Shown here: one piece after another, positions 1 through 64,000 of the stretch
Numbering within the stretch: position 1 is the stretch's first letter
How the letters are laid out: every line of letters starts with the position of its first letter
Source of the DNA: Gemmatimonadota bacterium
GTDB lineage: Bacteria; JBHIER01; G020348925
DNA: 64,000 nucleotides
Assembly (NCBI GenBank): GCA_020348925.1
Contig: CP070758.1
Coordinates: 4,773,775-4,837,774, forward strand
Reading direction: 5' to 3'
Program-made: the position numbers and the translations under genes
The notes under the pieces: model-generated
The model's database searches: none
Seen by the model: the letters and a program-made list of their open reading frames with translations, nothing else
What the model was told of the DNA's origin: nothing

Positions 1-1687
1 TGTCCAACTTATCCACGATGGGTGACAGTCGTCCCGGCCCGCAACCGACGGCTCTGATCCAGCCATCAATAGAAAAACTGCCTCCTCCGAAGTTAAGATC
101 GCTCTGGGAGGGAACGTCCACGTAGTGCGGAGTATAGAAATAGAGAGCCCGGTTACCGACTATCCCGGGGACCGGAACAGGTCCATTTGGCATACCTATA
201 GGCCCGGGTACAGGTGTTCCAACGTTGTTCATACTGGATGAGGGAGGAGGCGCTATGTCGTTGACCGCTATTGCACCCGTTGTCTCATCCAGGGGATACC
301 AGGCGACCATGCACTTCGGCGGTGTGACACACGTATCGGGCACTTCCCTGATGCAGATGCGGTCCACATAGGCATACGTAGTGGAATCCCCGTGATTGAA
401 CGCCGATTGATTCTCCGGACTGATCGTGACGATGGAATAACTTGAAGGAGCAGTCCACGCAGGGAGTGTGAACGTCACCCACTGATTGGGAGTGGTGATG
501 AATGGTGTGATACCCATCGTCACCCCATTGGGATCAGTAGGAGAGGTTAGCAGTACATTTCCCGCTCGGACACGGAATCTTGGCTGATAAGGTCTATTCG
601 GCTCCTGAGCCCATTGCACACACAACGATATTTGGTACGCGCTGCCCTGGGTGAGTGTAACGCCCGTTTGGTGGAGTCCTTCGCCAACAACCAGATTTCC
701 CCACATGGCGACGTAGAAGTTATCCCCGCAGCCGCCATGTGAAGTGGCGACATCGGGTGAACCGTAAGCGGGATTCCATGAGCTCGCCTGTCCTGTTGAA
801 GTCATTGGTCCAACAACTGATCCCTGTTCAAAGCTCCAGTTTTGTAAAATGTTGTTTGGGCATTCCGGTTCGGGTGGACAGTCAGTTCCAAAGGCATCGT
901 TGATGCAGAGAATAGAATCGTTCAGACTAAGAAAGTATATTGTATAGTTCTGTGGAGATGCTCCCCCCGTATTGACTGTAAAAGTCCCAATCGGTACATT
1001 GGTGGCTGCGGCACCTGTAGCAATCGGATTCCCACCACTCTCTGCCCAGGTCACAGAAGAGGGTATCTGTGAGCTTATGATAAACGGACTACTGCTCGTT
1101 GCCGAAAGAATGGTCACCGGGTTTTGAGGTATGAGCTGGATTTTGTAAATGAGAGAAGGATTATTATTGTACTGGAGAGTGATCCCTTGCGTGCAAGGGA
1201 GATGGCCTAGGAGACTGTCGAAAACGTTCACCGAATCACAGGAAAATTGCGGCGGTGTGCAGGCGTCGTCCTGGTTGTCATTGTTGTTATCACCAAGACA
1301 AGTTGTGCCCGCCCCGAGAGGCGTACCGGTGGCATGAAAAATGCAGCACGACGGGTCCAAGTCCTGACAGGAGCCGCCGCGGAAACAGCAGGCCTCGGGT
1401 GGGACACATTGCGATCCGGGGCCCATGGGCGACCCTCCGGCACTCACACAGTTCTGTGGGTTAAGCATCTCGCACGTGTCGCCCAAACAGCACGCCTCGA
1501 GTGCAAGATCGCTCCCGACTAAATCTATTGATGAAGTAACATCGCTGTTCTGGGCAATAACGTTTTGCATTAGGCAACAGAGAAGCAGCAACATCCAGAA
1601 CATGAGTCCGTAGTGACAAAGTCTCTTGCAGCTATGCCGACTTCGTACCGAACTTGCCCGGTCGCAAAAATCGTGTTTCATAGACAT
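1..1687 (-). CDS. Large secreted Cys-rich protein (ACC-type Cys repeats, carbohydrate-binding-like region, LamG/concanavalin-like domain); runs off the window start
   Basis: Manual translation: ATG at 1687 after AAAAGGAG, open for 562 codons to the window edge (absent from ORF track). Signal-like MFWMLLLLCCLMQNVIAQ; repeats EACCLGDTCEML...EACCFRGGSCQDL; NILQNWSFEQG; LamG-like start MVAWYPLDE...FSIDGWIR. An in-frame upstream ATG exists at 1801. Confidence 0.85.
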   Translation of the reverse strand, partial: MSMKHDFCDRASSVRSRHSCKRLCHYGLMFWMLLLLCCLMQNVIAQNSDVTSSIDLVGSDLALEACCLGDTCEMLNPQNCVSAGGSPMGPGSQCVPPEACCFRGGSCQDLDPSCCIFHATGTPLGAGTTCLGDNNNDNQDDACTPPQFSCDSVNVFDSLLGHLPCTQGITLQYNNNPSLIYKIQLIPQNPVTILSATSSSPFIISSQIPSSVTWAESGGNPIATGAAATNVPIGTFTVNTGGASPQNYTIYFLSLNDSILCINDAFGTDCPPEPECPNNILQNWSFEQGSVVGPMTSTGQASSWNPAYGSPDVATSHGGCGDNFYVAMWGNLVVGEGLHQTGVTLTQGSAYQISLCVQWAQEPNRPYQPRFRVRAGNVLLTSPTDPNGVTMGITPFITTPNQWVTFTLPAWTAPSSYSIVTISPENQSAFNHGDSTTYAYVDRICIREVPDTCVTPPKCMVAWYPLDETTGAIAVNDIAPPPSSSMNNVGTPVPGPIGMPNGPVPVPGIVGNRALYFYTPHYVDVPSQSDLNFGGGSFSIDGWIRAVGCGPGRLSPIVDKLD

Positions 1688-2046
1688 ACTCTCTCCTTTT
1701 TGTCCAAACAGCAATGAAAGCCAAATCGTTAGCATACGATGATGTTGTTCTTTTTTATAGTTCTCAAGATAAATACGGCTATCCTGGTTATTTCTCAACA
1801 TTCTCCACGGTCTCCTTTGCTCTTTGAAGAATAAGGTTTTATCCTAATATCCGGTGCTGATCAACCACCAAGATAATGAATAGCTTCGTGCTCACGTTCG
1901 GATCGGCATCCCAACCAATGGATCAAAACTCTTCTTCTCTCATAAACACATGTCTTCTCCTAAATCCCACACAACACGCTTCAGGATTTGTAAAGACGGC
2001 AAATTTCTAAAAACGCAATTCTTATGCCACTATCTTTGCTACCGTC

Positions 2047-2146
2047 NNNNNNNNNNNNNNNNNNNNNNNNNNNNNNNNNNNNNNNNNNNNNNNNNNNNNN
2101 NNNNNNNNNNNNNNNNNNNNNNNNNNNNNNNNNNNNNNNNNNNNNN
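2047..2146. other. 100-N spacer (contig join)
   Basis: Exactly 100 N; reading frames unrelated on each side. Confidence 0.97.
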
Positions 2147-2448
2147 AGATTCATATTGATAATTTCACATGTCTGCAAAAAGCCATCCTCGGCAGGATCG
2201 TCGTCTTGAGCAAAGACTATTCTGGAGTACAGAAGCTGTTTCTCTTCCAGAATTCCGTGAGTGGCCAGATGGATTATCTTGTACTCGCCAGCTCTTTGCT
2301 TCAGATATTCCTCTTTTGCATCCTGTCCGAGAAATTCTTCCGCCGGTCTCATGATCCGCGTGATCTCATGTATCTCCTCCTCCGATTTTGGAAGAGGCTT
2401 GAATACCCATCCAAAACCATAGTCAGATATGAAATAACGGATTCTTTT
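2147..2448 (-). pseudogene. CHAT (caspase HetF-associated) domain fragment, 5'-truncated
   Basis: Frame reads KPLPKSEEEIHEITRIM...IIHLATHG...SRIVFA...DGFLQTCEI, typical of CHAT. In-frame TGA at 2449-2451 upstream; continues into the contig edge. Confidence 0.7.
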
Positions 2449-2655
2449 TCACCTGCTCATGCGACGCTGGAAATCTTCAATCTCATGGGTCAAAAAGTGG
2501 GGACTTTGGTCAGTGAAATGAAAAAAGCCGGGAGATACGAAGTTCCCTGGGCCGGCAGGGATGCCCAGGGCAACCCTGTTCCCAGTGGCATGTATGTCTT
2601 GCACTTACAGGCCGGTGAACAGAAGGCCTCAAGTCGAATGGTTGTCGTGAGGTGA
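2404..2655 (+). pseudogene. Orphan FlgD-Ig/T9SS-like C-terminal domain fragment
   Basis: YPSKTIVRYEI...LEIFNLMGQKVGTLV...GRYEVPWAGRDAQGNPVPSGMYVLHL...RMVVVR*. No signal peptide or cargo upstream, where the sequence is the antisense of the CHAT fragment. Confidence 0.7.
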
Positions 2656-2715
2656 AAACAGAGAATGGCACACAAGGTGACACTACAATCCACTTTCTTG
2701 TGTCGGTAACATCTC

Positions 2716-4680
2716 TTACGTTTCGAGAATGACGTTCACTAAGGTCATCACATCCTGAAGGTCGATGGTCCCATCCTGGTTCACATCGGCGAGTCGCTGG
2801 CGCGTCGGGGTCGGCCCGTATATGCCCAAAATGATGTTCGCTATCCGGACAAGATCGAAAACATCCAGTGTCCCATCACAATTTACATCCCCCATCTGAA
2901 CCTGGGTCTGAAACCAGCCGAAGATGCGCTGAAGCACATCCGCCCTCAGATCGAAGGACCTGGCTATGTTGTGAAATTCGACGATCGCTTCGAAGCCGAT
3001 GGCAAAATAGACGATCTTATAATTGTCAATATAACGAAGCGCCGCCGTGCGATCCGAACCGCGATAGGTGAGTACCGGATAGGCATCCTCCAGGGGTACG
3101 ATCTCGTCCGGACTGTTCTGATTGGCCGCACCGTAATCCCCGCTGACGATGGATAATAGATTCAATTGACCTGCGATGGGATCGTCCGGGACCGGATCCA
3201 GCCAGACATCGTTGCTGCTGTCGGCTACAAACTCGGCACGGAGATAGTCTCTGAGAAAGGATGAACCTTGGAGATCTGAGGCGATGTCCTGACCACTGAT
3301 GAGAAGATTTCCTCCTGCGTCCAAATACGCGGTCAGGACTGCCTCCTCCTCGGGCTTGATGGTGGGATCGGACACGCCGGTGAACCAGATGACGATGTCA
3401 TAAGCTGTCAGGAGGTCCGCAGCCGGAGTTCCGTCTGAAGGTGTGTTCCAGACATGATAGGTCTCACCCCGGTCATATAGGGCCATAGTGTAGAATTTTT
3501 CGGCATTGTAGCCCCAGGGAAGAGCTGAAGGGGAGTGGTCGTCGTTGACGATGAGGATATCCGGTTTGCCGATAAGGATCTCGATCACCTCTCGGGATGA
3601 AGCCTGGCCCCCGTTGGCCCTGACCGTGACGGTTAGATGCGTGTAGTGGACCTCCACGTTCTGACTGACCTGGAGTACAAGGGGTGCGGTGGCGTTGTCG
3701 ACTGTGGAGTTGAGGGGGATGTCCTCGAGTTGGACGTCAGAGGTGAGGATTGAGATATCGGGATCGTCGCTGGTCAGCGTAGCCGAGACGCCTGTGGCCA
3801 GAGGTCCGTAATTTCTGACAGAGAATGTTACGTCGACCATCTCACCCATCTCGAAGTTGGAGTCGCCGTCACCTCCGGTGTCGAGAAGATCCAAGTCGAG
3901 AATTGAGACGGCTGTGAAGATTCGGGACTTTGTTGCCTGGATCACTTCGAAGGTCGAGGTGTCTTGGACGAAGACGACGAAGCCGCAGTGTTCGGGTATC
4001 CATTCGGGATCGAGGGTAAAATTTCGAGAGATATCGAGGGACTGGCCCTCTTGGATGGAGAAGGGCTGGCCGTTGCCGTCAGGGTACATTTTCCGCATGA
4101 CGTGGTCATGGAGCAGAAGCCCGTTCGAGGCCTCGTATTCGATTTCGGATTCGGTCAGGACGAATTGAATGACGACGTCCGGAGAAGAGATCTCCTCCGA
4201 AGATGTAATGTGCGCCTGAACCCTCTCGTCCGATCCGTCGAGATCGAAGCCGAGGGTCATCTCCAGCGGAATCTCTTGTTGACTTCTCTGTTCCAGCAGA
4301 GCAACCCATAACTCCCAGGGATCGTCCATGTCGTAGGCATCATCGTCACCGACCCCGTCGAAAAAGAGGCGGGGCACGTACCACACCTTTTCCCCACTGT
4401 GTTCGGGATAGAAATCGACTCGCGCCTCGTTTTCTTCCCTGTTCGCGTTGTAGAAGGGATCGCTCGGGGACGGCCACCAGACGTGGTAGGAAATGAGGGC
4501 CAGATCTTCAGCGTTCAGCTGTTCAAGGACCGCCACACGGGGGTCCGCCTCCGCACAGCCCCGTCACGACGTGTTGGTGAAAAGCTCTCCCAGGACCATG
4601 CGCCGGGCTGCACCCACAGGGCCGGAGAGAGCACAAGAAAGAGACAGCGAAAGAACGAAGGCGGCCATGCTTCGTGTCAT
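2716..4680 (-). CDS. Secreted Omp28-like (thioredoxin-fold) protein with Ig-like, alpha/beta and C-terminal dockerin domains; predicted selenoprotein (Sec39, URGC), 654 aa
   Basis: ATG 4680 gives signal peptide MTRSMAAFVLSLSLSCALSGPVGA, then RRMVLGELFTNTS-TGA(4564-4566)-RGC, in frame with track ORF 2716..4536. Omp28-like motifs YHVWWP..DPFY, YVPRLFFDG, HDHVMRKM. Dockerin GDVNCDGTLDVFD...ADVNQDGTIDLQD. Confidence 0.88.
4527..4546 (-). promoter_or_regulatory. Putative bacterial SECIS hairpin
   Basis: mRNA GGACC-C-CC-GUGU-GG-C-GGUCC; G-initiated 4-nt apical loop 25 nt after the UGA; identical in the paralog. Confidence 0.75.
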
Positions 4681-4737
4681 GGCCGCCTTGTCTCTTTGAA
4701 TCCAAAAGAGGTGAAAAGAAAATTTCATAGACCTCCA

Positions 4738-6690
4738 TTAGCCGCCCAGAATGATGTTTACCAGGACGATGGCGTCAATGATGTTGATGGCTCCGTCTTC
4801 GTTCACATCAGCCGCCCACGCCTGACCGGGTGTCGGCTGGTGCGTTCCCAAGACGATGTTCACCACCCAGACCACATCAATGATGTCGACGTTCCCGTTT
4901 TCATTCACATCGCCGATCTGAGGCTCAAACTCAAACCAGTCGAAAATTCTCTGAAGGAAATCCGCCCGCATATTGAAGGAATTGGCCACATCGTAGAATT
5001 CGACGAGCGACTCGAACCCAAAGGCGAAGTAGACGAGTCGGTAGTCGTTCATGTACCGGAGAGCTGCCGTACGGCCGGAGTTATAGTACGTAAGTATGGG
5101 CATAGCATCTCCGAGAGGCGCTATCTCGTCCGGGCTGTCCTGGTTGGCCGCCCCGTAATCGCCGCTGGCGAGGGACAGCATGCTCAATTCGCCTGTGATC
5201 GGGTCAGCCGTGGGATTGAGCCAGATGTCGCTGCTGCTGTCGGCCACAAACTCGGCGTGGAGGTAATCGCTGAGAAAGGATGATCCCTGAAGATCGGAAG
5301 CGATATCCTGACCACTGATGATGAGGTTTCCGCCTGCATCGAGATAGGCCGTCAGGACGGCCTCGTCCTCAGGTGTGATGGTGGGATCGGAGGCGCCGGT
5401 GAACCAGATAACGATGTCATAGGATAGCAGGACGTCAGCCCCCGGGGTCTCTACCAATGTGGTGTTCCAGACGTGATAGGTCTCATCCCGGTCGTAGAGG
5501 GCCATTTTGTAGAACCCCTCTGCGTTGTAATCCCAGGGGAAGACCGCAGGGATGTGGTCATCGTTGACGATGAGGATGTTGGGCTTGCCGACGAGGATCT
5601 CGATCTCCTCCTCAAAGGTGACCTGGCCGCCGTTGGCCGTGAGGGTGATGGTTATATCGGTGAAGTGGACCTCAACGTCCTGGCTGACCTGGAAGACGAG
5701 AGGAACAGTTGTATTGTCGACCGTGCCGTTGAGGGGGATGTCGTCGAGCTGAACGTCAGAGGTGAGGATGGAGACGTCTGGATCGTCACAGGTGAGCGTG
5801 GCCGAGACGCCTGTGGCCAAAGGACCGTAATTTCTCACGGAGAAGGTGACGTCCACGCTTTCCCCCTGCTCGAAGTTGCCGTCGCCATCTCCTCCGGAGT
5901 CGATGAGGTCGTATTCGATCACTGAGACCGAGGTGAGGATCCTGGATTTTGTGGCTTGGATGACCTCAAAGGTGGCATTGTCCTGGACGAAGACGACGAA
6001 GCCGCAGTGTTCGGGCATCCAACCGGGATCGAGGGTAAAATCTCGGGAAATATCAAGGTGTTGACCCCCTTGAATAGTGAAAGGTTCGCCGTTGCCGTCC
6101 GGGTACATTTTTCGCATGACGTTGTGATGGATATTGGAGCCGTTTGTCGCCTCATACGCGATCTCTGATTCGGTGAGGACGAAGTGGATGACAACATTCG
6201 GAGCATCGAGGGTCTGTTCAGCAGTGATGTGAGCATGGACGGTGCCGTTCGTACCGTCGAAATCGAAATCGAGGGTCATCTCCAGGGGACTCTCCGTCAG
6301 ATTCCTGTCGGTTATCATGTTGGGCCAGGTGTCATCGTCGTACAAGTATTGGCCGTCGATGAAACCATCGAAGAACATACGCGGAACGTACCAGCCACCT
6401 TCAATAGGATCGTCCGGGTAGAAATTGATTCTCCCCTCGTTCTCTTCGACATTGGCCAAGTAGAACGGATCATCATCGCCCGGCCACCATCCGTGAAACT
6501 CGATGAGGGCCAGGTTTTCAGCGTTGCTCTGATCAAGGACCGCCACACGGGGGTCCGCTTCTCCGCAGCCGCCTCACGATGTGTTCGTGAAGTACTCGCC
6601 CAGGACCATCCGCTCTGCGGATTGTGCCTGGTAGGAGAGAACGGAGACGAGGGCAACTGTGAAGATGAGTCCAATGATCGCCCTTTTCAT
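4738..6690 (-). CDS. Secreted Omp28-like (thioredoxin-fold) protein with dockerin, paralog 2; predicted selenoprotein (Sec39, UGGC), 650 aa
   Basis: RBS GGAGGAGG, ATG 6690, signal peptide MKRAIIGLIFTVALVSVLSYQAQS, then ERMVLGEYFTNTS-TGA(6574-6576)-GGC, in frame with track ORF 4738..6546. Dockerin GDVNENGNVDIID...ADVNEDGAINIID. Confidence 0.9.
6537..6556 (-). promoter_or_regulatory. Putative bacterial SECIS hairpin
   Basis: Same GGACCCCCGTGTGGCGGTCC hairpin at the same 25-nt distance from UGA to loop. Confidence 0.75.
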
Positions 6691-6746
6691 GGTCACCTCC
6701 TCCTTGTGATAGGGTGAAACGTGAAACAGAAACCCCACACCACACC

Positions 6747-6932
6747 TCATCCACCCAGAATAATATTGACGAGAACGACGGCATCAACAATATTGACCGC
6801 GCCGTCCTCATTCACATCCGCCGCCCAGCTTTGTCCGGATGTCGGGGCGTGTGTTCCCAAGATGATGTGGAGAGGGAACAGAGCGGCCGTAACGACCAGC
6901 GCGAGCAGGAGCATAATCACCCTTCTTAAGAT
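6747..6932 (-). pseudogene. Internally deleted third paralog: signal peptide fused to the last ~40 aa of the dockerin
   Basis: AAAGGAGG followed by ATC-TTA (no canonical start at normal spacing). LRRVIMLLLALVVTAALFPL is joined directly to HIILGTHAPTSGQSWAADVNEDGAVNIVDAVVLVNIILGG, which closely matches the C-terminus of 4738..6690. Confidence 0.7.
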
Positions 6933-6989
6933 CGTGCCTCCTTTCGTAAAGAGGTGGGTTGATTGTATCAACGGCTGTAACGAAAACCG

Positions 6990-8450
6990 TTACAGCCTAC
7001 TGAATAATTTGACTTCAATACCTTCAAACTCGGGTTCGAGGCGACATACGCCACCGGCGCAGAGAAAGCCGGCCTGGCGTGAACCGTACATGACAGACAG
7101 GTCATGATTCGGTGATATATTAATATCAAACTTGCCGAAAAGCCAAAGGTTTTTTTCGTCCGGCCTGTTCTGGAGTTTTTCTTGAAGGTCGGACGTGTTG
7201 GTCCACTCCCCTACGAGGCTCAAGGTGTATTTCGGAGAGTGGGCGTATTCCAGCGAGTAGATCTGGTTATCGAACTCACCCAGCAACTCCGAATCCGTGT
7301 GCTGGTGTTGGAAGACGAAGCGGAAACTGTTTACAGGATCGAGAGAATATGTGAACTCAAAAACAGGGGTGATATACGTATCCTGTCTCTGCTTTGAAAG
7401 ACCCAAGGCTCCAATAGTAAAGAAGTCGTCGCTGAAATGATGTTCTATTTCGCCATAAATCTCCTCGTACAGCGTGTTTCCTTCTCCTAAGATCGTTTTG
7501 CCCTCATGATCCTTTGTCAGGCTGTAGTTGGCGAGAAGGGACGTCTTCGGTGTGGGAGAGAAGGTGGCTTCGATCTGTATTCCGGCTTCATCATCGGCAT
7601 TCAGAAGGTACGGATGTCTGTTCAGCAATGTGTACGAATGTTCACGAATGAGAGCCGGTGGATTGTTGTATGTTACAAAATGGTCATCCGACAGGAAGAA
7701 GAAATTATGATAGTATTTGTATTCGCAACTTAATCCGAAACCTGCTGTCGTAAAACTCGTTGAGAAATAGGCTCCAGTGCCTTTAGAATTTGTCTTCTTC
7801 CCGTATTCACCGTAGAGATCCAACATCCACGTCTCCTGTGAAAGGGAAAGCTGCGTTCTCCCCGAGGTGATCTCCGCCTTCTGGCGAAGATTCGGACTGT
7901 TGCTCACATAACTGCCGCCGAATGCTACTCCATCCAACAGATTCAGGTTAAGATCAGCCCCATGTATCAGGTCTGTCCTTTGATCTGAAGGGCCTTCGGG
8001 TCTGCCGGAGAGAAAGGTGGCTGAAAGCCGATCGTAGCTGACATCGAACTTCACCCCTTCCAGATTATTATCGACACGGATATCACGATCCTCGTATGTG
8101 CGAAGGGTCATTCCTCTACCGAACATGGCGTAGTAATTACCGACGCGAGCCTGGATATTATCGTGATGATATTCAAAATAACGAAAGGTGATCCCCTCTT
8201 CCACAGGGTCAGTCCCGGGGAACTGTAAGGATGGGTCTTTGGGCTGATAGAGCTCCATTCTCAATCCTGCGGTGAAATTGTCGAAGTAGAAGTCGGCATC
8301 GAGCCAGTTCTCGAGAATCTCATCGTTCGTCTCTGTGGAAAAGGAGTATTCCATGTGGTTGGCCAGGCTGGTCGTCAGACCGCCAAACATCTGGGCCTTG
8401 AGTGGCAGAGACAATGCCGTGAGTACCATCAGCATGAATACAAGCAGGAA
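6990..8450 (-). CDS. DUF6029-like outer-membrane beta-barrel protein (N-terminus at contig edge)
   Basis: Signal peptide remnant FLLVFMLMVLTALSLPLKA, amphipathic strands, RVGNYYAMFGRGMTLR and C-terminal GSRQAGFLCAGGVCRLEPEFEG (CxGGVCR), which I recognise as DUF6029-family motifs. Confidence 0.75.
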   Translation of the reverse strand, partial: FLLVFMLMVLTALSLPLKAQMFGGLTTSLANHMEYSFSTETNDEILENWLDADFYFDNFTAGLRMELYQPKDPSLQFPGTDPVEEGITFRYFEYHHDNIQARVGNYYAMFGRGMTLRTYEDRDIRVDNNLEGVKFDVSYDRLSATFLSGRPEGPSDQRTDLIHGADLNLNLLDGVAFGGSYVSNSPNLRQKAEITSGRTQLSLSQETWMLDLYGEYGKKTNSKGTGAYFSTSFTTAGFGLSCEYKYYHNFFFLSDDHFVTYNNPPALIREHSYTLLNRHPYLLNADDEAGIQIEATFSPTPKTSLLANYSLTKDHEGKTILGEGNTLYEEIYGEIEHHFSDDFFTIGALGLSKQRQDTYITPVFEFTYSLDPVNSFRFVFQHQHTDSELLGEFDNQIYSLEYAHSPKYTLSLVGEWTNTSDLQEKLQNRPDEKNLWLFGKFDINISPNHDLSVMYGSRQAGFLCAGGVCRLEPEFEGIEVKLFSRL

Positions 8451-8550
8451 NNNNNNNNNNNNNNNNNNNNNNNNNNNNNNNNNNNNNNNNNNNNNNNNNN
8501 NNNNNNNNNNNNNNNNNNNNNNNNNNNNNNNNNNNNNNNNNNNNNNNNNN
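8451..8550. other. 100-N spacer (contig join)
   Basis: Exactly 100 N. Confidence 0.97.
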
Positions 8551-8832
8551 AACGGCAGCCCCATCGCCGACACAAGTTATGACGACACCGATCTCTCAGG
8601 TGGGGACTACACCTACCTCCTCAGGGCCCTCGATACCTACGGCCTCGAGAGCGGCCCCTCGGCCGCCGTGAGCGCCTCGGTTACCGCCTCTTCCGACTCC
8701 TCAAGCTCCAGCTCCGGTGGGTGCTTCATGACGACGGCCAGAAACGCTGGTCCCTTCCGGGGAACCGACGAGGTTCCTCTGCCTTTTGTTCTCGCAATCG
8801 GCGCCTTGGCTTGGATGGTCCGGCGGAATTAG
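8551..8832 (+). CDS. C-terminus of a surface protein: FN3-like strand plus GGCF-type (CFI-box-CTERM-like) sorting tail
   Basis: TSYDDTDLSGGDYTYLLRALDTYGLESGPS (FN3-like), Ser linker, GGCFMTTA, hydrophobic VPLPFVLAIGALAWMV and RRN*. Confidence 0.7.
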   Translation, partial: NGSPIADTSYDDTDLSGGDYTYLLRALDTYGLESGPSAAVSASVTASSDSSSSSSGGCFMTTARNAGPFRGTDEVPLPFVLAIGALAWMVRRN

Positions 8833-9430
8833 GCGACTCAATCCTACCTCAAAAGAGAATCCATTTTCTTGTCTACATTTCCGTACTGCCAATTTCAGTT
8901 TCTTGAAGTCCTATCAATATCCTTATATAGTGCCCCCGTTAAGTTATTGAAAAGCAATATGCCCTATGTGGCTCCGCGTGCTTGGCTCGAGTCCGCGATA
9001 CGCGTGATCCTTTCGATCATTTGAATCATGAACATTTGAATTTGTTGGATGCTTCGGGTTTCGAGTTTCAGATTTGATTGCGGCTTCGCCGCGCTGCGGT
9101 CTCCGATACTACGTGTTCTGGATCCGACTCTGACGCGAGGGCTCGACGAAGACCTCGAATTCTCGCAAGTTTTTTCATGCTTCAGGAAAAAATGTCCGTT
9201 GAATATGAAAGAGAGGTGTTTTTGGGCGGACCGGTCGCATGACTGGTCTGAGACTTTTGTGAAATCCATTTTGAAAACAAAGGATTAGCTGTTGTTCTCC
9301 TTTAGGCTTTTTCAACTCTTCTTCAAAGACACTGGAATGGAAATTGCTACCTAAGCCCATGATATTCTATGCGTATTTGCTCTGAAACATCCTCTCATTC
9401 GCGTGGCCTTTGGTTATTACCGAGGGGCGA

Positions 9431-12359
9431 ATGAAGATGAGAAATAGAATGGAGCTCCAAGACAATCAACACATGGGTAGATCTTTAAGGTTGTTTTTCT
9501 ACATTTGTCGGCCAGTGGCTGTAAAACTCGTTGCAACTCTGATTGCGGTCCTGGCCTTGTTTAGCGTTGCGACCTCAGCCCAGGCAGCGATTACGTACCG
9601 GGATAAAGACTCCCTCTGGTCTGACAGCGCCAACACACTGTCCCTGCCGATGCCTACCGGGACGGTCGAAGGCGATCTGATGATCGCCACCGTGACCCAC
9701 GACGTTGGCAGCACCACCCTCAGTGCGCCAGCCGGCTGGACCCTCATCCAGCCTGCTTCACCTGGAACCGAGGAATGCCGTACGCGTTCATGGTATAGGG
9801 TGGCTCAGTCCGGCGAGTCTGGTCCATATGAGTTCAACTCCGACGCTACCAATTCTATGTTGGCACAAATCGTGACTTTCTATGAATCGACGGATGTTAA
9901 TGTAGATGGTTGGACGCTTGAAGACTCTTCGTACAAGTATCAGGAAGGTTCCAACTCCATAACCTCGACCAGCGTCACCGGTGTCGCCAACAGCCTATTG
10001 TATCTCGCTGAAGCCGAGGATGACAACGTAGACGTCCTTACTGCTCCCAGCGGTATGACGATGCTTTATGAGGAAAAATCAGGGGGCAATGCTCTGGCCA
10101 CCTACTATGAATTCCGAGGTGCGGGCGGGGTCACCAAGGACATTACTTGGGATGATAGCGCCGACGAATTGGCAGCCATTGCCGCAATCTTCAGCTGGTC
10201 CGCAGCGATATTTTATTCTGTCGGTACAGATACCTCACCGCTGTATCAGGGGGATGCATCGGCCTCAAGCGGGACGCTTACACTGGAGGGAGGCCCGGCA
10301 GCAGATAAGATCGGTGTGGGTGATGAGGTACAGGTAGGGTCATATCGCTACTACATCACCAGGCGGAATTCATCCACGGAGTTTCGCATTCAAGATTCTG
10401 CGGCCAGTGGCGGCACACCGGGTGACACCAACATTACGTTTGGCACCACCAGCATCGAGATTTACCGGGCCTTCAACTCTTTAGACAGTGCGGCATCAAA
10501 TTCAAACGACGGCAGTCACCTGAATACCGACGATCTGGTAACCGGAAAATTTCAGCTCAACTGGCCCTGCTACAAAGATGGTCCGGATACCCCAAATGAC
10601 TGGGTTGACATTGAGGAGCCCTGGGTCACGGGACCTAATAACTACATTAGAGTCTACACACCCACGGATGAAAGTGAGGTGGGAGAATCCCAGAGACATG
10701 ACGGGACAGCCGGTACGGGGTATCGACTCGCTCCCTCGGACAGTTCTGGTGGCTACTTTAACATTCTCTTTATTAGTACGGACAATGGCTATGTTCGCAT
10801 TGACGGCATCGAAATCAGTGGCGAAAACATCACAAATGGAGAGAATATCCGGGGAATTCTGGTAAACGAAGGCCCAGCTTCGCAAGACGTTCGAATCACC
10901 AATAATTTAGTCTACGGCCTTACCAATGACACGACTGTAAGTTCCAAAGTTCGTGGGATATACGTGGATGACACAGATAATAGCAAAGTGTTCAATAACG
11001 TTATCTATAACATCACCAATACGACCACAGACGCCGACAGTGAGGTCATTGGGATCGAGAGTGGCACAGTCGGAACAACGCAATATATCTATAATAACAC
11101 GATTTACAATATCAAACATACCGGTACTGGAGGCGGCGGCGATGCATACGGGGTTTATGATAGTGCCGGAAGTACAATAGATGCCAAAAACAACTTTGTG
11201 GGATCGGTGGATAGTACCCCTGGCAGTGAAGCGTGTTTTAGTGGAACTTTTTCTGCTGAAAACTACAACATCTCCTCTGACACTTCCGTCACTGGCCCGG
11301 ATTCTATGGCCAGCCGTACAGCAACCGACAGCTCTAATCCCGGAACCGGCGATTGGGTGGTTTTCAAAGACATAAGCACGGGATGGGATTTTCACCTCAA
11401 GGGTATTGGGGAGAATGATGCCCTCGATAAGGGAACGGATCTTTCGACCTCCGTTACGGGTGACATCGACGGAGACAGCCGGCCATACGGTTCGGGGTGG
11501 GATATCGGCGCTGATGAACAGACACCAACCACCCACTACCGCTCCGTGGGGACAGACGCCCCGCCGCTCTACAACCAGGGCAAAGCCTGGATAGATGATG
11601 GTGTCAACAGCACCGACAAGAGTACGGTGGTCTTCACTGGTGGGGCGAGCCTTCCCGGGCCCACGGCCATTGGCGCGGTAGGCACGGGCGATAAGCTCAC
11701 GATCGGCGGCGAGACTTTATACATCCTCTCTCGAGAGTCGGCCACCCAGGTCACCCTCCAATCCCCGGCCCAGAACACTTACTCGGATGCCACGTACCAG
11801 ATCGATCGGGCCTACGATGACATCACGGCATGGGAAACAGCCCGGCAGGGCGACCTTGCAGCGAACAACACGATTGAGGTGGCGGTCTGCTACAAGGACG
11901 GCCCGATAGATCAGGACGTAGAAATTGTAATTCTTGGTTGGACGACAGGGCCGAACAACTACATCAGAATCTGGGTGCCATCCGGCCAGCGGCATGACGG
12001 AACGGCGGACAGTGGTAGCGGCACGGATGGATTTGTCCTGAGGCCGAACTATACGGGCGGCGGACTCAACCTTTTTGAAATCAACGAAGAGTACGTTCGC
12101 ATCGAAGGGATTGAACTCGACGGTTCCGATGTAGATGCACCTCAAATTTATGGCTTTTATGTAGACAGTATAGACGATGTGAACAGCGACGTCCGGTTCG
12201 ATAAGATGCTTGTCCATGACATTGAAAAGAATACGACAGATAATCAATATACGACCCGCGGAATCTACTTTTCCGATGGGACGGGTCGGGTAACGAACTC
12301 AATCGTCTATAATATTACGAGCGAAAACCCCGATGTTGACGCGGCCGTCGAAGGAATCA
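9431..12359 (+). CDS. Large secreted protein with duplicated parallel beta-helix module (3' partial)
   Basis: Long ORF; signal-like LIAVLALFSVATSAQA; NNLVY/NNVIY/NNTIY beta-helix rungs; internal duplication (SVGTD..PLY.., CYKDGP, W.TGPNNYIR, QRHDGTA, YVRI.GIE..G); DIDGDSRP...WDIGADE. Start chosen at ATG 9431 after GAGGGG. Confidence 0.85.
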
Positions 12360-12459
12360 NNNNNNNNNNNNNNNNNNNNNNNNNNNNNNNNNNNNNNNNN
12401 NNNNNNNNNNNNNNNNNNNNNNNNNNNNNNNNNNNNNNNNNNNNNNNNNNNNNNNNNNN
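12360..12459. other. 100-N spacer (contig join)
   Basis: Exactly 100 N. Confidence 0.97.
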
Positions 12460-13107
12460 AACAATCACTCATTTTTTTTGGAAGGAAGCGAAGGGGATCT
12501 CAGGGAAGCTTTCGGGATAATGAGGGGGGAAGATATATTGCCCGGCATCATTCCTGAGTGGAACGACTGGATGGAGCATTCAGTGCCGTGGACTCTGAAA
12601 AAGAATCAGGACTATATCAGCCAGAGGACGGAGACGGGGAGGAGGATTGAAAAGGAGCTGGATGAGAGCGGGAGCGCCGGGTCCACCTGGTCCAATGATG
12701 TGAAGAAAGGATACAAAAAGCGACGCGATGTCTTGAAGGACGTTTTCCAGGAGGCATATCGGTTTTTAATGAACCTGGAGCAGCTCCACGACCGGGACCC
12801 CCGGTTCCACATCGGGACGGACAGAAATCTTCAGATGTATTTCGAAGATACATTTCTGTTCTATCTGAAAATTGTAGACCGGAAATCCACAGGACCACAC
12901 CTGATATTTTCACCCCAGTTCCACGGCCGGCTCAAAGAAGGAACCCATCCCTCCCCGGCCCTCTTCTTCAGTCAAATCAGCAGACAACGGGAGATATTCG
13001 ACACGAAATCACGAGGCAGCTCAAAAAGCGATTCGATTACAGTCAAGCCGAAGGATGGGGAGGCTTTTTTCAAGCAGGCGAGTAGGATTTTGGAATCACT
13101 GAGATAA
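12460..13107 (+). CDS. Hypothetical protein (5' partial)
   Basis: Frame open from the contig start to TAA 13107; no recognised motif. Confidence 0.6.
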   Translation, partial: NNHSFFLEGSEGDLREAFGIMRGEDILPGIIPEWNDWMEHSVPWTLKKNQDYISQRTETGRRIEKELDESGSAGSTWSNDVKKGYKKRRDVLKDVFQEAYRFLMNLEQLHDRDPRFHIGTDRNLQMYFEDTFLFYLKIVDRKSTGPHLIFSPQFHGRLKEGTHPSPALFFSQISRQREIFDTKSRGSSKSDSITVKPKDGEAFFKQASRILESLR

Positions 13108-13342
13108 GAATAATTTTATTTCGAGGGTTCGACCCTCAGCAATTTTTAAGTTTTGGATATCCGAAGATTAAAGATTAAAGATGCGACCCCAGCATGCCCA
13201 AAAAGTCCAATATTTTGTGCACGAGATAGATTTCATGAACAACGATTGTGCATGAGGCGGAGAAGGTACACAAAATTTTCGATATTCTGTGCACGAACTA
13301 CATTTTATGCATAGCCAGTGTGTACATTTTCTATAAAAGCTT

Positions 13343-13390
13343 ATCTTAAGGGAATGGTGGTGCAGAACGTGATTTAAAATATCATAATTT
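13343..13390 (+). repeat. 48-bp direct repeat, copy 1
   Basis: atcttaagggaatggtggtgcagaacgtgatttaaaatatcataattt; 43/48 identical to 15084..15131. Confidence 0.85.
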
Positions 13391-13530
13391 GAGCGATGAT
13401 TTAATATTGCGGTGACGATCGGTGTCATGTCAGGTAAAATCCAATTGAGTGAAAGAAGGTGATACAATCACAATGATCAACTTGCAGTTCAATTTGATGT
13501 TGTATGTACCAAACTTCTTAGGAGGAACAC

Positions 13531-13698
13531 ATGCCAAAAGAAATGGACGATGCAGCAAACGAAGCTTCCGAAGAACTTGAAACTATCAAAGAAGAGCATC
13601 CTGATGGTGTCAAAGCTGTTGAAGAGTGGACGAAAAGATGGGTTAAAACAGCCGGTTACAAGCGCCTTGCTAAGATCCTCGCAGGCAGGTGGGGCTGA
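13531..13698 (+). CDS. Small 55-aa hypothetical protein
   Basis: RBS AGGAGG, MPKEMDDAANEASEELETIKEEHPDGVKAVEEWTKRWVKTAGYKRLAKILAGRWG*; shorter than any ORF in the track. Confidence 0.75.
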   Translation: MPKEMDDAANEASEELETIKEEHPDGVKAVEEWTKRWVKTAGYKRLAKILAGRWG

Positions 13699-14041
13699 GC
13701 AGTCAGTTTAGGGTCAGACATTAGAAAAGGATACAAGCGGGTCAAAAGTCTAAAAGTCTCCTATGAGCAGAGGGGCAGAGGAGCAAAGGTGTAATCGCCC
13801 TGAAACATGAGTTGTTGGAACATCCAGCGAGCGGAGAGTCGTTTATTCCGCGGTTTGAATCCCCGAGATTCGGGAATGAGTTTGGAAAAAAACAGCGCAG
13901 TGAGCCGATGACGGTCCCGGCGAATGTTTATTGGGCTGTTCTTTCTTTTGCTTCGTTTTCTTGAGACAAGTAAAGAAAATGAAGGTTTATGAGAAAAAAG
14001 TCAAAAGAGGATAGACCGCTTTTGAAAAGTGGTTGCATCAA

Positions 14042-14112
14042 TCCCCCTCTATCCCCCTTTTTGGGAAAGGGGGAGGTTAACAACCCCTGTTTCCTCCTTT
14101 CATAAGGGGGAC
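14042..14112. repeat. Tandem REP-like hairpins (CCCCT..CCCCTTT...AAAGGGGGA type)
   Basis: tccccctctatccccctttttgggaaagggggag and cccctgtttcctcctttcataaggggga; related copies at 15192-15282 and, inverted, at ~23010-23042. Confidence 0.6.
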
Positions 14113-14184
14113 ATTGTAAAATGCAAAATGAGCAATGAGCATTTCAAATTGGGGATTAGGCCCTGAGAAATAGGAGAGAATGCT

Positions 14185-15063
14185 ATGAAACTGGTAGACA
14201 TGTGGCATTCGAGTCACAGACCGACAGTCTCGGTCGAACTGTTCCCCGCCAGGTCCGAGAAAGCGGCTGAGAATCTTGAGAAAGTTATCGATACGTTGGC
14301 TGCCCTGAAACCAGATTTCGTCTCTGTTACCTTCGGGGCTGGCGGCTCCACACGCGAAGGTTCGCACCAACTTATAGAAAAACTGAAAAACGACAAGGGC
14401 TTGGAGGTACTCGCCTATTTCGCCTGCTACGGACTGGGGCCGGAGGACATTACTGCTGTTCTGGACACCTATCGTGCGATTGGGATTGAGACTATTCTGA
14501 CTGTGCGCGGAGATCCGCCCCAGGAGGAGGAATTCAAGCCGCACCCGGACAGTTTGTCCTATGCTTCCGATCTCGTGTCGTTCATCCGACCACGATACGA
14601 CTTCTGTATGGGGGTAGCAGGTTATCCCGAGGGGCATATCGATGCTCCGAGCAAGGAGAAAGACATCGCGTACCTAAAACTGAAGGTGGACCAGGGGGCG
14701 GAATACATCATCAGCAATTACTTTTACGACAATCGATATTTCTTCGACTTCGTTGAACGCTGTCGGGCCGCTGGTATAAGCGTCCCGATCCTGCCCGGGG
14801 TGATGCCGATCTTCAGTGTCAAGATGATGGAGACGTTAGCAGGTTTGTGTGGGGCGACCATCACCGATGAAGTGCGTCGTGGAATCGCCGCTCTGGCTGA
14901 AGGTGACAAAGAAGCACTCGTGGCTTTTGGGATCGAGTATGCGCTCCGCCAATGCAGAGAATTACTTCAAGCAGGCGTGCCGGGGTTGCACATTTACACC
15001 ATGGACCGTAGCAAATCCGCGGTGGGGATAGTCAATAGCCTGCGAAGTGAAGGACTGTTGTGA
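14185..15063 (+). CDS. metF: 5,10-methylenetetrahydrofolate reductase
   Basis: SVELFPAR, PDFVSVTFGAGGSTR, VRGDPP, VAGYPEGH, KLKVDQGA, PGLHIYTMD motifs; RBS AGGAG. Confidence 0.93.
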   Translation: MKLVDMWHSSHRPTVSVELFPARSEKAAENLEKVIDTLAALKPDFVSVTFGAGGSTREGSHQLIEKLKNDKGLEVLAYFACYGLGPEDITAVLDTYRAIGIETILTVRGDPPQEEEFKPHPDSLSYASDLVSFIRPRYDFCMGVAGYPEGHIDAPSKEKDIAYLKLKVDQGAEYIISNYFYDNRYFFDFVERCRAAGISVPILPGVMPIFSVKMMETLAGLCGATITDEVRRGIAALAEGDKEALVAFGIEYALRQCRELLQAGVPGLHIYTMDRSKSAVGIVNSLRSEGLL

Positions 15064-15083
15064 TCTAAGAGTCGAAAAATAAA

Positions 15084-15131
15084 ATCTTAAGGGAATGGTG
15101 TTGCAGGAAGTGACTTAAAATATCGTAATTT
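15084..15131 (+). repeat. 48-bp direct repeat, copy 2
   Basis: atcttaagggaatggtgttgcaggaagtgacttaaaatatcgtaattt, 20 nt after the metF stop. Confidence 0.85.
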
Positions 15132-15458
15132 AGAAGAAAAAGTTATCAGGAACCTTTTTCCGTGGAGAAGTGGGAACAACTCTTTTTCCAATCCCTCTCA
15201 TTCTTCCTTTGGGAAAGGGAGAAGTCAGCGGAAGGGATTTTTTTGTTTACACCACTCTCAGTCTCCCCTTGATAGGAGAGACTATACCGAGAGGGTTAAT
15301 CCTCAAATTTTAAGTATTGATTTTAAAAGATCGATCCTCATCGAATGAAGAGGGACGGGAGATAGAGATCCGGAGAAAAAAGACAGGAAACTGAAAACCG
15401 TAGATAGGGCAGTGGGTAAGGGGGTAGAGGTGCTTCGTTGCGAGGGAGAGGAAACGCT

Positions 15459-16229
15459 TTACACTTCCAGACCCTTTTTCAAGAATAGAAATAGATTATG
15501 AAGGTGCTGTCTGCGCTCGTTACTTGAAATTCTTCTCTCTTCACGCAGGATTTCCTGGATCGGTTTTGCATACGCATCATCGATCAAGGAAAGAAAAGAC
15601 TTAACCAATGGAATTACTCTTTCGCTTCCATGTTGCCTAATATCTCGACCTATTAGAAATGCCCCAGAGGTCTCATACGTGATACCATCTGCTATTACAT
15701 CGAAACGCCTTGATTGTTCACCTGATTCTTCAACGTGCTCCAAAATATATAGGATATCAATGACATCGCGTCGATATCCTCTGTCAAGATACGCTCCCAT
15801 CTTCAAGACGACCGATAGCCAGAGGGGAATAGTTGGTATTTTGAATCCTGGAACGAGTTCCCGTTTTTCTGCGAATAAAAATACTTGATCAAATCCCCGC
15901 ACATCTATGCGCTTGCCAGAAACAGGCCACTCAATACAATTTCCGTCCAACAACTCCGCTCCATAGGGAAGAAGATCAATCACTGCATTGCCAAAAAAGA
16001 GTCGCTGTTCGACTTCATGTTCTCTTTTCTCAAATCCATGCTTCGCAAACACTTCTTTGATGCGTTCAAAATCATTCCAGTTCTTTACCCGAAGTACAAA
16101 GTCGGCATCCTTCGTTTCCCGAGTTCCCAGACTCGCTGAGTAAGAACTGTTAAGATCTATACATATTGCTGGAACCAGTGCTCCAATTAATAAACTAAGG
16201 GACACCCTTTGTAATCGATTACGATTCAT
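15459..16229 (-). CDS. AbiEii/AbiGii-like nucleotidyltransferase (type IV TA toxin-like)
   Basis: LLIGAL...RETKDADF (Pol-beta-type G..DxD), IDLLPYG, VLKMGAYLDR, RDVIDI, GAFLIGRDI. The N-terminus looks short. Confidence 0.75.
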   Translation of the reverse strand: MNRNRLQRVSLSLLIGALVPAICIDLNSSYSASLGTRETKDADFVLRVKNWNDFERIKEVFAKHGFEKREHEVEQRLFFGNAVIDLLPYGAELLDGNCIEWPVSGKRIDVRGFDQVFLFAEKRELVPGFKIPTIPLWLSVVLKMGAYLDRGYRRDVIDILYILEHVEESGEQSRRFDVIADGITYETSGAFLIGRDIRQHGSERVIPLVKSFLSLIDDAYAKPIQEILREERRISSNERRQHLHNLFLFLKKGLEV

Positions 16230-16455
16230 TTGATTGTGCGTTTCATAGTTCCTTTTTGGGAAAAAGGTGTTTATTAGGACCGAACTGGGAAGCAGAATTT
16301 GTTACGCTCCTAAATTTTCATTGGAGCAATAAGACAATAAGAATAAAACGGCAATACGCAATCGTGCAATACATTGCAAAGAGTGTCCCCTATGTCTATG
16401 TTCCGTTTCGCTCCTTTCAAACCACGCGCTCCCTATCACGCGGGGCAAAAATTCC

Positions 16456-16484
16456 TTGACCGGCTCAGGCAAAGCTGCTATTAT
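16456..16484 (+). promoter_or_regulatory. Sigma70-type promoter
   Basis: TTGACC-17 nt-TATTAT with extended -10 TG, ~330 nt upstream of the FG-GAP gene. Confidence 0.65.
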
Positions 16485-16814
16485 TAGCTGTCATGAACGA
16501 TGTCACGACGCGTCGATGAGGGAGACATGCCCTCGTCCACTTTCCCTTGAGGTACGTTTCTGGCGGGACAGACCCATATCTCACAGTGCTCAGGGGAGCT
16601 CTTGCAGGATGTATTCGGTGATCCTGTTCCGGGAACGCGGAATGAGGATGATGTCCGTCCGTGCGAGTGAACGAGGGGGAGACGTGACGTGCCTTGTTCG
16701 CTGTCGCATTTAGATGAACGGATTTATTCCGGCAACTCATCAGAATGTCACATCGTGGAGCAATTCTCATGGAAAACCTCACGGTTCAAAATCGTGTCGA
16801 TGAATGAGCGAAGG

Positions 16815-18689
16815 ATGAAGCGACGATTGTGGGCTCTTGCCACAGGAATGGTCGTATCAGGATTCGTTGCCTCCGCTTCACCTGCTCAGAGTGTGTACGA
16901 TCTCGATACGTGGAACGGGAACATTAGGATAATGGGGGATGATGCGTCCGACCGTTCGGGTTCCTCCGTATCGAGTGGGGACATCAACGGAGACGGGATC
17001 GGCGACATCATTATCGGGGCACATCAGGCGGATCCGGAAGGTGGTGCTGGTGCAGGTGAGGTCTATGTTATTTACGGGCGGATCGACGCTGCTGCGGAGT
17101 GCGTCATTGACCTCAACGCCGTCCCGGCCGATATCACGGTCTATGGAGATGATTCGTACGACCACTCCGGCTTTGCTGTGGTGAGCGGCGATATCAACGG
17201 GGACGGGGTGGATGACGTCATCTTTGGGGCCCACGGCTCGGCGCCGGCGGGGGGAGGTGATGCCGGCGAGGTCCACGTGATTTACGGGAGCGGGTCGTTT
17301 CCGGTCAACCACACCATCGACCTCAACGCAGGCTCGGCGGACATCAGCATATACGGCGACGATGTACTGGATCTCTGCGGCGAGTCGGTATGGAGTGGTG
17401 ACGTTAACGGAGATGGCGTCGACGACATTCTCATCGGAGCTGGGGGCTCGACACCAGCGCCTATGGCCGGCAAGGCCTACGCGGTTTATGGCAGCAGGTC
17501 ATTTCCGGACAACCACGTCATTGACCTAAACTCTGTCTCGGCCGATGTCTCGATATACGGCGCTGAATCAGGCGATCGGTTGGGGGCATCAGTGTCGGGC
17601 GGCGATGTGAACGGAGATGGCATAGACGATATGCTCATCGGAGCACCCCGGCCTGGTTTGCCGTGGCAAACCAGGAAGACTGGCAAGGTTTACGTGATCT
17701 ACGGCCGCACATCGTTTCCGGTCAATCATACCATCGAGCTCGGCTCAAGTGCAGCGGATATTACCCTGTCCGGCCGTGATGAAGGCGATTTCTTTGGCCA
17801 GTGGGTATCGTGTGGCGATATCAACGACGACGGGATCGATGATATCATCGCCGGGGCCCAGCTGGCAGATCCGGCCGGTGGCGATGATGCGGGTCAAACG
17901 TGTGTAGTGTATGGCAGCAGGTCATTTCCGGCAGACCATACTCTTGACCTGAGATCGCACACGGCGGATGTGACGGTGAACGGCGATGATGCGGGTGACT
18001 ACTCCGGTCACTCCGGGTCAGTTGGAGACATCAACGGCGATGGGATCGATGATATGATTATTGGGGCCTATGGTGCCAACACAGGGGCCGGCGACGATGT
18101 GGGTGAAACCTACGTCATCTATGGGAACAGGTTTTTCCCAATCAGCCATACCATTGACCTTGACTCCGTCCCTGCTGACGTGATCGTTTACGGGGATGAC
18201 GCCATGGATCGATCCGGTTGGGCTGTGTCCAGTGGCGACGTAAACGGAGACGGGTTGGACGATCTTCTCATCGGGGCATATTCGGCAAATCCAACGGGTG
18301 GTGTCGGGGCCGGTGAGACGTACGTCATTTACGGGGTCCATGATGTTTCGGTGGAAGAACATGAAGCCCCTCAGCCGACTCGGTTTGCCCTGTCTCAGAA
18401 TTTCCCCAATCCCTTCAACCTCAGCACCACCATACGGTACACCCTTCCGGAGGCAAAGCCCACGATGTACGATGCATACCAACGGTCTTCTCTCATCTCT
18501 CTGAAGATTTACAACCTGTTGGGCCAGATGGTGAGGACGCTGGTGGAAGAGATTCAGGAACCCGGCTCATACACCGTCACCTGGGATGGGAAGGATAACG
18601 AAGGGAGACAGGCACCCAGTGGCGTCTATTTCTATCACCTCTCAGCCACTGGTACCGTGGTCATGAAACGAATGGTGCTGACGAAATAA
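16815..18689 (+). CDS. Secreted FG-GAP (integrin-alpha-like) beta-propeller protein with FlgD/T9SS-like C-terminal domain
   Basis: Seven GD(I/V)NxDGxDDxxxGA...YVIYG repeats; signal peptide MKRRLWALATGMVVSGFVASASPA; C-terminal SQNFPNPFN...SGVYFY...KRMVLTK. Confidence 0.9.
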   Translation: MKRRLWALATGMVVSGFVASASPAQSVYDLDTWNGNIRIMGDDASDRSGSSVSSGDINGDGIGDIIIGAHQADPEGGAGAGEVYVIYGRIDAAAECVIDLNAVPADITVYGDDSYDHSGFAVVSGDINGDGVDDVIFGAHGSAPAGGGDAGEVHVIYGSGSFPVNHTIDLNAGSADISIYGDDVLDLCGESVWSGDVNGDGVDDILIGAGGSTPAPMAGKAYAVYGSRSFPDNHVIDLNSVSADVSIYGAESGDRLGASVSGGDVNGDGIDDMLIGAPRPGLPWQTRKTGKVYVIYGRTSFPVNHTIELGSSAADITLSGRDEGDFFGQWVSCGDINDDGIDDIIAGAQLADPAGGDDAGQTCVVYGSRSFPADHTLDLRSHTADVTVNGDDAGDYSGHSGSVGDINGDGIDDMIIGAYGANTGAGDDVGETYVIYGNRFFPISHTIDLDSVPADVIVYGDDAMDRSGWAVSSGDVNGDGLDDLLIGAYSANPTGGVGAGETYVIYGVHDVSVEEHEAPQPTRFALSQNFPNPFNLSTTIRYTLPEAKPTMYDAYQRSSLISLKIYNLLGQMVRTLVEEIQEPGSYTVTWDGKDNEGRQAPSGVYFYHLSATGTVVMKRMVLTK

Positions 18690-18854
18690 ACTGGATATGG
18701 AGAGTATGTGGGGTCGAGTCTCCATTTGACTCTGGGGTGAGAAATGTCGGAAGTCGAAAAATGAAAAAACCTCATAGGAGCAGAGGAGCTGGGGTTTAGA
18801 GGAGATAGTGTGTGGGAGTCAGCGTGTACGGGTGGATGTGAAAAGGGAAAAGAA

Positions 18855-19136
18855 CTATGATCTCATCAGAAAGAATACCAAAAAACCGAAAAGCGCGAGG
18901 ATACCAAGCAGTATACCGATCGCGATCTGGATCTTATTGTCTCCGCCAGCGTGTGCACCGAGAGCCTGGGAGAGAAAATCGCCGATGAGCATCGATTCCC
19001 CGTGCCCATCCCTGATGGTGATATTGTTTGTTTCGATATACTTGCGAAGATCATCACCGGCTCTCCTCCGCCCTGCGACCATACTTGTCGCAATACCTAC
19101 GGCGAATCCGGCTCCTATACCTGCACCAAAGTTCAT
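18855..19136 (-). CDS. Small membrane protein (93 aa)
   Basis: RBS GGAGGAGG, MNFGAGIGAGFAVGIATSMVAG Gly-zipper-like N-terminus, C-terminal TM helix. Confidence 0.7.
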   Translation of the reverse strand: MNFGAGIGAGFAVGIATSMVAGRRRAGDDLRKYIETNNITIRDGHGESMLIGDFLSQALGAHAGGDNKIQIAIGILLGILALFGFLVFFLMRS

Positions 19137-19582
19137 ATCCTCCTCCTTTCGTTTTGATCTAATATTTGAACGAGCTTTGTTAAATACGCTCTTTAGAGGG
19201 CAAGATATATGCGGAAGTTTCAGTGAAGGGAATATTACAAGTCGAAACGTTCTTCTGAACCATGACTTACAGGGTAAAGGTGGAGAGGAGAGACTCAAAA
19301 AGAAAGGGTTGTTGTTTTTCCTTGTTTTTTGTAAATTATTACAACTATGATTAAATACCAATGGGATGAAAAGAGAAGCAGAGCGGTAGTAAAAAGGACA
19401 AGCTGCTTTTGGGACGAGCAGGTCACATCCCTGGTGTTTGCTTTTCAAAGTCAAAAAGTCGAAGAGCCTAGCGGTTAAAAAATCAAAGAGTCGAATGGCT
19501 CAAGTGTTTGGCAATCACTTGTGAATGTCGGCTAATACTTACGCTTAAGGGCGGCTCATTTCGAAGATTGTTCTAAGAGCAG

Positions 19583-20140
19583 GTGAATATGAGTACTCAT
19601 ACTTTCGTCAAAAGATCACCCTGTGCAGTTTTACTATCTCTAATATTTCTCATCAACAGTTGCTATCTGTTTAAAACGAACCCTGCAGGTGATCCTCCAG
19701 AATTTCCGGAGCGGTCTGAAATTATGTCCCAGGGAGTCGTGGACTACGAATGGTCATTTTTTACATTGGACGGCGAAGAAAAAACATTGAAGGATTATGC
19801 GAATATAGTCATTTTTATGACCATTTGGGCAACCCGTTGTGAGGACTGTTTATCGGAGTTGCCAAGTATACAGACATTGTATGACTCAATGATGGGAGAG
19901 AATGTGGTTTTTATGCTTCTGTCGGATGAAGAGGAAGATTCGTTGATAGAATTTGTTGAGACCAATGGTTTGAACGTTCCGGTGTATACGTATAAGAATG
20001 AACTACCGGACGTATTAAAGGCAATTGAGACTCCTTCAACATACATCATTGATCGACACGGCTCGATTGTGTTTAAACACATCGGGGCGGCCAAGTGGGA
20101 CGGTCTGACGACTCGAAAATTTCTGCGTGAATTGCAATGA
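19583..20140 (+). CDS. TlpA/ResA-family redoxin lipoprotein
   Basis: Lipobox LINSC, IWATRCEDCLSELPSIQ (CxxC), PSTYIID, HIGAAKWD. Confidence 0.85.
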   Translation: MNMSTHTFVKRSPCAVLLSLIFLINSCYLFKTNPAGDPPEFPERSEIMSQGVVDYEWSFFTLDGEEKTLKDYANIVIFMTIWATRCEDCLSELPSIQTLYDSMMGENVVFMLLSDEEEDSLIEFVETNGLNVPVYTYKNELPDVLKAIETPSTYIIDRHGSIVFKHIGAAKWDGLTTRKFLRELQ

Positions 20141-20346
20141 TATCGATAAGGTACCTCTGAAATCCAGCCTTTATATTAGGATTATTTCCCAATAATTTAA
20201 TCGTGTATGAGTTTACCTCGTCACCGTAATCGAACGACATTACTTGAAATGTAGATAAGTTAGTAATTATCAGAAGACAGTGCTGTCCGGTTGTTTGAGA
20301 TTGTGTTTCCAGTAAATACTTTCTCTGTAATTGGTTGAAGCAAAAT

Positions 20347-20446
20347 NNNNNNNNNNNNNNNNNNNNNNNNNNNNNNNNNNNNNNNNNNNNNNNNNNNNNN
20401 NNNNNNNNNNNNNNNNNNNNNNNNNNNNNNNNNNNNNNNNNNNNNN
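20347..20446. other. 100-N spacer (contig join)
   Basis: Exactly 100 N. Confidence 0.97.
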
Positions 20447-22349
20447 CCTCGGAATCGATGACACCGTCGTTGTCGAAATCCCATTGCCAGGACGTGGCGT
20501 TTCCAGTGGATTGGTCTGTGAAGTGGACTTGGAGCGGGGCGTGGCCGGTAGGGGGGTCGGCCGCGAACTGGGCGTAAAGGCTCGAGACTTTGAGGAGCCA
20601 GAGATCGTACCGACCGGCACCGTAAGAGTCGGTGTGGCCGGTTATGACGTAGTTCCCATCGCTTGTTTTACAGACTGCGCTCGGCCAGTCGGAACCGGAA
20701 CCGCCAAAGTTCTTCGCCCAGACTTGGTTTCCCTCTGAATCCAGTTCTATCATCCGCAGGTCATTTCTCAGGGTTTCGTACGATTTGATGGAACCGCAGA
20801 CGAGGTATCCGCCGTCGTCCGTCTCGCAGAGTGACGTCCCGCGATCGTGCAATGCCTCGCCGAAATTACTCCGCCACATCTCGTTTCCCTGAGCGTCGGT
20901 TTTTATGACCAGCCAGTTCAGCGGGGTGAAAACGTTGCTCTCGCCATTGAGCAGATAGCCGCCATCGCTTGTCTGGCAGACGGCATTGCCCCAATCGAAA
21001 GGAAAAGCTTCGGTATTCCCGTAAAAGTCATTCCATTCTTGATTCCCGTCCGAATCCGTCTTGATCAAGAAGTAGTCCTGATTTGATGAATATGAAGAGT
21101 TGGCACCAATAATTATGAGGCCTCCGTCGGATGTCGTTCGGACATCCCATCCCACATCCAGTCCATGGCCACCGAATACTCTTGTCCACAGCGTATCACC
21201 GTCGGAATTCGTTTTGATGAGCCAGACATCGCTACCACCTGCACCGAAGGATTCGGTATATCCGCAGATGATGTACGTGCCATCGCTCATCTCACAGGCG
21301 GATCTTCCGATGTCTTCTTCCGGGCCCCCGAAGGTCCTCGTCCACAGCTCGTCTCCGTTCGAGTCGGTCTTGATGAGGTACACATCATTCAGACCTTGTC
21401 CGAAGGATGTGGTGGAGCCTGTCAGGAGATAACCGCCGTCGTTCGTCCGGCACACCGAATATCCGTACTCCCAGCCGGGGCCGCCGAAGGTGCGCGACCA
21501 TTGCTCGTCTCCCTGGGAGTCCGTCTTTACGAGATATATGTCGGAGGCACCTGCACCGAACGAATAGGTATAGCCGCATATGATGAAGCCCCCGTCGCCG
21601 GTCTCCTGGACGGACCTGCCTCCCTCGGAATCAGGGCCGCCGAATGTTTTGGCCCAGGTGGCTGCATCTTCATTGATGATGCGCGAAATCTTGGTTGAGG
21701 AGATATCAGTTTTCGTTTTGGTTTCTCCGCCACTGTCCCGTGTCATAGCCAGGGCAGTGGTTATGGCCTGAATGTTATGATAGTGATTCGATTGACCCTG
21801 AACACCGGTCACGATATTTCCGTCAATGACTGGCGGGTGCGTATTTCCCATGAAATTTGCCCCCGCAGCCTCGTATTCGCTGATGAAATTATTTGAACCG
21901 ACAATGTCAACATCTTGCAAACGATCAGCAGCAGCTAATACGCGCGGTCCTGAACACATTGTAAAAACAACCAATCCCGAATCAACGGCGGCCGTTACAA
22001 GGTCCATGGCTTCCTGACTGCCTATAATATCGGCCCACGGATTACCGCCACCCGCATACTCCGGGGGTAATATTAAAACATCATACTCTGTGATATCCGT
22101 GATCTCCGAGACAAGCACATCAGCCGTTAGGATGGGGATTCCAAAGAAAGGACAGTGTGGGAGTGATTCGTTCACTCCTGTCAGAGTGATGTCCCAGCCG
22201 TATTCCTCCAGATCGTCCCAGATGAAAAAGAAGTTCGGTCCATAACCGTTCCCCATGAGAATTAATACCTCGATGTTTTCTGCCATAAGGCTGCAGACGG
22301 CCACGAGGACAAAAGCCAAACAGAGAGTAATAGTGAACACAGTCTTCAT
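20447..22349 (-). CDS. Secreted DJ-1/PfpI domain + beta-propeller repeats + PKD domain protein (3' partial)
   Basis: Signal peptide MKTVFTITLCLAFVLVAVCSLMA; DJ-1 motifs YDVLILP, MCSGPRVLAAA, VIDGNIVTG; repeated WxRTFGG...D(V/I)YL(I/V)KTDSxG; PKD GHAPLQVHFTDQSTG..SWQWDFDNDG. Confidence 0.85.
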
Positions 22350-22762
22350 GGTATCCCCTCCTTGTTCAATAGGTACGGTACATGTGGTTTTTTGGGTGGT
22401 ATGCATATTCAGTCCCGATTCTCCCAATGGCGGTGTGTTAGATCATGGTTGCAAAACTTTTGTTTCACTGATGGAAGATGTTTATGGTTACGCAAAATAC
22501 ATGCCACAAGTTCCCTACACAGACGTCAAAATTGATATTTTTTGAAGGTTTTGAAATAGAGTGTGTTACACGGTTACCGCTGTTGATAGTCGGTGCGATC
22601 GGGGAAATCATGCAGGAAGTTGCACGAGGGGAGAGGAAATGTTTTGCAGGTCCTTCACGTCGCTCTTCAGTCGAGGGGTGGTGCGACGTAATACGATCTG
22701 AAGGAAATATCGATCATGGATGGAAAGAGAAGAAGATATATGGCCTGCTTTATTCACAAGCT

Positions 22763-22871
22763 GTCATTCCTGCCCCCGTAATAGAATACGGGGTAAACTC
22801 CGTGCCGGAATCTCCTCGATTGGCTCAACCTCATATCTACTGAGCAGATTCCGGGATAAAACCGGAATGGC
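22763..22871. repeat. GTCATT...ATG(A/G)C-bounded REP-like palindromic element
   Basis: gtcattcc...ggaatct...agattcc...ggaatggc nested inverted repeats. Confidence 0.6.
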
Positions 22872-23030
22872 ACAGTCTCTCATCGTGGAAGGTGCCATTA
22901 AACAACGTTGAAAATCAGTGTTTTTTTAACTCTATAGATATGTTCATTTTACGTTGAACTCTGGTTGATTTTATGAATAATCCAGGTACAATGTGATCCC
23001 AAACAAAATTCTCCCCTTAGGTAAAGGGGA

Positions 23031-23264
23031 GTGAGAGGGGATTGTTTCACGGAGATTTCTTTCGGTTTACCAAAGAATGCGAAGGTTATACTTACAGTCT
23101 ATAATATTCTGGGGCAAGAAGTGGCAGTGTTGGTTGACGGTGATCTAAATGCCGGTCACCACACAGTGAACTGGAATGGTGAGAATGCCACCAGCGGCGT
23201 CTACTTCTATAGGATCGAGGCGAACGAATTCACGGCCACGAGACGGATGGTGTTGATGAAATAG
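23031..23264 (+). pseudogene. Orphan T9SS/FlgD-like C-terminal domain fragment
   Basis: TEISFGLP...LTVYNILGQEVAVLV...SGVYFYRIEA...RRMVLMK* with no cargo upstream; begins at a REP-like hairpin. Confidence 0.7.
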
Positions 23265-23285
23265 TGACCTGTGGCATTTAACCAG

Positions 23286-23321
23286 AAGCCGCCGGGAGTG
23301 TCACTCCTCGGCGGCTTTTTT
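23286..23321 (+). terminator. Intrinsic terminator
   Basis: aagccgccgggag-tgtca-ctcctcggcggc-tttttt. Confidence 0.85.
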
Positions 23322-23338
23322 GTAGGAAATTTATTTCT

Positions 23339-23466
23339 GTCATTGCGAAAAAGGCCGTCGGATTGAGATTCCTCACTTGGTTCGAAAGAGGCTCCGCAAA
23401 GCGCAGTGAAGAATCTCACTCATTAGGGAAGAGATTCTTCGCCCGACAAAGCGGACTCAGAATGAC
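23339..23466. repeat. GTCATT...AATGAC-bounded REP-like element
   Basis: gtcattgcga...gaagaatctc...gagattcttc...gaatgac. Confidence 0.6.
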
Positions 23467-23577
23467 AGTTCCGTTAAAATGTTTGCCAAGAATCGCTCAA
23501 TTAAGGTTATAAATAAATAGGGCTGACGACGAAAAGGGGAAATCATTAGCTTTCAATTGATATCCCTTGTATTGACG

Positions 23578-23655
<78 letters not shown>

Positions 23656-23850
23656 ACGAAAAACCTGAGTAATATAACAAAAGATTCTTTCAATGCCAAG
23701 CCTAAGTTATTCAGACATCGGTGCCAGAGCCGGAAAACCGCGCCACAAAACTGGAGCCACAATATGACACAAAATGACAGAAGATGACACAAAACACATG
23801 CCCCTCAGCCGATACGGGATTTTCGGGCCGAGCCATTTGATTTTGTTTGC

Positions 23851-26142
23851 TTATTCCCAGGCTTTCTGGACTATGCGGCCTTCAAGAATCATTTGCTCCG
23901 TCAGAAGCGGTAGGGCCTGATCTTGGTCTCCCATGACCAGTTTGTATTCGTCGGCGAATGTGTTCTGCTCCCCTTCGTTGGAATAGGGGAGAACAAAGAA
24001 GACCCTTCCGTCTTCGTTCGATTTTAGGAATTGAATGTAGGGGAACGTCCGGCCGTGCGGCGTATGGATGTTTGTGGAGAGTATGACTTCGGTGTGGGGG
24101 GGCAAGCGTGTCACCTCAATTCGGGCGCCGCGGACGTATTCAAAAAGCTTGATGCGGGCGACGTTTGGTTCGCTCAATGTTTCATCCCGGCCACGGCTCT
24201 CTGCGACGAGGCGCAATCGAGCCAGAGGGGGATAGTACACCTGGTTCTGCACATCGATGAAGGAGCCGCCATAGCGCCAGACGAGGCGGTATAAGACCGT
24301 CGGGAACATGCGGGGGGCAAAGACGATTCGGCCGGTGTTCGGGTCAAAATCCGAAACGTAGGCGAGCATGCTTTTATCCAGGATCATACTCTGATACATA
24401 CTCGGCAGATCCTGGCAGAGGATATAACGGACTCTGTTTTCATCCAAAAAACGGTACGCGTCGGTGTTCTCTGTACTGAAGAAAAACCGGTTCAACCGAC
24501 TCAGGTCGGTGGCGTGCTCGCCGAAATTGTCGGCCAATACCGGCCATTTACCGTAATACTTGATGTAATGCCCGAGATTCCAATCGCTGAGGACCCCATA
24601 GTCTGGGGGCGCATGAGACCGAAGGGAGAGGGCGTCGGAAGGACGATTCTCTTTCAAGTATTGTAATATGGGCTTGGTTTCTCTGTAAACCGCAGAAGTG
24701 ATATCCTGGCCGCCGAAGGATTTCGTACACGGGTAATACGATACGAGGAGACCTGCGACAAGGAGAGGAATGACAAGCCATTGAAACGGCAGCTTTTTGT
24801 ATGTCCAGTTTATGAGGGAAACCAACATCAGACCGTAGAGGATCGCCAGGTATGGAAGGAAGCGGACTTGGAACAGGCCAAAAGCGGCAAAGATGATGGT
24901 TACCACAAACAGGATTTTTTCGTGCGCGTTGAGCCGGGACCAACGGGAGACCATTACGATCCAGACGATGGGGAGCAGGAGAATTGCCCAGGACATGTAT
25001 TGGCCGAGTTCATCAAAGGCTCTGTCCCATGAGGTTCTGAGCAGGGAATGGCTCTCTGCGATCTGGGCCTGCCATCCTGTCCACGTTCGCAGCAAATAGG
25101 TTGTACCGATGAAAATTTGTTTGAGAAGAAAGAGCGTTAGGACCACGGTCAGGGTCGCTGTCGCAGCACAGGATGCGTACTTCGCATAACGGGGGAATTT
25201 CGGATGGGACGCGCCTGACAACCATAGGGTGAAAAAGAAAAGGGACATGACCAAAAGGACCATCGATTGAAAAAGACCGTAATGGGTGTGGGCCAACGGC
25301 ACGCCCCGAAGGTGATAAAAGAGGCCGAAGGGTAGCGTCGTCAAAAAACCGGTCCCGTTGACCGCGACGCCAAAAGCCCACAAATGAGACCGTGTGGTCT
25401 TGCCGGCAAATGGCAGCAAACTCAGAAGAAAAACTCCTTCGAGGAGAAGCAGACCGTGCTGAACCAGCAGCCCCAGGCCGAGACAGATGCCCGGAAGGGT
25501 CCAGTTCCATTGGAAGTTCTTTTTACGCCGGATGGTTGGGAGGCTTTTCATAAGACTGGCTACGAATAGAGCGACATACAGAAGTTCGGCCGCGTGATGG
25601 TCCAACTGTCCCACATAGCTGTAATGGATGACAATGGGCAAGACCGCCGGAGCGCACGCTGCGAGAAAGGCGTTCCACCTCTTTCCGGGCCAAAATCGAA
25701 GTCCCATTGTGTAGACGACGAGAGCTGTTGCACAAAAGAGCAAAAGCGGGAGAAAGAGGAGACCTCCGGGAGGCGACGTGTGTCCCGGAAAGAGACTGAG
25801 AAAACCCCAGACGCCGGTGAGAAGGAGATCATACAGCGGTGGCCAAATGATGTATGCCCCGAAGGGATGATTCATGTATGAGTCGAAGACAGGGATATCG
25901 GGGAAGGAGTGCATGATCAACTCCGCCCTCCGGAGATGGTAGCAGGCGTCCGGGTCCCTGATGACTGGATCCCCGCCGGTGAAGGTCATAGCGTAGTAAG
26001 GAAGAACGCGCAGTCCGAGGGAGATGACGAGGAGGGCTGCGATGAAAGGGAGATGTTGAAGAACCTTCGAGCGCTGTGAGGCACCGCGAGGGTCCGAGCT
26101 GTCGCGAGGTGCGGGGTGATTCTTATCTCTTTTTCTTGTCAT
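23851..26142 (-). CDS. STT3/AglB/PglB-like oligosaccharyltransferase (GT-C)
   Basis: DPDACYHLRR, FDSYMNHPFG..WPPLYD, DHHAAE, IAES, many TM helices, periplasmic SDWNLGHYI (WWDxG equivalent) and DNFG. Confidence 0.8.
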   Translation of the reverse strand: MTRKRDKNHPAPRDSSDPRGASQRSKVLQHLPFIAALLVISLGLRVLPYYAMTFTGGDPVIRDPDACYHLRRAELIMHSFPDIPVFDSYMNHPFGAYIIWPPLYDLLLTGVWGFLSLFPGHTSPPGGLLFLPLLLFCATALVVYTMGLRFWPGKRWNAFLAACAPAVLPIVIHYSYVGQLDHHAAELLYVALFVASLMKSLPTIRRKKNFQWNWTLPGICLGLGLLVQHGLLLLEGVFLLSLLPFAGKTTRSHLWAFGVAVNGTGFLTTLPFGLFYHLRGVPLAHTHYGLFQSMVLLVMSLFFFTLWLSGASHPKFPRYAKYASCAATATLTVVLTLFLLKQIFIGTTYLLRTWTGWQAQIAESHSLLRTSWDRAFDELGQYMSWAILLLPIVWIVMVSRWSRLNAHEKILFVVTIIFAAFGLFQVRFLPYLAILYGLMLVSLINWTYKKLPFQWLVIPLLVAGLLVSYYPCTKSFGGQDITSAVYRETKPILQYLKENRPSDALSLRSHAPPDYGVLSDWNLGHYIKYYGKWPVLADNFGEHATDLSRLNRFFFSTENTDAYRFLDENRVRYILCQDLPSMYQSMILDKSMLAYVSDFDPNTGRIVFAPRMFPTVLYRLVWRYGGSFIDVQNQVYYPPLARLRLVAESRGRDETLSEPNVARIKLFEYVRGARIEVTRLPPHTEVILSTNIHTPHGRTFPYIQFLKSNEDGRVFFVLPYSNEGEQNTFADEYKLVMGDQDQALPLLTEQMILEGRIVQKAWE

Positions 26143-26204
26143 ATGTTCCTTCTTCTCCGGATACACGATAGGAGGCGTAGAACGGAGTCCATTGGTGTTT
26201 GAAC

Positions 26205-26570
26205 CTAACTTTTAAAGATGAGACAGAGTCCGACAACGACGGTCAACGTTCCCAGAACTCTCAAGGTGGACAGATGCTCCTGAAAGAGCCAGTAGGAGAG
26301 GAGCATAATTAAAATATAGCCTAAACTCAATACAGGATAGGCGTAACTGAGATCGACGCGCGACAGAGCGATGATCCAGAAGAAGGCACTTATTCCGTAA
26401 AGGAACAGTCCGAGGATAATAAACGGATTCGAGAAGGCGTGATAGACGGTCGCAAAGATTTTGTTCATGTGAAGGTCGAGAGGACCTCTAACGAGAGCGC
26501 CCTTTTTTATACACAGCTGTCCAATGACATTGAGAAGGACACTTATCAGGACGTACCAGAGATGACTCAT
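26205..26570 (-). CDS. EamA/SMR-like small transporter (ArnE/ArnF-like flippase subunit)
   Basis: Four TM segments, GQLCIKKG, WIIALSRVDLSYAYP. Confidence 0.8.
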   Translation of the reverse strand: MSHLWYVLISVLLNVIGQLCIKKGALVRGPLDLHMNKIFATVYHAFSNPFIILGLFLYGISAFFWIIALSRVDLSYAYPVLSLGYILIMLLSYWLFQEHLSTLRVLGTLTVVVGLCLIFKS

Positions 26571-26622
26571 TTCATAAACCTCATCTTCAATGATCGAAGG
26601 GCTTTCTTGCCTCGATCTGTAG

Positions 26623-27243
26623 TCAACGGTTGTGGTGCTTCTTTGACCTGTTCTCGAAAGTCTCTGTCAAGAGTTTTTTGGCCAAGGCAAGCGCTCTGGC
26701 CCGGTGGCTTATTCGGTTCTTCACCGCCTCTCCCAATTCGGCGAAGGTCCTGTTGTACTCGGGGACGATGAAGAGAGGATCGTACCCGAATCCGGCAGTA
26801 CCCCTCGGTTCACAGGAAATAATACCCTCGCATGTCCCTTCGACCGTTCTGGTCGTCGCTCCGGGTTGCGCCAGGGCGATGACGCAGCGGAATCGAGCTT
26901 GGCGCCGACTGTTGGGGACTTCTTGCATGAGATAAAGGACCTTCCTGATGTTATCCTCATCGCTGCATTGAGGTCCGGCAAAACGTGAGGAGAGAACACC
27001 GGGACGTCCGTTTAGGGCCTCAATTTCCAGACCCGAATCATCAGCCAAGACCGGGAATCGAACTTCTTTGCAGACGATCTCGGCTTTCTTTATTGCGTTC
27101 TCGTGGAACGTTTTACCGTCTTCAACGATCTTGGGAAGGGACGGATAATGGGCGCAGGAATGAATATCGAGATGGAGATCCTGGAGAATACTCTTCATCT
27201 CCTGGATTTTCCCTTTGTTCCGTGTGGCTAATATCAGTTTCAT
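26623..27243 (-). CDS. rdgB: dITP/XTP pyrophosphatase (RdgB/HAM1)
   Basis: ATRNKGK, ENAIKKA, ADDSGL, FGYDPLF, KNRISHR. Confidence 0.95.
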   Translation of the reverse strand: MKLILATRNKGKIQEMKSILQDLHLDIHSCAHYPSLPKIVEDGKTFHENAIKKAEIVCKEVRFPVLADDSGLEIEALNGRPGVLSSRFAGPQCSDEDNIRKVLYLMQEVPNSRRQARFRCVIALAQPGATTRTVEGTCEGIISCEPRGTAGFGYDPLFIVPEYNRTFAELGEAVKNRISHRARALALAKKLLTETFENRSKKHHNR

Positions 27244-27965
27244 TACGTGTGAACCTGGAGGGCCTTCCGCTGGCTTTCGATGATCTCTTTGATGCCTTTT
27301 TTGGCCAGTGCGAGGAGGCTTTTCATTTTCGCTTCCGAGAAAGGTTCTTTCTCCGCTGTCCCCTGAATTTCGACAAATTTTCCAGAACCGGTCATAATGA
27401 TGTTCATATCCACATCAGCATGGGAATCCTCGCTGTACGTCAAATCGACGTACGGGACGTCTCGAACGATACCGACGCTCACGGCCCCAACGAAATCAGT
27501 AATGAGTCCGGCTTCGATCAATGTGTCGCCCCCGATGAGGCGAAGTGCATCGTACAGAGCCACAAAACCGCCCGAAATCGAAGCGGTTCGTGTACCGCCA
27601 TCGGCCTGTATGACGTCGCAGTCAATAAAAATGGTTTGCTCACCTAAGTAGGTGAGGTTCGTGACCGCTCTCATGGAACGTCCGATGAGGCGCTGGATTT
27701 CGTGAGTCCTGCCGCTCACACGCCCTTTCGTTGATTCGCGGATGATGCGTTTATCGGAGCTGCACGGTAACATTCCGTATTCAGCGGTGATCCAGCCTTG
27801 ATTCGATCCGCGCAGAAACGGTGGGACTCCCTCTTCAATACTGGCTGAACAGATCACCCGGGTCTTGCCCACCTCGATGAGGGCTGATCCCCTCGCATTC
27901 TGAAGATAATTTCGTCGGATCGTAATCGGCCTGATCTCGTCAGGCGCTCTTTTGTCGTTTCTCAT
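27243..27965 (-). CDS. rph: Ribonuclease PH
   Basis: [42 protein letters not shown]. Confidence 0.97.
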
Positions 27966-28840
27966 AAGATGTCCTTTTTTGGATTTTCGTACTTTTCAAT
28001 ATCGACACGTTCCACCGACCCCAGTGAATTCCCGAGAAATCGCTCGGCCACCTCTCGAAAGCGGTGGGGCACATCACTCACATAATAGGTTCGTCTTGCA
28101 TCCTCCCTGTGACGGCGGAGCAATTCTCTCTTTTGGAGAAGCGCACGGAGTTCTCTGGCCGTCTCTTCAGCCGAGTCGATAAGAGTGATATCCGGACCCA
28201 TAACCTTGGAGATGACGAGTTTCAAGAGGGGATAGTGGGTGCACCCGAGAATGAGGGTATCAATGTTCTGTTTTTTGAGAGGGGTCAGGTATGCCTCGGC
28301 AATGAGAAGGGTTGGGCGACGATCGACCCAGCCTTCTTCTGCCAGGGGGACGAAGAGGGGACACGCTTGTCCGAAGACTTTGAAGGTACTCCCGTGCCGG
28401 CGAATGGCTTGGTGGTAAGCCTCACTTTCAATTGTGCCCACAGTGCCGATGACCCCGATTTTTCCCGTCTTGGTCGTTTGAACGGCTGCCTTTACTCCGG
28501 GTTCGATAACGCCCATGACAGGCACAGGCATATGCTCCTGGACGGTCTGCAGAGCGACAGATGAGGCCGTGTTGCAGGCGATCACGATTGCCTTAATACC
28601 CTCTTCCAAAAGAAATTGAGAATTTTGCAGAGCGAACCGTCTGACGAGTTTTTCTGATTTGGGGCCATAGGGAACCCTGGCGGTATCTCCAAAATAGACC
28701 GTGCTCTCGTGAGGGAGGATTCGATGGATCTGTCTCACCACGGTGAGACCCCCGATGCCTGAATCGAAGACCCCGATCGCTTTCCGCGGGTCGCCTTTCT
28801 CAACTAAATTTTCCTGAAAATTACTGGGGTTCCTTGGCAT
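27962..28840 (-). CDS. murI: Glutamate racemase
   Basis: [24 protein letters not shown]. Confidence 0.97.
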
Positions 28841-28863
28841 GTGATTGGATTTTTTCGGTGAAA

Positions 28864-30420
28864 TTACATTGTGCTTTCGTATTTCGTCTTAAACCTTTGT
28901 ATCCCATTGTAAATAGCTTCAGCGATCTTTTGCCTGAATCTTTTTTCTTTCAGAAGCTTCTCTTCATATGTGTTGGAGATGAAAGCGATTTCTATCAAGA
29001 CGGCAGGCATTTTGGCGCCCACGAGGACAAAGAAGCCAGCCTGATCGACGCCGCGGTTTTTGATGCCCAAATTCAAATCCATGTCCGTTTGAATGGATGC
29101 AGCCAGATCCTCACTCTCCTTCAGAAATGAGCTCTGGAGCATGTCACTGACGATATCCCTGAGGACAAAATCTTCGTCGCTGAGCTCGGTCGCTCCAGAG
29201 GCATACTCTTCTTCAAACTTGAGAGCCGCGTTTTCGAGCATAGCCACGGCCCGGGCTTCATCGTTTTTCGCAGGAGAGAGAAAGAACGTTTGACATCCTC
29301 CAACCTGTCGACGCTTCGCAGCGTTCGCGTGGATGCTGATAAAGAGATCAGCCCCGGTGCTGTTGGCAATTTCGGTGCGTTGTTGAAGAGGAATGTAGGA
29401 ATCGTCATCGCGAGTAAGAATGACATTTACCCCCAGATGTTTTCGCAGCAGATTGGCCAACCGCTTCGTGACGTCCAGTACAATTTCCTTCTCTTTGAGC
29501 CCTGTCGGTCCTGTTGCGCCAGGATCTTTTCCGCCATGACCGGCATCGAGCACGATGAGATCGAAAAGAGCCAGATTTTGATTTGGCTTCAACTCCGAGG
29601 GGAAGTCATTTTTTTCAGATCCGGATGCGTCGTTGCCCTGAGATTGTCGCAGGAGGATGACGATTTCACTGGGATCCTCCCTCTGAAACACCTTGTAATC
29701 GCTGGGGACCTTTGATAATTGCATGGAGATTTGACACGATGCACCAAACTGATAGGCTCTCACTTTTGTCACGCACCCTACTCCCGATGAAGAAGAGAAC
29801 TGTTCGGGGTCAAGCCTTCCCCCGAGTATCGTCACGTTGAGCCAGTTGGAAGGGCCCAGGGCGTGCTCGATGGAGAAGGTCTCCAGGGCAGAGACCGTGA
29901 TTAAAGTCCCGTTGCTTTTGGATTCTATCGTCATGTCGGTGATGTTGAGACCGGGGGAGAGGATTTGGAGTCGTTTCTCGTCTTGGTTCCACGAGAGCCA
30001 TCCAGGCAGGGCATTGTCCAATATGCGGCAGAACAACTGTACGGGCACCCAGACCGCTCCTTCGCGATAGAGTGTCTGCAAGGGCATATGAAAAGCTTCT
30101 CTGTCAATGACAATGTCCGAATGGGAGAGGGTGAACGTGATCACGTGGCCGCTAAATTTCAGATCCATTTTTTTCTTTTCCGATGACCAAAATTGTTTGG
30201 CCCACAAAACGTTCGCCAAGTCATTTACTGATACATACAGAATCGAGTTGAGCTCGATGGTGCGCATATGATCTTGAATTTGGCCGTTTTTCGAAAATAC
30301 GGGAATGGAAGAACCCCAGAGAGGGCAGACTGCGGTTAACAGAACACCAAGACCTCCGAGAAGGGGGATTATTTTTGATCCCAAGTATTTAAATATATTT
30401 GTCTTGAAACTATGAAACAT
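28864..30420 (-). CDS. N-acetylmuramoyl-L-alanine amidase (Amidase_3) with N-terminal AMIN-like region
   Basis: [37 protein letters not shown]. Confidence 0.92.
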
Positions 30421-30862
30421 ATTTGCCCTTGAACTCTCTTTCCATCTCTCTCTTGGTGTCTCGCTCCATTATTGCCCGTCGCTTATCATACTCCTTTTTG
30501 CCCCGAACCAACGCCAGTTCAATCTTTGCGTTTCCTCTGTTGAAGTAGATTTTCAAGGGGACCAAAGTGAGTCCCTTCTCCTGAACTTTTCCCAGGAGTC
30601 GTCGAATTTCAAATTTATGCAGAAGTAATTTTCTCTTCCGTTTTGGATCTGGATTGTATCTGTTTCCCTGCTCGTAAGGGCTGATATGCATCCCGTAGAG
30701 GTATACTTCTCCGTTTTCGACTCGGGCGTAACTTTCCTTTAAATTGGCACGTCCCATGCGGAGCGCTTTTACTTCGGTTCCCGTCAGGACAATCCCTGTT
30801 TCGAAAGACTGCACTATGTAATAATCGTGTCTTGCTTTCCGATTTGTAGCTATGATCTCCAT
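30410..30862 (-). CDS. smpB: SsrA-binding protein
   Basis: [36 protein letters not shown]. Confidence 0.97.
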
Positions 30863-30921
30863 TGTGCCTCCTCACAGTGGCTTCAATATATGTTGCATGT
30901 GAAATTTTGGCAATAAAAATC

Positions 30922-30950
30922 TTGACTTGCATAATGAATTATATTATTAT
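30922..30950 (+). promoter_or_regulatory. Sigma70-type promoter of tRNA-Leu
   Basis: TTGACT-17 nt-TATTAT, 23 nt upstream of the tRNA. Confidence 0.7.
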
Positions 30951-30973
30951 TAAACAAGCAGTACGTTCCAATT

Positions 30974-31058
30974 GCCGAAGTGGTGGAATTTGGTAGACGC
31001 GCTGCGTTCAGGGCGCAGTGCCCGTATGGGCGTGGGGGTTCAAATCCCCCCTTCGGCA
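30974..31058 (+). tRNA. tRNA-Leu(CAG), CCA not encoded
   Basis: GCCGAAGTGGTGGAATTTGGTAGACGCG-CTGCG-TTCAGGG-CGCAG-long variable arm-GGGGGTTCAAATCCCCC-CTTCGGCA. Confidence 0.96.
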
Positions 31059-31063
31059 CTCTG

Positions 31064-31100
31064 AGAGAGGTCATTCGACGCGATCATGGCCTCTCTTTTT
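31064..31100 (+). terminator. Intrinsic terminator after tRNA-Leu
   Basis: agagaggtcat...atggcctctct-tttt. Confidence 0.7.
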
Positions 31101-31368
31101 CATCAAAAACTTCTATGTCACAGTCTCACAGCATATTAGAATTTAGAGGCATTGAATTCCAACAGTTTTTCTTATCGAAGAACAGGGTGCATTTTATCTT
31201 TCATCCTGTGTGCGCTTCGAGAAGAACAGTAGCCTTTTCCTGGTTCGACCCACGATCACCCTTCGGGATATTTCATGGGTTCTCAGGTGTCGTCAGGGTG
31301 GACCAGGAGCTCCGTCCGGGAACTTAATACCGAATACGTCAGTGTTCAGCTCGATATGGAGGATATGA

Positions 31369-32157
31369 ATGCTGAAGAAAATTGAATTTAGCAACGAAGA
31401 AATTCGAGAGATTGATACCTACTGTCGATGTATGGACAAGAGTTTTCCCCATGACTATTTTAAGGCCAAGCGCAAAGGAACACAGAGATTTACAAGTATC
31501 CTGCGTTCTTACGTTTACGCTTTATCCATCTGTAGCAGTGAGACCAAATTAAAACCGAGAACCATGGGCAGGGAAGTGGTCAAGGGAAAACTGAAAGAGT
31601 TCGTGAGCAAAAAGAATTGCGAAATAGATACCAGCCTGGTGAAAAACGTTATTTTGAATATTATGAAGGAAAAGAATATCATCGAGGCTCACGGATTGTG
31701 GATTCCCCTCCAATCCGTCTATTCGGGGGATCTTATCTCTGCGTTGAACGATGCTCTGCCAAAGTACTCCAAACCGAAGGAGTTGGAGCGTTTTGACCGG
31801 GATGAGATGATTATAAAGGAAGCCTTTTCTCATATTGAGAGAATTTTTAAGAAGGAAAAGATACATCGAGCGAAAATTAGTGAGAGACGATTCGAAGCCC
31901 TTTTAAAGAAATATAGAAAGACCGAGATTCTCAGAGCATTTTCCAATAATGTTAAAAAGATTCTTCAGTATTACGATCAGCGGAAAGAGAGTGAGGAACG
32001 CTCAAACTTCTTGAGAGAAATCTGCTCGAGGCCTACGTTGAAATCACTTACTCCTGAAGAAATTGACAGGTTGGCTCAATACGGATACAAATTCCGGATC
32101 ATCGAGAAAGGGAAAAAGAGCGAACGGATCGTTATTACAAAAAAGAGGCAACGGTGA
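31369..32157 (+). CDS. Hypothetical basic (Lys/Glu/Arg-rich) protein
   Basis: RBS GGAGG, 262-aa ORF, visibly more AT-rich than neighbours; no recognised motif. Confidence 0.65.
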   Translation: MLKKIEFSNEEIREIDTYCRCMDKSFPHDYFKAKRKGTQRFTSILRSYVYALSICSSETKLKPRTMGREVVKGKLKEFVSKKNCEIDTSLVKNVILNIMKEKNIIEAHGLWIPLQSVYSGDLISALNDALPKYSKPKELERFDRDEMIIKEAFSHIERIFKKEKIHRAKISERRFEALLKKYRKTEILRAFSNNVKKILQYYDQRKESEERSNFLREICSRPTLKSLTPEEIDRLAQYGYKFRIIEKGKKSERIVITKKRQR

Positions 32158-32303
32158 GATGGTGATACTTCCGCCTTTCGCCTGAGGGCTCGGGGGGATG
32201 CTCGAAGGATGCCGAAAAAACACCCTCCAGGGCGCGTCTCCAATCAGATGATTTTTGAAATTGCGAGGTTGTTTCCGCGGAAATTTTGTCTGTGACCGCT
32301 CTC

Positions 32304-32855
32304 TTATTCGGCCTCCTTATTTAGCTCTTCGATAACCCGGTCCGTCAGGTCAAACGTCGGTTTCGCAAATACGAGGCCGCCACCGACCGCGTCAAATATG
32401 AACGTGTAATCCTCTTCTTCCCCTATATTTTTAAGGATGGCGTCGATCTTTTCAATGATCGGTTTCGTCAATTCTTCGTTTCTCTTAACGGCTTCTCCTT
32501 GTGGACCCCAAATACTGGTTACAAATTGCTGGTATTCGGCGTACTTCGTCTGGAGCGTCTGTTCCTTCTCCCTTTTCTTCTCCTCGCTCAACAGAAGACT
32601 TTGAGCCTCGAGTTCTTGCTGAAGATCCTCAACTTCTTTTCTCATTTCTTCAGCCTTCTTTTCCCATTCCGTCACTTCCTGATCGAGCTTGGATTGGGCA
32701 TCGGATGTTCCTTTATAGGAACGAAAGATCCTCTCTGAGTCAATGAACCCGATCTTCAGGTCGGCGGCTTGCGTCGGCAGAGTAAGAAGGAGAAATACAC
32801 CGATGCCGAATACTGTCAACGTCAACGCTGAGTAACGAGTGGCCATTTTTATCAT
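32304..32855 (-). CDS. skp: OmpH/Skp periplasmic chaperone
   Basis: KIGFIDSERIF, coiled coil, YTFIFD...DLTDRVI; directly downstream of bamA. Confidence 0.93.
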   Translation of the reverse strand: MIKMATRYSALTLTVFGIGVFLLLTLPTQAADLKIGFIDSERIFRSYKGTSDAQSKLDQEVTEWEKKAEEMRKEVEDLQQELEAQSLLLSEEKKREKEQTLQTKYAEYQQFVTSIWGPQGEAVKRNEELTKPIIEKIDAILKNIGEEEDYTFIFDAVGGGLVFAKPTFDLTDRVIEELNKEAE

Positions 32856-32936
32856 TTCCTGTACTCCTTTGTGAAAGGTCCATACTCACGGTTTTTTGAA
32901 ATGAGGACAATGGGTAATATACCAAGCCGGTCTTTA

Positions 32937-35228
32937 TCAGAAGCGTGTCCCCATTTGAAAATGGGGTTGCCATTCACCTTTTTTCTGTTCGAAGAGGTCA
33001 TCGAGTCTGTAAGCGAGGTCGATCCCGATAAGTCCTATCATAGGGGCCACGATTCGGATGCCGAAGCCGACGCTTCGCTGAAGATCAAAGGGGTCCGTTT
33101 CAGACAGGGATGACCAGGCGTTCCCGGCGTCGGCAAACAGGATCCCGTATATCTGATGTTCCACCACGGGGAATTGACCTTCCAACGAGAAGATGAGCAT
33201 CGTCCTTCCGCCGATCTCGGTCCTTTGACTTCGCGGCCCGACAGATCGGTCATCGTACCCTCTGATCATCCCGTCAAAACTCGTCCCGCCGGGAAAAAAC
33301 CGTTCGCTGAAAGGTACATATTCGTGACTGCGGACAATACCCCCCTGTCCCTTCAGCATGAGGGTCAGCTTTTTGAACATGGGGAAGTACCAGTAGGTGT
33401 CAAAGGTATGCTTGTTATACCTGTAATCTCCTCCCAGAAGTCCACCGGCAAACTGGACGTAATACGAGTTCACCGTGCCCTTTGTGGCAAACTCGGGCAG
33501 ATCCCTGCTGTCCCGGATGATGGTGAAGCCAATGCTGCTTGTCGTTCGAGGCCAGTCAATGTTCCGGAGTCCGGCAGGATCCGCATAGTTCGGAGAGATG
33601 TCCGTATACTCGATCTGTTCCCAGCGATACGTACCGAATAGGCGAAAGTAGTCATCGGGCCATTTCAATCGCCGTCCCACTTTCAGCGCAGCACCGGTTC
33701 TGCGTTCGTCATAGAAGGTTGTCCAATCTCTTGAGGAACGGTACACGTCCACACCCATGCTGGTTCGGGTGCCGAAGACCCACGGTTCCGAGAAACCCAA
33801 GCGAACGGTCTTTCGAATCTGCCCGAATTCCCAGGCAAAATCGAGTCGCTGCCCCATTCCTCTGAAATTGGGAATCGAAAATCCAATGGAACCGATCAAC
33901 TTGTCGCGAGCACTATAGCCGGCAGCAAAATTTGCCTGACCCGTCGGTTTCTCCTCGACGCGGAAGGTGAGATCGATATCTCCGTTCTCCAGCGGCTCGG
34001 GTTCAATCTGGACATCATTGAAGAAATTGAGTTGATATACCTCGCGAACGCTTCTCTGAAGTGCCGAGCTTTGGAAGAGATCCCCCGGTTTTACCACCAG
34101 CTCACGGCGGACGACGTAATCACGTGTCTTCAAATTCCCAGCGATGTCGATTCTGTGGATTTTTGCCGGTATGCCCTCGTTGATCAGAAAATTTATGTCG
34201 ATCGTTTGGTCGTGGACCGTCTCTTTTGGAAAGATTTGAACGTACAAATACCCTTTCTCCGTATATGCCGTGTGCAGATCCTGGGTCGTTTGATCGAATT
34301 TTTCTTGATTATAGGTATCACCCTCTTTGAACTTGAGGAATACTTCCAATTCCTCAATGGTGTAGAGTTCGTTCCCCGCCCACCTGACTGTGCCGAATTG
34401 ATATCGGGATCCTTCCGACACGCTGATATGAAGAGCCATTCCTTCCTTACTCTCATCGTAGGAGATCGAATGATCGAGCACCTCTGCATCTCGATATCCC
34501 TCTCTCTTGTAGAAATCGACGATTCGTTTCAGATCCTCTTCGAACACATCCTCTTTGAAAGAGCCGCCCCGTAAGAACCCTTTCGGCTTCGTCTTCATCT
34601 GTTTTCGGATTTTCTTCTCATCGAAGATCGTATTGCCCTCGATGTCGATGGTTCTCACTTTCACCTTTTTCCCCTCTGTAATGGTGTAGGTTAGAACAAT
34701 CCTACCGTGAGTCTGAGATTCGAAGGTTTCCGAAGTTACATCAACTAAAAGAAATCCCTTCTCCTGGTAGAGGGAGGTGATGGCTTTTTCCCCCCTGAGG
34801 ATCCTTTGGGGTTTGATGACTTGGCCTTGAGTTATTTTGAGAGCACTCTCAATTTCGTCGGTATCGAGTTCCTTGTTCCCTTGGATGGTGAGTTTTTCCA
34901 AAACAGGGTATTCTTCGACGACGATTTTCAGTTTAATGCCTTCCGGCGTCTGACCCATATCCAGAATCCTGACGTCACTAAAAATTCCCAAAGAATATAA
35001 TTGTCGGAGGGCGTCCTGCACGTCCTCGGCCGTAATCTCACGGCCCACAGTCAATCCGGACATAGTAATAATCAGAGAGGTGTCTGATGTTCTGTTTCCT
35101 TCAACTTGGATCTCGAGAATTGTTGTGGCTATATTTTGACAGAAGGCAGTCGTCGATACGAGGAGAATCAATACGAAGAGAGCGTACAGGGGTATTGCGG
35201 ATAATCGGGGTGGGATGTTATGCATCAT
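32937..35228 (-). CDS. bamA: Outer membrane protein assembly factor BamA
   Basis: POTRA repeats (I.VEGN, GNLKTRDYVVRRE), MIRGY, C-terminal Phe. Confidence 0.96.
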   Translation of the reverse strand: MMHNIPPRLSAIPLYALFVLILLVSTTAFCQNIATTILEIQVEGNRTSDTSLIITMSGLTVGREITAEDVQDALRQLYSLGIFSDVRILDMGQTPEGIKLKIVVEEYPVLEKLTIQGNKELDTDEIESALKITQGQVIKPQRILRGEKAITSLYQEKGFLLVDVTSETFESQTHGRIVLTYTITEGKKVKVRTIDIEGNTIFDEKKIRKQMKTKPKGFLRGGSFKEDVFEEDLKRIVDFYKREGYRDAEVLDHSISYDESKEGMALHISVSEGSRYQFGTVRWAGNELYTIEELEVFLKFKEGDTYNQEKFDQTTQDLHTAYTEKGYLYVQIFPKETVHDQTIDINFLINEGIPAKIHRIDIAGNLKTRDYVVRRELVVKPGDLFQSSALQRSVREVYQLNFFNDVQIEPEPLENGDIDLTFRVEEKPTGQANFAAGYSARDKLIGSIGFSIPNFRGMGQRLDFAWEFGQIRKTVRLGFSEPWVFGTRTSMGVDVYRSSRDWTTFYDERRTGAALKVGRRLKWPDDYFRLFGTYRWEQIEYTDISPNYADPAGLRNIDWPRTTSSIGFTIIRDSRDLPEFATKGTVNSYYVQFAGGLLGGDYRYNKHTFDTYWYFPMFKKLTLMLKGQGGIVRSHEYVPFSERFFPGGTSFDGMIRGYDDRSVGPRSQRTEIGGRTMLIFSLEGQFPVVEHQIYGILFADAGNAWSSLSETDPFDLQRSVGFGIRIVAPMIGLIGIDLAYRLDDLFEQKKGEWQPHFQMGTRF

Positions 35229-35237
35229 GGGAAGGGA

Positions 35238-37694
35238 TTACGATTGTTCGATAGGAGCAGGGGATTGGTCACTGACCGATTCTTTCTTCCCTCGAAATTG
35301 GAGTTCATCTCCCTTACGGCCGATGAATACCTCGGATCCCTCATGAAACGATCCCTTTAAAATTTCCTCGGCCAGCGGATCTTCTATATATTTTTGTATA
35401 ACCCGCCGCAACGGTCGGGCTCCGAACGTCGGATCGTACCCTTTTTCAGCAAGAAACTCTTTGGCGTTTGGGGTCAGGGTGATGGTCATCTCCTTTTTTT
35501 CCATTCTCTGGCTAACCTCATCGATGAGGAGATCGATGATCGTGTGGATCTCCTCCACCCCCAGATGGTGAAAAACGATGATCTCATCGATTCTGTTCAA
35601 AAATTCCGGGTTGAAAATACGCTTCGTCTCCTCCATCACCCGCTCTTTCATCTGGTCGTAGGAGGACCGGATGTCCGAACGATGGAATCCGAGGGAGCGG
35701 CCTTTTTTTGTCTCACGGGTTCCGATGTTGGACGTCATAATCAAAATGGTATTTCGGAAGTCGACCTTACGACCCAAGCTGTCGGTCAATTGTCCATCAT
35801 CGAGGACTTGAAGAAGGATGTTGAACACATCAGGGTGGGCCTTTTCGATTTCATCAAAAAGCACGACCGAGTATGGTTTGCGTCGGACTTTCTCCGTCAA
35901 TTGGCCTCCCTCCTCGTAGCCCACATAACCGGGTGGGGCTCCGATGAGACGGGAGACCGAGAACTTTTCCATGTATTCCGACATGTCAAGGCGGACCAGG
36001 GCTTCATCGTCTTCAAAGAGGAACTGGGCCAATACTCTCGCCATCTCCGTTTTGCCCACACCCGTCGGGCCGAGGAAGATGAACGATCCGATGGGACGGT
36101 TCGGATCCTTGAGACCGGCCCTGGTTCGGCGAATGGCCTTGGCCAGAGCCGCTATCGGCTCATCCTGGCCGATGATCCGTTTCTTCAGTTCCGTCTCCAT
36201 ACTCAGGAGACGATCCGATTCGGCCTGAACGAGCCGGAAGAGTGGGATGCCCGTCATCTTTGAGATCACCTCGGCCACGTCCTCCTCAATCACCTCGACA
36301 ACTTCTTTCTCCTGCTCTTGCTCCCAAGCCTTTTTCGCTTTTTCGAATTTTTCCTTTTGACGCCGTTCCATATCTCGCAGCCGGGCGGCTTCTTCAAATT
36401 TTTGGCCGGTAACAGCTTCTTTTTTGCGCTTGGTGATACGATCCAGCTCCACCTCTAGCTCTCGGATATCTTCGGGTAAAATCATTTTCAGAAGATGGAC
36501 ACGAGAGCCGGTTTCGTCGATGACATCGATGGCTTTATCCGGGAGATATTTGTTTCGCATGTAACGGTCAGACAGGATGACGCCGGCGTTCAGAGCTTCA
36601 TCGGTAATTTTCACGCGGTGGTGCTCTTCGTACCGGGAACGCAGTCCCTTCAAGATTTCTATCGTCTCGTCGACGGAAGGCGGATCGACCATGATGGTCT
36701 GGAAGCGACGCTCCAGGGCGCCGTCCTTTTCGATGTACTTGCGGTATTCGTCCAAGGTCGTGGCTCCGATGCATTGGAGCTCCCCTCTCGAAAGGGCCGG
36801 CTTGAACATGTTCGAAGCATCGAGGGTTCCCTCGGCACTGCCGGCGCCGACGATGGTGTGCAGCTCATCGATGAACAGGATGACGTTGCGTGAATTGTGG
36901 AGCTCGTTCATGACAGCCTTCATCCGCTCTTCGAACTGGCCCCGATATTTGGTGCCGGCCACCATGGATCCCATATCCAACGTCACAACCCTTTTGCCTT
37001 CCAAAACCTGGGGGACCCGTCGCTCAACAATTTTCTGCGCCAAGCCTTCGACGATGGCCGTCTTGCCAACACCGGGCTCACCGATGAGGACGGGATTGTT
37101 CTTCTTCCTGCGACTCAGAATCTGGGCGAGTCGCTCGATCTCCTTCTCCCGTCCTATGATGGGATCCAGTTTCTCCTCCCGGGCGAGTTCCGTCAAGTCG
37201 CGGCTGAAGTGATCCAGAAATGGGGTGTCACTCTTGCCCTTCTTCTTGCCCGCATTTTTCCCGCTGAGGACGTTCTCGATCTCGGTTTTGATGGTCTCGT
37301 AATCGATGTTAAAGGTGGACAGGATTTGCGAGGCGACACCTTCGCGGTCCTTGACCAGAGCCAGGAAGAGGTGTTCCGTCCCGACGTATTTCGATTTCAG
37401 GGACCGGGCTTCGTACGTGGCGACCTCGAGGGCCTGCTTGGCCCGGGGTGTAAATGGAACCTGACCGATGGTGAGCGCACCGCCCGCGGAGGACGTGGCA
37501 TCCTCGATGGACTGGCGGAGTTCATCCAGCTCCATCCCGAGGTTTTCCATGATCGTCACCGCCGCGCCTTCACCCTCGCGGATGATGCCCAGGAGCAAAT
37601 GCTCCGTCCCGACGTAGTCGTGGCCCAACCGGCTCGACTCCTCGCGCGCCAACTGCATCACTTTTTTTACCCGGTCTGTAAACATGCTGTTCAT
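35238..37694 (-). CDS. clpC: ATP-dependent Clp protease ATPase ClpC
   Basis: Clp N repeats, GEPGVGKT, UVR coiled coil, GPTGVGKT, GARPLRR. Confidence 0.96.
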   Translation of the reverse strand: MNSMFTDRVKKVMQLAREESSRLGHDYVGTEHLLLGIIREGEGAAVTIMENLGMELDELRQSIEDATSSAGGALTIGQVPFTPRAKQALEVATYEARSLKSKYVGTEHLFLALVKDREGVASQILSTFNIDYETIKTEIENVLSGKNAGKKKGKSDTPFLDHFSRDLTELAREEKLDPIIGREKEIERLAQILSRRKKNNPVLIGEPGVGKTAIVEGLAQKIVERRVPQVLEGKRVVTLDMGSMVAGTKYRGQFEERMKAVMNELHNSRNVILFIDELHTIVGAGSAEGTLDASNMFKPALSRGELQCIGATTLDEYRKYIEKDGALERRFQTIMVDPPSVDETIEILKGLRSRYEEHHRVKITDEALNAGVILSDRYMRNKYLPDKAIDVIDETGSRVHLLKMILPEDIRELEVELDRITKRKKEAVTGQKFEEAARLRDMERRQKEKFEKAKKAWEQEQEKEVVEVIEEDVAEVISKMTGIPLFRLVQAESDRLLSMETELKKRIIGQDEPIAALAKAIRRTRAGLKDPNRPIGSFIFLGPTGVGKTEMARVLAQFLFEDDEALVRLDMSEYMEKFSVSRLIGAPPGYVGYEEGGQLTEKVRRKPYSVVLFDEIEKAHPDVFNILLQVLDDGQLTDSLGRKVDFRNTILIMTSNIGTRETKKGRSLGFHRSDIRSSYDQMKERVMEETKRIFNPEFLNRIDEIIVFHHLGVEEIHTIIDLLIDEVSQRMEKKEMTITLTPNAKEFLAEKGYDPTFGARPLRRVIQKYIEDPLAEEILKGSFHEGSEVFIGRKGDELQFRGKKESVSDQSPAPIEQS

Positions 37695-38252
37695 TTCAAG
37701 CGTCTCCCGTTTCTTATAAGACCGTCGTGGTATCGGTTTGTTCCATGTTCACGTCAGAAATATATGAATAATTTTGGGTAAAGTCAACTCCCGGGGTTAA
37801 AATCGGGCTCGGCTTCGCACTGGGGATGATGGATCATAAAGGGAGTCCTCATTGAGATCACTGCGAGAGTGGCGATGGACGTTAGGATATGTTTCTTGGT
37901 GTCCCAAAGTTCAATCTCGGAGATTGTACGAATTTTAGGATGCATGAAGAGTTGGAGATCCTGATGCTGATCGAGATTCAGGCGTGACAACGTCACCGTC
38001 AGAACCGGTGAAGGAATGGGCAACGGAAGAGGATTTGAGGATCCTTGGGAGAGCGTCGCAATGACGTGGAACAAAAGACCCAAACGCATCTTTCTCACAT
38101 CAACGTGTTTCCCACCAATTCAGCGCTGCTTAAAGTTTTCTCGCATCGCGGATTTTCTCACGGGACGATATGAAGAAGCTCAGAATAACAGAATGCTCGT
38201 ATTGCTTATAATGACAAGGAAGATAAAGAGTTGAGATACTTATAAAAATGCC

Positions 38253-38281
38253 TTGACAAAGGTAAATAAAAGTGTTATTAT
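38253..38281 (+). promoter_or_regulatory. Sigma70-type promoter
   Basis: TTGACA-17 nt-TATTAT with extended -10 TG. Confidence 0.75.
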
Positions 38282-38626
38282 GTGAAGTGTCATAATTTCC
38301 AGCAGGACCAACCCGTTAGTTTTAATGTGCGTTTCAGGGGGAGATAAGGGGTGAAACATTCCCTTTTTCAAAAAAAGCTGAAATCGAGAATAGTGCAGGA
38401 AGTCACCACTTCCTATTTTTTAATGAAAAAAGATGTTTCGACCAGTAATCCCAGAAATCAACCATGTCATAGAAATCTCTTTTCTGATTCCTGACCCCAA
38501 AATCGTTGGGATTTTGAAGCAAAAAGGTGCCAGGAGCCATTCTCTTCATCTATGGTAATGATATAATAGATTATTATTATGAAAATTAGTTTAGCTTCCA
38601 AGAAAAGAAGAACAGAGGAGGGTACA

Positions 38627-39943
38627 ATGCAGAGGAAGAGCATCTCAACCAGGCACATGCTCCTTTCACTCATAATTGTTACATGTCTTTCTTCAAGAAC
38701 GCATTCTCAGATCCGTTTCACTGAACACGTCATTGCAACCAACTATACCACTGCATCCTATGTGTACGCCGCTGACCTGGACAAGGACTATGACATTGAT
38801 ATTTTAGGCGCCTCACGTGGTCTGGAACATCAAAGCTGGTGGGAGAATGACGGACACCAGAATTTTACTGAGCATATTTTAGACGATACTTTCCCTAGTT
38901 CGAATTGTATATTGGCCGTGGATTTAGACCAGGACGGAGATGAGGATATCTTGGCTTCAAGCAGTGCCGACAATTTCATAAAATGGTGGGAAAATGATGG
39001 CACTGCGACGTTCACGGATCACGTCATTACGGATGCGTTTTCCTCCGCAATGGGTGTTTTCGCCATCGATATGGACAGTGACGGCGACATCGATGTCATT
39101 GGGGCCTCTCGTAGTCGTAGAGCAGTGCACTGGTGGGAAAACGACAGAAACCAGAATTTCACCGAACATGCCATTTCGGATACTATCAGTTCACCCTACG
39201 ACGTTTTTGCTTGTGATCTTGACGGAGACGACGATATTGACGTAATTGGAACCAGCCAAAACAAGCATTCCCATGTCTGGTGGGAAAACGACGGCAGCGA
39301 GATCTTTACGGAACACGTGTTCGCCTCGAATTACGGCACCTGTGATTATTTCGAAGCCGCCGATGTGGACGGTGATGATCGACTGGATATCGTCGGTGCC
39401 TCGTTCGGCTCCGGTGGCGTGACCTGGTGGCGCAATGAAGGGAATAAGACTTTCACGCAAAGAACAATTTCCGAGACCTTCCCCTCAGCCGGAAAGGTGC
39501 AAGCCGTCGATCTGGATGAGGATGATGACATGGATATCGTTGGTGTATCTTACAGTATGAATACTGTTGCCTGGTGGGAGAACGACGGAGGTGAGAACTT
39601 TACTCAGCATACGATTTCGGATAGCCTTGTCGGTCCTTGGCATCTTTTTGCAACTGACATAGACGGGGATAACGATATCGATATGCTGGTCAGTGGATTT
39701 GGGTCCGATCAGATCGTATGGTTTGAGCACAGTACGTCAAGCCGAACGAGGGGAGATACGAACGGAGATTGGGATGTCGATCTTTTGGATGTCATAACAG
39801 CGGTAAACCATATTTTAGAAATTTCGATCCTTGAGGGGGATGACCTCTGGGCGGCCGATTGCAGCGACGACGGGGAAATTGACCTCCTTGATCTCATTGG
39901 TATTGTGAATGTGATTTTGGGAATCGGAAATTGTGAACCTTGA
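38627..39943 (+). CDS. Secreted FG-GAP/VCBS repeat propeller protein with C-terminal dockerin
   Basis: RBS GGAGG; seven D(L/M/V/I)DxDxDxD(I/V)...WxEN-type repeats; GDTNGDWDVDLLD...ADCSDDGEIDLLD. Confidence 0.9.
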   Translation: MQRKSISTRHMLLSLIIVTCLSSRTHSQIRFTEHVIATNYTTASYVYAADLDKDYDIDILGASRGLEHQSWWENDGHQNFTEHILDDTFPSSNCILAVDLDQDGDEDILASSSADNFIKWWENDGTATFTDHVITDAFSSAMGVFAIDMDSDGDIDVIGASRSRRAVHWWENDRNQNFTEHAISDTISSPYDVFACDLDGDDDIDVIGTSQNKHSHVWWENDGSEIFTEHVFASNYGTCDYFEAADVDGDDRLDIVGASFGSGGVTWWRNEGNKTFTQRTISETFPSAGKVQAVDLDEDDDMDIVGVSYSMNTVAWWENDGGENFTQHTISDSLVGPWHLFATDIDGDNDIDMLVSGFGSDQIVWFEHSTSSRTRGDTNGDWDVDLLDVITAVNHILEISILEGDDLWAADCSDDGEIDLLDLIGIVNVILGIGNCEP

Positions 39944-40109
39944 TTTCTATGATTCTTGTGAGAATCAATGACTTTTAACCTAAAATGGAAAGTCATGTTT
40001 TTCTTTAATATTCGATGCTGTTCTTTCAACATATCCTCTCAATATTTCTCCACAAAACTTCTGTGAATCAACGTGATCTCACACTTCCGTGAATCGTAGA
40101 AGGTAAAGG

Positions 40110-41192
40110 TTACCCGCTCAGGATCTTTCGCACGAAGTCGGCGCGGTAGATGTCCCGCTCGGCCGGCTCCATTTTCTTCCCGGCTCTTTTCTGCAGGTGC
40201 GAAGGTTGGGTCTCTATCATGAGCTGATTGATGGTTTGGACAGTGACGTCAGGAATCATGCCCATGGCGACGCCCAGTCGAATGGCCGAAGAGAGGTTCA
40301 TGAATTCCTGGGATGTGAGCACTCTGGCGTTTTTCACGATACCGTATGCCCGCCAGATTTTGTCCTCGATCTGCGGTTGTGCATCTTTGAGCAGGGTCTT
40401 TCGCGCGTTCTGCTCGAACTCGATAATCTGCTTCGTGACCCGCTCCAGGCTGTTGATGATGTCCTCTTCGGACTGCCCCAGTGTGGTCTGATTCGAAATC
40501 TGGAAAAGGTTTCCCAAGACCGCTGTTCCCTCTCCGTAAAATCCTCTGACAGCGAGCCCGACTTGGGTGATACCTCTCAGCACCTTATCGATCTCCTGGG
40601 TCAAAACGAGAGCCGGGAGATGGATGAGAATCGAAGCCCGCAAACCCGTTCCCGTATTGGTCGGACACGCCGTGAGATAGCCGAATTCGTCGGAGAAGGC
40701 GTATTCAAGGGAACCGCTCAATTCATCATCAATGCGGTCTATGATGCGCCACACGTCCTTGGGCTGAAATCCTGAATGGAGCCCCTGGAGCCTGACGTGG
40801 TCTTCCTCATTGATCATGATGCTGACGATCTCCTTCTCTCCCACGAGGAGTCCGCGCGCACCTTTCTTTTCGAGAAAATCCGGGCTGACCAGGTTCCGTT
40901 CGACCATGAACTGTTTATCGATATCCGTCAGTTCCGACGTATCGAGAAAGATGGCGTTTTTCAGAAATTTATTCTCCCCCTGGGCGTTGCGAAGCTGAAG
41001 TTGCACCTCTTCCAACTGTTCCCTGGACGCCCGGTGGGAGAAGGGAATGCCTTTTAAATTTCGGGCGAGCCGGACGCGGCTGCTTATTACAATACCAGGA
41101 TACTCCCCCGTCCCGTCAAGCCATCCGACCGGACTTTGAATCATCATCTGCAGAAAGTGTCTGGCCCCGCCGGTTACTTCTTTCTCCGCCAT
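40110..41192 (-). CDS. mcsB: Protein arginine kinase
   Basis: SSRVRLARN, MINEEDH, YLTACPTNTGTGLRAS, QISNQTTLG. Confidence 0.96.
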   Translation of the reverse strand: MAEKEVTGGARHFLQMMIQSPVGWLDGTGEYPGIVISSRVRLARNLKGIPFSHRASREQLEEVQLQLRNAQGENKFLKNAIFLDTSELTDIDKQFMVERNLVSPDFLEKKGARGLLVGEKEIVSIMINEEDHVRLQGLHSGFQPKDVWRIIDRIDDELSGSLEYAFSDEFGYLTACPTNTGTGLRASILIHLPALVLTQEIDKVLRGITQVGLAVRGFYGEGTAVLGNLFQISNQTTLGQSEEDIINSLERVTKQIIEFEQNARKTLLKDAQPQIEDKIWRAYGIVKNARVLTSQEFMNLSSAIRLGVAMGMIPDVTVQTINQLMIETQPSHLQKRAGKKMEPAERDIYRADFVRKILSG

Positions 41193-41695
41193 GCCTTCTC
41201 CATCTCGTGGATTGTATCACGCAGTGCCGCGGCCCGTTCGAACTCCTCCGCTTTGATGGCCCTCTTCATTTTTTCCCGCAGCTTTCGTATTTCTTTTTTT
41301 TGCTCGACGTATTCTTTTTCGAAATTCGGGACTTTCCCCCGGTGCTGATTACTGCCATGTATTTTCCGCAACAGCCCTTTCAGACCTTCGGTGAATATAT
41401 CATAGCACTCGCTGCAACCCAGCCTCCCGGTTTTCTTGAAGTCGACGTAAGTCAGGCCGCATTGGGCACACGTAAGTTTTTTCATCTCTTCCGTCTCACC
41501 AGATCCGCCTTCCTCAGCCATGCCTGCCAGCAAGTCCCCAATTGGAAAATCGGAACTGGAAAAAGGAGCCTTGAGCCCTCTTTTCTCGGCGCACTCATGG
41601 CACAGCCGCAGCACCGTCTTCTCGTTATTGACGATCTGGGTGAAGACGATCATCGCAGGGCGTTCATTGCAATCCTGGCACATCATCTTTTTCAT
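41174..41695 (-). CDS. mcsA: McsA, activator of the arginine kinase
   Basis: Four CxxC motifs, GRLGCSECY, C-terminal UVR (EEFERAAALRD). Confidence 0.95.
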   Translation of the reverse strand: MKKMMCQDCNERPAMIVFTQIVNNEKTVLRLCHECAEKRGLKAPFSSSDFPIGDLLAGMAEEGGSGETEEMKKLTCAQCGLTYVDFKKTGRLGCSECYDIFTEGLKGLLRKIHGSNQHRGKVPNFEKEYVEQKKEIRKLREKMKRAIKAEEFERAAALRDTIHEMEKAWRRKK

Positions 41696-42413
41696 TTCCT
41701 CGCGCGTTATGGTGCATCATGTTGTCGAATTCGATCTCAATCCTGCCGTCGGCCAGCCGGATCTTCCGGTCGGCCCTGTCCGCCAGTTCCTCGTTGTGAG
41801 TGACGACGACAAAGGCCTGGTGTTTGGCTCGACTGAGCTGCCACATGAGTTCATGCAGAGCTTCTCCCGAACGGCGATCCAGATTGCCGGACGGTTCGTC
41901 AGCCAAAACGATCTCCGGCTTGTTGAGGAGGGCCCGGGCCAGAGCCACTCGCTGCAGCTCCCCACCGGAGAGTTGACCCGGTTTGTGGTGTTCACGCTTG
42001 GGCAGACCGACTTCGTGGAGCAGTTGCCGGGCGGCACCGGTGACATCCCCGAAAGGTCGGCCGTTGATGATACCGGGCATGATCACATTTTCCAGTGCCG
42101 TGAACTCCGGCAAGAGATGATGAAACTGGAACACAAATCCTACGTAGGTGTTGCGAAAGTGAGCCAGTCTGTCATCTGAGAATGAGAACACATCCTTGGA
42201 CTTCACCTCGAGTCGCCCTTTCGAAGGACGTTCCAGTGCGCCTAAAATATAGAGAAGCGTACTTTTTCCTACCCCGGAAGCGCCAACAATCGAAATGATT
42301 TCACCCTTTCGAATTTCAAGGTCGATCCCTGTCAGGACGTCCAGTCGGCCTTGGCCCACAGGGAAGCTCTTATGGATGTCGTACGCCTTCAGAAGGATTT
42401 CAGGTGTCTTCAT
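41664..42413 (-). CDS. lolD: Lipoprotein-releasing ABC ATPase
   Basis: GASGVGKST, GFVFQFHHLLPEF, LSGGE, ADEPSGNLD; start at ATG 42413 next to the lolC/E stop. Confidence 0.92.
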   Translation of the reverse strand: MKTPEILLKAYDIHKSFPVGQGRLDVLTGIDLEIRKGEIISIVGASGVGKSTLLYILGALERPSKGRLEVKSKDVFSFSDDRLAHFRNTYVGFVFQFHHLLPEFTALENVIMPGIINGRPFGDVTGAARQLLHEVGLPKREHHKPGQLSGGELQRVALARALLNKPEIVLADEPSGNLDRRSGEALHELMWQLSRAKHQAFVVVTHNEELADRADRKIRLADGRIEIEFDNMMHHNARGNEKDDVPGLQ

Positions 42414-42414
42414 G

Positions 42415-43656
42415 TTACTCGTACCGTATGGCTTCGACAGGGTCCAAACGGGAGGCCCTCTTGGCCGGATAGAGTGTGGCCACAAAGCAGATGGCGATAC
42501 CGGCGAGAGAGACGAAGAGAAAATCGGACGGCTGCATCAGGACCGGCAGCGTACTGATGAAGTAGATTTCCGCCGGAAGTTGAAAAAAGCGGAAGGTGTC
42601 CTGAGCCCAGCACAGAAGATACCCCAGGAAACAGCCCAAGACGGTTCCGATCACACCGACAACGAGACCTTCGAACATAAAGATCTTCATAATACCCTTC
42701 GATGTGGCTCCCATCGATTTCAGAATGCCGATCTCCTTTCGCTTTTCCAAAACAATCATGATGAGTGTGCTGATGATGTTGAACGCAGCCACGAGAATGA
42801 TCAGGCTCAGAATAATGAACATGGCCCACTTCTCAATCGTCATCCAGTTGAAGAGGGTCTTGTTCTGCTCCATCCAGTCTGTGGTGAGATAGGGGTACCC
42901 CAAAAGCTCTGTTATTTTTCTCGCGACACTTTTGGCCCGATACATGTCGTCGAGCTTAATCCCCAGGCCGCTGATGGTGTCGCCCATCTGGAAGAATTTC
43001 TGGGCGTCCTCGAGTGAGATGTACGCCAGAGATGCATCGTACTCATAGAGACCCGTCTCGAAGAGGCCGGTCACAATAAATTTTTTCGCCCGCGGGAAAT
43101 CGAGCAAGGCGGAGCCGTCATACGTTTTCGGACTGAGGGCCACCACCTCGTCATCGAGCCATACTTTCAATCGATTGGCAAGGGTGACACCGAGGACGAT
43201 GCCCGACTGTTTTTTCCCCTCCTCCGTCTTGGTCGTGTAGGTCGGCTGGCCGTGGATGATGTTCTTTTCCAAATCCGTCACGCGGCTGACGGTGGCCGAA
43301 TCGGCGCCGATGACGCGGGCTCCGGCAGCATTCTGGCCCGCAGAGAGCATGGTCTCCCAGTAAACAAAGGGGGAAACACCGACGACGTGATCGAGGTGTT
43401 CGACCTGTGAGAGAACACTCTCATACTGGTCGATCCCTCTGTTGTAGAACGTCGTCACCCGGATGTGGGCGTCCGTACCTACAATTCTTGTTCTCACCTC
43501 TTGTTCGAAACCGTTCATGACTGAGAGAACAATGATGAGGGCGGCGACACCGACCATGACGCCCCCGATGGAGATGTAGGTGATAAGAGAAATGAATCCC
43601 GTCTTTCTCTTTGATTTCAAGTACCGTTTCGCAATGAAGAATTCGTAGGACATCAC
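42415..43656 (-). CDS. lolC: Lipoprotein-releasing ABC permease LolC/E
   Basis: LIIVLSVMNGF, LVAAFNIISTL, EIGILKSMGA, DPVEAIRYE. Confidence 0.9.
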   Translation of the reverse strand: MMSYEFFIAKRYLKSKRKTGFISLITYISIGGVMVGVAALIIVLSVMNGFEQEVRTRIVGTDAHIRVTTFYNRGIDQYESVLSQVEHLDHVVGVSPFVYWETMLSAGQNAAGARVIGADSATVSRVTDLEKNIIHGQPTYTTKTEEGKKQSGIVLGVTLANRLKVWLDDEVVALSPKTYDGSALLDFPRAKKFIVTGLFETGLYEYDASLAYISLEDAQKFFQMGDTISGLGIKLDDMYRAKSVARKITELLGYPYLTTDWMEQNKTLFNWMTIEKWAMFIILSLIILVAAFNIISTLIMIVLEKRKEIGILKSMGATSKGIMKIFMFEGLVVGVIGTVLGCFLGYLLCWAQDTFRFFQLPAEIYFISTLPVLMQPSDFLFVSLAGIAICFVATLYPAKRASRLDPVEAIRYE

Positions 43657-45179
43657 GCCGTTTGTTTCTTCTGATTGTCAACAGGATCGTCGTCCGACAT
43701 GCCGTGAGTGTCACCCTCCCGTTCAGGTCTCATCTGGGGAAAGAGAATAACGTCCCGGATGGAGGGAGAGTTCGTAAAGAGCATGACCAGGCGATCGATG
43801 CCGATCCCGAGACCGGCCATGGGAGGCATCCCGTACTCCATAGCCCGCAGAAAATCCTCATCCAGAACTTGCGCTTCCTCATCCCCGTCCTCCAGGAGTT
43901 TTCTCTGCTGCTCAAACCGTTCCCGCTGATCGAGGGGGTCGTTCAACTCCGAAAAGGCGTTGCCGATTTCGCCACCGCCGATGACGGGTTCAAAACGCTC
44001 GGTTAAATCAGACTTGTCCCGATGTCTCTTGGCCAGAGGGGACATGTCAACAGGATGGTCCTTGATGAATGTCGGTTGCATGAGATATGGCTCCACCAAC
44101 TCCGAGTAAATCTCATCGATCAATTTGCCCGGACCAAGACGCTCGTCCACTTTTAAATTCCTTTCGTCGCAGAAGGCTCTGAGCTCATCGACGTTCTTCC
44201 CATAGAGGTCAGCATCCGCATACTTCTGAATTGACTCGAAGAGGGATAATCGCTCCCATGGTGGAGAGAGATCAATGCGGTGTCCTTGATACGCAATGTC
44301 CGTCTTTCCCAAGACCCTCTGGGCCACAGTGGAAATCATTTCCTCCACAAGTTCCATGAGGTCATTGTAGTCGATGTAGGCCTGGTAGAGTTCCATCTGG
44401 GTGAACTCCGGTTGGTGGGTCCGGTCCATACCTTCGTTGCGAAAATCCTTGGCGAATTCGTAGACCTTCTCGAAGCCACCGACGATCAGTCTTTTCAAGT
44501 ACAATTCGTCAGCGATTCGGAGGTAAAAATCGACATCGAGGGCGTTGTGATGGGTGATGAAGGGGCGGGCCGAGGCACCGCCGTAAATCGGCTGGAGCAC
44601 AGGGGTCTCAACCTCCAGGAAGCCGCGCGCATCGAGAAAGGATCGCAGAGCCCGAATGATCTCCGTGCGCATTCGGAAGGTCTCTTTCACGTCCGGATTC
44701 ATGATGAGATCGAGATACCTCTGTCGATATCGGATCTCCTTGTCCCGGAGGCCGTGCCATTTTTCCGGCAGTGGTCGTAGCGATTTCGACAGAAGTGTCA
44801 CGGTCTCGACCTGGACCGTGACCTCACCGGTGCGCGTCCGGAATACGTGGCCACGCACGCCGATGATGTCCCCGATATCAAAAAGCTGGAAGAGGTCAAA
44901 GGCCTCCTGGCCCACGTCGTCCAGCCGGATATAGATCTGAAGCCGCCCTGCGTCGTCTTCAACATGGGCAAAGCTCGTCTTGCCATGCCGTCTGACGGTC
45001 ATCAATCTCCCGGCGATCGACACCTTTTCTTGGGAAGACTCGAAATGTTCAAACGAATCGAGAATTCCTTTCGAAGTGTGCGAAACCTCATACGCGTAAG
45101 GATAAGGGTTTATTCCCAGTTGGCGAATTTCTTCCAGTTTTCTCAAGCGCTGTTGACGCAGTTCACTCGTTTCTTCCAC
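43653..45179 (-). CDS. lysS: Lysine--tRNA ligase (class II)
   Basis: YRQRYLDL, GGASARPF, LRIADELYLKRL, FRNEG, GIGIDRL. Confidence 0.98.
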   Translation of the reverse strand: MEETSELRQQRLRKLEEIRQLGINPYPYAYEVSHTSKGILDSFEHFESSQEKVSIAGRLMTVRRHGKTSFAHVEDDAGRLQIYIRLDDVGQEAFDLFQLFDIGDIIGVRGHVFRTRTGEVTVQVETVTLLSKSLRPLPEKWHGLRDKEIRYRQRYLDLIMNPDVKETFRMRTEIIRALRSFLDARGFLEVETPVLQPIYGGASARPFITHHNALDVDFYLRIADELYLKRLIVGGFEKVYEFAKDFRNEGMDRTHQPEFTQMELYQAYIDYNDLMELVEEMISTVAQRVLGKTDIAYQGHRIDLSPPWERLSLFESIQKYADADLYGKNVDELRAFCDERNLKVDERLGPGKLIDEIYSELVEPYLMQPTFIKDHPVDMSPLAKRHRDKSDLTERFEPVIGGGEIGNAFSELNDPLDQRERFEQQRKLLEDGDEEAQVLDEDFLRAMEYGMPPMAGLGIGIDRLVMLFTNSPSIRDVILFPQMRPEREGDTHGMSDDDPVDNQKKQTA

Positions 45180-45426
45180 TTCAAGGTCCTTTCGTATCCT
45201 TTGCTAACTTCAAGACTGGTGTGAATTTCGTAAAAGCAAATCAAATATAGTACTTCCAGCCAAAGGTGTCAAGGACAAAGGATTGTCTTCGAAGTATCAG
45301 GGTGTTTTCAATATGGAATTTTGGGCTCTGTTTGTTGTCGGCATGACGTGGGAGGATTCGGATGATAAGAATGACGGGTCCCGTTTCAATGCATTCTCGA
45401 AATCCATGAGGCGCACCGGGTGAAGC

Positions 45427-46531
45427 TTAACGCTCCCGTTGGGAGTGAAGGTAGCCGGTGATGAAACGATCGAGCTCGCCGTCCATGACGCCCTGGGTGT
45501 CGCCTGTTTCGACCCCGGTTCGATGATCTTTCACCATGTTGTATGGATGGAAGACATACGATCGTATCTGACTGCCCCACTCGATCTTTTTCTTTTCGGC
45601 TTTCTCCTTTTCGGCCTGTTTCTTCTCCTCCTCTTCTTTGTAATGTTGATACAGTCTTGCCAGGAGGATCTTCATGGCGTTTTCGCGGTTGCGATGTTGG
45701 GAACGTTCAGACTGGCATTGGGCCGCTATGCCGGTAGGAAGGTGGGTGATGCGGACCGCCGATGATACCTTGTTGACATGTTGCCCACCGGCACCGCTGG
45801 CCCTGAAGGTGTCGATACGAAGATCGTTGTCCGTCACTTCGATTTCAATATCTTCCTCCACTTCGGGGAGTACGAAGACCGAGGCGAAGGAGGTGTGTCG
45901 TCGTCGATTGGCGTCGAAAGGAGAGATGCGGACCAGCCTGTGGACACCCTTTTCCGCCTTCAGATATCCATACGCATACTCACCCCTCACTTCGATGGTG
46001 GTACTTTTAATACCGGCTTCCTCACCCGGCATGGTGTCCATGATTTCGGTCTCATAGCCGCTCCGTTCGCTCCATCGCAGGTACATGCGCATGAGCATTT
46101 CGGCCCAGTCCTGGGCTTCCGTCCCACCCGCGCCTGAATGAATTTCTAATATGGCGCTTTTGGGATCGTCCTCATCGGCGAGCGTGCTTTTCAGCTCGAG
46201 CCCTTCGATCTCATTGAATAGTTTTTCAACCGAGCGCCGGACCTCTTCGAATGTATCGGAATCTTCCTCCTCCTCGGCCAATTGGAACAGAAGGACCAGA
46301 TCTTCACACTGTTTGTTCAGGGATTCCCATTCCTCAACCGGTTTCCTTTTCGTACTGATTGACTGTAAGATACTTTGAGCGCGCTCTTGATCGCCCCAGA
46401 AATCGGGTTTGGCCGATTCGTCCTCTAATGCTTTAATCTCAGCCTTACGTTTGTCGATGTCAAAGATACCCCCGCAGGTTTCCCAATTTCTCCTCACACA
46501 ATTCCAATACTTCTTTGACATCCGCTTCCAT
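45427..46531 (-). CDS. prfB: Peptide chain release factor 2 with programmed +1 frameshift
   Basis: ATG 46531 MEADVKEVLELCEEKLGNLRGYL, then CTT-TGA-C (46465-46459) after an internal SD-like CGGGGG; +1 frame continues DIDK...SPF...GGQ. Confidence 0.96.
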
Positions 46532-46588
46532 CGTTCTCTCCTTTTCTCTGTTTTTAAATCACCGTCTTCAACCGAATATGTCTGGTCC

Positions 46589-46706
46589 GTCATTGCGAAC
46601 CCTGAGCCCCTGAGCACCATTCGAGGACGAAGGGCGCACCAATCTCAATGTGAGGAAGAGATCGTTCCGTCCTCCCGCGTTTCCACACCGGCCTCCTCGA
46701 GATGAC
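46589..46706. repeat. GTCATT...ATGAC-bounded REP-like element
   Basis: gtcattgcga...aatctc...gagat...gatgac, same layout as 23339..23466. Confidence 0.55.
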
Positions 46707-46747
46707 TAAAAATAATAATACTTTCGCGGTTTTCGAAGTAAAATCTT

Positions 46748-47710
46748 TCACCACAAGCTCAATTGAGGTGATGATTTCAGAGGGAGCGGTTCTGCCCGAA
46801 ACCCCGCTTCTCTCAAATACGTGCAAAATCGATGTGGGCCGTGAACGGTGTACACCGTCCTCGGTTGTACTCTTCGAACGTATTCGAACAATCCGTTGAA
46901 ATCCGCATGATCGCTCAGGGGAAAGCTCGTGTCGGCACCGAAGCGAAACCGCGTTCCCCCGTCAAGGGCCCAGCCTGTGAGTGCTGCCGTTCGTTTGCTC
47001 TTGATCCCCTTGAGGAGACCCTGTTTTCTCATGCCCCAGGGCCCTATTACGACCGAATCCCTCACATCACCACCCTCGAAGAGTCTGTACGGTCCAAAGG
47101 TCACACCGGCACGTTCGTAGAGTTTGGCACTATCGAAGACAGATTGAGAGACTGCGGCGGGAATGTTTCGGTTTCCCAGGAGCTTCATCACCTCCTGGGC
47201 TTTTCCCAAACGGTAGGCAAAGAGCACGGGGATGGTACCGCCGTTCAAACACGTCTCGACGAACCGAACGATATTTTCATTCACTTCCTCCCGAGGAGGG
47301 AAGACATATTTGGGATTACCGTACGTGCATTCCATGATGAGAATATCGCAATTTTTAATCTGGGCCTGTTCCGCCGTTGAACCTCTGGCCAATTTGAAAT
47401 CTCCGGTGTATACAATCCGCTCTTCATGTTCAATGAGAATCTGTGCCGCACCAAGCATATGGCCTGAAGGGAAAAGCTCGACGGTACAGCCGTTGATTGA
47501 AAACGGTTCATTGAAGGATTTGGCAACAACATGCCCCTTTTTGAATTTGTCCTTATAGAAAAGAGCGGTTCCTTCGGAGACCAAAACGTGTTCGTGCCGC
47601 CGTAAATGATCGCTGTGCCCGTGAGAGACGAAGGAAAAGGGTTTCTTCACCCTGGGATCAAGCCAGAGGTCGACATCTTTGACGTAAATATCATTCTTCA
47701 AGTCGAGCAT
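46748..47710 (-). CDS. MBL-fold/beta-CASP-like nuclease (SNM1/ligase-associated exonuclease-like)
   Basis: SHGHSDH, SGHMLGAAQ, YTGDFK, IMECTYG, LSDHADF, VHG. Confidence 0.85.
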   Translation of the reverse strand: MLDLKNDIYVKDVDLWLDPRVKKPFSFVSHGHSDHLRRHEHVLVSEGTALFYKDKFKKGHVVAKSFNEPFSINGCTVELFPSGHMLGAAQILIEHEERIVYTGDFKLARGSTAEQAQIKNCDILIMECTYGNPKYVFPPREEVNENIVRFVETCLNGGTIPVLFAYRLGKAQEVMKLLGNRNIPAAVSQSVFDSAKLYERAGVTFGPYRLFEGGDVRDSVVIGPWGMRKQGLLKGIKSKRTAALTGWALDGGTRFRFGADTSFPLSDHADFNGLFEYVRRVQPRTVYTVHGPHRFCTYLREAGFRAEPLPLKSSPQLSLW

Positions 47711-48157
47711 GTGTTCTCTTGTTCTCTATCATACTATGTTCATTTTCGCACAATTCGTTTGAAAGCGTCATTGAATTCGGGTTAGAGTATAAGAAAATGG
47801 GAGAACAATGTCAAGTATCGTTGATGAACGTTTGCGAAAAGTTCGCGATCCTGGTCGTAGGGATATATATCCCTATAATACAATTCGCCCGGCATACATA
47901 TACCGGGCGATCAAGATCTCATACAGCAATTAACCTTTTCAATGATAAGATGTTGTTCTCTCAGAATCAACATATTTTTCTCAAACGTTGAAAGATCTTA
48001 AATTTTGTCCTGAAGGAGAATATCGGACGGGGAGAACGATCTTGTCATCCAAGAGGAGCACTGCAATACGCCGATCTTTTCCACTTGTCCCAATGAGGTT
48101 CGCTCCATATCTTCTCTGCCAGAGCGAAATCGCAGCCAACATGTTCGTAAGTCAAAA

Positions 48158-49249
48158 ATGATGGGAGCACCAATGCCATCCTTTGACGAAATTACAAGGC
48201 GGTGGAAGGAGAGGGTCGAGCGGGCTCGGGAGTACGAGGTTGTCCAAGAGGACGGGGAAGCGTCTGACGTTTTCCTGGAGTCGAGAGTCTCTGGGCGGGA
48301 GTACGAGCAGGCCCAGGCCCTTCTGCGTTCACTTCTCAAAAGGTATCAAAACGTACGCTTGGCCGATGCCCTGCCCGGCGAGATGATTTCCAACCCCCAC
48401 GGATCCTGCTTTCATATCGAACACATCGACCAATGGCCACTGTTTAATTTCAGCAGCGAGCAATCAATGGAGATCCTTCTGTCGGATTTGAAGCTTCTCT
48501 ACGGTATCGGGTATGTGACCGAAGAATCACTGAGGGGGGAAGGTTTTTCCACGATAACCCATTTGAAGGACCATCACGTCTGGGGCACTGCGGCTCAGAG
48601 GTTTCTCGGCTTGCTGCAATCGGCCGATACGCCGAAATTGCAGAACTGGCTGTGGCACTGGTTGCCGAAATCTCATCCGAAGGCGCTCTGTCTGGCGGGG
48701 CTCCACGATGTGACCGATTTTCTCATTTTCGATATCGAGACCATGGGTCTCTTCGGGCGGCCGATTATTTTGATCGGATGTGCGCAACCACAGGGTGAAA
48801 CATTGATCGTTCATCAATACCTTCTTCAAGAAGTGTCCGAAGAGCCGGCCGCATTGTCGGAATTTTGTGGACACGTGACAAAACGGACGGCATTGATTTC
48901 TTATAATGGCCGATCCTTTGACCTCCCGTATATCCGGGAGCGATTGGGATATTACGGACAGGGTGGTGTTACCGAATGCGCCCACTTCGATATGCTCCAC
49001 TTTGCCCGCCGGGAGTGGCGAGGGAGCTTTGCGGATTGCAGATTGACCACACTGGAACGAGAGGTATTCGGTCACATCCGGAAGAACGATGTGCCCAGCG
49101 CTCTTGTGCCGGAGTTCTATGATGTGTATCTGAAGACCGGCAATATCGGGCCGCTTGTGCCGATCATCCAGCATAACAGACAGGATGTGATCACGCTGGC
49201 GAACATCTTCTCGGAACTCTGTCGGAGGTGGGGGAATGGAGATTGGTAA
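48158..49249 (+). CDS. YprB/MrfB-like RNase H-fold (DEDD) exonuclease with HhH-like region
   Basis: LYGIG, FDIETMGL, SYNGRSFDLPYI, HFDMLH, HNRQDV. Confidence 0.88.
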   Translation: MMGAPMPSFDEITRRWKERVERAREYEVVQEDGEASDVFLESRVSGREYEQAQALLRSLLKRYQNVRLADALPGEMISNPHGSCFHIEHIDQWPLFNFSSEQSMEILLSDLKLLYGIGYVTEESLRGEGFSTITHLKDHHVWGTAAQRFLGLLQSADTPKLQNWLWHWLPKSHPKALCLAGLHDVTDFLIFDIETMGLFGRPIILIGCAQPQGETLIVHQYLLQEVSEEPAALSEFCGHVTKRTALISYNGRSFDLPYIRERLGYYGQGGVTECAHFDMLHFARREWRGSFADCRLTTLEREVFGHIRKNDVPSALVPEFYDVYLKTGNIGPLVPIIQHNRQDVITLANIFSELCRRWGNGDW

Positions 49250-51488
49250 ATTTATTGAGACGTTCTTATTGCCTTCACCCCAGGTGGAACACGTGGAAGT
49301 GATCCCGCCCAGAGGACCCCAATACGGGGACCTCGAACACGAACTCTGTCCTCCGCTGAAGAAATACCTCCAGACGCACTACATTCGATTGTACACCCAT
49401 CAAGCCGAAGCTGTCGATAGTATTCTGGAGGGCAAACATATCATCATCACCACACCCACGGCTTCGGGCAAAACACTTGCTTTCAATACACCTGTTTTTC
49501 ACACGCTCTTTGTGGATGAAGATGCGACGGCTCTGTACCTATATCCTATGAAAGCCCTGGCCAACGATCAGCTCAATGTCCTGTTGCACCTTGAAAAGGC
49601 CACCGGCATCAAAGTTTTTTCAAGTATCTACGACGGCGATACCCCGCAGAATGCGCGGGCGAAGATCCGGGAGCGGTCCCGCATCATTGTGACCAATCCC
49701 TACGCGCTCCATCAATATCTTCCGTGGCATCAGAAATGGGCCCGCTTCTTTCAGAACCTCAAAATCGTCGTCATCGACGAGGCCCATACCTATCGTGGAG
49801 TTTTCGGTTCCAACGTGGCTCTCCTCCTCAGGCGGTTGCGACGCGTCTGCGATCGTTACGGTTCGACGCCACAGTTCGTTCTTTCGTCGGCCACCCTGGC
49901 CAATCCTGAGGAGCTGTCCAGGAGACTTGTGGGAGAGGTATGTGAGGTTGTCTCGAAGGAGGGCTCCGGAAGAGGACAGAAATTCTTCCTCTTCTGGAAT
50001 CCGCCGTTTCTCGATGATCATAAAATCGTCCGAAGATCACCACATCAGGAAACCGTTGATCTGTTGACGACTCACCTCCGGCACGGATTTCAGACCCTCT
50101 GTTTTACCGTCTCGAGAAGGATGGCCGAACTGGTGGCGACCTGGGCCAAAAATATGTTGGCTCAGGAAAAGGATGATTGTGCCGATCGGATTGCCACATA
50201 CCGCGCCGGATATCTGCCCCAGGAACGACGCCGGATCGAAGAGAAGCTGCGCCGGGGCGATCTGCACGGTGTGGTCTCAACCGTTGCCCTGGAGGTGGGC
50301 ATCGATATCGGTTCCCTGGACTCGGTCATTATTTCAGGCTATCCTGGAACGATCATATCCACGTGGCAGCAGGCGGGGCGGTCGGGTCGGGGGATGGAAG
50401 ATTCGGCGGCCGTACTGGTGGCCTTCGACGGTCCGCTCGATCAGTACATCGTGAAGCACCCGCAAAAGTTCTTCGGCAGCTCGCCGGAACACGCCATCGT
50501 CGATTTGGAGAACCCGTACATTCTCATGGGGCATGTTCTGTGCGCCTCGGCTGAGTTTCCCCTGACCGATGCTGATACGATCTTTTTCGGATCTCAATTC
50601 TCTGAAGCCCGCCAGGAGCTGGTCAAAGAGCGTTTGATAACACGGACCCCGCGAGGATGGATTTATTCGGGACTGGCCAGGCCGGCTGAGGTCGTGCATC
50701 TCAATGCCATTTCAGATCGGACGGTGACCGTCTGGTGTGAGGGTGAACTTTTGGAGACCATGGACTTTGTCCAAGCCAACCGCGAGGTCTATCCGGGTGC
50801 GGTGCTCCTGCATCAAGGGGAAACGTATCTTGTGCGGAAGCTGGATCTGGTGAGCATGACGGCCACAGCCGAGGCCAAGACCGTGGACTATTATACCGAG
50901 GCTCAGGAGGTGACGGATGTCGGCATAGTGGAAAGACTGCGCACGAAGGATTCGCGGATCGAGCTCAGCGTCGGCGACGTCAACGTTACCGAGCACCATC
51001 CGTCGTATCGGCTGAAGCGATACGACCGGGTTCTCGGTCACAGACCCCTGAATTTACCACCTGTCGATTTCGAGAGTGTGGGGATGTGGTTCACCGTCCC
51101 TCCGGAGGTTGAGGACGAGGTTAAAGAGTCCGGGTGCGACTTCGCGGGTGGGCTCCACGCTGTGGAGCACGGCATGATTGCCATGGCCCCGCTCTACGCC
51201 ATGTGCGACCGCTGGGATCTGGGTGGTCTGTCCGCATCGTTCCACGCCGACACCGGCCGACCCACGATCTTCATCTATGACGCCTTCGAAGGTGGCATCG
51301 GCATTTCGGAGAAATGCTACGAGCTGTTCGATGACCTTGTTCGGGCCACTCAGGAACTCATCCGTGACTGTGAATGTGAGGAGGGCTGCCCCTCCTGCAT
51401 ATTCTCCCCCAAATGCGGGAATGACAATCGACCTTTAGACAAGCAAGCGGCGCTGATTCTCTTACAAGGGTTACTCAGGCAGATATGA
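49236..51488 (+). CDS. YprA/MrfA/Hrq1-like DEAH helicase with C-terminal DUF1998 Zn domain
   Basis: TPTASGKT, YPMKALANDQ, DEAH, SATLAN, QQAGRSGR, MCDRWD, CECEEGCPSCI.SPKCGNDN. Confidence 0.93.
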   Translation: MEIGKFIETFLLPSPQVEHVEVIPPRGPQYGDLEHELCPPLKKYLQTHYIRLYTHQAEAVDSILEGKHIIITTPTASGKTLAFNTPVFHTLFVDEDATALYLYPMKALANDQLNVLLHLEKATGIKVFSSIYDGDTPQNARAKIRERSRIIVTNPYALHQYLPWHQKWARFFQNLKIVVIDEAHTYRGVFGSNVALLLRRLRRVCDRYGSTPQFVLSSATLANPEELSRRLVGEVCEVVSKEGSGRGQKFFLFWNPPFLDDHKIVRRSPHQETVDLLTTHLRHGFQTLCFTVSRRMAELVATWAKNMLAQEKDDCADRIATYRAGYLPQERRRIEEKLRRGDLHGVVSTVALEVGIDIGSLDSVIISGYPGTIISTWQQAGRSGRGMEDSAAVLVAFDGPLDQYIVKHPQKFFGSSPEHAIVDLENPYILMGHVLCASAEFPLTDADTIFFGSQFSEARQELVKERLITRTPRGWIYSGLARPAEVVHLNAISDRTVTVWCEGELLETMDFVQANREVYPGAVLLHQGETYLVRKLDLVSMTATAEAKTVDYYTEAQEVTDVGIVERLRTKDSRIELSVGDVNVTEHHPSYRLKRYDRVLGHRPLNLPPVDFESVGMWFTVPPEVEDEVKESGCDFAGGLHAVEHGMIAMAPLYAMCDRWDLGGLSASFHADTGRPTIFIYDAFEGGIGISEKCYELFDDLVRATQELIRDCECEEGCPSCIFSPKCGNDNRPLDKQAALILLQGLLRQI

Positions 51489-51538
51489 GATGTGAGTCAA
51501 TTCCGGTTTGATGGACGCGGTTCCTTTTCTCTTTTTGA

Positions 51539-51841
51539 ATGAAAAAGTTATGGCTCTCAACAGCCTGCTCTATGCTGTCCTATTCGCCCTACGATAATGT
51601 GGAGCTCAGGAATTATCCGGCGATGCTCGTCACGACTGTGTTCCATGATTCCCAGATGCAGTACTGGGAGCAGGCGAAATGGGTGGCCAAAATTCGTGAT
51701 CTGAAGACGGACAGCAATCTGCTGCTTCTGCACACCCAGATGGGGGCCGGCCACAGCGGGAAATCCGGCCGCTTTGAAAAGTACAGGATAACGGTTTTGG
51801 AGTACGCCTTCATGCTTGATCTGCTGGGCATTACTGAGTAA
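51539..51841 (+). pseudogene. ptrB: C-terminal remnant of oligopeptidase B (S9 family)
   Basis: YSPYDNV...[24 protein letters not shown]...[10 protein letters not shown]. The propeller and catalytic Ser region are absent. Confidence 0.8.
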
Positions 51842-51873
51842 TTCAGGTTCTTGTTGTGGTTTGGAAATAACAC

Positions 51874-52220
51874 TTGTCGTTTCCGATTCATTATTATATA
51901 TTGTAAAATAGTATTCATCTTCCATAAGAAGTGATGCTGTTTTGTCCGACATTGAGCCCCCATGAACATGCGTATGGCTTTTCGATCAGTGATATTCGTC
52001 CGGGCAGAGAGGCAGGCATGACGCTGCCTGTGTGTCGGACGTCTTTCGATTGACCTCGAATCCAACGACAGCACAAAGAGAAGCAATTTTTTTCAACAGG
52101 GTCAATTGAACAGGCTTGATGCTGCACGGCAGCTTCAGCCAGACATGGGTCGTGGAGACAATGGTATGCCTTCTGTGCACTCATTTGAAGATGAATGAGG
52201 GAGTGTTTTTGTGTTTGAGT
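51874..52220 (+). ncRNA. Structured leader RNA, copy C (promoter + hairpins + terminator-like end)
   Basis: TTGTCG-17-TATATT (51874-51902); hairpins aggcag/ctgcct and gctg-cacgg-cagc; 3' end tgagggagtgtttttgtgtttgag homologous to 55894-55919. Confidence 0.55.
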
Positions 52221-52267
52221 CAGGGGAAAAATAAAACATTAAGATGTGAGTCCTTTCCTGGCTCTCA

Positions 52268-53032
52268 GTGGAGCATGTTCTGATGGAAGGTGTGAACAAA
52301 ACAGTTCTCGTTATCGCCAGAGATCAAGAGACGATCTCGTTTCTTACAAAACACATCGTGAAAAAATATGATCTCATCACGACATCTTCTGGGAAGGTTG
52401 GATTTCAAAGATTTTCGCAGATCAAGAATATTGACTTCGTCTTTCTGGACGATGAGTTATCAGATTTGAACGGTCTTCGTTTACTTCGCGGTATTCGCGA
52501 AATGGATAAGAACGTATCAATCGCCTTCATCAAGGAAGACGGTTCGGTCTTCATTGTTTCCGGAGAAGCCGAATACGGGTTCCCACTTTTTTTCAACAAG
52601 CCTTTCAAAGAGAAGGACTTGGAAAATATATTTTTGAATCTTGTGCCGACTCCTCACATGCAAGAGAGAGATGTTCAAAATGCTCTTGATTATATCGAAA
52701 AACATATGATGAAACGTATCACGGCGAAAGATGTTGCCAGTGCGTGTAATTTGAGCTATCGTCAGTTGGCCAGGAAATTTAGAAAGGCCTTGGGCATAAC
52801 TCTTATGGAGTATGTAAAACGGCTGCGTGTGCAGAAAGCCAAAGGGTTACTGCGGGGAAAAGCGATGTGGATTGATGACATTGCGGCTGTCCTCGGTTTT
52901 GCGGATGTCAGGGCATTCCGCAAAGCTTTCAAAAGCCTGACCGGCATGACGCCGAAACAGTATCAGACGCATGCGCACGAATTGAAGCCCGAGAACACCT
53001 CCTCTCGAAGACAACCTCCGTTTCAAATCTGA
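52268..53032 (+). CDS. Response regulator (degenerate receiver) with AraC-type HTH
   Basis: VFLDDELSDLNGL, NKPF, then ALDYIEKH...LARKFRK..G...IAAVLGF.D..AFRKAFKSLTGMTPKQY. Confidence 0.88.
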   Translation: MEHVLMEGVNKTVLVIARDQETISFLTKHIVKKYDLITTSSGKVGFQRFSQIKNIDFVFLDDELSDLNGLRLLRGIREMDKNVSIAFIKEDGSVFIVSGEAEYGFPLFFNKPFKEKDLENIFLNLVPTPHMQERDVQNALDYIEKHMMKRITAKDVASACNLSYRQLARKFRKALGITLMEYVKRLRVQKAKGLLRGKAMWIDDIAAVLGFADVRAFRKAFKSLTGMTPKQYQTHAHELKPENTSSRRQPPFQI

Positions 53033-53340
53033 CATTTTTCAAAAATTGATCCCAGCATAATCTTTCTCACATAAAAGTATACCGACCGCGTCAGGTTTTC
53101 TGAAACCATGTTACATAGGTGAAAACTTCACCATGCTCGTCAGAATATGAACCAGAGGCGTTCATATTTACAAAATTTGTTCATATTAAGAAATTGTACA
53201 AAAATTTTGGTGGCGTCCTAAAAATGGTTGCTTATAATGTTCTTTGACATATTGTAAGGTTTTGTAATTCCAAGTACTTTCCATAAGGTATTGGTCAAAA
53301 TAACCGGTTATTTGCCTCATGGGAGTCTTGGAATGCAAAA

Positions 53341-53440
53341 NNNNNNNNNNNNNNNNNNNNNNNNNNNNNNNNNNNNNNNNNNNNNNNNNNNNNNNNNNNN
53401 NNNNNNNNNNNNNNNNNNNNNNNNNNNNNNNNNNNNNNNN
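53341..53440. other. 100-N spacer (contig join)
   Basis: Exactly 100 N. Confidence 0.97.
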
Positions 53441-53567
53441 GATCTTTAGATTGGACTATCATATGAACCTCCATGAGAAAAAATGCAATGTTAAATGCGA
53501 ATATAAACCACAATCCTCATGGGGTCAAATGATACGAACATGAAGTAATTTCAATTGGTGTTGAAAA

Positions 53568-54098
53568 ATGTATAAATCTGATTGGGAACTCTATGAGTTA
53601 TTACTTCGAGAGGTTCAATATATGCACCAACGGTGGATTGATAACTTTCGTATTATTATCACATTTAATTCAATCCTTTTACCAGGTATGTTTGCGATTT
53701 TTCTTCTCATAGCGAAGACAGATGAACTGTCTGTTCAGGCTCAAAAAATAACTCCTTGGATACTGTTCATCCTATCCTTAGTTGGAGTTGTTGTTAATAT
53801 TGTTGGTCTCGCCTTAACTAATAGGAACCACATCATCACCGATCTTCGTAATAAAGAAATTGGGAAACTTGAGAAAAAATTTGGGGATGAATTATATTTT
53901 CATCCGTATCGTGAAGGACGCCTGTATTTAGAAGGAGAAGTTGAGAAAGTTAAATCAATGCAAGATGAAAAACATTGCAAGCTCTGGATAGGAAAATTAC
54001 GAGGTTATTGCGGATATTTAATTCTCGGAATTTTTTTCACTATTGTCTACTTAGCTATTTTGCTATATATATTGTTCGGTTTAAAACTTAATTGTTGA
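53568..54098 (+). CDS. Three-TM hypothetical membrane protein
   Basis: 176-aa AT-rich ORF with three hydrophobic segments. Confidence 0.75.
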   Translation: MYKSDWELYELLLREVQYMHQRWIDNFRIIITFNSILLPGMFAIFLLIAKTDELSVQAQKITPWILFILSLVGVVVNIVGLALTNRNHIITDLRNKEIGKLEKKFGDELYFHPYREGRLYLEGEVEKVKSMQDEKHCKLWIGKLRGYCGYLILGIFFTIVYLAILLYILFGLKLNC

Positions 54099-54127
54099 TT
54101 TAATCACCGTATGATATTTTTTAATCT

Positions 54128-55228
54128 ATGGCTAATAAAATTGATCCCGGTATTATAAATCGCATTGTTTATGCTAAGTACTTGTTTTGGCAGGGCAACG
54201 AAGTTCTTGATAAATCGTCTCCTTCCGCAGATGGATTAGCGGTCTTAAGTTATCAGGATGCGGTTGAAATGCTCTTGCGTGCCGTTGCTGAGCAACTAAA
54301 TGCAAGTATTAAAGAACAAGCTTCTTTTGACCAAATTATCGAAAAAATAGATAGTGCCCCTTTAAATACGCAAAATTATCAGATACCATACCGAACTTCA
54401 TTAAATCAGTTAAATAAAGCCAGAGTGAATTTTAAGCATTTTGGTCTTTTACCAAAAACAGTAGATGTCCAAAAATTCAGACGTGATCTTGAATTAGTGT
54501 TTCGGGATATAGTTTTTTCTTTTTTCAACCTCAATTTTGATGAAATTTCATTAGTCGAACTTATTAAGCATCATAGAATAAAGAACCATTTAAAAAAAGC
54601 AGAAAAAAGTCTCTCTTCAAACAACTTTGGCGATTCTATTCTTTTTGCTGCAAAAGCATATACTTTATTGTTTGGATACAATCGAAGCCTTGATCTCGGT
54701 ATAGATACTTTTACAAGAGTAGAAGATGAAAATATTGATTATGTATTTCAAATGATGAAGAGGCAACTTGAAGAACATCAATTACAAATTGATATTTTAA
54801 AATATGGAATCGATTTGGCCGACTACCACTATTTTAAGTCAATTATACCATTAGTCCAGCTTAATGCAGCAGCAATGTTCTTGGTCACCTATATTGGTGA
54901 ATATGAAGACAAAAATACATTTGAGAACGCCCAGTTTTGCCTTCGATTTGTTACAGATTCTGCCCTTAAAATTCAGCAGTATCCACAATTGCAAGAAGGT
55001 CACTTCTTCCGTGAATATAGGAAATTTGAGGTTCTGAAGGATACTGACATCATAGTATATCCTGATGGGGAAAGTGTTGAAATCATAAGGAGGGCAGAGA
55101 AAGGTGAGATACTTTCGGGATTCCATGAGAGCCACGACATTGAAGGTTATATAGCAATTCTACAAGACAATGAGCGAGCATATCTGGCTAAAGATGCGGT
55201 AAGGGAAATACCTCAAGACAAAGAATAG
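54128..55228 (+). CDS. Hypothetical protein with N-terminal HEPN-like region
   Basis: AVLSYQDAVEMLL...SFDQII...LNQLNKARVNFKH (R-x4-H). Confidence 0.65.
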   Translation: MANKIDPGIINRIVYAKYLFWQGNEVLDKSSPSADGLAVLSYQDAVEMLLRAVAEQLNASIKEQASFDQIIEKIDSAPLNTQNYQIPYRTSLNQLNKARVNFKHFGLLPKTVDVQKFRRDLELVFRDIVFSFFNLNFDEISLVELIKHHRIKNHLKKAEKSLSSNNFGDSILFAAKAYTLLFGYNRSLDLGIDTFTRVEDENIDYVFQMMKRQLEEHQLQIDILKYGIDLADYHYFKSIIPLVQLNAAAMFLVTYIGEYEDKNTFENAQFCLRFVTDSALKIQQYPQLQEGHFFREYRKFEVLKDTDIIVYPDGESVEIIRRAEKGEILSGFHESHDIEGYIAILQDNERAYLAKDAVREIPQDKE

Positions 55229-55491
55229 TGGAAGACTTGAATGATTTTCATCAAGGGAAAACTGATCGATTGACAACAGTATCCAGATCAGAGAAGGAGA
55301 AAAAATCTTGACAAGGGCAGTACAATTGCTTTTATTACATTCGATTTTAAATTCACAAAGGGGACAGACTAAATATGGAATTTCAACCGGACAAAGTCTC
55401 GAATAGTGTGAGAAAAAAACTCTCTGAGCCATATAAAACTATGCAATGTTTCAGGGGAAACTTCTCAGTCTGGGAGCTTCGAAGATATTAC

Positions 55492-55520
55492 TTGACAGAT
55501 ACACCTTAATATGGTATATT
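55492..55520 (+). promoter_or_regulatory. Sigma70-type promoter
   Basis: TTGACA-17 nt-TATATT with extended -10 TG. Confidence 0.8.
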
Positions 55521-55526
55521 ACAATA

Positions 55527-55909
55527 CATAGTGAATCTGCTGTTAAACTGTTGAAGTGAACTGGAAAGTGATGTTAATCCTGATTTAGTCAAATTACCAA
55601 TTATTCTCCTGGTTTATCTCCTTAATCCACATCTGGTTCTGATTTCTAAATAAAGAATTATTCATGAGATGCGAAGATGGTCACGGCTGCTATCTTCGTG
55701 TCGGGGGTCATGGCTGTCTCCGAGTAAATGAATCCTGTAGTGAAAGGAGGATTTTTCAGCAGGACAATTAAATTGACTTGATATTATTTGAAGATATCAA
55801 GTGACAGCGGGTGGGGACCTGGTTATGGCTGCCAGCTCTCCGTTGAGGTTATGAACGCCTCTTGTACGCTCTTTATGCTCATTGCAAAATGAGTGAGGGA
55901 GCGTTTTTT
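55527..55909 (+). ncRNA. Structured leader RNA/sRNA, copy A
   Basis: Hairpins at 55671-55699, 55701-55723 and 55813-55841 share loop T(C/T)A(C/T)GGCTG; a variant loop is at 55845-55861; ends in a terminator; homologous to 51905-52220 and 59900-60095. Confidence 0.6.
55866..55909 (+). terminator. Intrinsic terminator inside a 5' leader
   Basis: acgctc...gctcatt-gcaa-aatgagt...gagcgt-ttttt, 50 nt upstream of ATG 55960. Confidence 0.7.
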
Positions 55910-55959
55910 GTTCTTTGAGGACACAAACAGTCTGTAGTCAATATTGGAAAGAAACCGAG

Positions 55960-58900
55960 ATGTTCAAGAAGATTTTGATTCTGATAGGAATCATTGGAGG
56001 GATGGGCATGGCTCTGGTAGCTGATGAGATCGAGATCCAGGTACCTCAAAATGGTCAAACAATGAACATTCCTTCATTGGAAGAGAGAGTCAATCAGAGG
56101 CGTTTGCTGCAGACAGAAGGTCCAAGTGATATGTATTCCATCGAGTTCAACAAACCCATGACCCATCTCAATTCCACTGAGCTGGATTCCTTTATTGTTG
56201 CTACGATGGATGAATATCATATCCCCGGATTGGGTGCTTGCGTAGTCAAAGACGGCCAAATCATCTGGACCGGGGGGTACGGTTACGCCAATATTGAAGG
56301 CAATGTCGAAGTCGCAGATACGACTGTTTTTTATCAGGCATCTATTTCCAAAACCATCACGGGAACTGCTTTGATGCAACTCTGGGAAGATAGTCTTTTC
56401 GGATTAGATGACGATATTGATGACTATTTGCCATTCGAAGTGAACCATCCCCTTTACCCCGATGATCCTATCACTTTTCGGATGCTTCTAACTCACACAT
56501 CAGCCATTAAGGACAATTATTGGGGTGCCATGGCACCAGTGATTGTCCAGGGAGACTCTCCGATACCCTTGGGAGAGTACCTTGAGGATTATTTTGTTCC
56601 GGGAGGGACATATTACGACCCAGACGAGAACTTCCAATCCTGGCGTCCAGGAAGCGTTCATATATATAGTAATCTGGGTATTTGTTTAGCTGGCTATCTG
56701 GTGGAAGCGATCACAGGCATTCCTTTCGACGAGTATTGCCGGGATTCCATTTTCATACCATTGGGAATGAATGAAACTGCCTGGTTTCTGGCCGATCTGG
56801 ACACCAATAACATTGCCATGCCATATACTTATATTGAACAGAGCGATAAATATATCCCTTACGGGTACTATGGCCTCCCCTGGTATCCCTCAACAATGTT
56901 GATGACCAGCGCGCCTCAGCTTGGCCGCTTCCTGGCCGCTTACATGCAGTGGGGAGAACTGGATGGCCAACGAATCCTGGACAGCACCACAGTCGAATTG
57001 ATGATCACACCTCAGATTTCCTGGGTTGGACTGACTTGGTTTCGGGGCTATTTGACGACTGAGCACCATAGTAACGTGCTTGTCTGGGGACATGAAGGCA
57101 GTTACATCGGGGTCCGCACGATTATGTATTACGCGCCGGTGGAAAAAATAGGCGTTTTGGTCTTGGCCAACTTAGAGACTGAGAGTGGTTTGTGGCCTAT
57201 TTTTGACAAACTCTTCGACTTTGCAGCACCTGTTGACCCGAATATCGCCCTGTCGGCTACCAGTTATGATTACGGGGATGTGCCGATAGGAAGTTCCATC
57301 GACTGGGTATTCGCTATTTCCAATGATGGAGCTGCTGATTTGGTGATTACCCAAATCACTTCCGACCATTCCGACTTTGTGATAACATCTCCGGTCTTTC
57401 CTAGGACGGTCCCACCCGGAGGCGAGATCAGTGTAATGGTCACCTATACTCCATCAAACGTTGGCACGATGGAGGGCCAACTCAGTATCATCAGTAATGA
57501 TCCCGATGAGCCTATTGTAATAGTGGCTTTGCAAGGCGAGGGAGTAAAACCGCCAGACATTTCGGTTTCTCCAGATTCGTTGAGTGAGGATCTGTTCAAG
57601 GGCAATACAACAACCCAGACACTTACAATTTCCAATACAGGTAGAAGTGATTTGACTTTTGATATCTGGACAGAAGGACAAAATCAACAATATGCTCTAG
57701 AGTTTGATGGTATAAATGATTATGTTGGTATTTCGAATGGGGGGGGTATTGCAGGTCTGGATGAGGGAACAATAGCTTTGTGGGTTAAATGGATAGGCAA
57801 GCAAGATCATGGCAGTCCTGGATATGGTGTAGTATTGGGTAGGCAAAAGGATTACGTATTTACTAATCAAGTTATTACACTATCTTCAGATGATCCAAAT
57901 TCTGCAATGGTAATGTGGTATCCTTATACAGCTTTTGATGTTGCCATTACTTCGTCTACACCAGTGGGCAACGAACTTTGGAGATATATTGTCATAACAT
58001 ATTCATCTGGTAATCATAAACTATACATTGATGGAGAATTAGATGGAACTTCTGACATGTATGGTTCTGTGAACTCTGACATTGGTGTTCCTCTTACAAT
58101 AGGTGCTGGTATAGATGATATTGGTTCATACTCAAGAAGCCATATAGATGAAGTGGCAATCTGGAACATAGTACGCACCCAACCTGAAATCCAAGCGGAT
58201 ATGCATCGGGAAATCTCAGCCGGCGAACTGGGATTAGTGGGTTATTGGCGATTTAACGAAGGTTCAGGTATTACAGTCTTCGACCAGACACCCAACGGCA
58301 ACAACGGTGTACTCCACGGAGGGGTTACATGGGTGATCTCCTCCGCACCCATCACGGCTACTTGGTTATCTCTAGCACCCACTTCGGGCATCGTACCGGT
58401 GGATTCATTAATGGATATTGAAGTCACCTTTGATGCTACAGGTCTGGATGGTGGCGATTATTATGCTTGTGTCGTGGTTTCCAGTAACGATCCGGACGAA
58501 CCAGAAGTGATCATTCACCTCCATCTGAGGGTTGAGGCGAGTAGGGTCATTGTCAGTGTACCTACTATCGGTTCTCTGCCAGGAGATACAGCTCAAGTCT
58601 CACTTGATATGGATAATCTGACGTGGCTTGCTACGTCTATCGGTAGTTTCGAAACGGAGCTTGGCTTTGATAATAGTCTTTTGGAATTGGTTGGGATAGT
58701 CCCCGGAGAACGCGTCCAACATCTGGGCATATTTGAATGGAGTCTACTTGATCCAGGGATGGCAGCAATATCGATTTACGACACGACTGAGAATGTGATC
58801 GAACCCGGCTCAGGTGCGGTTGTGGAGATGTCCTTTGTAGTGAATGCTGCAGCTACTTTCGGAGCCAACGCCACGATCACAATTGTGAATGCTACACTGA

Positions 58901-59565
58901 CAGATGAAAGTGGAGATACTCTTGCCGTTGAGTCTTTAAATGGCATGATCAGCGTCGGGCTGAAAGGCGATGTCAACGCCGATGGACAGATCAATATTGT
59001 CGACGCCCTTATTGCAGTGAACATCCTGCTGGAGATTATGGTGCCCACCGATTACGAAGGTTGGGCGGCAGATTGCAATGGCGACGGCCAAGCCAACGTT
59101 TTGGATGTGGTTGGAATTGTGAATGTGATTTTGGGCCTTGGCGAGTGTGTACCGGGTATCTGCAAGTCCGAGTTGACCCCCGAGGCAATGGAGTTCATGA
59201 AGTTGTTGGAACCTTACTTCTCTGCTGCCGACTTCACTGAGTTTATGGCCTTGGTCAAAGCGGAGGTAGAAGCTCCGGCTGAGTATAGTCTGGTGCAGAA
59301 CTATCCCAATCCGTTCAATGCGCATACAGATATCAGATACCAGATAGCAGATGTCACCTCACCAGTCTACACTACTCTGAAAATATACAATATCCTTGGC
59401 CAGGAAGTGCGGACCGTTGTGGATGAAGTCAAAGAATCTGGCTATCACTCTGTCACCTGGGATGGAGAGGATCAGTTCGGAAATGGTGTGGCCAGTGGTG
59501 TCTACTTCTACCAGCTTAAAGTCGGGGACCTGACGGCAACCAAATGCATGGTTCTCATGAAGTAG
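55960..59565 (+). CDS. Secreted beta-lactamase-family serine hydrolase fused to Ig-like, LamG, cohesin-like, dockerin and FlgD/T9SS-like domains
   Basis: Signal peptide MFKKILILIGIIGGMGMALVA; SxxK (ASISK), LLTHTS, YSN, GHEG; SNDPDEP Ig modules; LVGYWRFNEGSG LamG; cohesin-like PGDTAQVSL...PGSGAVVEMSFVV; GDVNADG...DCNGDG; QNYPNPFN. Confidence 0.9.
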   Translation: MFKKILILIGIIGGMGMALVADEIEIQVPQNGQTMNIPSLEERVNQRRLLQTEGPSDMYSIEFNKPMTHLNSTELDSFIVATMDEYHIPGLGACVVKDGQIIWTGGYGYANIEGNVEVADTTVFYQASISKTITGTALMQLWEDSLFGLDDDIDDYLPFEVNHPLYPDDPITFRMLLTHTSAIKDNYWGAMAPVIVQGDSPIPLGEYLEDYFVPGGTYYDPDENFQSWRPGSVHIYSNLGICLAGYLVEAITGIPFDEYCRDSIFIPLGMNETAWFLADLDTNNIAMPYTYIEQSDKYIPYGYYGLPWYPSTMLMTSAPQLGRFLAAYMQWGELDGQRILDSTTVELMITPQISWVGLTWFRGYLTTEHHSNVLVWGHEGSYIGVRTIMYYAPVEKIGVLVLANLETESGLWPIFDKLFDFAAPVDPNIALSATSYDYGDVPIGSSIDWVFAISNDGAADLVITQITSDHSDFVITSPVFPRTVPPGGEISVMVTYTPSNVGTMEGQLSIISNDPDEPIVIVALQGEGVKPPDISVSPDSLSEDLFKGNTTTQTLTISNTGRSDLTFDIWTEGQNQQYALEFDGINDYVGISNGGGIAGLDEGTIALWVKWIGKQDHGSPGYGVVLGRQKDYVFTNQVITLSSDDPNSAMVMWYPYTAFDVAITSSTPVGNELWRYIVITYSSGNHKLYIDGELDGTSDMYGSVNSDIGVPLTIGAGIDDIGSYSRSHIDEVAIWNIVRTQPEIQADMHREISAGELGLVGYWRFNEGSGITVFDQTPNGNNGVLHGGVTWVISSAPITATWLSLAPTSGIVPVDSLMDIEVTFDATGLDGGDYYACVVVSSNDPDEPEVIIHLHLRVEASRVIVSVPTIGSLPGDTAQVSLDMDNLTWLATSIGSFETELGFDNSLLELVGIVPGERVQHLGIFEWSLLDPGMAAISIYDTTENVIEPGSGAVVEMSFVVNAAATFGANATITIVNATLTDESGDTLAVESLNGMISVGLKGDVNADGQINIVDALIAVNILLEIMVPTDYEGWAADCNGDGQANVLDVVGIVNVILGLGECVPGICKSELTPEAMEFMKLLEPYFSAADFTEFMALVKAEVEAPAEYSLVQNYPNPFNAHTDIRYQIADVTSPVYTTLKIYNILGQEVRTVVDEVKESGYHSVTWDGEDQFGNGVASGVYFYQLKVGDLTATKCMVLMK

Positions 59566-59865
59566 AGTGAAATCCTTGTTGATTGACGATGGACCATCTC
59601 GAATTCGATCACTTGGCGACTCTTTTTGCTACGACGTGGCCAGAAATCAGGGGTAATTTCTGTGGTTCTTATGAGAAACATTGATTTCACTATTAAAACC
59701 AAAAGTAATGTTATATTTGATAATAAAAACATTTAGGAGAAATTATCGCGATTTACTTAAAAATGTAGCGAATGTTATAAGAATTCATCACATTGATTAT
59801 TAATAAATTAATGAATGTTTTTAACGAAGTATTTTAATATGTGTATGAGAGGCGCACTAAAGCAC

Positions 59866-60095
59866 TTGACAGCCATAGAGAAGAATACTATGTTAACATT
59901 TCCAATGTTTTAGTTGTTTACCTTTAAAAGTGAACTGATACTTAGAGTTAATTCTGAACCGTCAATACTTAACTACTCGCCTGATCCGTCTGCTTCATCC
60001 ATAACATCCTGGTTCTGATCTTTTAAAGAAATAATGTGTTCGCCATATGCAAAAATGGACCCGACGACATTTTTAATCAATATTGGAATCAAACC
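59866..60095 (+). promoter_or_regulatory. Promoter plus partial leader RNA, copy B
   Basis: TTGACA-17-TATGTT, then aagtgaactg, gttaat.ctga, catcctggttctgat, hairpin aaaaatg/cattttt and tcaatattggaa..aaacc, all shared in order with copy A. Confidence 0.6.
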
Positions 60096-60307
60096 TCACA
60101 AAACAATTACCAGATTCATCATTTGTACAGTCTCGTTGAAGGACCATCAAAATATAGATAAAGTAAATTCATAAATATTGTTCGTATTTTGAGATTTGAC
60201 TTTCTTTGAGTGAAAGCTGAAGAGTATTGAACAAAACCTAACTTACAGAAATGGCCCTAAGTGGTCATTATCCTATAAAGGATATAGTTTGAAAATCCAG
60301 TGAGGTA

Positions 60308-61303
60308 ATGATTATGAAGTGGAAAGTGTATCTTTTCGTTATAGCTGTTTCTTGTTTCATGTTTAAGGGAAAAACTTCGAGCAGCGAGATAATAAAATTG
60401 GGCATGTTGCCAACTCAGAGGTCCGATTGGGGGAAGACTTTTGAGCAGATGAATTCGGAGTTAATTGAAAAGAGTGATGGTACATTGCAATTTCAATTCT
60501 ACTTTGGCAGAGACGAAAAAGAACTGATTAACTTACTTGAAAGTAAACAGATTGATGCAGTATCAGTCTCTGCTGCAGGTCTGGGTCAAATTATCCCAGA
60601 GATTTTCATATTTAATTTGCCTTTGATGTTTTCAACATATGAGGAATTTGATTACATTAGAGATACACTCACTCAGCATTTTTCAAATCTATTAGATAGT
60701 AAAGGTTTTACCATTTTAGGGTGGGGAGATTTGGGATTTACCTATCCTTTTTCAAAGGAGCCAATTAAAACCCAGACAGACCTTCAAAGAACAAAACTTT
60801 GGGCATGGGATATTGATCCGATAGCCAAAGCATTTGCCACTGGATCGGGACGCGAGCCAGTTCTGTTACCCATTCAAAGCGTACTCTCCTCGTTATCAAA
60901 AGGAGACATCCAGACCGTTTATGGCCCCCCTCTCGCTTGTATTGTTTACCAATGGCATACTGAAATACGGTACATGACTGACCTACGTGTTGCAGTCGGA
61001 TTGGGCGCAACAATAATTCAAAAAAGTCGAATTGAAACCATTTCAAGTGATAATGAGCGCCTCCTGAAGAATATCGCAAAAAAATACCATGAACAACTTG
61101 TTGTCAAAATCCGCAGAAGAAATGAAGAATCTGTTGATGTACTTAAAGAACAAGGAATTGAAATTATCTCAGTTCCGCATCAAGAGAGACAGAAATGGAA
61201 TCAGGTGGCAATGAAGGTGCAAGATCAATTTATTGATCGACTCTATGAGAAAGAATTATTAGACAAAGTCAAGAGCTTATTGGAAGAGTACAGAAGAAAA
61301 TAA
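60308..61303 (+). CDS. dctP: TRAP transporter substrate-binding protein (DctP family)
   Basis: IKLGMLP..SDWGK, LPLMFSTYEEFDY, GFTILGWGDLGF..PFSKEPIKT..DL, VLSSLSKGDI. Confidence 0.85.
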   Translation: MIMKWKVYLFVIAVSCFMFKGKTSSSEIIKLGMLPTQRSDWGKTFEQMNSELIEKSDGTLQFQFYFGRDEKELINLLESKQIDAVSVSAAGLGQIIPEIFIFNLPLMFSTYEEFDYIRDTLTQHFSNLLDSKGFTILGWGDLGFTYPFSKEPIKTQTDLQRTKLWAWDIDPIAKAFATGSGREPVLLPIQSVLSSLSKGDIQTVYGPPLACIVYQWHTEIRYMTDLRVAVGLGATIIQKSRIETISSDNERLLKNIAKKYHEQLVVKIRRRNEESVDVLKEQGIEIISVPHQERQKWNQVAMKVQDQFIDRLYEKELLDKVKSLLEEYRRK

Positions 61304-61323
61304 CCATAACTTCTATAGAATCA

Positions 61324-64000
61324 ATGAGAGAGAAAACAGTATTGATGGGAAAAATTGCCCTTATTACTTTTGTACTCCTAGTTTGGGTTTTCTTCAGTAT
61401 CACTTTTGCTCAACAATGGACAAGATATTCAACAGAAGATGAGCTTATTGGAAATTCAATATGTTTCATCAATGAAGATCATAAGGGTTATCTTTGGTTT
61501 ACAACGCGGTTTAGTGGGGCAACAAGGTATGATGGTGTCCGTTTTCAAAGGCTGAACATCACGGATGGTTTAGCCAGCAACAATGTATATTATACACTGG
61601 CTGATAAACAGGGCAATCTGTGGTTTGCGACTGACCGTGGCGTCAGCAAATACGATGGGAGAACATTTCAAAATTATGACACTACCAAGGGCATCACGAG
61701 TAATTATGTCAGTTTTATACTTGAAGATATGGGAGGTAATTTCTGGTTTGGGACGGATCACGGAGTGACCAAGTACGATGGAAGAAAATTCCAGAATTAT
61801 GATTGTAATGATGGTTTAGCTGACGATGATATAAAATTCATACTTGAGGATCGCGAGGGTAACCTCTGGTTCGGGACGGCTAAAGGGGTCAGCATTTACA
61901 ATCGGGATACGTTTCAACCACTGGCAACGACCTATCTTTCTAATCCCATAGAAGCTATATTTGAAGATAGGGACGGTAATGTATGGTTCGGAACAGAACG
62001 GGGTATCTACAAAAAAGCCGTCGAGAGCCTAAGAATAGATGGCCCGTTATTTGAGGCGAGCGTCTCACGGAGGATATTGCAGGACAGAAATGGAAGTCTC
62101 TGGTTCGCTTCTCATGATAAGGGGGCTGTTGAATTTGACCCGCAAAAGAAGAGCTTTATTCTACATAATGACTTGAGAGACCGTGGTATTCTTTGGTTGT
62201 TGGAGGACAGTAGGGGATTTCTTTGGTATGGTACGAATAAGGGCATTAGTCTGTATGATGGGAGAGAGTTTCAGCATTTCACGAGAATAAACGGCTTAGA
62301 CTTGAACTACGTCCAAGATATTTTAGAAGATAGTGATGAGAATCTATGGTTTGGCACAGAAAATGGTGTTTTCAAATATACCGTAGAAAGCTTCAGACAA
62401 TATACAGAAGTTGATGGAATGGTTGATAACTCTGTTGGGATCTGCATTGAGGATAGAAGCGGTAATATATGGTTTGGCACGAAAAATGGTGTAAGTAAAT
62501 TTGATGGTTCTATTTTTCGAAATTTCACAATACATGACGGATTACCAGATAACAACATATTATCAATTTCGGAGGACACGAAGGGAAATCTCTGGTTTGG
62601 GACTACGTCTGGGGCTAGCATGAATTTACAAACTTTTAAAGGAATAGACTGTCTTGGGAATACTGCTGTAAGAGAAATCCTGGAAGACAGAAAAGGTAAT
62701 GTGTGGTTTGCCACGGCAGAGGGCATATGCAGGTATGACGGAATAAGTTTTCAAGCTTTTCCCATAGAGAGCGGGCGCGAAATGATCATAGATAGTCGAG
62801 ATAGGGTGTGGATCGGCAGCCTGAATTCTGGACTCTTCATACATGATGGTAAGGAGAAACTGGAATCCTTTACTGTTGAACATGGGTTAGCGAGTAATAA
62901 TATCACTTGGATTCTCGAATCTTACGATGGCAATCTTTGGTTTGGACTGAAGGGTGATGTTTTTCCAAACGAGTTTGAAAAGCCTTTCCAGGGGGGCCTC
63001 TGTTACTATGATGGGCAGAGCTTCAAGACGTTTACTACTGAAGACGGGCTTTCGAGCATTCTCTTAACAGCAGCGGTAGAGGATAGAAAGGGGAATCTTT
63101 GGATAGGTACTTCCGATAAAGGAGCTACAAAATGTCATAGCCGTCCAATCGAAGGAGAATTCCGTTTTGAGACGATAGCAAAAGCTCAAGGTTTACTGAG
63201 TGATTACATTACTACAATTTACTCTGATCGATTCGGAAATCTATGGTTTGGCACTGAAAAAGGTGTCAGCAAATATGATGGAGAAAACTTTCAGAACATC
63301 TTTTTAACAAATTATCTTAGTTTTGGTTACATCGAAAATATTTTTGAAGATAGCAAAGGCTCGATGTGGTTTATGACAACGAGAGATGGTGCGATTCGAT
63401 ATCTGCCTCCCAGCAGTGAAGTTCGTCCACGTGTCCACGTTGTGGGAATAGAAGCCGATACGTTTTATACAAATGTTGATGAGATTAAAGTGCCCACGAG
63501 TGCAAGCTCTATAACATTTGAATATAAAGGCATCAGTTTTAGGACAAAGCCGGGAAGAATGCGGTATACTTATAAGTTGGAAGGACAGGACTCGGATTGG
63601 CACCTCCCTGTTCTTGAAACAAAATCTGTCTACAGGAATCTCAGACCGGGAACATATGAATTCAGTGTTCAAGCTATTGATGAGGATTTACACTACTCTG
63701 AGCCACCTGCATCAGTAAAAGTTCATATATACCAACCCTTTGTTAGAACAATATACTTTTGCCTCATGATTGGTTTCTGTGGAATTTGCCTGACAGGTGG
63801 GGCGATCTATATGGTCGTTCAATTGAGGAAGCAGCGTCGTATTGCTAACCTGTATCAAGAGAAACTACATAAGCAACAAGAGGCTGAACGAGTTCAGACC
63901 GCAAAGATGACATCATTACGCCAGTTTGTCGCTGGTGTTGCACATGAGATAAATAATCCAATTGGAGTTATCCTGAGCAGCAACGATGTCTCAAGTAGAG
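61324..64000 (+). CDS. Sensor histidine kinase with Reg_prop beta-propeller repeats and Y_Y_Y domain (3' partial)
   Basis: Manual translation from ATG 61324: signal peptide, many EDxxGNLWFGT repeats, YKLEG.DSDW...YRNLRPGTYEFSVQA, TM helix, H-box AGVAHEINNP; runs off the window (absent from ORF track). Confidence 0.9.
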   Translation, partial: MREKTVLMGKIALITFVLLVWVFFSITFAQQWTRYSTEDELIGNSICFINEDHKGYLWFTTRFSGATRYDGVRFQRLNITDGLASNNVYYTLADKQGNLWFATDRGVSKYDGRTFQNYDTTKGITSNYVSFILEDMGGNFWFGTDHGVTKYDGRKFQNYDCNDGLADDDIKFILEDREGNLWFGTAKGVSIYNRDTFQPLATTYLSNPIEAIFEDRDGNVWFGTERGIYKKAVESLRIDGPLFEASVSRRILQDRNGSLWFASHDKGAVEFDPQKKSFILHNDLRDRGILWLLEDSRGFLWYGTNKGISLYDGREFQHFTRINGLDLNYVQDILEDSDENLWFGTENGVFKYTVESFRQYTEVDGMVDNSVGICIEDRSGNIWFGTKNGVSKFDGSIFRNFTIHDGLPDNNILSISEDTKGNLWFGTTSGASMNLQTFKGIDCLGNTAVREILEDRKGNVWFATAEGICRYDGISFQAFPIESGREMIIDSRDRVWIGSLNSGLFIHDGKEKLESFTVEHGLASNNITWILESYDGNLWFGLKGDVFPNEFEKPFQGGLCYYDGQSFKTFTTEDGLSSILLTAAVEDRKGNLWIGTSDKGATKCHSRPIEGEFRFETIAKAQGLLSDYITTIYSDRFGNLWFGTEKGVSKYDGENFQNIFLTNYLSFGYIENIFEDSKGSMWFMTTRDGAIRYLPPSSEVRPRVHVVGIEADTFYTNVDEIKVPTSASSITFEYKGISFRTKPGRMRYTYKLEGQDSDWHLPVLETKSVYRNLRPGTYEFSVQAIDEDLHYSEPPASVKVHIYQPFVRTIYFCLMIGFCGICLTGGAIYMVVQLRKQRRIANLYQEKLHKQQEAERVQTAKMTSLRQFVAGVAHEINNPIGVILSSNDVSSR

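Follow-up and report, generated by a model that had tools for sequence, protein, structure and literature searches.

The 20-nt hairpin that follows the in-frame TGA of two tandem genes, here called par1 and par2, is very probably the bacterial SECIS element of two selenoprotein genes, and a diverged version of it would be found in a distant third paralogue, par3. This assignment is based on the sequence of the window (i.e. the whole stretch of 64,000 nucleotides that was analysed), on that of the genome to which it belongs and on predicted folds. In this view, the hairpin is the version of the generic bacterial SECIS that belongs to one gene family, rather than a form common to the whole lineage. 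The features of the two genes are:

2716..4680, minus strand (frame open from 4728): par1, predicted selenoprotein gene; 654 amino acids in translation, with TGA read as U
4738..6690, minus strand (frame open from 6750): par2, predicted selenoprotein gene and tandem paralogue; 650 amino acids
4564..4566, minus strand: predicted Sec-UGA of par1, residue 39 from the likely start, aligned to Cys in homologues
6574..6576, minus strand: predicted Sec-UGA of par2, residue 39 from the likely start
4527..4546, minus strand: candidate SECIS hairpin of par1, with the GUGU loop at 4535-4538, within the run identical in both genes (4523-4548)
6537..6556, minus strand: candidate SECIS hairpin of par2, GUGU loop at 6545-6548, same sequence as the par1 hairpin

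The start codons were inferred to be the ATG at 4680 for par1 and the ATG at 6690, with GGAGG upstream, for par2. The two genes are 70% identical in DNA and 64% in amino acid sequence, and the product of each begins with a stretch resembling a signal peptide, followed by a thioredoxin-like (Omp28/DUF1223) domain that has the motif F-T-N-T-S-U-x-G-C, a middle module that is repeated in more than 100 proteins of the genome, and a type I dockerin (Pfam Dockerin_1) at the C-terminus. The matches to Pfam Omp28 (PF11551) reach 54.9 and 50.2 bits, above the gathering threshold of 34.9, and DUF1223 and Dockerin_1 were also matched. Each gene contains one in-frame TGA, which lies inside the UxxC motif. 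The third TGA-containing paralogue of the genome, par3, is located 4.5 Mb away and is 52% identical; it, too, has U at residue 39.

In par1 and par2 the hairpin spans nt +18 to +37 with respect to the UGA and is built of a GGACC/GGUCC stem (5 bp), a C/C mismatch, a further CC/GG pair of base pairs and a GUGU loop that begins 25 nt after the UGA. The fold had been proposed in a first-pass annotation of the DNA, and it was recovered both as the minimum-energy local fold in par2 and, exactly, as the RNAalifold consensus of the three paralogues. Its energy is -9.9 kcal/mol for the 20-nt hairpin and -11.3 kcal/mol for the 24-nt segment. Ten nucleotides, including the GUGU loop, are identical in par1, par2 and par3. 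The par3 version is weak, with -3.5 to -6.6 kcal/mol, the latter value being reached by 27% of synonymous recodings; relative to the stem of par1 and par2, two pairs are broken (A-U to C/U and C-G to C/A) and one is gained. Compensatory (double) substitutions among the three genes were absent from the RNAalifold alignment. An Rfam scan of positions 4300-6800 of the window, at E values up to 10, returned only one sRNA match, at chance level and located elsewhere.

The bacterial consensus, as given in the legend to Fig. 2 of a recent review (PMC13188914; the model is that of Zhang and Gladyshev 2005, bSECISearch), comprises an upper stem of 4-16 bp that carries an apical loop of 3-9 nt, with G as the first or second nucleotide of the loop and usually G or U next, a spacing of 16-37 nt between UGA and loop, and an energy of -7.5 kcal/mol or lower. 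With the elements so described in PMC13188914 the hairpins of par1 and par2 share the stem-loop placed within the coding region just after the UGA, as well as the loop size (4 nt), the GU, the spacing and the energy. Their stem consists of seven interrupted pairs, so that it falls within the 4-16 bp of that legend only if the 1x1 C/C mismatch is tolerated, whereas the energy of the par3 version lies above the -7.5 kcal/mol threshold given there.

The cognate machinery is present in the genome, namely a tRNA-Sec (65.8 bits; anticodon tca by ARAGORN) and the genes for SelA, SelB and SelD (598.8, 396.5 and 372 bits, respectively), which form one cluster and of which selD itself carries a TGA. A general reassignment of TGA was rejected, since more of the long ORFs end in TGA (803/1908) than in either of the other stops. 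In the SECIS of Escherichia coli fdhF, SelB binds an apical loop that contains G-U and lies a set distance away from the UGA. The par hairpin may act in a like manner: according to the folding results, the mRNA stem with its small G-U-containing loop would form downstream of the in-frame UGA and, if established SelB biology applies, SelB with Sec-tRNA(Sec) would bind the apical part and deliver Sec at the UGA in the A site. Insertion of Sec would then join the signal-peptide-bearing, UxxC-containing thioredoxin-like domain to the remainder of the secreted protein, which includes the dockerin. The likeness to the E. coli element does not extend to sequence, in which there is no similarity, and the C/C mismatch is found where E. 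coli has a bulged U.

The first-pass annotation had also drawn attention to a run of 26 nt that is identical in the two genes (4523-4548 in par1 and 6533-6558 in par2, both on the minus strand), and had ascribed it to selection at the RNA level. The run is indeed there, with mismatches directly at both ends, and the adjacent codons between the UGA and the run differ, as had been described. Taken as a pairwise comparison alone, this identity is only mildly unusual: par1 and par2 use the same codon at 249 of 418 conserved degenerate residues, a baseline from which simple arithmetic yields a probability of about 0.016 for 8 consecutive identical codons. When par3 is included, the residues conserved in all three proteins within the 9-codon hairpin window have identical codons in 6 cases out of 6, compared with 95/279 (34%) over the whole gene. 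This is the top window of the entire par1-3 alignment, with a probability, again by arithmetic, of about 0.0016, and par3 shares with par1 and par2 identical runs of 10 and 9 nt at the hairpin. Codon bias does not explain the identity, since the codons of the hairpin are non-preferred ones (CGT, CTT and GCG account for 14, 17 and 21% of their families, respectively). Furthermore, among 5000 synonymous recodings only 0.18% (par1) and 0.3% (par2) fold as well as the 24-nt segment. Thus, the codon count, the recodings and the RNAalifold consensus support the claim of selection on the RNA, in the form of synonymous constraint. The same nucleotides also encode the conserved peptide A-D-P-R-V-A-V-L, in which P-R-V, three residues that the par1-3 clade has in addition, encode the loop itself. 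Selection on the RNA, superimposed on the coding of this peptide, would freeze the synonymous positions and thereby give rise to the nucleotide identity among paralogues, as the results of the tools suggest; the element would have been inherited from the common ancestor of par1-3 and held by selection on both RNA and protein.

The identity might nevertheless be the product of shared ancestry, protein constraint and chance, the real SECIS being another fold, e.g. a larger hairpin between GGCUGY, just after the UGA, and GCGGUC. Such a reading, which we regard as unlikely, draws on the fact that the 26-nt run is just the second-longest among the identical runs of par1 and par2, the longest being 32 nt, and that region-wide folding energies are non-significant: the 86-nt region is unremarkable when compared with shuffles (z = 0.33 and 0.61 in par1 and par2, respectively), and 9% and 22% of synonymous recodings do as well as the 57-nt minimum free energy of the two genes. 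Equally stable G-loop hairpins are found in 18% of 400 random Cys-codon contexts of the genome. For par1 there is a more stable alternative fold that is not conserved (-17.4 kcal/mol; loop CGGA, at +16), and the GGCUGY arm takes part in the best hairpins that par1 and par2 form without constraint (-12.5 and -12.1 kcal/mol, respectively). However, this arm is not conserved in par3, the loops of the alternative folds differ between paralogues (CGGA in par1, ACCC in par2), and both the alignment-based fold and the peak of three-way synonymous conservation coincide with the GGACC/GGUCC hairpin, the latter exactly. As for whole-region statistics, they do not discriminate: the 57-nt test is non-significant for par1-3, and it is likewise so for several genes with a bona fide SECIS (Grx, MvhD and AhpC_a).

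A short gene-conversion tract between the tandem paralogues could also have produced the identity without any selection at the RNA level, and the adjacency of par1 and par2, their overall nucleotide identity and the existence of the longer 32-nt run, which has no obvious RNA role, are in keeping with it. A tract longer than 26 nt, which had been named beforehand as an observation that would speak against a role of the RNA, is excluded by the flanking mismatches, and the conservation of codons and of the two shorter runs in par3, at a distance of 4.5 Mb, makes even a tract of 26 nt or less a very improbable cause. The 32-nt run (about 3965-3996 and 5975-6006, minus strand), which encodes P-E-H-C-G-F-V-V-F-V-Q, lacks this three-way conservation at the nucleotide level and probably results from protein constraint, chance or a short conversion tract. 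Finally, standard ORF calling splits par1 and par2 alike at the TGA, as it would if the TGAs were true stops in split or decaying genes, or sequencing errors, to which the hairpin would be irrelevant. This explanation we find hardly credible: the TGA occurs at one and the same residue in the three paralogues, in 9 of 57 metagenome loci, in three loci of the distant genome G036 and in one Gemmatimonadota MAG, always aligned with the Cys of a CxxC motif; the upstream piece carries the signal peptide needed by the dockerin-bearing downstream piece; and the coding potential is positive on either side of the TGA.

The homologues on which part of this reasoning is based come mainly from a metagenome scan that gave 58 loci, with no close relative among them (the best match is 38% identical); of the 57 that were examined, 56 have the motif, and the 9 with TGA represent 8 distinct sequences. 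With alignment A2, the patterns of which were too specific, species-representative genomes yielded a single locus. In the one genome of the same family that was covered, which is 87% complete, the only homologue found has Cys. Throughout, the U falls opposite the first Cys of a CxxC motif. For the comparison of hairpins, 65 distinct sequences were counted (14 Sec and 51 Cys forms, among which relatives are not independent; the MAG locus was left out), and a strict test was applied, which asks that at least 5 bp of the stem be contiguous, that one of the first two loop positions be a G and that the loop start 14-30 nt after the codon. It was passed by 11 of the 14 Sec forms and by 3 of the 51 Cys forms. 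The median energy of the best hairpin is -11.4 kcal/mol in the former and -5.3 kcal/mol in the latter, and the difference is retained among sequences with a GC content of at least 0.5 (-11.3 versus -6.9 kcal/mol; Mann-Whitney p = 1.6e-4, with the relatives again not being independent). The three Sec sequences that fail are par1, par2 and par3 themselves, because the C/C mismatch leaves only 2 bp next to the loop. In other Sec homologues (L052, L056, L059, L060, L061, L073 and L098 of the metagenome; L023, L028 and L031 of G036) the hairpins lie at a like distance, with loops that start 14-24 nt after the UGA and contain G as in par1 and par2 (GUCU, CGUGA, GUG, GGA), whereas the stems are unrelated in sequence to those of par1 and par2 and are contiguous over 5-13 bp instead of interrupted.

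In a tree of 56 rows, from which near-identical duplicates, L022 (too short), L054 (no motif) and L107 (partial) were left out, par1-3 form one clade (support 100/99), to which the exact hairpin sequence is restricted, and the Sec forms need about 7 state changes. The prospect that Cys-containing homologues might carry the same hairpin, which would have weakened its interpretation as a SECIS, was not borne out: the nearest Cys homologues are devoid of it, and the genome's own Cys paralogue has a different and weak hairpin at the same place.

G000:C1:2643819-2644478, minus strand: L033, Cys paralogue of the same genome, sister of par1-3 (support 92/92)

This paralogue, like two other Cys forms, passes the strict test; it has a 6-bp stem, a UGUUUU loop, an energy of -6.7 kcal/mol and the same offset as in its Sec relatives. 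Its hairpin could have arisen by chance or could be left over from an ancestor with Sec.

Other selenoprotein genes of the genome were sought through a genome-wide screen for in-frame TGA, which is noisy: 27,705 raw candidates were reduced to 587 by a six-frame filter, and 18 were checked against Pfam. In 7 of the 18 an above-cut-off Pfam domain spans the U (a thioredoxin-TPR protein, a Thioredoxin_3/glutaredoxin-like protein, two HdrA-like proteins, an MvhD/FlpD and two AhpC/TSA proteins), and in a further 3, which are characterised by an H-C-P-G-G-U motif, the Vgb_lyase matches that span it are sub-threshold only. The sigma-54 activator L118 was discarded, its TGA being its end, as were L119, L120, L121, L123, L124 and L125, which are without family and look like spurious ORFs; L122, also among the 18, was placed in none of these groups. 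Overall, the genome has at least 14 predicted selenoprotein genes, i.e. par1-3 and at least 11 others, of which selD is one.

It had been suggested that the hairpin defines the SECIS form of this lineage and that this be checked by folding the sequence downstream of the other selenoprotein TGAs. Hairpins are present there, but their stems and loops are different: the 11 other genes have loops GUU, GGUC (twice), CGUGA (twice), GUC, GGC (twice), AGUU, CGGGGUA and UGGAU, which start 16-33 nt after the UGA. The hairpin is therefore not lineage-defining, as many other stems and loops are in use in this very genome, and the traits that these elements have in common are those of the generic bacterial SECIS. 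In the set as a whole, a G-loop hairpin of -8 kcal/mol or better is found in 12 of the 14 selenoprotein genes versus 22.5% of 400 control Cys codons.

A large share of these genes (8 of the 14) encode secreted-looking proteins with a dockerin, namely the three Omp28-like proteins (par1-3), two AhpC/TSA proteins (L115 and L117) and the three HCPGGU proteins (L109, L110 and L114); dockerin-bearing genes number well over 100 in the genome. The three HCPGGU genes are located at G000:C1:1815892-1818720, 1818787-1821348 and 2669849-2671258, respectively, and two more (L129 and L133) were seen in genome G001, which makes five genes over two genera. All five encode secreted beta-propeller proteins with the in-frame TGA in the H-C-P-G-G-U motif, a dockerin and a type IX C-terminal domain. 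Four of their five hairpins have a CGUGA loop on stems that vary by compensatory changes (GGCGGG/CCCGCC, CGCGGG/CCCGCG, UACGGG/CCCGUA and CUGGCC/GGCCAG). A Cys-form homologue spanning the motif was not found in 60 other genomes, and a text search of the 2026 review with its table of prokaryotic selenoproteins (PMC13188914) found neither the motif nor the word 'propeller' in the text so searched; the HCPGGU beta-propellers are possibly an undescribed selenoprotein family. A broader proposal, which we put forward tentatively and consider somewhat short of probable, is that the par hairpin may be one of a group of SECIS elements used by an unusual array of secreted selenoproteins with dockerin tags, which might constitute an extracellular or cell-surface selenium redox system, with the HCPGGU proteins as a new family and the interrupted-stem SECIS as one of the minority of forms outside the canonical model.

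With respect to par1-3, NCBIfam gives as the best match NF045500 (Omp28-related selenoprotein, Omp28_seleno), with which they share the Omp28-like domain and the N-terminal UxxC. The scores of the three paralogues (39.9 bits for par1, and 48.6 and 52.8 bits) are below the curated cut-off of 200, above which no members were found in G000 (the genome under study), G001 or G036. Unlike that family, the par proteins are twice as long and have the repeated module and the dockerin in addition. In Table 1 of PMC13188914 the family appears as 'Hypothetical protein GOS_C', with UxxC. From the NCBIfam match and this table of the review, the predicted par proteins are classed as distant relatives of a known selenoprotein family, outside the NF045500 equivalog. 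A literature search found no paper that joins selenoprotein with Omp28 or with DUF1223; paper supplements and BSepDB may list these genes or similar ones.

Recognition of the SECIS would restore three full-length secreted selenoproteins, since gene callers split the genes at the TGA, and the hairpin would provide a worked example of how an RNA signal inside a coding sequence freezes synonymous sites, while leaving the picture of Sec decoding unchanged. The wider selenoproteome of this genome may outweigh the hairpin in interest.

Two further open frames were noticed beside the tandem pair. Downstream of par1, a 600-aa frame (2-1801, minus strand), which is without a Pfam match, runs off the start of the window. 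Just upstream of par2, a small ORF (6747-6971, minus strand) encodes a hydrophobic stretch and then, as its last 45 or so residues, a near copy of the dockerin half at the C-terminus of par2; the ORF represents either what is left of the 3' end of another tandem copy or a mini dockerin protein.

Follow-up and report, generated by a model that had tools for sequence, protein, structure and literature searches.

The window, a 64,000-nucleotide stretch of DNA from a Gemmatimonadota bacterium, contains two paralogous genes with an outer-membrane beta-barrel gene directly upstream, and all of the genes described here lie on the minus strand. The first paralog, par1 (2716..4680), has 654 codons and a TAA stop. 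The second, par2 (4738..6690), has 650 codons, is 67% identical to par1 and shares its architecture, namely a signal peptide, a UxxC Omp28/DUF1223-like domain, a CARDB-like part with an alpha/beta module, and a dockerin. Over the whole frame each gene contains exactly one in-frame TGA, at codon 39 (4564..4566 in par1 and 6574..6576 in par2). Read as selenocysteine (Sec), this codon opens the sequence U-R-G-C in par1 and U-G-G-C in par2, within the common motif RMVLGE(L/Y)FTNTS-U-(R/G)-G-C. The numbering of par1 counts from the first ATG, at 4680; an in-frame ATG at 4668 would make the TGA codon 35.

The first 26 or so codons of par1 and par2 are signal-peptide-like and mutually dissimilar; the par1 signal peptide was placed at 4603..4680 by eye from the sequence and the alignment of the paralogs. 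Reading of the frames thus bore out the initial annotation, which described a signal peptide followed by MVLGE(L/Y)FTNTS-TGA-xGC at codon 39 in both paralogs and a TGA kept in both despite unrelated signal peptides. In par1, the thioredoxin-like/Omp28-like domain with U39-x-x-C42 spans 3913..4602 (residues 27-256), the CARDB-like part and an unnamed alpha/beta module span 2896..3897 (residues 262-595), and a type I dockerin (PF00404) spans 2728..2892 (residues 597-651). The type I dockerin of par2 lies at 4750..4914 (residues 593-647). Pfam Omp28 (PF11551, cut-off 34.9) matched both proteins above its cut-off, with 55 bits for par1 and 50.3 bits for par2, whereas DUF1223 (PF06764, cut-off 30.7) was above the cut-off for par1 (35.4 bits) and below it for par2 (24.8 bits). 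Dockerin_1 (PF00404, cut-off 22.9) scored 38.1 and 47.2 bits, respectively, over model positions 2-56 of 57. These matches confirmed that in both genes the open frame continues beyond the TGA through an Omp28-like domain to a dockerin. A 60-codon ORF (6747..6929) combines a hydrophobic N-terminus with one dockerin repeat closely like the par2 C-terminus and is probably a duplication remnant.

A third paralog in the same genome, par3 (L023:1486-3843), has a TGA at the same codon in the sequence FANNS-U-V-P-C. In an alignment of homologs, the comparison that the initial annotation had suggested, the TGA column was Cys in all 11 Cys-type homologs, which include a paralog from the same genome (CEPC) and the barrel-adjacent ortholog of a sister genus (CPDC). 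C/U39, C42, P103 and G109 were invariant. A search of genome contigs revealed TGA in the equivalent column in 24 homologs, at 22 of 80 loci, labelled Zixibacteria, Gemmatimonadota, Glassbacteria and Fidelibacterota/Marinimicrobia. The genes for Sec insertion were also sought in the source genome, and the full set is present. selA (598.8 bits), selB (396.5 bits) and selD (372 bits), all over their cut-offs, are clustered at 2516704-2521550, and selD has an in-frame TGA of its own. A tRNA-Sec was found with 65.8 bits and was reported by ARAGORN as tRNA-SeC with anticodon TCA. Although selA and a Sec-type selD occur in the sister genus, its ortholog has Cys; therefore, Sec is not essential to function.

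The TGA was then compared with independent sequence data. The TGA at 4564-4566 is kept in Logan contigs from both run X1 and run X7, the latter from a separate study, and the par2 TGA (6574-6576) is also spanned unchanged in run X1. The run X7 contig has 7 differences in 249 nt, including 4558 G>C, which was read as synonymous. The runs with the sequence were labelled sediment metagenomes. Of 1400 open stretches with 400 codons or more, 572 terminate in TGA, the commonest stop in the genome; TGA also ends the Cys-type paralog of the same genome where the homologs of that protein end. Genome-wide reassignment of TGA was thereby ruled out.

The protein database holds par1 and par2 only as 606- and 602-aa forms. 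The other close relatives, 11 of 11 among the matches listed, begin either immediately downstream of the TGA site or beyond that, so that with par1 and par2 included all 13 close database relatives are truncated; among the best 150 cluster representatives, 18 are truncated too. The statement that gene callers truncate these proteins, with loss of signal peptide and active site, thus holds for every close relative listed. Public calls still lose both because the cut-off of NF045500, the NCBIfam model considered below, misses most Sec forms.

A candidate SECIS was located downstream of each UGA, at 4527..4546 in par1 and 6537..6556 in par2. The two hairpins are identical in sequence (GGACC.CC[GUGU]GG.GGUCC), lie 20-39 nt after the U of the UGA and present a GUGU loop at +28. 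bSECISearch looks for a stem-loop 3' of the UGA with a G in the apical loop and the loop 16-37 nt from the UGA. The 27-nt piece folds at -11.3 kcal/mol (z about -2.1), and 8 of 200 shuffles for par1 and 6 of 200 for par2 folded as well. Folds of 57-67 nt in par1 and par2 were no better than shuffles (z -0.49 to +0.38), and an Rfam search matched no family, SECIS included. No compensatory changes were found among the three paralogs. In par3, two pairs are broken and the local fold reaches only -6.6 kcal/mol (z -0.13). An alternative longer hairpin shares the same 3' arm. The eight codons from codon 45, which form the GUGU hairpin, were the best of 790 such segments, with 6 of 8 codons identical across the three paralogs, and hold the second-longest run of identical par1/par2 codons; amino-acid constraint or gene conversion could be a partial cause of this identical tract. 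Of the claim of conserved SECIS hairpins, the identical hairpin and the peak of synonymous conservation stood, whereas covariation was absent, the par3 hairpin was weak and the long folds resembled shuffles. The GUGU hairpin is a plausible SECIS of par1 and par2.

Hairpins were also found in other clades. Zixibacteria homologs have a 9-bp hairpin at the equivalent position with one compensatory pair, and in those of Fidelibacterota a hairpin of 7 pairs, three of them compensatory, sits a few bases nearer the UGA. Family-wide, a single hairpin at or below -7.5 kcal/mol occurred in 23 of 27 Sec forms versus 19 of 58 Cys forms, and a G within the first two loop bases in 20 of 27 versus 13 of 58. 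Fold energies differed between Sec and Cys forms (Mann-Whitney p = 3e-7), although these statistics are overstated, as related sequences are not independent.

Several explanations of the TGA other than Sec were considered. That it is a TGT or TGC misread in assembly or sequencing has practically no chance of being right, as the same TGA occurs in three paralogs and is retained in contigs of two different studies; to the extent that contigs can tell, the assembly error about which the initial annotation had cautioned is thus excluded. The TGA might instead be a true stop, with a signal-less long product starting at GTG 4536 in par1 and GTG 6546 in par2, or the genes might be pseudogenes. A true stop would fit the automatic protein predictions, which are exactly these forms of 606 and 602 aa, the rank of TGA as the commonest stop of the genome and a SECIS that is so far a candidate. 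However, the 38 upstream codons comprise a signal peptide and a conserved first strand, RMVLGE.FTNTS, that can be aligned with homologs, and the TGA column recurs in the three paralogs and in 24 homologs of other phyla, always at the first Cys of the invariant CxxC. In addition, a dockerin protein without a signal would be senseless, and the variant strain keeps the TGA beside a change read as synonymous. We consider a true stop very improbable. Only slightly less improbable is readthrough of the UGA without selenium, by a near-cognate or suppressor tRNA inserting Cys, Trp or another residue into a full-length non-selenoprotein. Such readthrough would be compatible with the missing SECIS covariation in the par clade, with the weak par3 hairpin and with a sister genus that works with Cys, but it sits poorly with the complete Sec machinery, including a Sec-containing selD, and with a TGA placed exactly at the redox Cys, the typical pattern of Sec/Cys pairs. 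Downstream hairpins are, moreover, far commoner in Sec than in Cys forms, with compensatory pairs in two clades, and synonymous conservation peaks directly after the UGA.

From the observed frame, the TGA, its alignment with Cys, the Sec machinery and the synteny, we infer that Sec is inserted at codon 39. We assign a probability of roughly 0.85 to par1, par2 and par3 being genuine Sec-decoded selenoprotein genes of the GOS_C/NF045500 family. With the TGA at an invariant Cys column and a complete Sec machinery, it is very probable that, as first proposed, these are exported Sec-containing UxxC proteins of the thioredoxin fold.

A comparison with existing selenoprotein HMMs, as had been advised, revealed NF045500, 'Omp28-related selenoprotein', as the best NCBIfam match of par1 and par2. 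However, par1 scored only 39.7 bits and par2 48.8 bits, far below the cut-off of 200, and no protein anywhere in the genome matched NF045500 over that cut-off. Fidelibacterota-type proteins reached only about 176 bits with Sec read as Cys, and the Zixibacteria, Gemmatimonadota and par-clade proteins 37-65 bits. Table 1 of a 2026 review (PMC13188914) equates NF045500 with 'hypothetical protein GOS_C', which Zhang and Gladyshev predicted as a selenoprotein family in 2008 (PMC2398784). The suggestion that the family may be largely unrecognised was therefore not upheld. The par1 domain has 29% identity over 252 residues with a GOS_C-like protein (E 3e-27). Like GOS_C/NF045500 proteins, par1 and par2 have the UxxC in the same column of a Trx-like/Omp28-like domain, are predicted to be secreted, have Cys homologs and carry a hairpin after the UGA; the NF045500 model also has a dockerin-like C-terminus and matches dockerin regions of this genome. 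However, the par clade is separate and fully supported on the family tree, in its proteins an extra module, some 330 residues long, separates the head from the dockerin, and the hairpins differ in sequence, with a GUGU loop at +28 in par1 and par2 versus a GGA loop at about +20 in GOS_C/NF045500. The phylum of the par clade was sparsely sampled, with two species genomes in the set compared. Judged by sequence, par1, par2 and par3 are divergent, new and mis-annotated members of the GOS_C/NF045500 family and not a new kind.

Similarities with further protein families were also found. Like Omp28 of Porphyromonas gingivalis (PDB ID 2r2c), par1 and par2 match Pfam Omp28 over its cut-off, and an alignment profile matched 2r2c in the C-terminal half (E 0.001). 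The model for Omp28 outer-membrane lipoproteins, NF033782, gave 33-37 bits, short of its cut-off of 150. The Cys-type paralog of the same genome resembles these lipoproteins in that its sequence, by eye, shows a lipoprotein-like signal (...FFSCGQ), whereas par1 and par2 have Sec in place of Cys and a dockerin in place of the lipid anchor. The same profile matched the DUF1223 structure 2axo (Atu2684) across the CxxC (E 9.2e-5), with ELFTSQGCASCPPAD aligned to ELFT.T.C..C. DUF1223 proteins are small and single-domain, unlike the modular par1 and par2, and a literature search found no Sec forms of DUF1223. Matches to thioredoxins were weak (E 0.011-0.85). Sec thioredoxin, DsbA-like and thiol:disulfide interchange selenoproteins, UxxC families listed in PMC13188914, share with par1 and par2 the UxxC and a presumed selenol attack with resolution by Cys, but the par proteins differ from these families in their extra Omp28-type half-domain, predicted extracytoplasmic location and modular build.

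The CARDB-like part and the alpha/beta module of par1 are common to more than 40 other proteins of the genome and to T9SS cargo of other phyla. More than 150 genome matches to par1 were found, mostly to the dockerin, and the genome has 81 cohesin-like segments. Like cellulosome-type dockerin enzymes, par1 and par2 thus combine a C-terminal type I dockerin with a genome rich in cohesin-like segments. Their cargo, however, would be a redox selenoprotein and not a glycoside hydrolase, and unlike cellulosome-type hosts this organism has outer-membrane barrels and a T9SS. A PorU T9SS sortase was detected with 738 bits, and no T9SS sorting domain was found in par1 or par2. Because that domain is missing, surface display through the dockerins is something we only infer.

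The gene directly upstream (6990..8450), whose 5' end enters an N-run at 8451-8550, matched DUF6029 (PF19494) with 228.6 bits (cut-off 27) over model positions 29-536 of 538. Near the protein end it encodes the Cys pair C-A-G-G-V-C (C464 and C469; 7044..7061), invariant in the family. The C-x4-C was present in all 24 alignments reaching that site, and did not vary across sets of 17 and of 39 aligned sequences. A DUF6029 homolog is adjacent on the same strand at 27 of 80 loci and in the sister genus, which, together with the Cys pair, supports the association with an upstream barrel already put forward in the initial annotation. Many Bacteroidota-type loci among the 80 have no barrel within 3 kb. 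This genome has two DUF6029 genes, and neither par3 nor the Cys-type paralog lies beside a barrel. The DUF6029 barrel is a conserved neighbour gene. DUF6029 proteins are described in PMC9603273 as HHpred-similar to Wzi-type polysaccharide porins, a resemblance that points to a barrel function other than redox. That the barrel and the UxxC protein are linked physically or through redox chemistry is a tentative proposal.

Based on these results, we suggest how par1 and par2 may work. UGA codon 39 would be decoded as Sec by the organism's own SelA, SelB, SelD and tRNA-Sec, most likely directed by a SelB-binding mRNA hairpin just downstream, for which the GUGU hairpin is the candidate. Export would rely on a cleavable Sec-type signal peptide, and in the mature protein the selenocysteine would then lie around a dozen residues into the chain. 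Within the thioredoxin-like/Omp28-like domain, the Sec of U-x-x-C would be the attacking nucleophile and C42 the resolving residue. Thioredoxin-fold oxidoreductases have a CxxC at the start of helix 1 and a cis-Pro loop. By eye, ...YVPRLFFDG... resembles the cis-Pro strand; the fold was assigned from sequence matches. The CARDB-like part, the alpha/beta module and the dockerin may form a generic carrier, common to many secreted enzymes here, that probably plugs the redox head into a large cohesin-dockerin system. The barrel would be a conserved partner gene, with its C-x4-C as a candidate docking or redox site.

The function of par1 and par2 could well be extracytoplasmic selenol/thiol-disulfide exchange. 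A different function for the same Sec-containing proteins would be to bind or handle a metal or metalloid (Hg, Cu, As, Se or Te species) or polysulfide at the surface, with the barrel as a channel. The pairing with a porin-like barrel and the sediment label of the runs are compatible with such a role, UxxC or CxxC occurs in metal-handling selenoprotein families in the review table (PMC13188914), and DUF1223, Omp28 and GOS_C have no known function in the account of PMC2398784. However, the solved structures closest in sequence belong to thioredoxin-fold proteins, and the few neighbouring genes inspected included none for metal handling. We regard metal or polysulfide handling as unlikely. Returning to thiol-disulfide exchange, the barrel and the CxxC/UxxC protein might form a conserved two-gene surface redox module in Zixibacteria, Ignavibacteria, Fidelibacterota and this phylum, with the C-x4-C in the last extracellular loop as docking point or relay. 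Docking could involve a mixed selenenylsulfide or disulfide between the barrel C-x4-C and the Trx-like head, or a redox relay. This module is more doubtful still than metal handling; if real, it would be a thiol-redox system outside the outer membrane, here selenium-upgraded and wired into a cohesin-dockerin scaffold.

With these genes, a selenoprotein family that was predicted in 2008 and has no known function gains a divergent branch that is triplicated. The same genes also reveal that, within the wider Omp28/DUF1223-like family, most Sec forms go undetected by NF045500 at its 200-bit cut-off. As a new lead, the gene context is of most use: the pairing with a DUF6029 barrel that has an invariant Cys pair is widely conserved. 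Together with this pairing, the fusion/fission link to the unnamed alpha/beta module offers handles on GOS_C-type function.

Four consecutive open reading frames (ORFs), separated by 56-60 nt, lie on the minus strand: a DUF6029 barrel gene (6990-8450), a 60-codon ORF (6747-6929), par2 (4738-6690) and par1 (2716-4680). With TGA read as selenocysteine (U), par2 has 650 codons and par1 654 codons. Each frame contains a sole TGA, at codon 39 (6574-6576 in par2 and 4564-4566 in par1); the number for par1 presumes the ATG at 4680, a second in-frame ATG being located at 4668. The two proteins share the motif RMVLGE(L/Y)FTNTS-U-(R/G)-G-C. Their first ~26 codons are signal-peptide-like in both, yet dissimilar between them. 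A Pfam search revealed Omp28 (PF11551; 55 bits in par1 and 50.3 bits in par2, cut-off 34.9), DUF1223 (PF06764; 35.4 and 24.8 bits, cut-off 30.7) and Dockerin_1 (PF00404; 38.1 and 47.2 bits, cut-off 22.9), and the barrel matched DUF6029 (PF19494) with 228.6 bits (cut-off 27). The frames and domains thus agree with the initial annotation, which described two paralogs with a TGA at codon 39, a signal peptide, an Omp28-like domain and a dockerin; its remark that the TGA is kept behind unrelated signal peptides also holds, on the alignment of the first ~26 codons and the single TGA in each frame.

The 60-codon ORF encodes a hydrophobic N-terminus and a single dockerin repeat (half a dockerin) closely matching the par2 C-terminus, and is probably what remains of another tandem copy. 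At 4658-4689 on the minus strand, two 12-bp arms (AAGGCGGCCAUG/CAUGGCCGCCUU) form a perfect inverted repeat around a loop of 8 nt, and each arm holds one candidate par1 start (4680, 4668). The repeat, also flagged as a terminator-like feature following par2, could mask the par1 start or end the par2 transcript. In the 900-nt gap after par1, a 149-codon plus-strand ORF (2206-2655) encodes little more than a sorting domain of T9SS type (FlgD_ig 35.7 bits; CHU_C under its cut-off); it may represent the end of a gene that is broken or mis-framed. A 100-base N-run (8451-8550) truncates the barrel gene at its 5' end. The single-contig genome has 20,500 N in all, and the N-runs may be scaffold gaps or stretches that were withheld.

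We consider that the TGA of par1 and par2 encodes selenocysteine, with a probability of about 0.85, because four independent lines point the same way: recurrence of the TGA, Sec/Cys pairs, the presence of the machinery, and the use of TGA as a stop elsewhere. A third paralog in the same genome, par3 (L023:1486-3843; 785 codons, 52% identical), has TGA at the same codon in the motif FANNS-U-V-P-C. A scan covering one genome per species yielded 80 loci, 22 of which contain a total of 24 homologs with TGA at exactly this column; the taxa named in their record titles are Zixibacteria, Gemmatimonadota, Glassbacteria and Fidelibacterota/Marinimicrobia. In the alignment of Sec- and Cys-type homologs, all 11 Cys-type rows have Cys where the TGA stands, and the second Cys of the motif is invariant. 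These Cys-type rows include a lipoprotein-like paralog from the same genome (P0015, motif CEPC) and an ortholog from a sister genus, the only other genome examined for the phylum, with the motif CPDC and directly following the DUF6029 barrel of that genome. All the Sec machinery was found in the source genome: selA (598.8 bits), selB (396.5 bits) and selD (372 bits) are clustered at G000:C1:2516704-2521550, and tRNA-Sec scored 65.8 bits, with an ARAGORN call of tRNA-SeC with anticodon TCA. The selD gene itself carries one in-frame TGA, as does selD of the sister genus (contig C141).

Two other explanations of the TGA were considered. Genome-wide reassignment of TGA was ruled out, since 572 of the 1400 open stretches in the genome that span 400 codons or more end in TGA; the Cys paralog also stops at TGA, at the place where its homologs end. 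An assembly error, with TGT or TGC as the true codon, was ruled out by Logan contigs from two studies (sequencing runs X1 and X7), which retain the TGA at 4564-4566; the par2 TGA is covered unchanged by an X1 contig. Over 249 nt, X7 differs at 7 positions; one of these, 4558 G>C, we read as synonymous in codon 41. No RNA run is among the sequencing runs listed with this sequence.

As the initial annotation had proposed, gene callers truncate these proteins. The protein database contains par1 and par2 solely as 606- and 602-aa forms starting with MAVL (P0017 and P0020), and all 11 other close relatives listed start just past the TGA site (MAVLEQ, MVVLE, MDPRVAVL, VRVLEQ) or further downstream. 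The domain profile was also used to rank cluster representatives: of the top 150, 18 begin 5-25 residues downstream of the CxxC position. They are likely mis-called Sec forms, although some may be fragments.

The weakest part of the selenocysteine case is the candidate SECIS, 20-39 nt after the UGA (4527-4546 in par1 and 6537-6556 in par2). For comparison, loop and distance criteria are those of bSECISearch, and the E. coli fdhF loop is GGUC. The 27 nt from +18 fold identically in par1 and par2 (GGACC.CC[GUGU]GG.GGUCC, -11.3 kcal/mol, z about -2.1), and 8/200 and 6/200 shuffles, respectively, folded equally well. Over 57-67 nt downstream of the UGA, the fold was no better than that of shuffled sequences, and a longer alternative hairpin (+6 to +38) shares the same 3' arm. 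The hairpins had been called conserved; the same hairpin is indeed present in par1 and par2, but no pair shows compensatory changes among the three paralogs, two pairs are broken in par3, and par3 forms only a weak hairpin (-6.6 kcal/mol, z -0.13). Rfam revealed no SECIS or other relevant family in the whole window at gathering scores, and none in 4400-6700 at E values up to 10. Metagenome contigs searched with the par1 domain yielded only five distant relatives (22-27% identity), none of the same clade.

Codon usage was also compared. The 8-codon window from codon 45 ranks first among 790 windows in the number of codons shared unchanged by the three paralogs (6/8, against a baseline of 109 of 293 same-residue columns), and it contains the second-longest identical-codon run between par1 and par2. 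A 9-bp hairpin at columns 19-40, with one compensatory pair, is common to six Zixibacteria-type sequences; four Fidelibacterota-type sequences have in common one of 7 pairs (columns 13-31), three of them compensatory. Both the codon-identity peak and the position of the hairpin, which is where the homologs have theirs, favour an RNA element at the par1/par2 site. Across the family, 23/27 Sec forms and 19/58 Cys forms have a single hairpin at or below -7.5 kcal/mol, and 20/27 and 13/58 have a G among the first two bases of the loop. Mean fold energies are -13.8 and -8.2 (Mann-Whitney p = 3e-7). These figures overstate the difference because related sequences are non-independent.

The top NCBIfam match of par1 and par2 was NF045500, "Omp28-related selenoprotein", which a 2026 review table (PMC13188914) equates with GOS_C. 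GOS_C is described as comprising 74 sequences with Sec and 312 homologs with Cys, with a Trx-like fold, a UxxC motif and SECIS-like elements, its function being not known (PMC2398784). The suggestion that the family may be largely unrecognised is therefore not supported: this kind of protein has been known since 2008, and par1 and par2 are divergent new members whose annotation is still wrong. Although NF045500 is their best NCBIfam match, their scores (39.7 and 48.8 bits) are far under the cut-off of 200, and no sequence in the genome reaches it. Fidelibacterota-type proteins score about 176 bits, and those of Zixibacteria, Gemmatimonadota and one unnamed lineage 37-65 bits; the Sec form at locus L101 does not match the model. 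A GOS_C-like protein is 29% identical to the par1 domain (E 3e-27). A quick maximum-likelihood tree was built from 83 domains (25 Sec and 58 Cys), leaving out rows under 150 residues, namely two Sec forms and the incomplete ortholog from the sister genus; in it par1, par2 and par3 form a separate, fully supported clade. The Sec/Cys label takes eight changes, only two of them forced by well-supported branches; Sec forms are thus spread over several distinct clades of the family. A text search of a library of PMC and bioRxiv articles found none linking selenoprotein with Omp28 or DUF1223, and nothing relevant for Omp28 with selenocysteine or selenoprotein with dockerin; supplements such as GOS Dataset S2 may contain closer relatives.

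In 27 of the 80 loci, the Omp28-like gene has a DUF6029 homolog as its same-strand neighbour. The barrel has a C-x4-C pair (C464 and C469) in all 24 alignments reaching the site, invariant in the 17-row and 39-row alignments; given the usual topology of outer-membrane barrels, the pair would lie in the last extracellular loop. DUF6029 has been likened by HHpred to Wzi-type barrels, with a suggested role in polysaccharide secretion (PMC9603273). The genome has only two DUF6029 genes, and neither par3 nor the Cys paralog adjoins one. Tandem Omp28-like paralogs beside one barrel also occur in other phyla, as one Cys and one Sec form (L039 and L084) or two Sec forms (L042 and L044). Loss of the Sec machinery was ruled out as the cause of Cys in the sister-genus ortholog, as selA and a Sec-type selD are present there; a Cys ortholog in such a genome makes Sec an optional upgrade.

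Residues about 262-595 of par1 are common to more than 40 other proteins of the genome and occur in peptidase-bearing metagenome proteins. In the Atlas, residues 340-595 (table-11 product) have structural neighbours at TM 0.75-0.81; these are unnamed regions in T9SS cargo from many phyla, whose heads are M6, M1 or S8 peptidase, GH18 or Omp28. This sharing indicates that the middle module is a general carrier and not part of the redox head. Its alpha/beta module (residues 340-595; window about 2896-3660) matches no Pfam family, has the conserved pieces IVNDDH, VIWFTG and GG.L.ISGQDI, and is a candidate new domain family. The protein encoded by the Cys paralog (L033:2417-5019; G000:C1 about 2642416-2645018, minus strand) combines an Omp28 domain bearing the CEPC motif with two PEGA domains and a lipoprotein-like signal. 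A CARDB-like part and the alpha/beta module lie on a separate gene, whose ATG overlaps the TGA stop of the Omp28-like gene (ATGA). In its gene arrangement, this locus is a split version of the par1-par3 fusion. The gene following the Cys paralog is interrupted by another N-run.

The genome contains 81 cohesin-like segments, more than 150 matches to par1, mostly to its dockerin, and a PorU T9SS sortase. This is a very large cohesin-dockerin repertoire, in an organism that has outer-membrane barrels as well as the sortase, and some ORFs match both cohesin and dockerin. par3 carries a dockerin and a T9SS sorting domain, and par1 and par2 a dockerin only. We propose that par1 and par2 would act as exported selenol/thiol-disulfide exchange heads, which may be mounted on a dockerin carrier and partnered with the DUF6029 barrel. 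The leads of value are the conserved pairing with a barrel that has invariant cysteines, and the module fusion.

Follow-up and report, generated by a model that had tools for sequence, protein, structure and literature searches.

In the window, by which is meant the whole 64,000-nucleotide stretch of DNA analysed, the gene at 55960–59565 encodes a 1201-residue secreted protein. It contains a beta-lactamase-fold hydrolase, Ig-like, lectin-like, cohesin and dockerin domains, and a type IX secretion C-terminal sorting domain. The gene is preceded on the same strand by a leader with its own promoter, a series of hairpins and an intrinsic terminator. The parts of this leader, referred to below as copy A, are as follows (window positions):

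55492–55520, + strand: promoter of the copy A leader, sigma-70-type (TTGACA, 17 nt, TATATT, with a TG extension)
55527–55660, + strand: 5′ extension, variable among copies; a start near 55527 is predicted from the promoter
55661–55667, + strand: conserved 5′ tail, UUCAUGA in copy A and UUCGUGG in copies B and E
55668–55702, + strand: P1 hairpin, with the loop UCACGGCUG at 55681–55689
55701–55723, + strand: P2 hairpin, with the loop UCAUGGCUG at 55708–55716
55742–55757, + strand: purine box, a GAAA/UUUC mini-hairpin that exposes GGAGG in its loop
55764–55776, + strand: conserved joining segment, ACAAUUAAAUUGA in copy A and ACAAUUGAAUAGG in the canonical copies
55777–55801, + strand: P3 hairpin, short in copy A and bipartite in copies B, C and E
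55806–55870, + strand: P4 domain, with a base helix of AGCG (55806–55809) and CGCU (55867–55870)
55813–55841, + strand: P4a hairpin inside the P4 domain, with the loop UUAUGGCUG
55845–55861, + strand: P4 hairpin inside the P4 domain, with the loop UUAUGAACG
55867–55909, + strand: intrinsic terminator, a hairpin of 9+7 bp capped by a GCAA loop (55867–55903) and then U6 (55904–55909); the 3′ strand of the P4 base helix is used again in its 5′ arm
55960–59565, + strand: downstream gene of copy A

The original prediction, which had described a canonical promoter, about 430 nt of non-coding sequence, three hairpins with one shared loop, a fourth with a variant of it, and a terminator, proved accurate in each of these respects. 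The promoter shows 11 of 12 matches; a scan of the region around copy A gave three promoter-like sites against 4.6 expected, so that a single site of this kind is in itself little proof. Between ~55527 and the ATG at 55960, the longest open reading frames on the forward strand are of 34–37 residues. All four motif hairpins carry a UYAYGRNNG loop, beginning at 55681, 55708, 55823 and 55849. In a stem of at least 4 bp this loop pattern occurs in 33 hairpins of the genome (both strands, 5.04 Mb), four of which lie inside a single 170-nt stretch of copy A. The terminator ends 50 nt before the ATG; its hairpin, which has an internal loop, was not listed by a simple terminator scan.

The core of copy A (55655–55912) has a predicted folding energy of −91.4 kcal/mol (z −4.59), equalled by none of 200 shuffles, and the fold of the whole leader has a z of −3.02. 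The reverse strand of the core reaches −65.1 kcal/mol. This advantage of 26 kcal/mol points to the forward strand as the functional RNA strand, as do the G-U pairs that P1, P4 and the terminator have conserved and that would become A-C mismatches on the opposite strand. The source organism was met in sediment metagenome runs from three studies, one of them perhaps the origin of this DNA, and in no RNA run among those listed. Over copy A, the DNA contigs of four sediment runs have the same sequence, except at 55849 (T>C) and 55858 (C>T) inside P4 in one run, represented by one contig at low depth. These two changes together would add a C-G pair and convert a G-C pair to G-U, and the P4 hairpin would thus be kept.

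A family of leaders in one genome

Copy A is one of about ten related copies which stand in front of genes for secreted proteins and regulators. The genome searched (G000) is a single contig of 5.04 Mb with 50% G+C; it contains 20,500 N in all, and its 16S gene was matched only in part. A first search of this genome returned a second site with the terminator of copy A, and profile searches then gave the whole set. By profile and covariance-model searches, the family consists of six full-length copies, one interrupted copy and several partial copies. The original prediction had described the element and missed both the multi-copy family and the second copy within the same window, copy F. Model R1, a covariance model derived from B, C and E, found 10 places in the genome at E≤1e-3. 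The paralogues have diverged strongly, with a mean column identity of 59%. The copies and the genes downstream of them are listed below (positions on G000:C1 unless given for the window):

Copy A, full-length: window 55492–55956, + strand; beta-lactamase-fold hydrolase with a type IX secretion tail
Copy B, full-length: 3245496–3245738; AAA_23 protein, 375 nt away
Copy C, full-length: 320665–320911; FecR-like membrane protein
Copy D, full-length: 3669150–3669423; sigma-54 activator
Copy E, full-length: 3660858–3661103, minus strand; protein with a signal peptide and zinc ribbon, then a further zinc-ribbon protein
Copy F, full-length: 4825770–4825992 (window 51993–52215), + strand, scoring 39.1 bits, with its promoter at window 51874–51902, + strand; response regulator with AraC output (window 52268–53032), directly downstream
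Copy H, interrupted inside P3 by a repeat of ~220 nt at 2196404–2196624
Copy G53, partial, P3 and P4 only, without the terminator 3′ arm: 53155–53283
Copy I, partial: a mini version
Copy J, partial, last hairpin and terminator only: same locus as copy E; CarboxypepD_reg repeat protein with a type IX secretion tail

Copy F lies 3.5 kb from copy A; part of the sequence between them (window ~53340–53440) is masked, as N in the DNA and X in translations. Copy G53, situated 9 nt past the stop codon of an 826-residue open reading frame, is probably a decayed remnant. The repeat that interrupts copy H recurs at no fewer than six other places in the genome, and it resembles a small non-autonomous mobile element. 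A solitary hairpin at window ~16503, whose 5-bp stem is capped by the family's 8-nt loop UCACGACG, belongs to none of the recognised copies.

In the canonical copies B, C and E, the order of elements is tail (UUCGUGG), P1 (~11 bp, with the loop UCAYGRCUG), P2, purine box (GAAAGGAGG within the GAAA/UUUC mini-hairpin), joining segment (ACAAUUGAAUAGG), bipartite P3, P4 and terminator, the 5′ arm of which is ACGCCUUCUUUACGCUCG. Canonical P4 is a single hairpin, formed by AGCGU:ACGCU, then AGAG:CUUU, then GG:CC, with the loop UCACGACG. Copies A and D have a branched P4 domain with two motif hairpins. Overall there are two to four motif hairpins per leader, at differing positions, and four in both A and D. 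The P2 helix is present in six of six full-length copies and bears the loop motif in A, D and H only; the purine box was found in all copies. A pairing between the purine box and the CCUUCUUU strand was considered and rejected, since its 77.8% of paired cells is no better than the 62–76% of slid controls.

A promoter of the form CTTGACA-N16/17-TAtAtT precedes all eight copies that have a 5′ part, with 10–11 of 12 matches (9 of 12 in F), and lies 90–265 nt upstream of the P1 tail. The stretch from promoter to tail is unconserved except between A and E; the 5′ extension of copy A shares sequence with copy E alone, from ~55597. Every leader is oriented as its downstream gene. For B, H and I the next gene is 375–750 nt away. 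At all eight sites with a gene start within 380 nt, no promoter-like site was found between terminator and start (for copy A, none in 55910–55960), and those genes should therefore depend on read-through.

This arrangement bears on whether the leaders are instead stand-alone small RNAs of ~380 nt acting in trans, for example as a protein sponge, with read-through being incidental. Such a role would account for the strong promoter and strong terminator that each copy possesses, and for the four same-loop hairpins in each of A and D. The CsrB/RsmZ sponges similarly carry a repeated loop motif on variable stems; they have many GGA-containing loops and CsrA or RsmA as their partner. The loops of the leaders, in contrast, are without GGA, each RNA offers just two to four sites rather than many, and the RNAs are placed before genes: at the eight nearest sites the terminator is followed within 380 nt by the start of a same-strand gene, and the interval contains no promoter-like site. 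CsrA (PF02599) was not found in the genome, and control genomes did match. Nor was any extended antisense partner seen in the genome, where 51 complementary 11-mers were counted against ~50 expected and the longest run was 13 nt. The original prediction's suggestion of a protein-sponge small RNA is judged the less likely on these grounds, and a trans-acting RNA of any kind seems improbable.

Two leaders related to the family, K (1305900–1306170, locus L013) and L (647740–648006, locus L067), have in common a conserved 5′ part of another kind, ~190 nt long, which follows a TTGACA promoter, and end in the same P4-like hairpin plus terminator module; neither has an Rfam match. An esterase-like protein is encoded downstream of K, and a 979-residue protein with no Pfam family downstream of L. 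A third type of leader is represented at 134402–134466 and 2701494–2701557, which share upstream sequence and a related terminator, and a weaker related terminator is found at 136458–136524. Downstream of 2701494–2701557 and of 136458–136524 are genes for Peptidase_G2 (intramolecular chaperone) proteins of ~700 residues.

The genome also contains 12 tandem arrays of three to four units of the 8-nt sequence GRWTCRAG, for instance at 3245744, 3516777, 134473, 2701484 and 1761813. About half of them lie directly past a terminator U-tract, including those of copies B and I. As RNA these arrays would present regularly spaced GGA motifs, yet the CsrA gene was not found.

Covariation and coding potential

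As the family was found in one genome only, all of its covariation comes from related paralogues. When the six full-length copies are placed on R1, 86.4% of cells are standard-paired, against 76.7% in shuffles and 43–50% with slid partners, and 17 of the 39 pairs in P1–P4 are changed on both sides, against 6.3 in shuffles; none of 500 shuffles reached the observed pairing and covariation values, which refer to related paralogues in an alignment fitted to R1, three of the six rows having themselves defined the structure. P1 shows both-side changes in six of 11 pairs among the six paralogues. The two helices of P3 (helices 3 and 4) are paired in 94% and 89% of cells, with six pairs changed on both sides. 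Similar covariation was obtained from a ten-row alignment, in which the 5′ half of one row is coding sequence. The arms of the terminator are conserved in sequence without covariation (one pair changed on both sides, against 0.5 in shuffles), for which recent duplication could be a simple cause.

The likeness of the terminator module in sequence, together with the confinement of the family to one genome and the presence of one repeat-interrupted and several truncated copies, would suit a duplicated promoter–leader–terminator cassette or a decaying repeat, devoid of switching, whose hairpins were kept by common descent. It is difficult to see, however, why in such a cassette 17 pairs would keep their pairing through changes on both sides at so low a column identity. 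Moreover, no terminal inverted repeats were seen around the copies, the homology among B, C and E is bounded by the tail and the U-tract, and a strong terminator between a strong promoter and a gene would be hard to keep without some means of bypass. Little probability is therefore assigned to a functionless cassette. A genuine family of structured, cis-regulatory leaders is preferred, with good confidence.

A coding function has also to be weighed, in which the core would encode a small Cys/His/Gly-rich peptide, either as a product in its own right or as a leader peptide for ribosome attenuation. The candidate in copy A is at 55664–55771 (35 residues, with repeated GHGC). A, B, C and E have an ATG or GTG at one and the same position of the alignment. 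Read from this anchor, the frame is open for 35–41 codons in A, B and D, and it closes within the conserved joining segment in A, C, D and F. The coding reading nevertheless fails, because codon 2 is a stop in C, no start is present at the anchor in D or F, and a 1-nt deletion in the loop shifts the frame in E. In F the loop is 1 nt shorter, and the peptide after it consequently differs. In copy A, the loops at 55681 and 55708 are in one frame and those at 55823 and 55849 in differing frames. The differences between copies are paired, non-synonymous changes which preserve the stem, and the frame has no upstream Shine-Dalgarno sequence and no Pfam match. No open reading frame with a start codon is conserved across the copies, and a peptide can be given hardly any weight.

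The P4-plus-terminator module and a proposed switch

One strand serves two structures in the canonical copies, as the 3′ strand of P4 and as the 5′ arm of the terminator. The overlap in copy A is at the base helix, where CGCU (55867–55870) pairs either with AGCG (55806–55809) or inside the terminator. This sharing of a strand makes the P4 and terminator folds mutually exclusive. The original prediction had seen the fourth hairpin, and overlooked its joint role with the terminator as the conserved core module of the family. P4-plus-terminator is the best-conserved part of the family, and a second covariance model made for this module (R2) found 10 sites above 59 bits in the genome, the terminator of copy A scoring 60.8 bits. 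The sites J, K, L and M are among these 10; at them the upstream sequence is unrelated, or P1–P3 are all absent. The motif of copy J could, by eye, fold in another way.

A hairpin followed by a U-tract, as expected of an intrinsic terminator, is present in A, B, C, F, H, I, J, K, L and M; in copy D the hairpin is strong and the U-tract is lacking, and the terminator of copy E is weak. In the minimum-energy folds of B, C, H, I and J, the full terminator is formed and P4 is broken. As the terminator wins in these folds, termination should be the default state. The exclusivity of P4 and terminator, along with the covariation, the lack of an Rfam match and the absence of an intervening promoter, favours a novel attenuator or antitermination leader, the other of the two suggestions in the original prediction. 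It is, on balance, probable that the copies form a lineage-restricted family of cis-acting 5′ leader RNAs which gate genes by conditional transcription termination.

Transcription, termination and read-through, as well as the identity and kind of the effector, are predicted here from sequence, and the switch may be pictured as follows. The strong, constitutive-type promoter would fire and a leader of ~380 nt would be made, folding as a string of hairpins comprising P1, P2, the purine-box hairpin, P3 and P4. In the default state the terminator, which is very stable, would form and transcription would halt ~50 nt before the gene. P4 would use the same pyrimidine-rich strand (ACGCCUUCUUUACGCU; CGCU in A) as the 5′ arm of the terminator; were P4 to be held shut, the terminator would be blocked and the gene transcribed. 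The factor holding P4 would most likely be a trans-acting RNA-binding protein, one that would recognise the U-Y-A-Y-G-R-C-(N)-G loop common to the hairpins and closed by a G-C pair, with P1, P2 and P4a serving as extra binding sites for the same protein. An output module that stays constant, joined to a loop motif that is modular and repeated, is better explained by a trans-acting, loop-binding factor than by a single fixed ligand pocket, and it is on this argument that a protein effector is regarded as the best explanation.

The tail may pair with the loop of P4, either as a closing helix or as a pseudoknot, and this is put forward as a lead only. By eye, UUCAUGA pairs with UUAUGAA in copy A (7 bp), and UCGUGG with UCACGA in copies B and E (6 bp), with one fully compensatory position. 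The helix is formed in the minimum-energy fold of B, is of only 4 bp in C, and is not formed in D, F, H or I.

Two other readings of the motifs were considered. A sigma-54 promoter reading of the motif loop was rejected by eye, the GG-GC spacing being wrong. A boxA/nut-like role of the CCUUCUUUAC strand may be considered from the consensus of such sites, and the rRNA leader of the genome was read in this connection.

Comparison with known RNAs and distribution

The original prediction could not place the element among riboswitches by eye, and a search of Rfam agrees: no Rfam 15 family is matched by copy A or by the other copies. Within the window, only two tRNAs reach the gathering score. The interval 55200–56100 gave three chance matches at E≤10 (E 3.9–5.9), the loci of B, C, D and E (with J) gave none at E≤1, and nine further loci gave one tRNA and three chance matches. 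Complementarity of tRNAs to the motif loops was limited to one 8-nt match, with tRNA-Lys(UUU), which is about the level of chance. The structured, uncatalogued leader RNA family with its conditional terminator is considered real, and its mechanism would be that proposed above.

Several known systems of antitermination offer points of comparison. The targets of CAT/PRD proteins and of HutP consist of one imperfect hairpin or of repeated triplets, and the repeated 8–9-nt loops of the leaders are set apart from them. Binding of these antiterminators to the leader, in the case of CAT/PRD proteins at RAT sites, stops the terminator from forming, according to PMC12591593.

The closest logic is that of the ANTAR leaders (the targets of EutV, AmiR and NasR), which likewise have a shared terminal loop on variable stems. 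As described in PMC3369931, these targets are dual hairpins separated by a short linker (5–12 nt in the eut leaders of E. faecalis), with hexaloops that have A at position 1 and G at position 4; the second of the two shares sequence with the 5′ base of an intrinsic terminator, and protein binding prevents termination. In the leaders described here, the last hairpin also overlaps the 5′ base of the terminator, and two motif hairpins are ~9–12 nt apart in A (P4a to P4, 9 nt), D and I. In contrast to the ANTAR hexaloops, the loops are of 8 nt (UCACGACG) or 9 nt (UYAYGRNNG) and begin with U, and P1 and P4, the two motif hairpins of canonical B, C and E, are separated by ~170 nt with other helices in between. 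Owing to these mismatches in loop size and sequence and in canonical spacing, the leader is not classed as an ANTAR target. The genome does encode one ANTAR protein, of 195 residues with a response-regulator receiver domain and an ANTAR domain (L066:1477–2064, G000:C1 ~4996720–4997307, minus strand). Its gene adjoins that of glutamate dehydrogenase, far from any leader copy, and this neighbour suggests nitrogen-related antitermination elsewhere in the genome. No known RNA-binding domain was found among the neighbours of A, D, E, F and J.

A different precedent is the HMP-PP (thiS motif) riboswitch, whose aptamer, according to PMC6478431, is almost wholly embedded in the stem of a specialised, sequence-conserved terminator, an alternative fold disrupting that stem. 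The leaders are similar in having a sequence-conserved terminator and an alternative fold which disrupts the terminator stem. They are unlike it in lacking an Rfam match, in preceding non-metabolic genes and in possessing, in the full-length copies, an extra structured upstream domain of 170 nt.

With this precedent in mind, the leaders could be small-molecule riboswitches sensing a global signal such as a second messenger, and could be so in either of two forms. In the first, the P1–P3 junction, closed by the helix between the tail and UCACGA, would be the aptamer, and here the minimum-energy fold of B, in which the tail helix closes P1–P3 beside the terminator, and the conservation of the joining segments are in its favour. 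In the second, the sequence-conserved P4-plus-terminator module would itself be a terminator-embedded aptamer, as in the HMP-PP riboswitch, which would agree with terminator arms conserved in sequence beyond the needs of pairing. The many copies in one genome, before diverse secreted, envelope and signalling genes, are compatible with both. The upstream domain of the leaders is nevertheless variable and the expression platform constant, the reverse of known riboswitch families; motif hairpins vary in number (two to four) and position, J, K, L and M are without P1–P3, and the downstream genes have no common metabolic theme. A riboswitch is for these reasons unlikely. A protein is more likely than a small ligand to be the effector, and a protein that binds the loops is tentatively proposed.

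The leader family was found in this genome only. A blastn search with copy A against 60 other genomes gave only chance matches of 28–46 nt, and R1, run over 150 genomes from as many other families, matched none. In the phylum's only other genome among those compared (G001; 87% complete, in 670 contigs), nothing real was found by blastn of copies C and B or with R1 and R2, and the N-terminal 467 residues of the downstream hydrolase had no match; the best R2 match there was rejected as an ordinary terminator after a gene. Pattern scans, in which entries from the source genome itself may be missing, gave 12 single matches to GTCACGACGCCTYCTTTAY in unrelated taxa among genome_contigs, 25 matches to GTCACGACGCCTYCTTTAY among metagenome_contigs, none of them confirmed by R1 (best 12.5 bits), and one match to ACGCCTTCTTTAYRCTCG among viral_contigs, which was not confirmed. 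On the connection of type IX secretion with leader RNAs or termination, none of the literature matches listed names secretion.

A broader reading, which is speculative and must be called doubtful when all its parts are taken together, is that of a regulon confined to a nearly unsampled phylum, where at least 10 units with constitutive-type promoters would share one hairpin-plus-terminator switch reading one global signal. The sensor might be either an RNA-binding antiterminator of a new protein family or a new riboswitch, embedded in the terminator, for a second messenger, and the genes under control would be type IX secretion cargo, envelope proteins and signal-transduction regulators.

Among the genomes compared, the source phylum is represented by only two species (G000 and G001), and the leaders illustrate how paralogues within one genome can give usable covariation when relatives are unsequenced. 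The parts of the switch are an 8–9-nt loop motif, a hairpin that competes with the terminator, and a conserved terminator sequence, and their study could lead to a new RNA-binding regulator or to a new riboswitch ligand. If the proposed mechanism is true, secreted enzymes and regulators would be controlled in this organism after initiation of transcription, by one reusable RNA switch.
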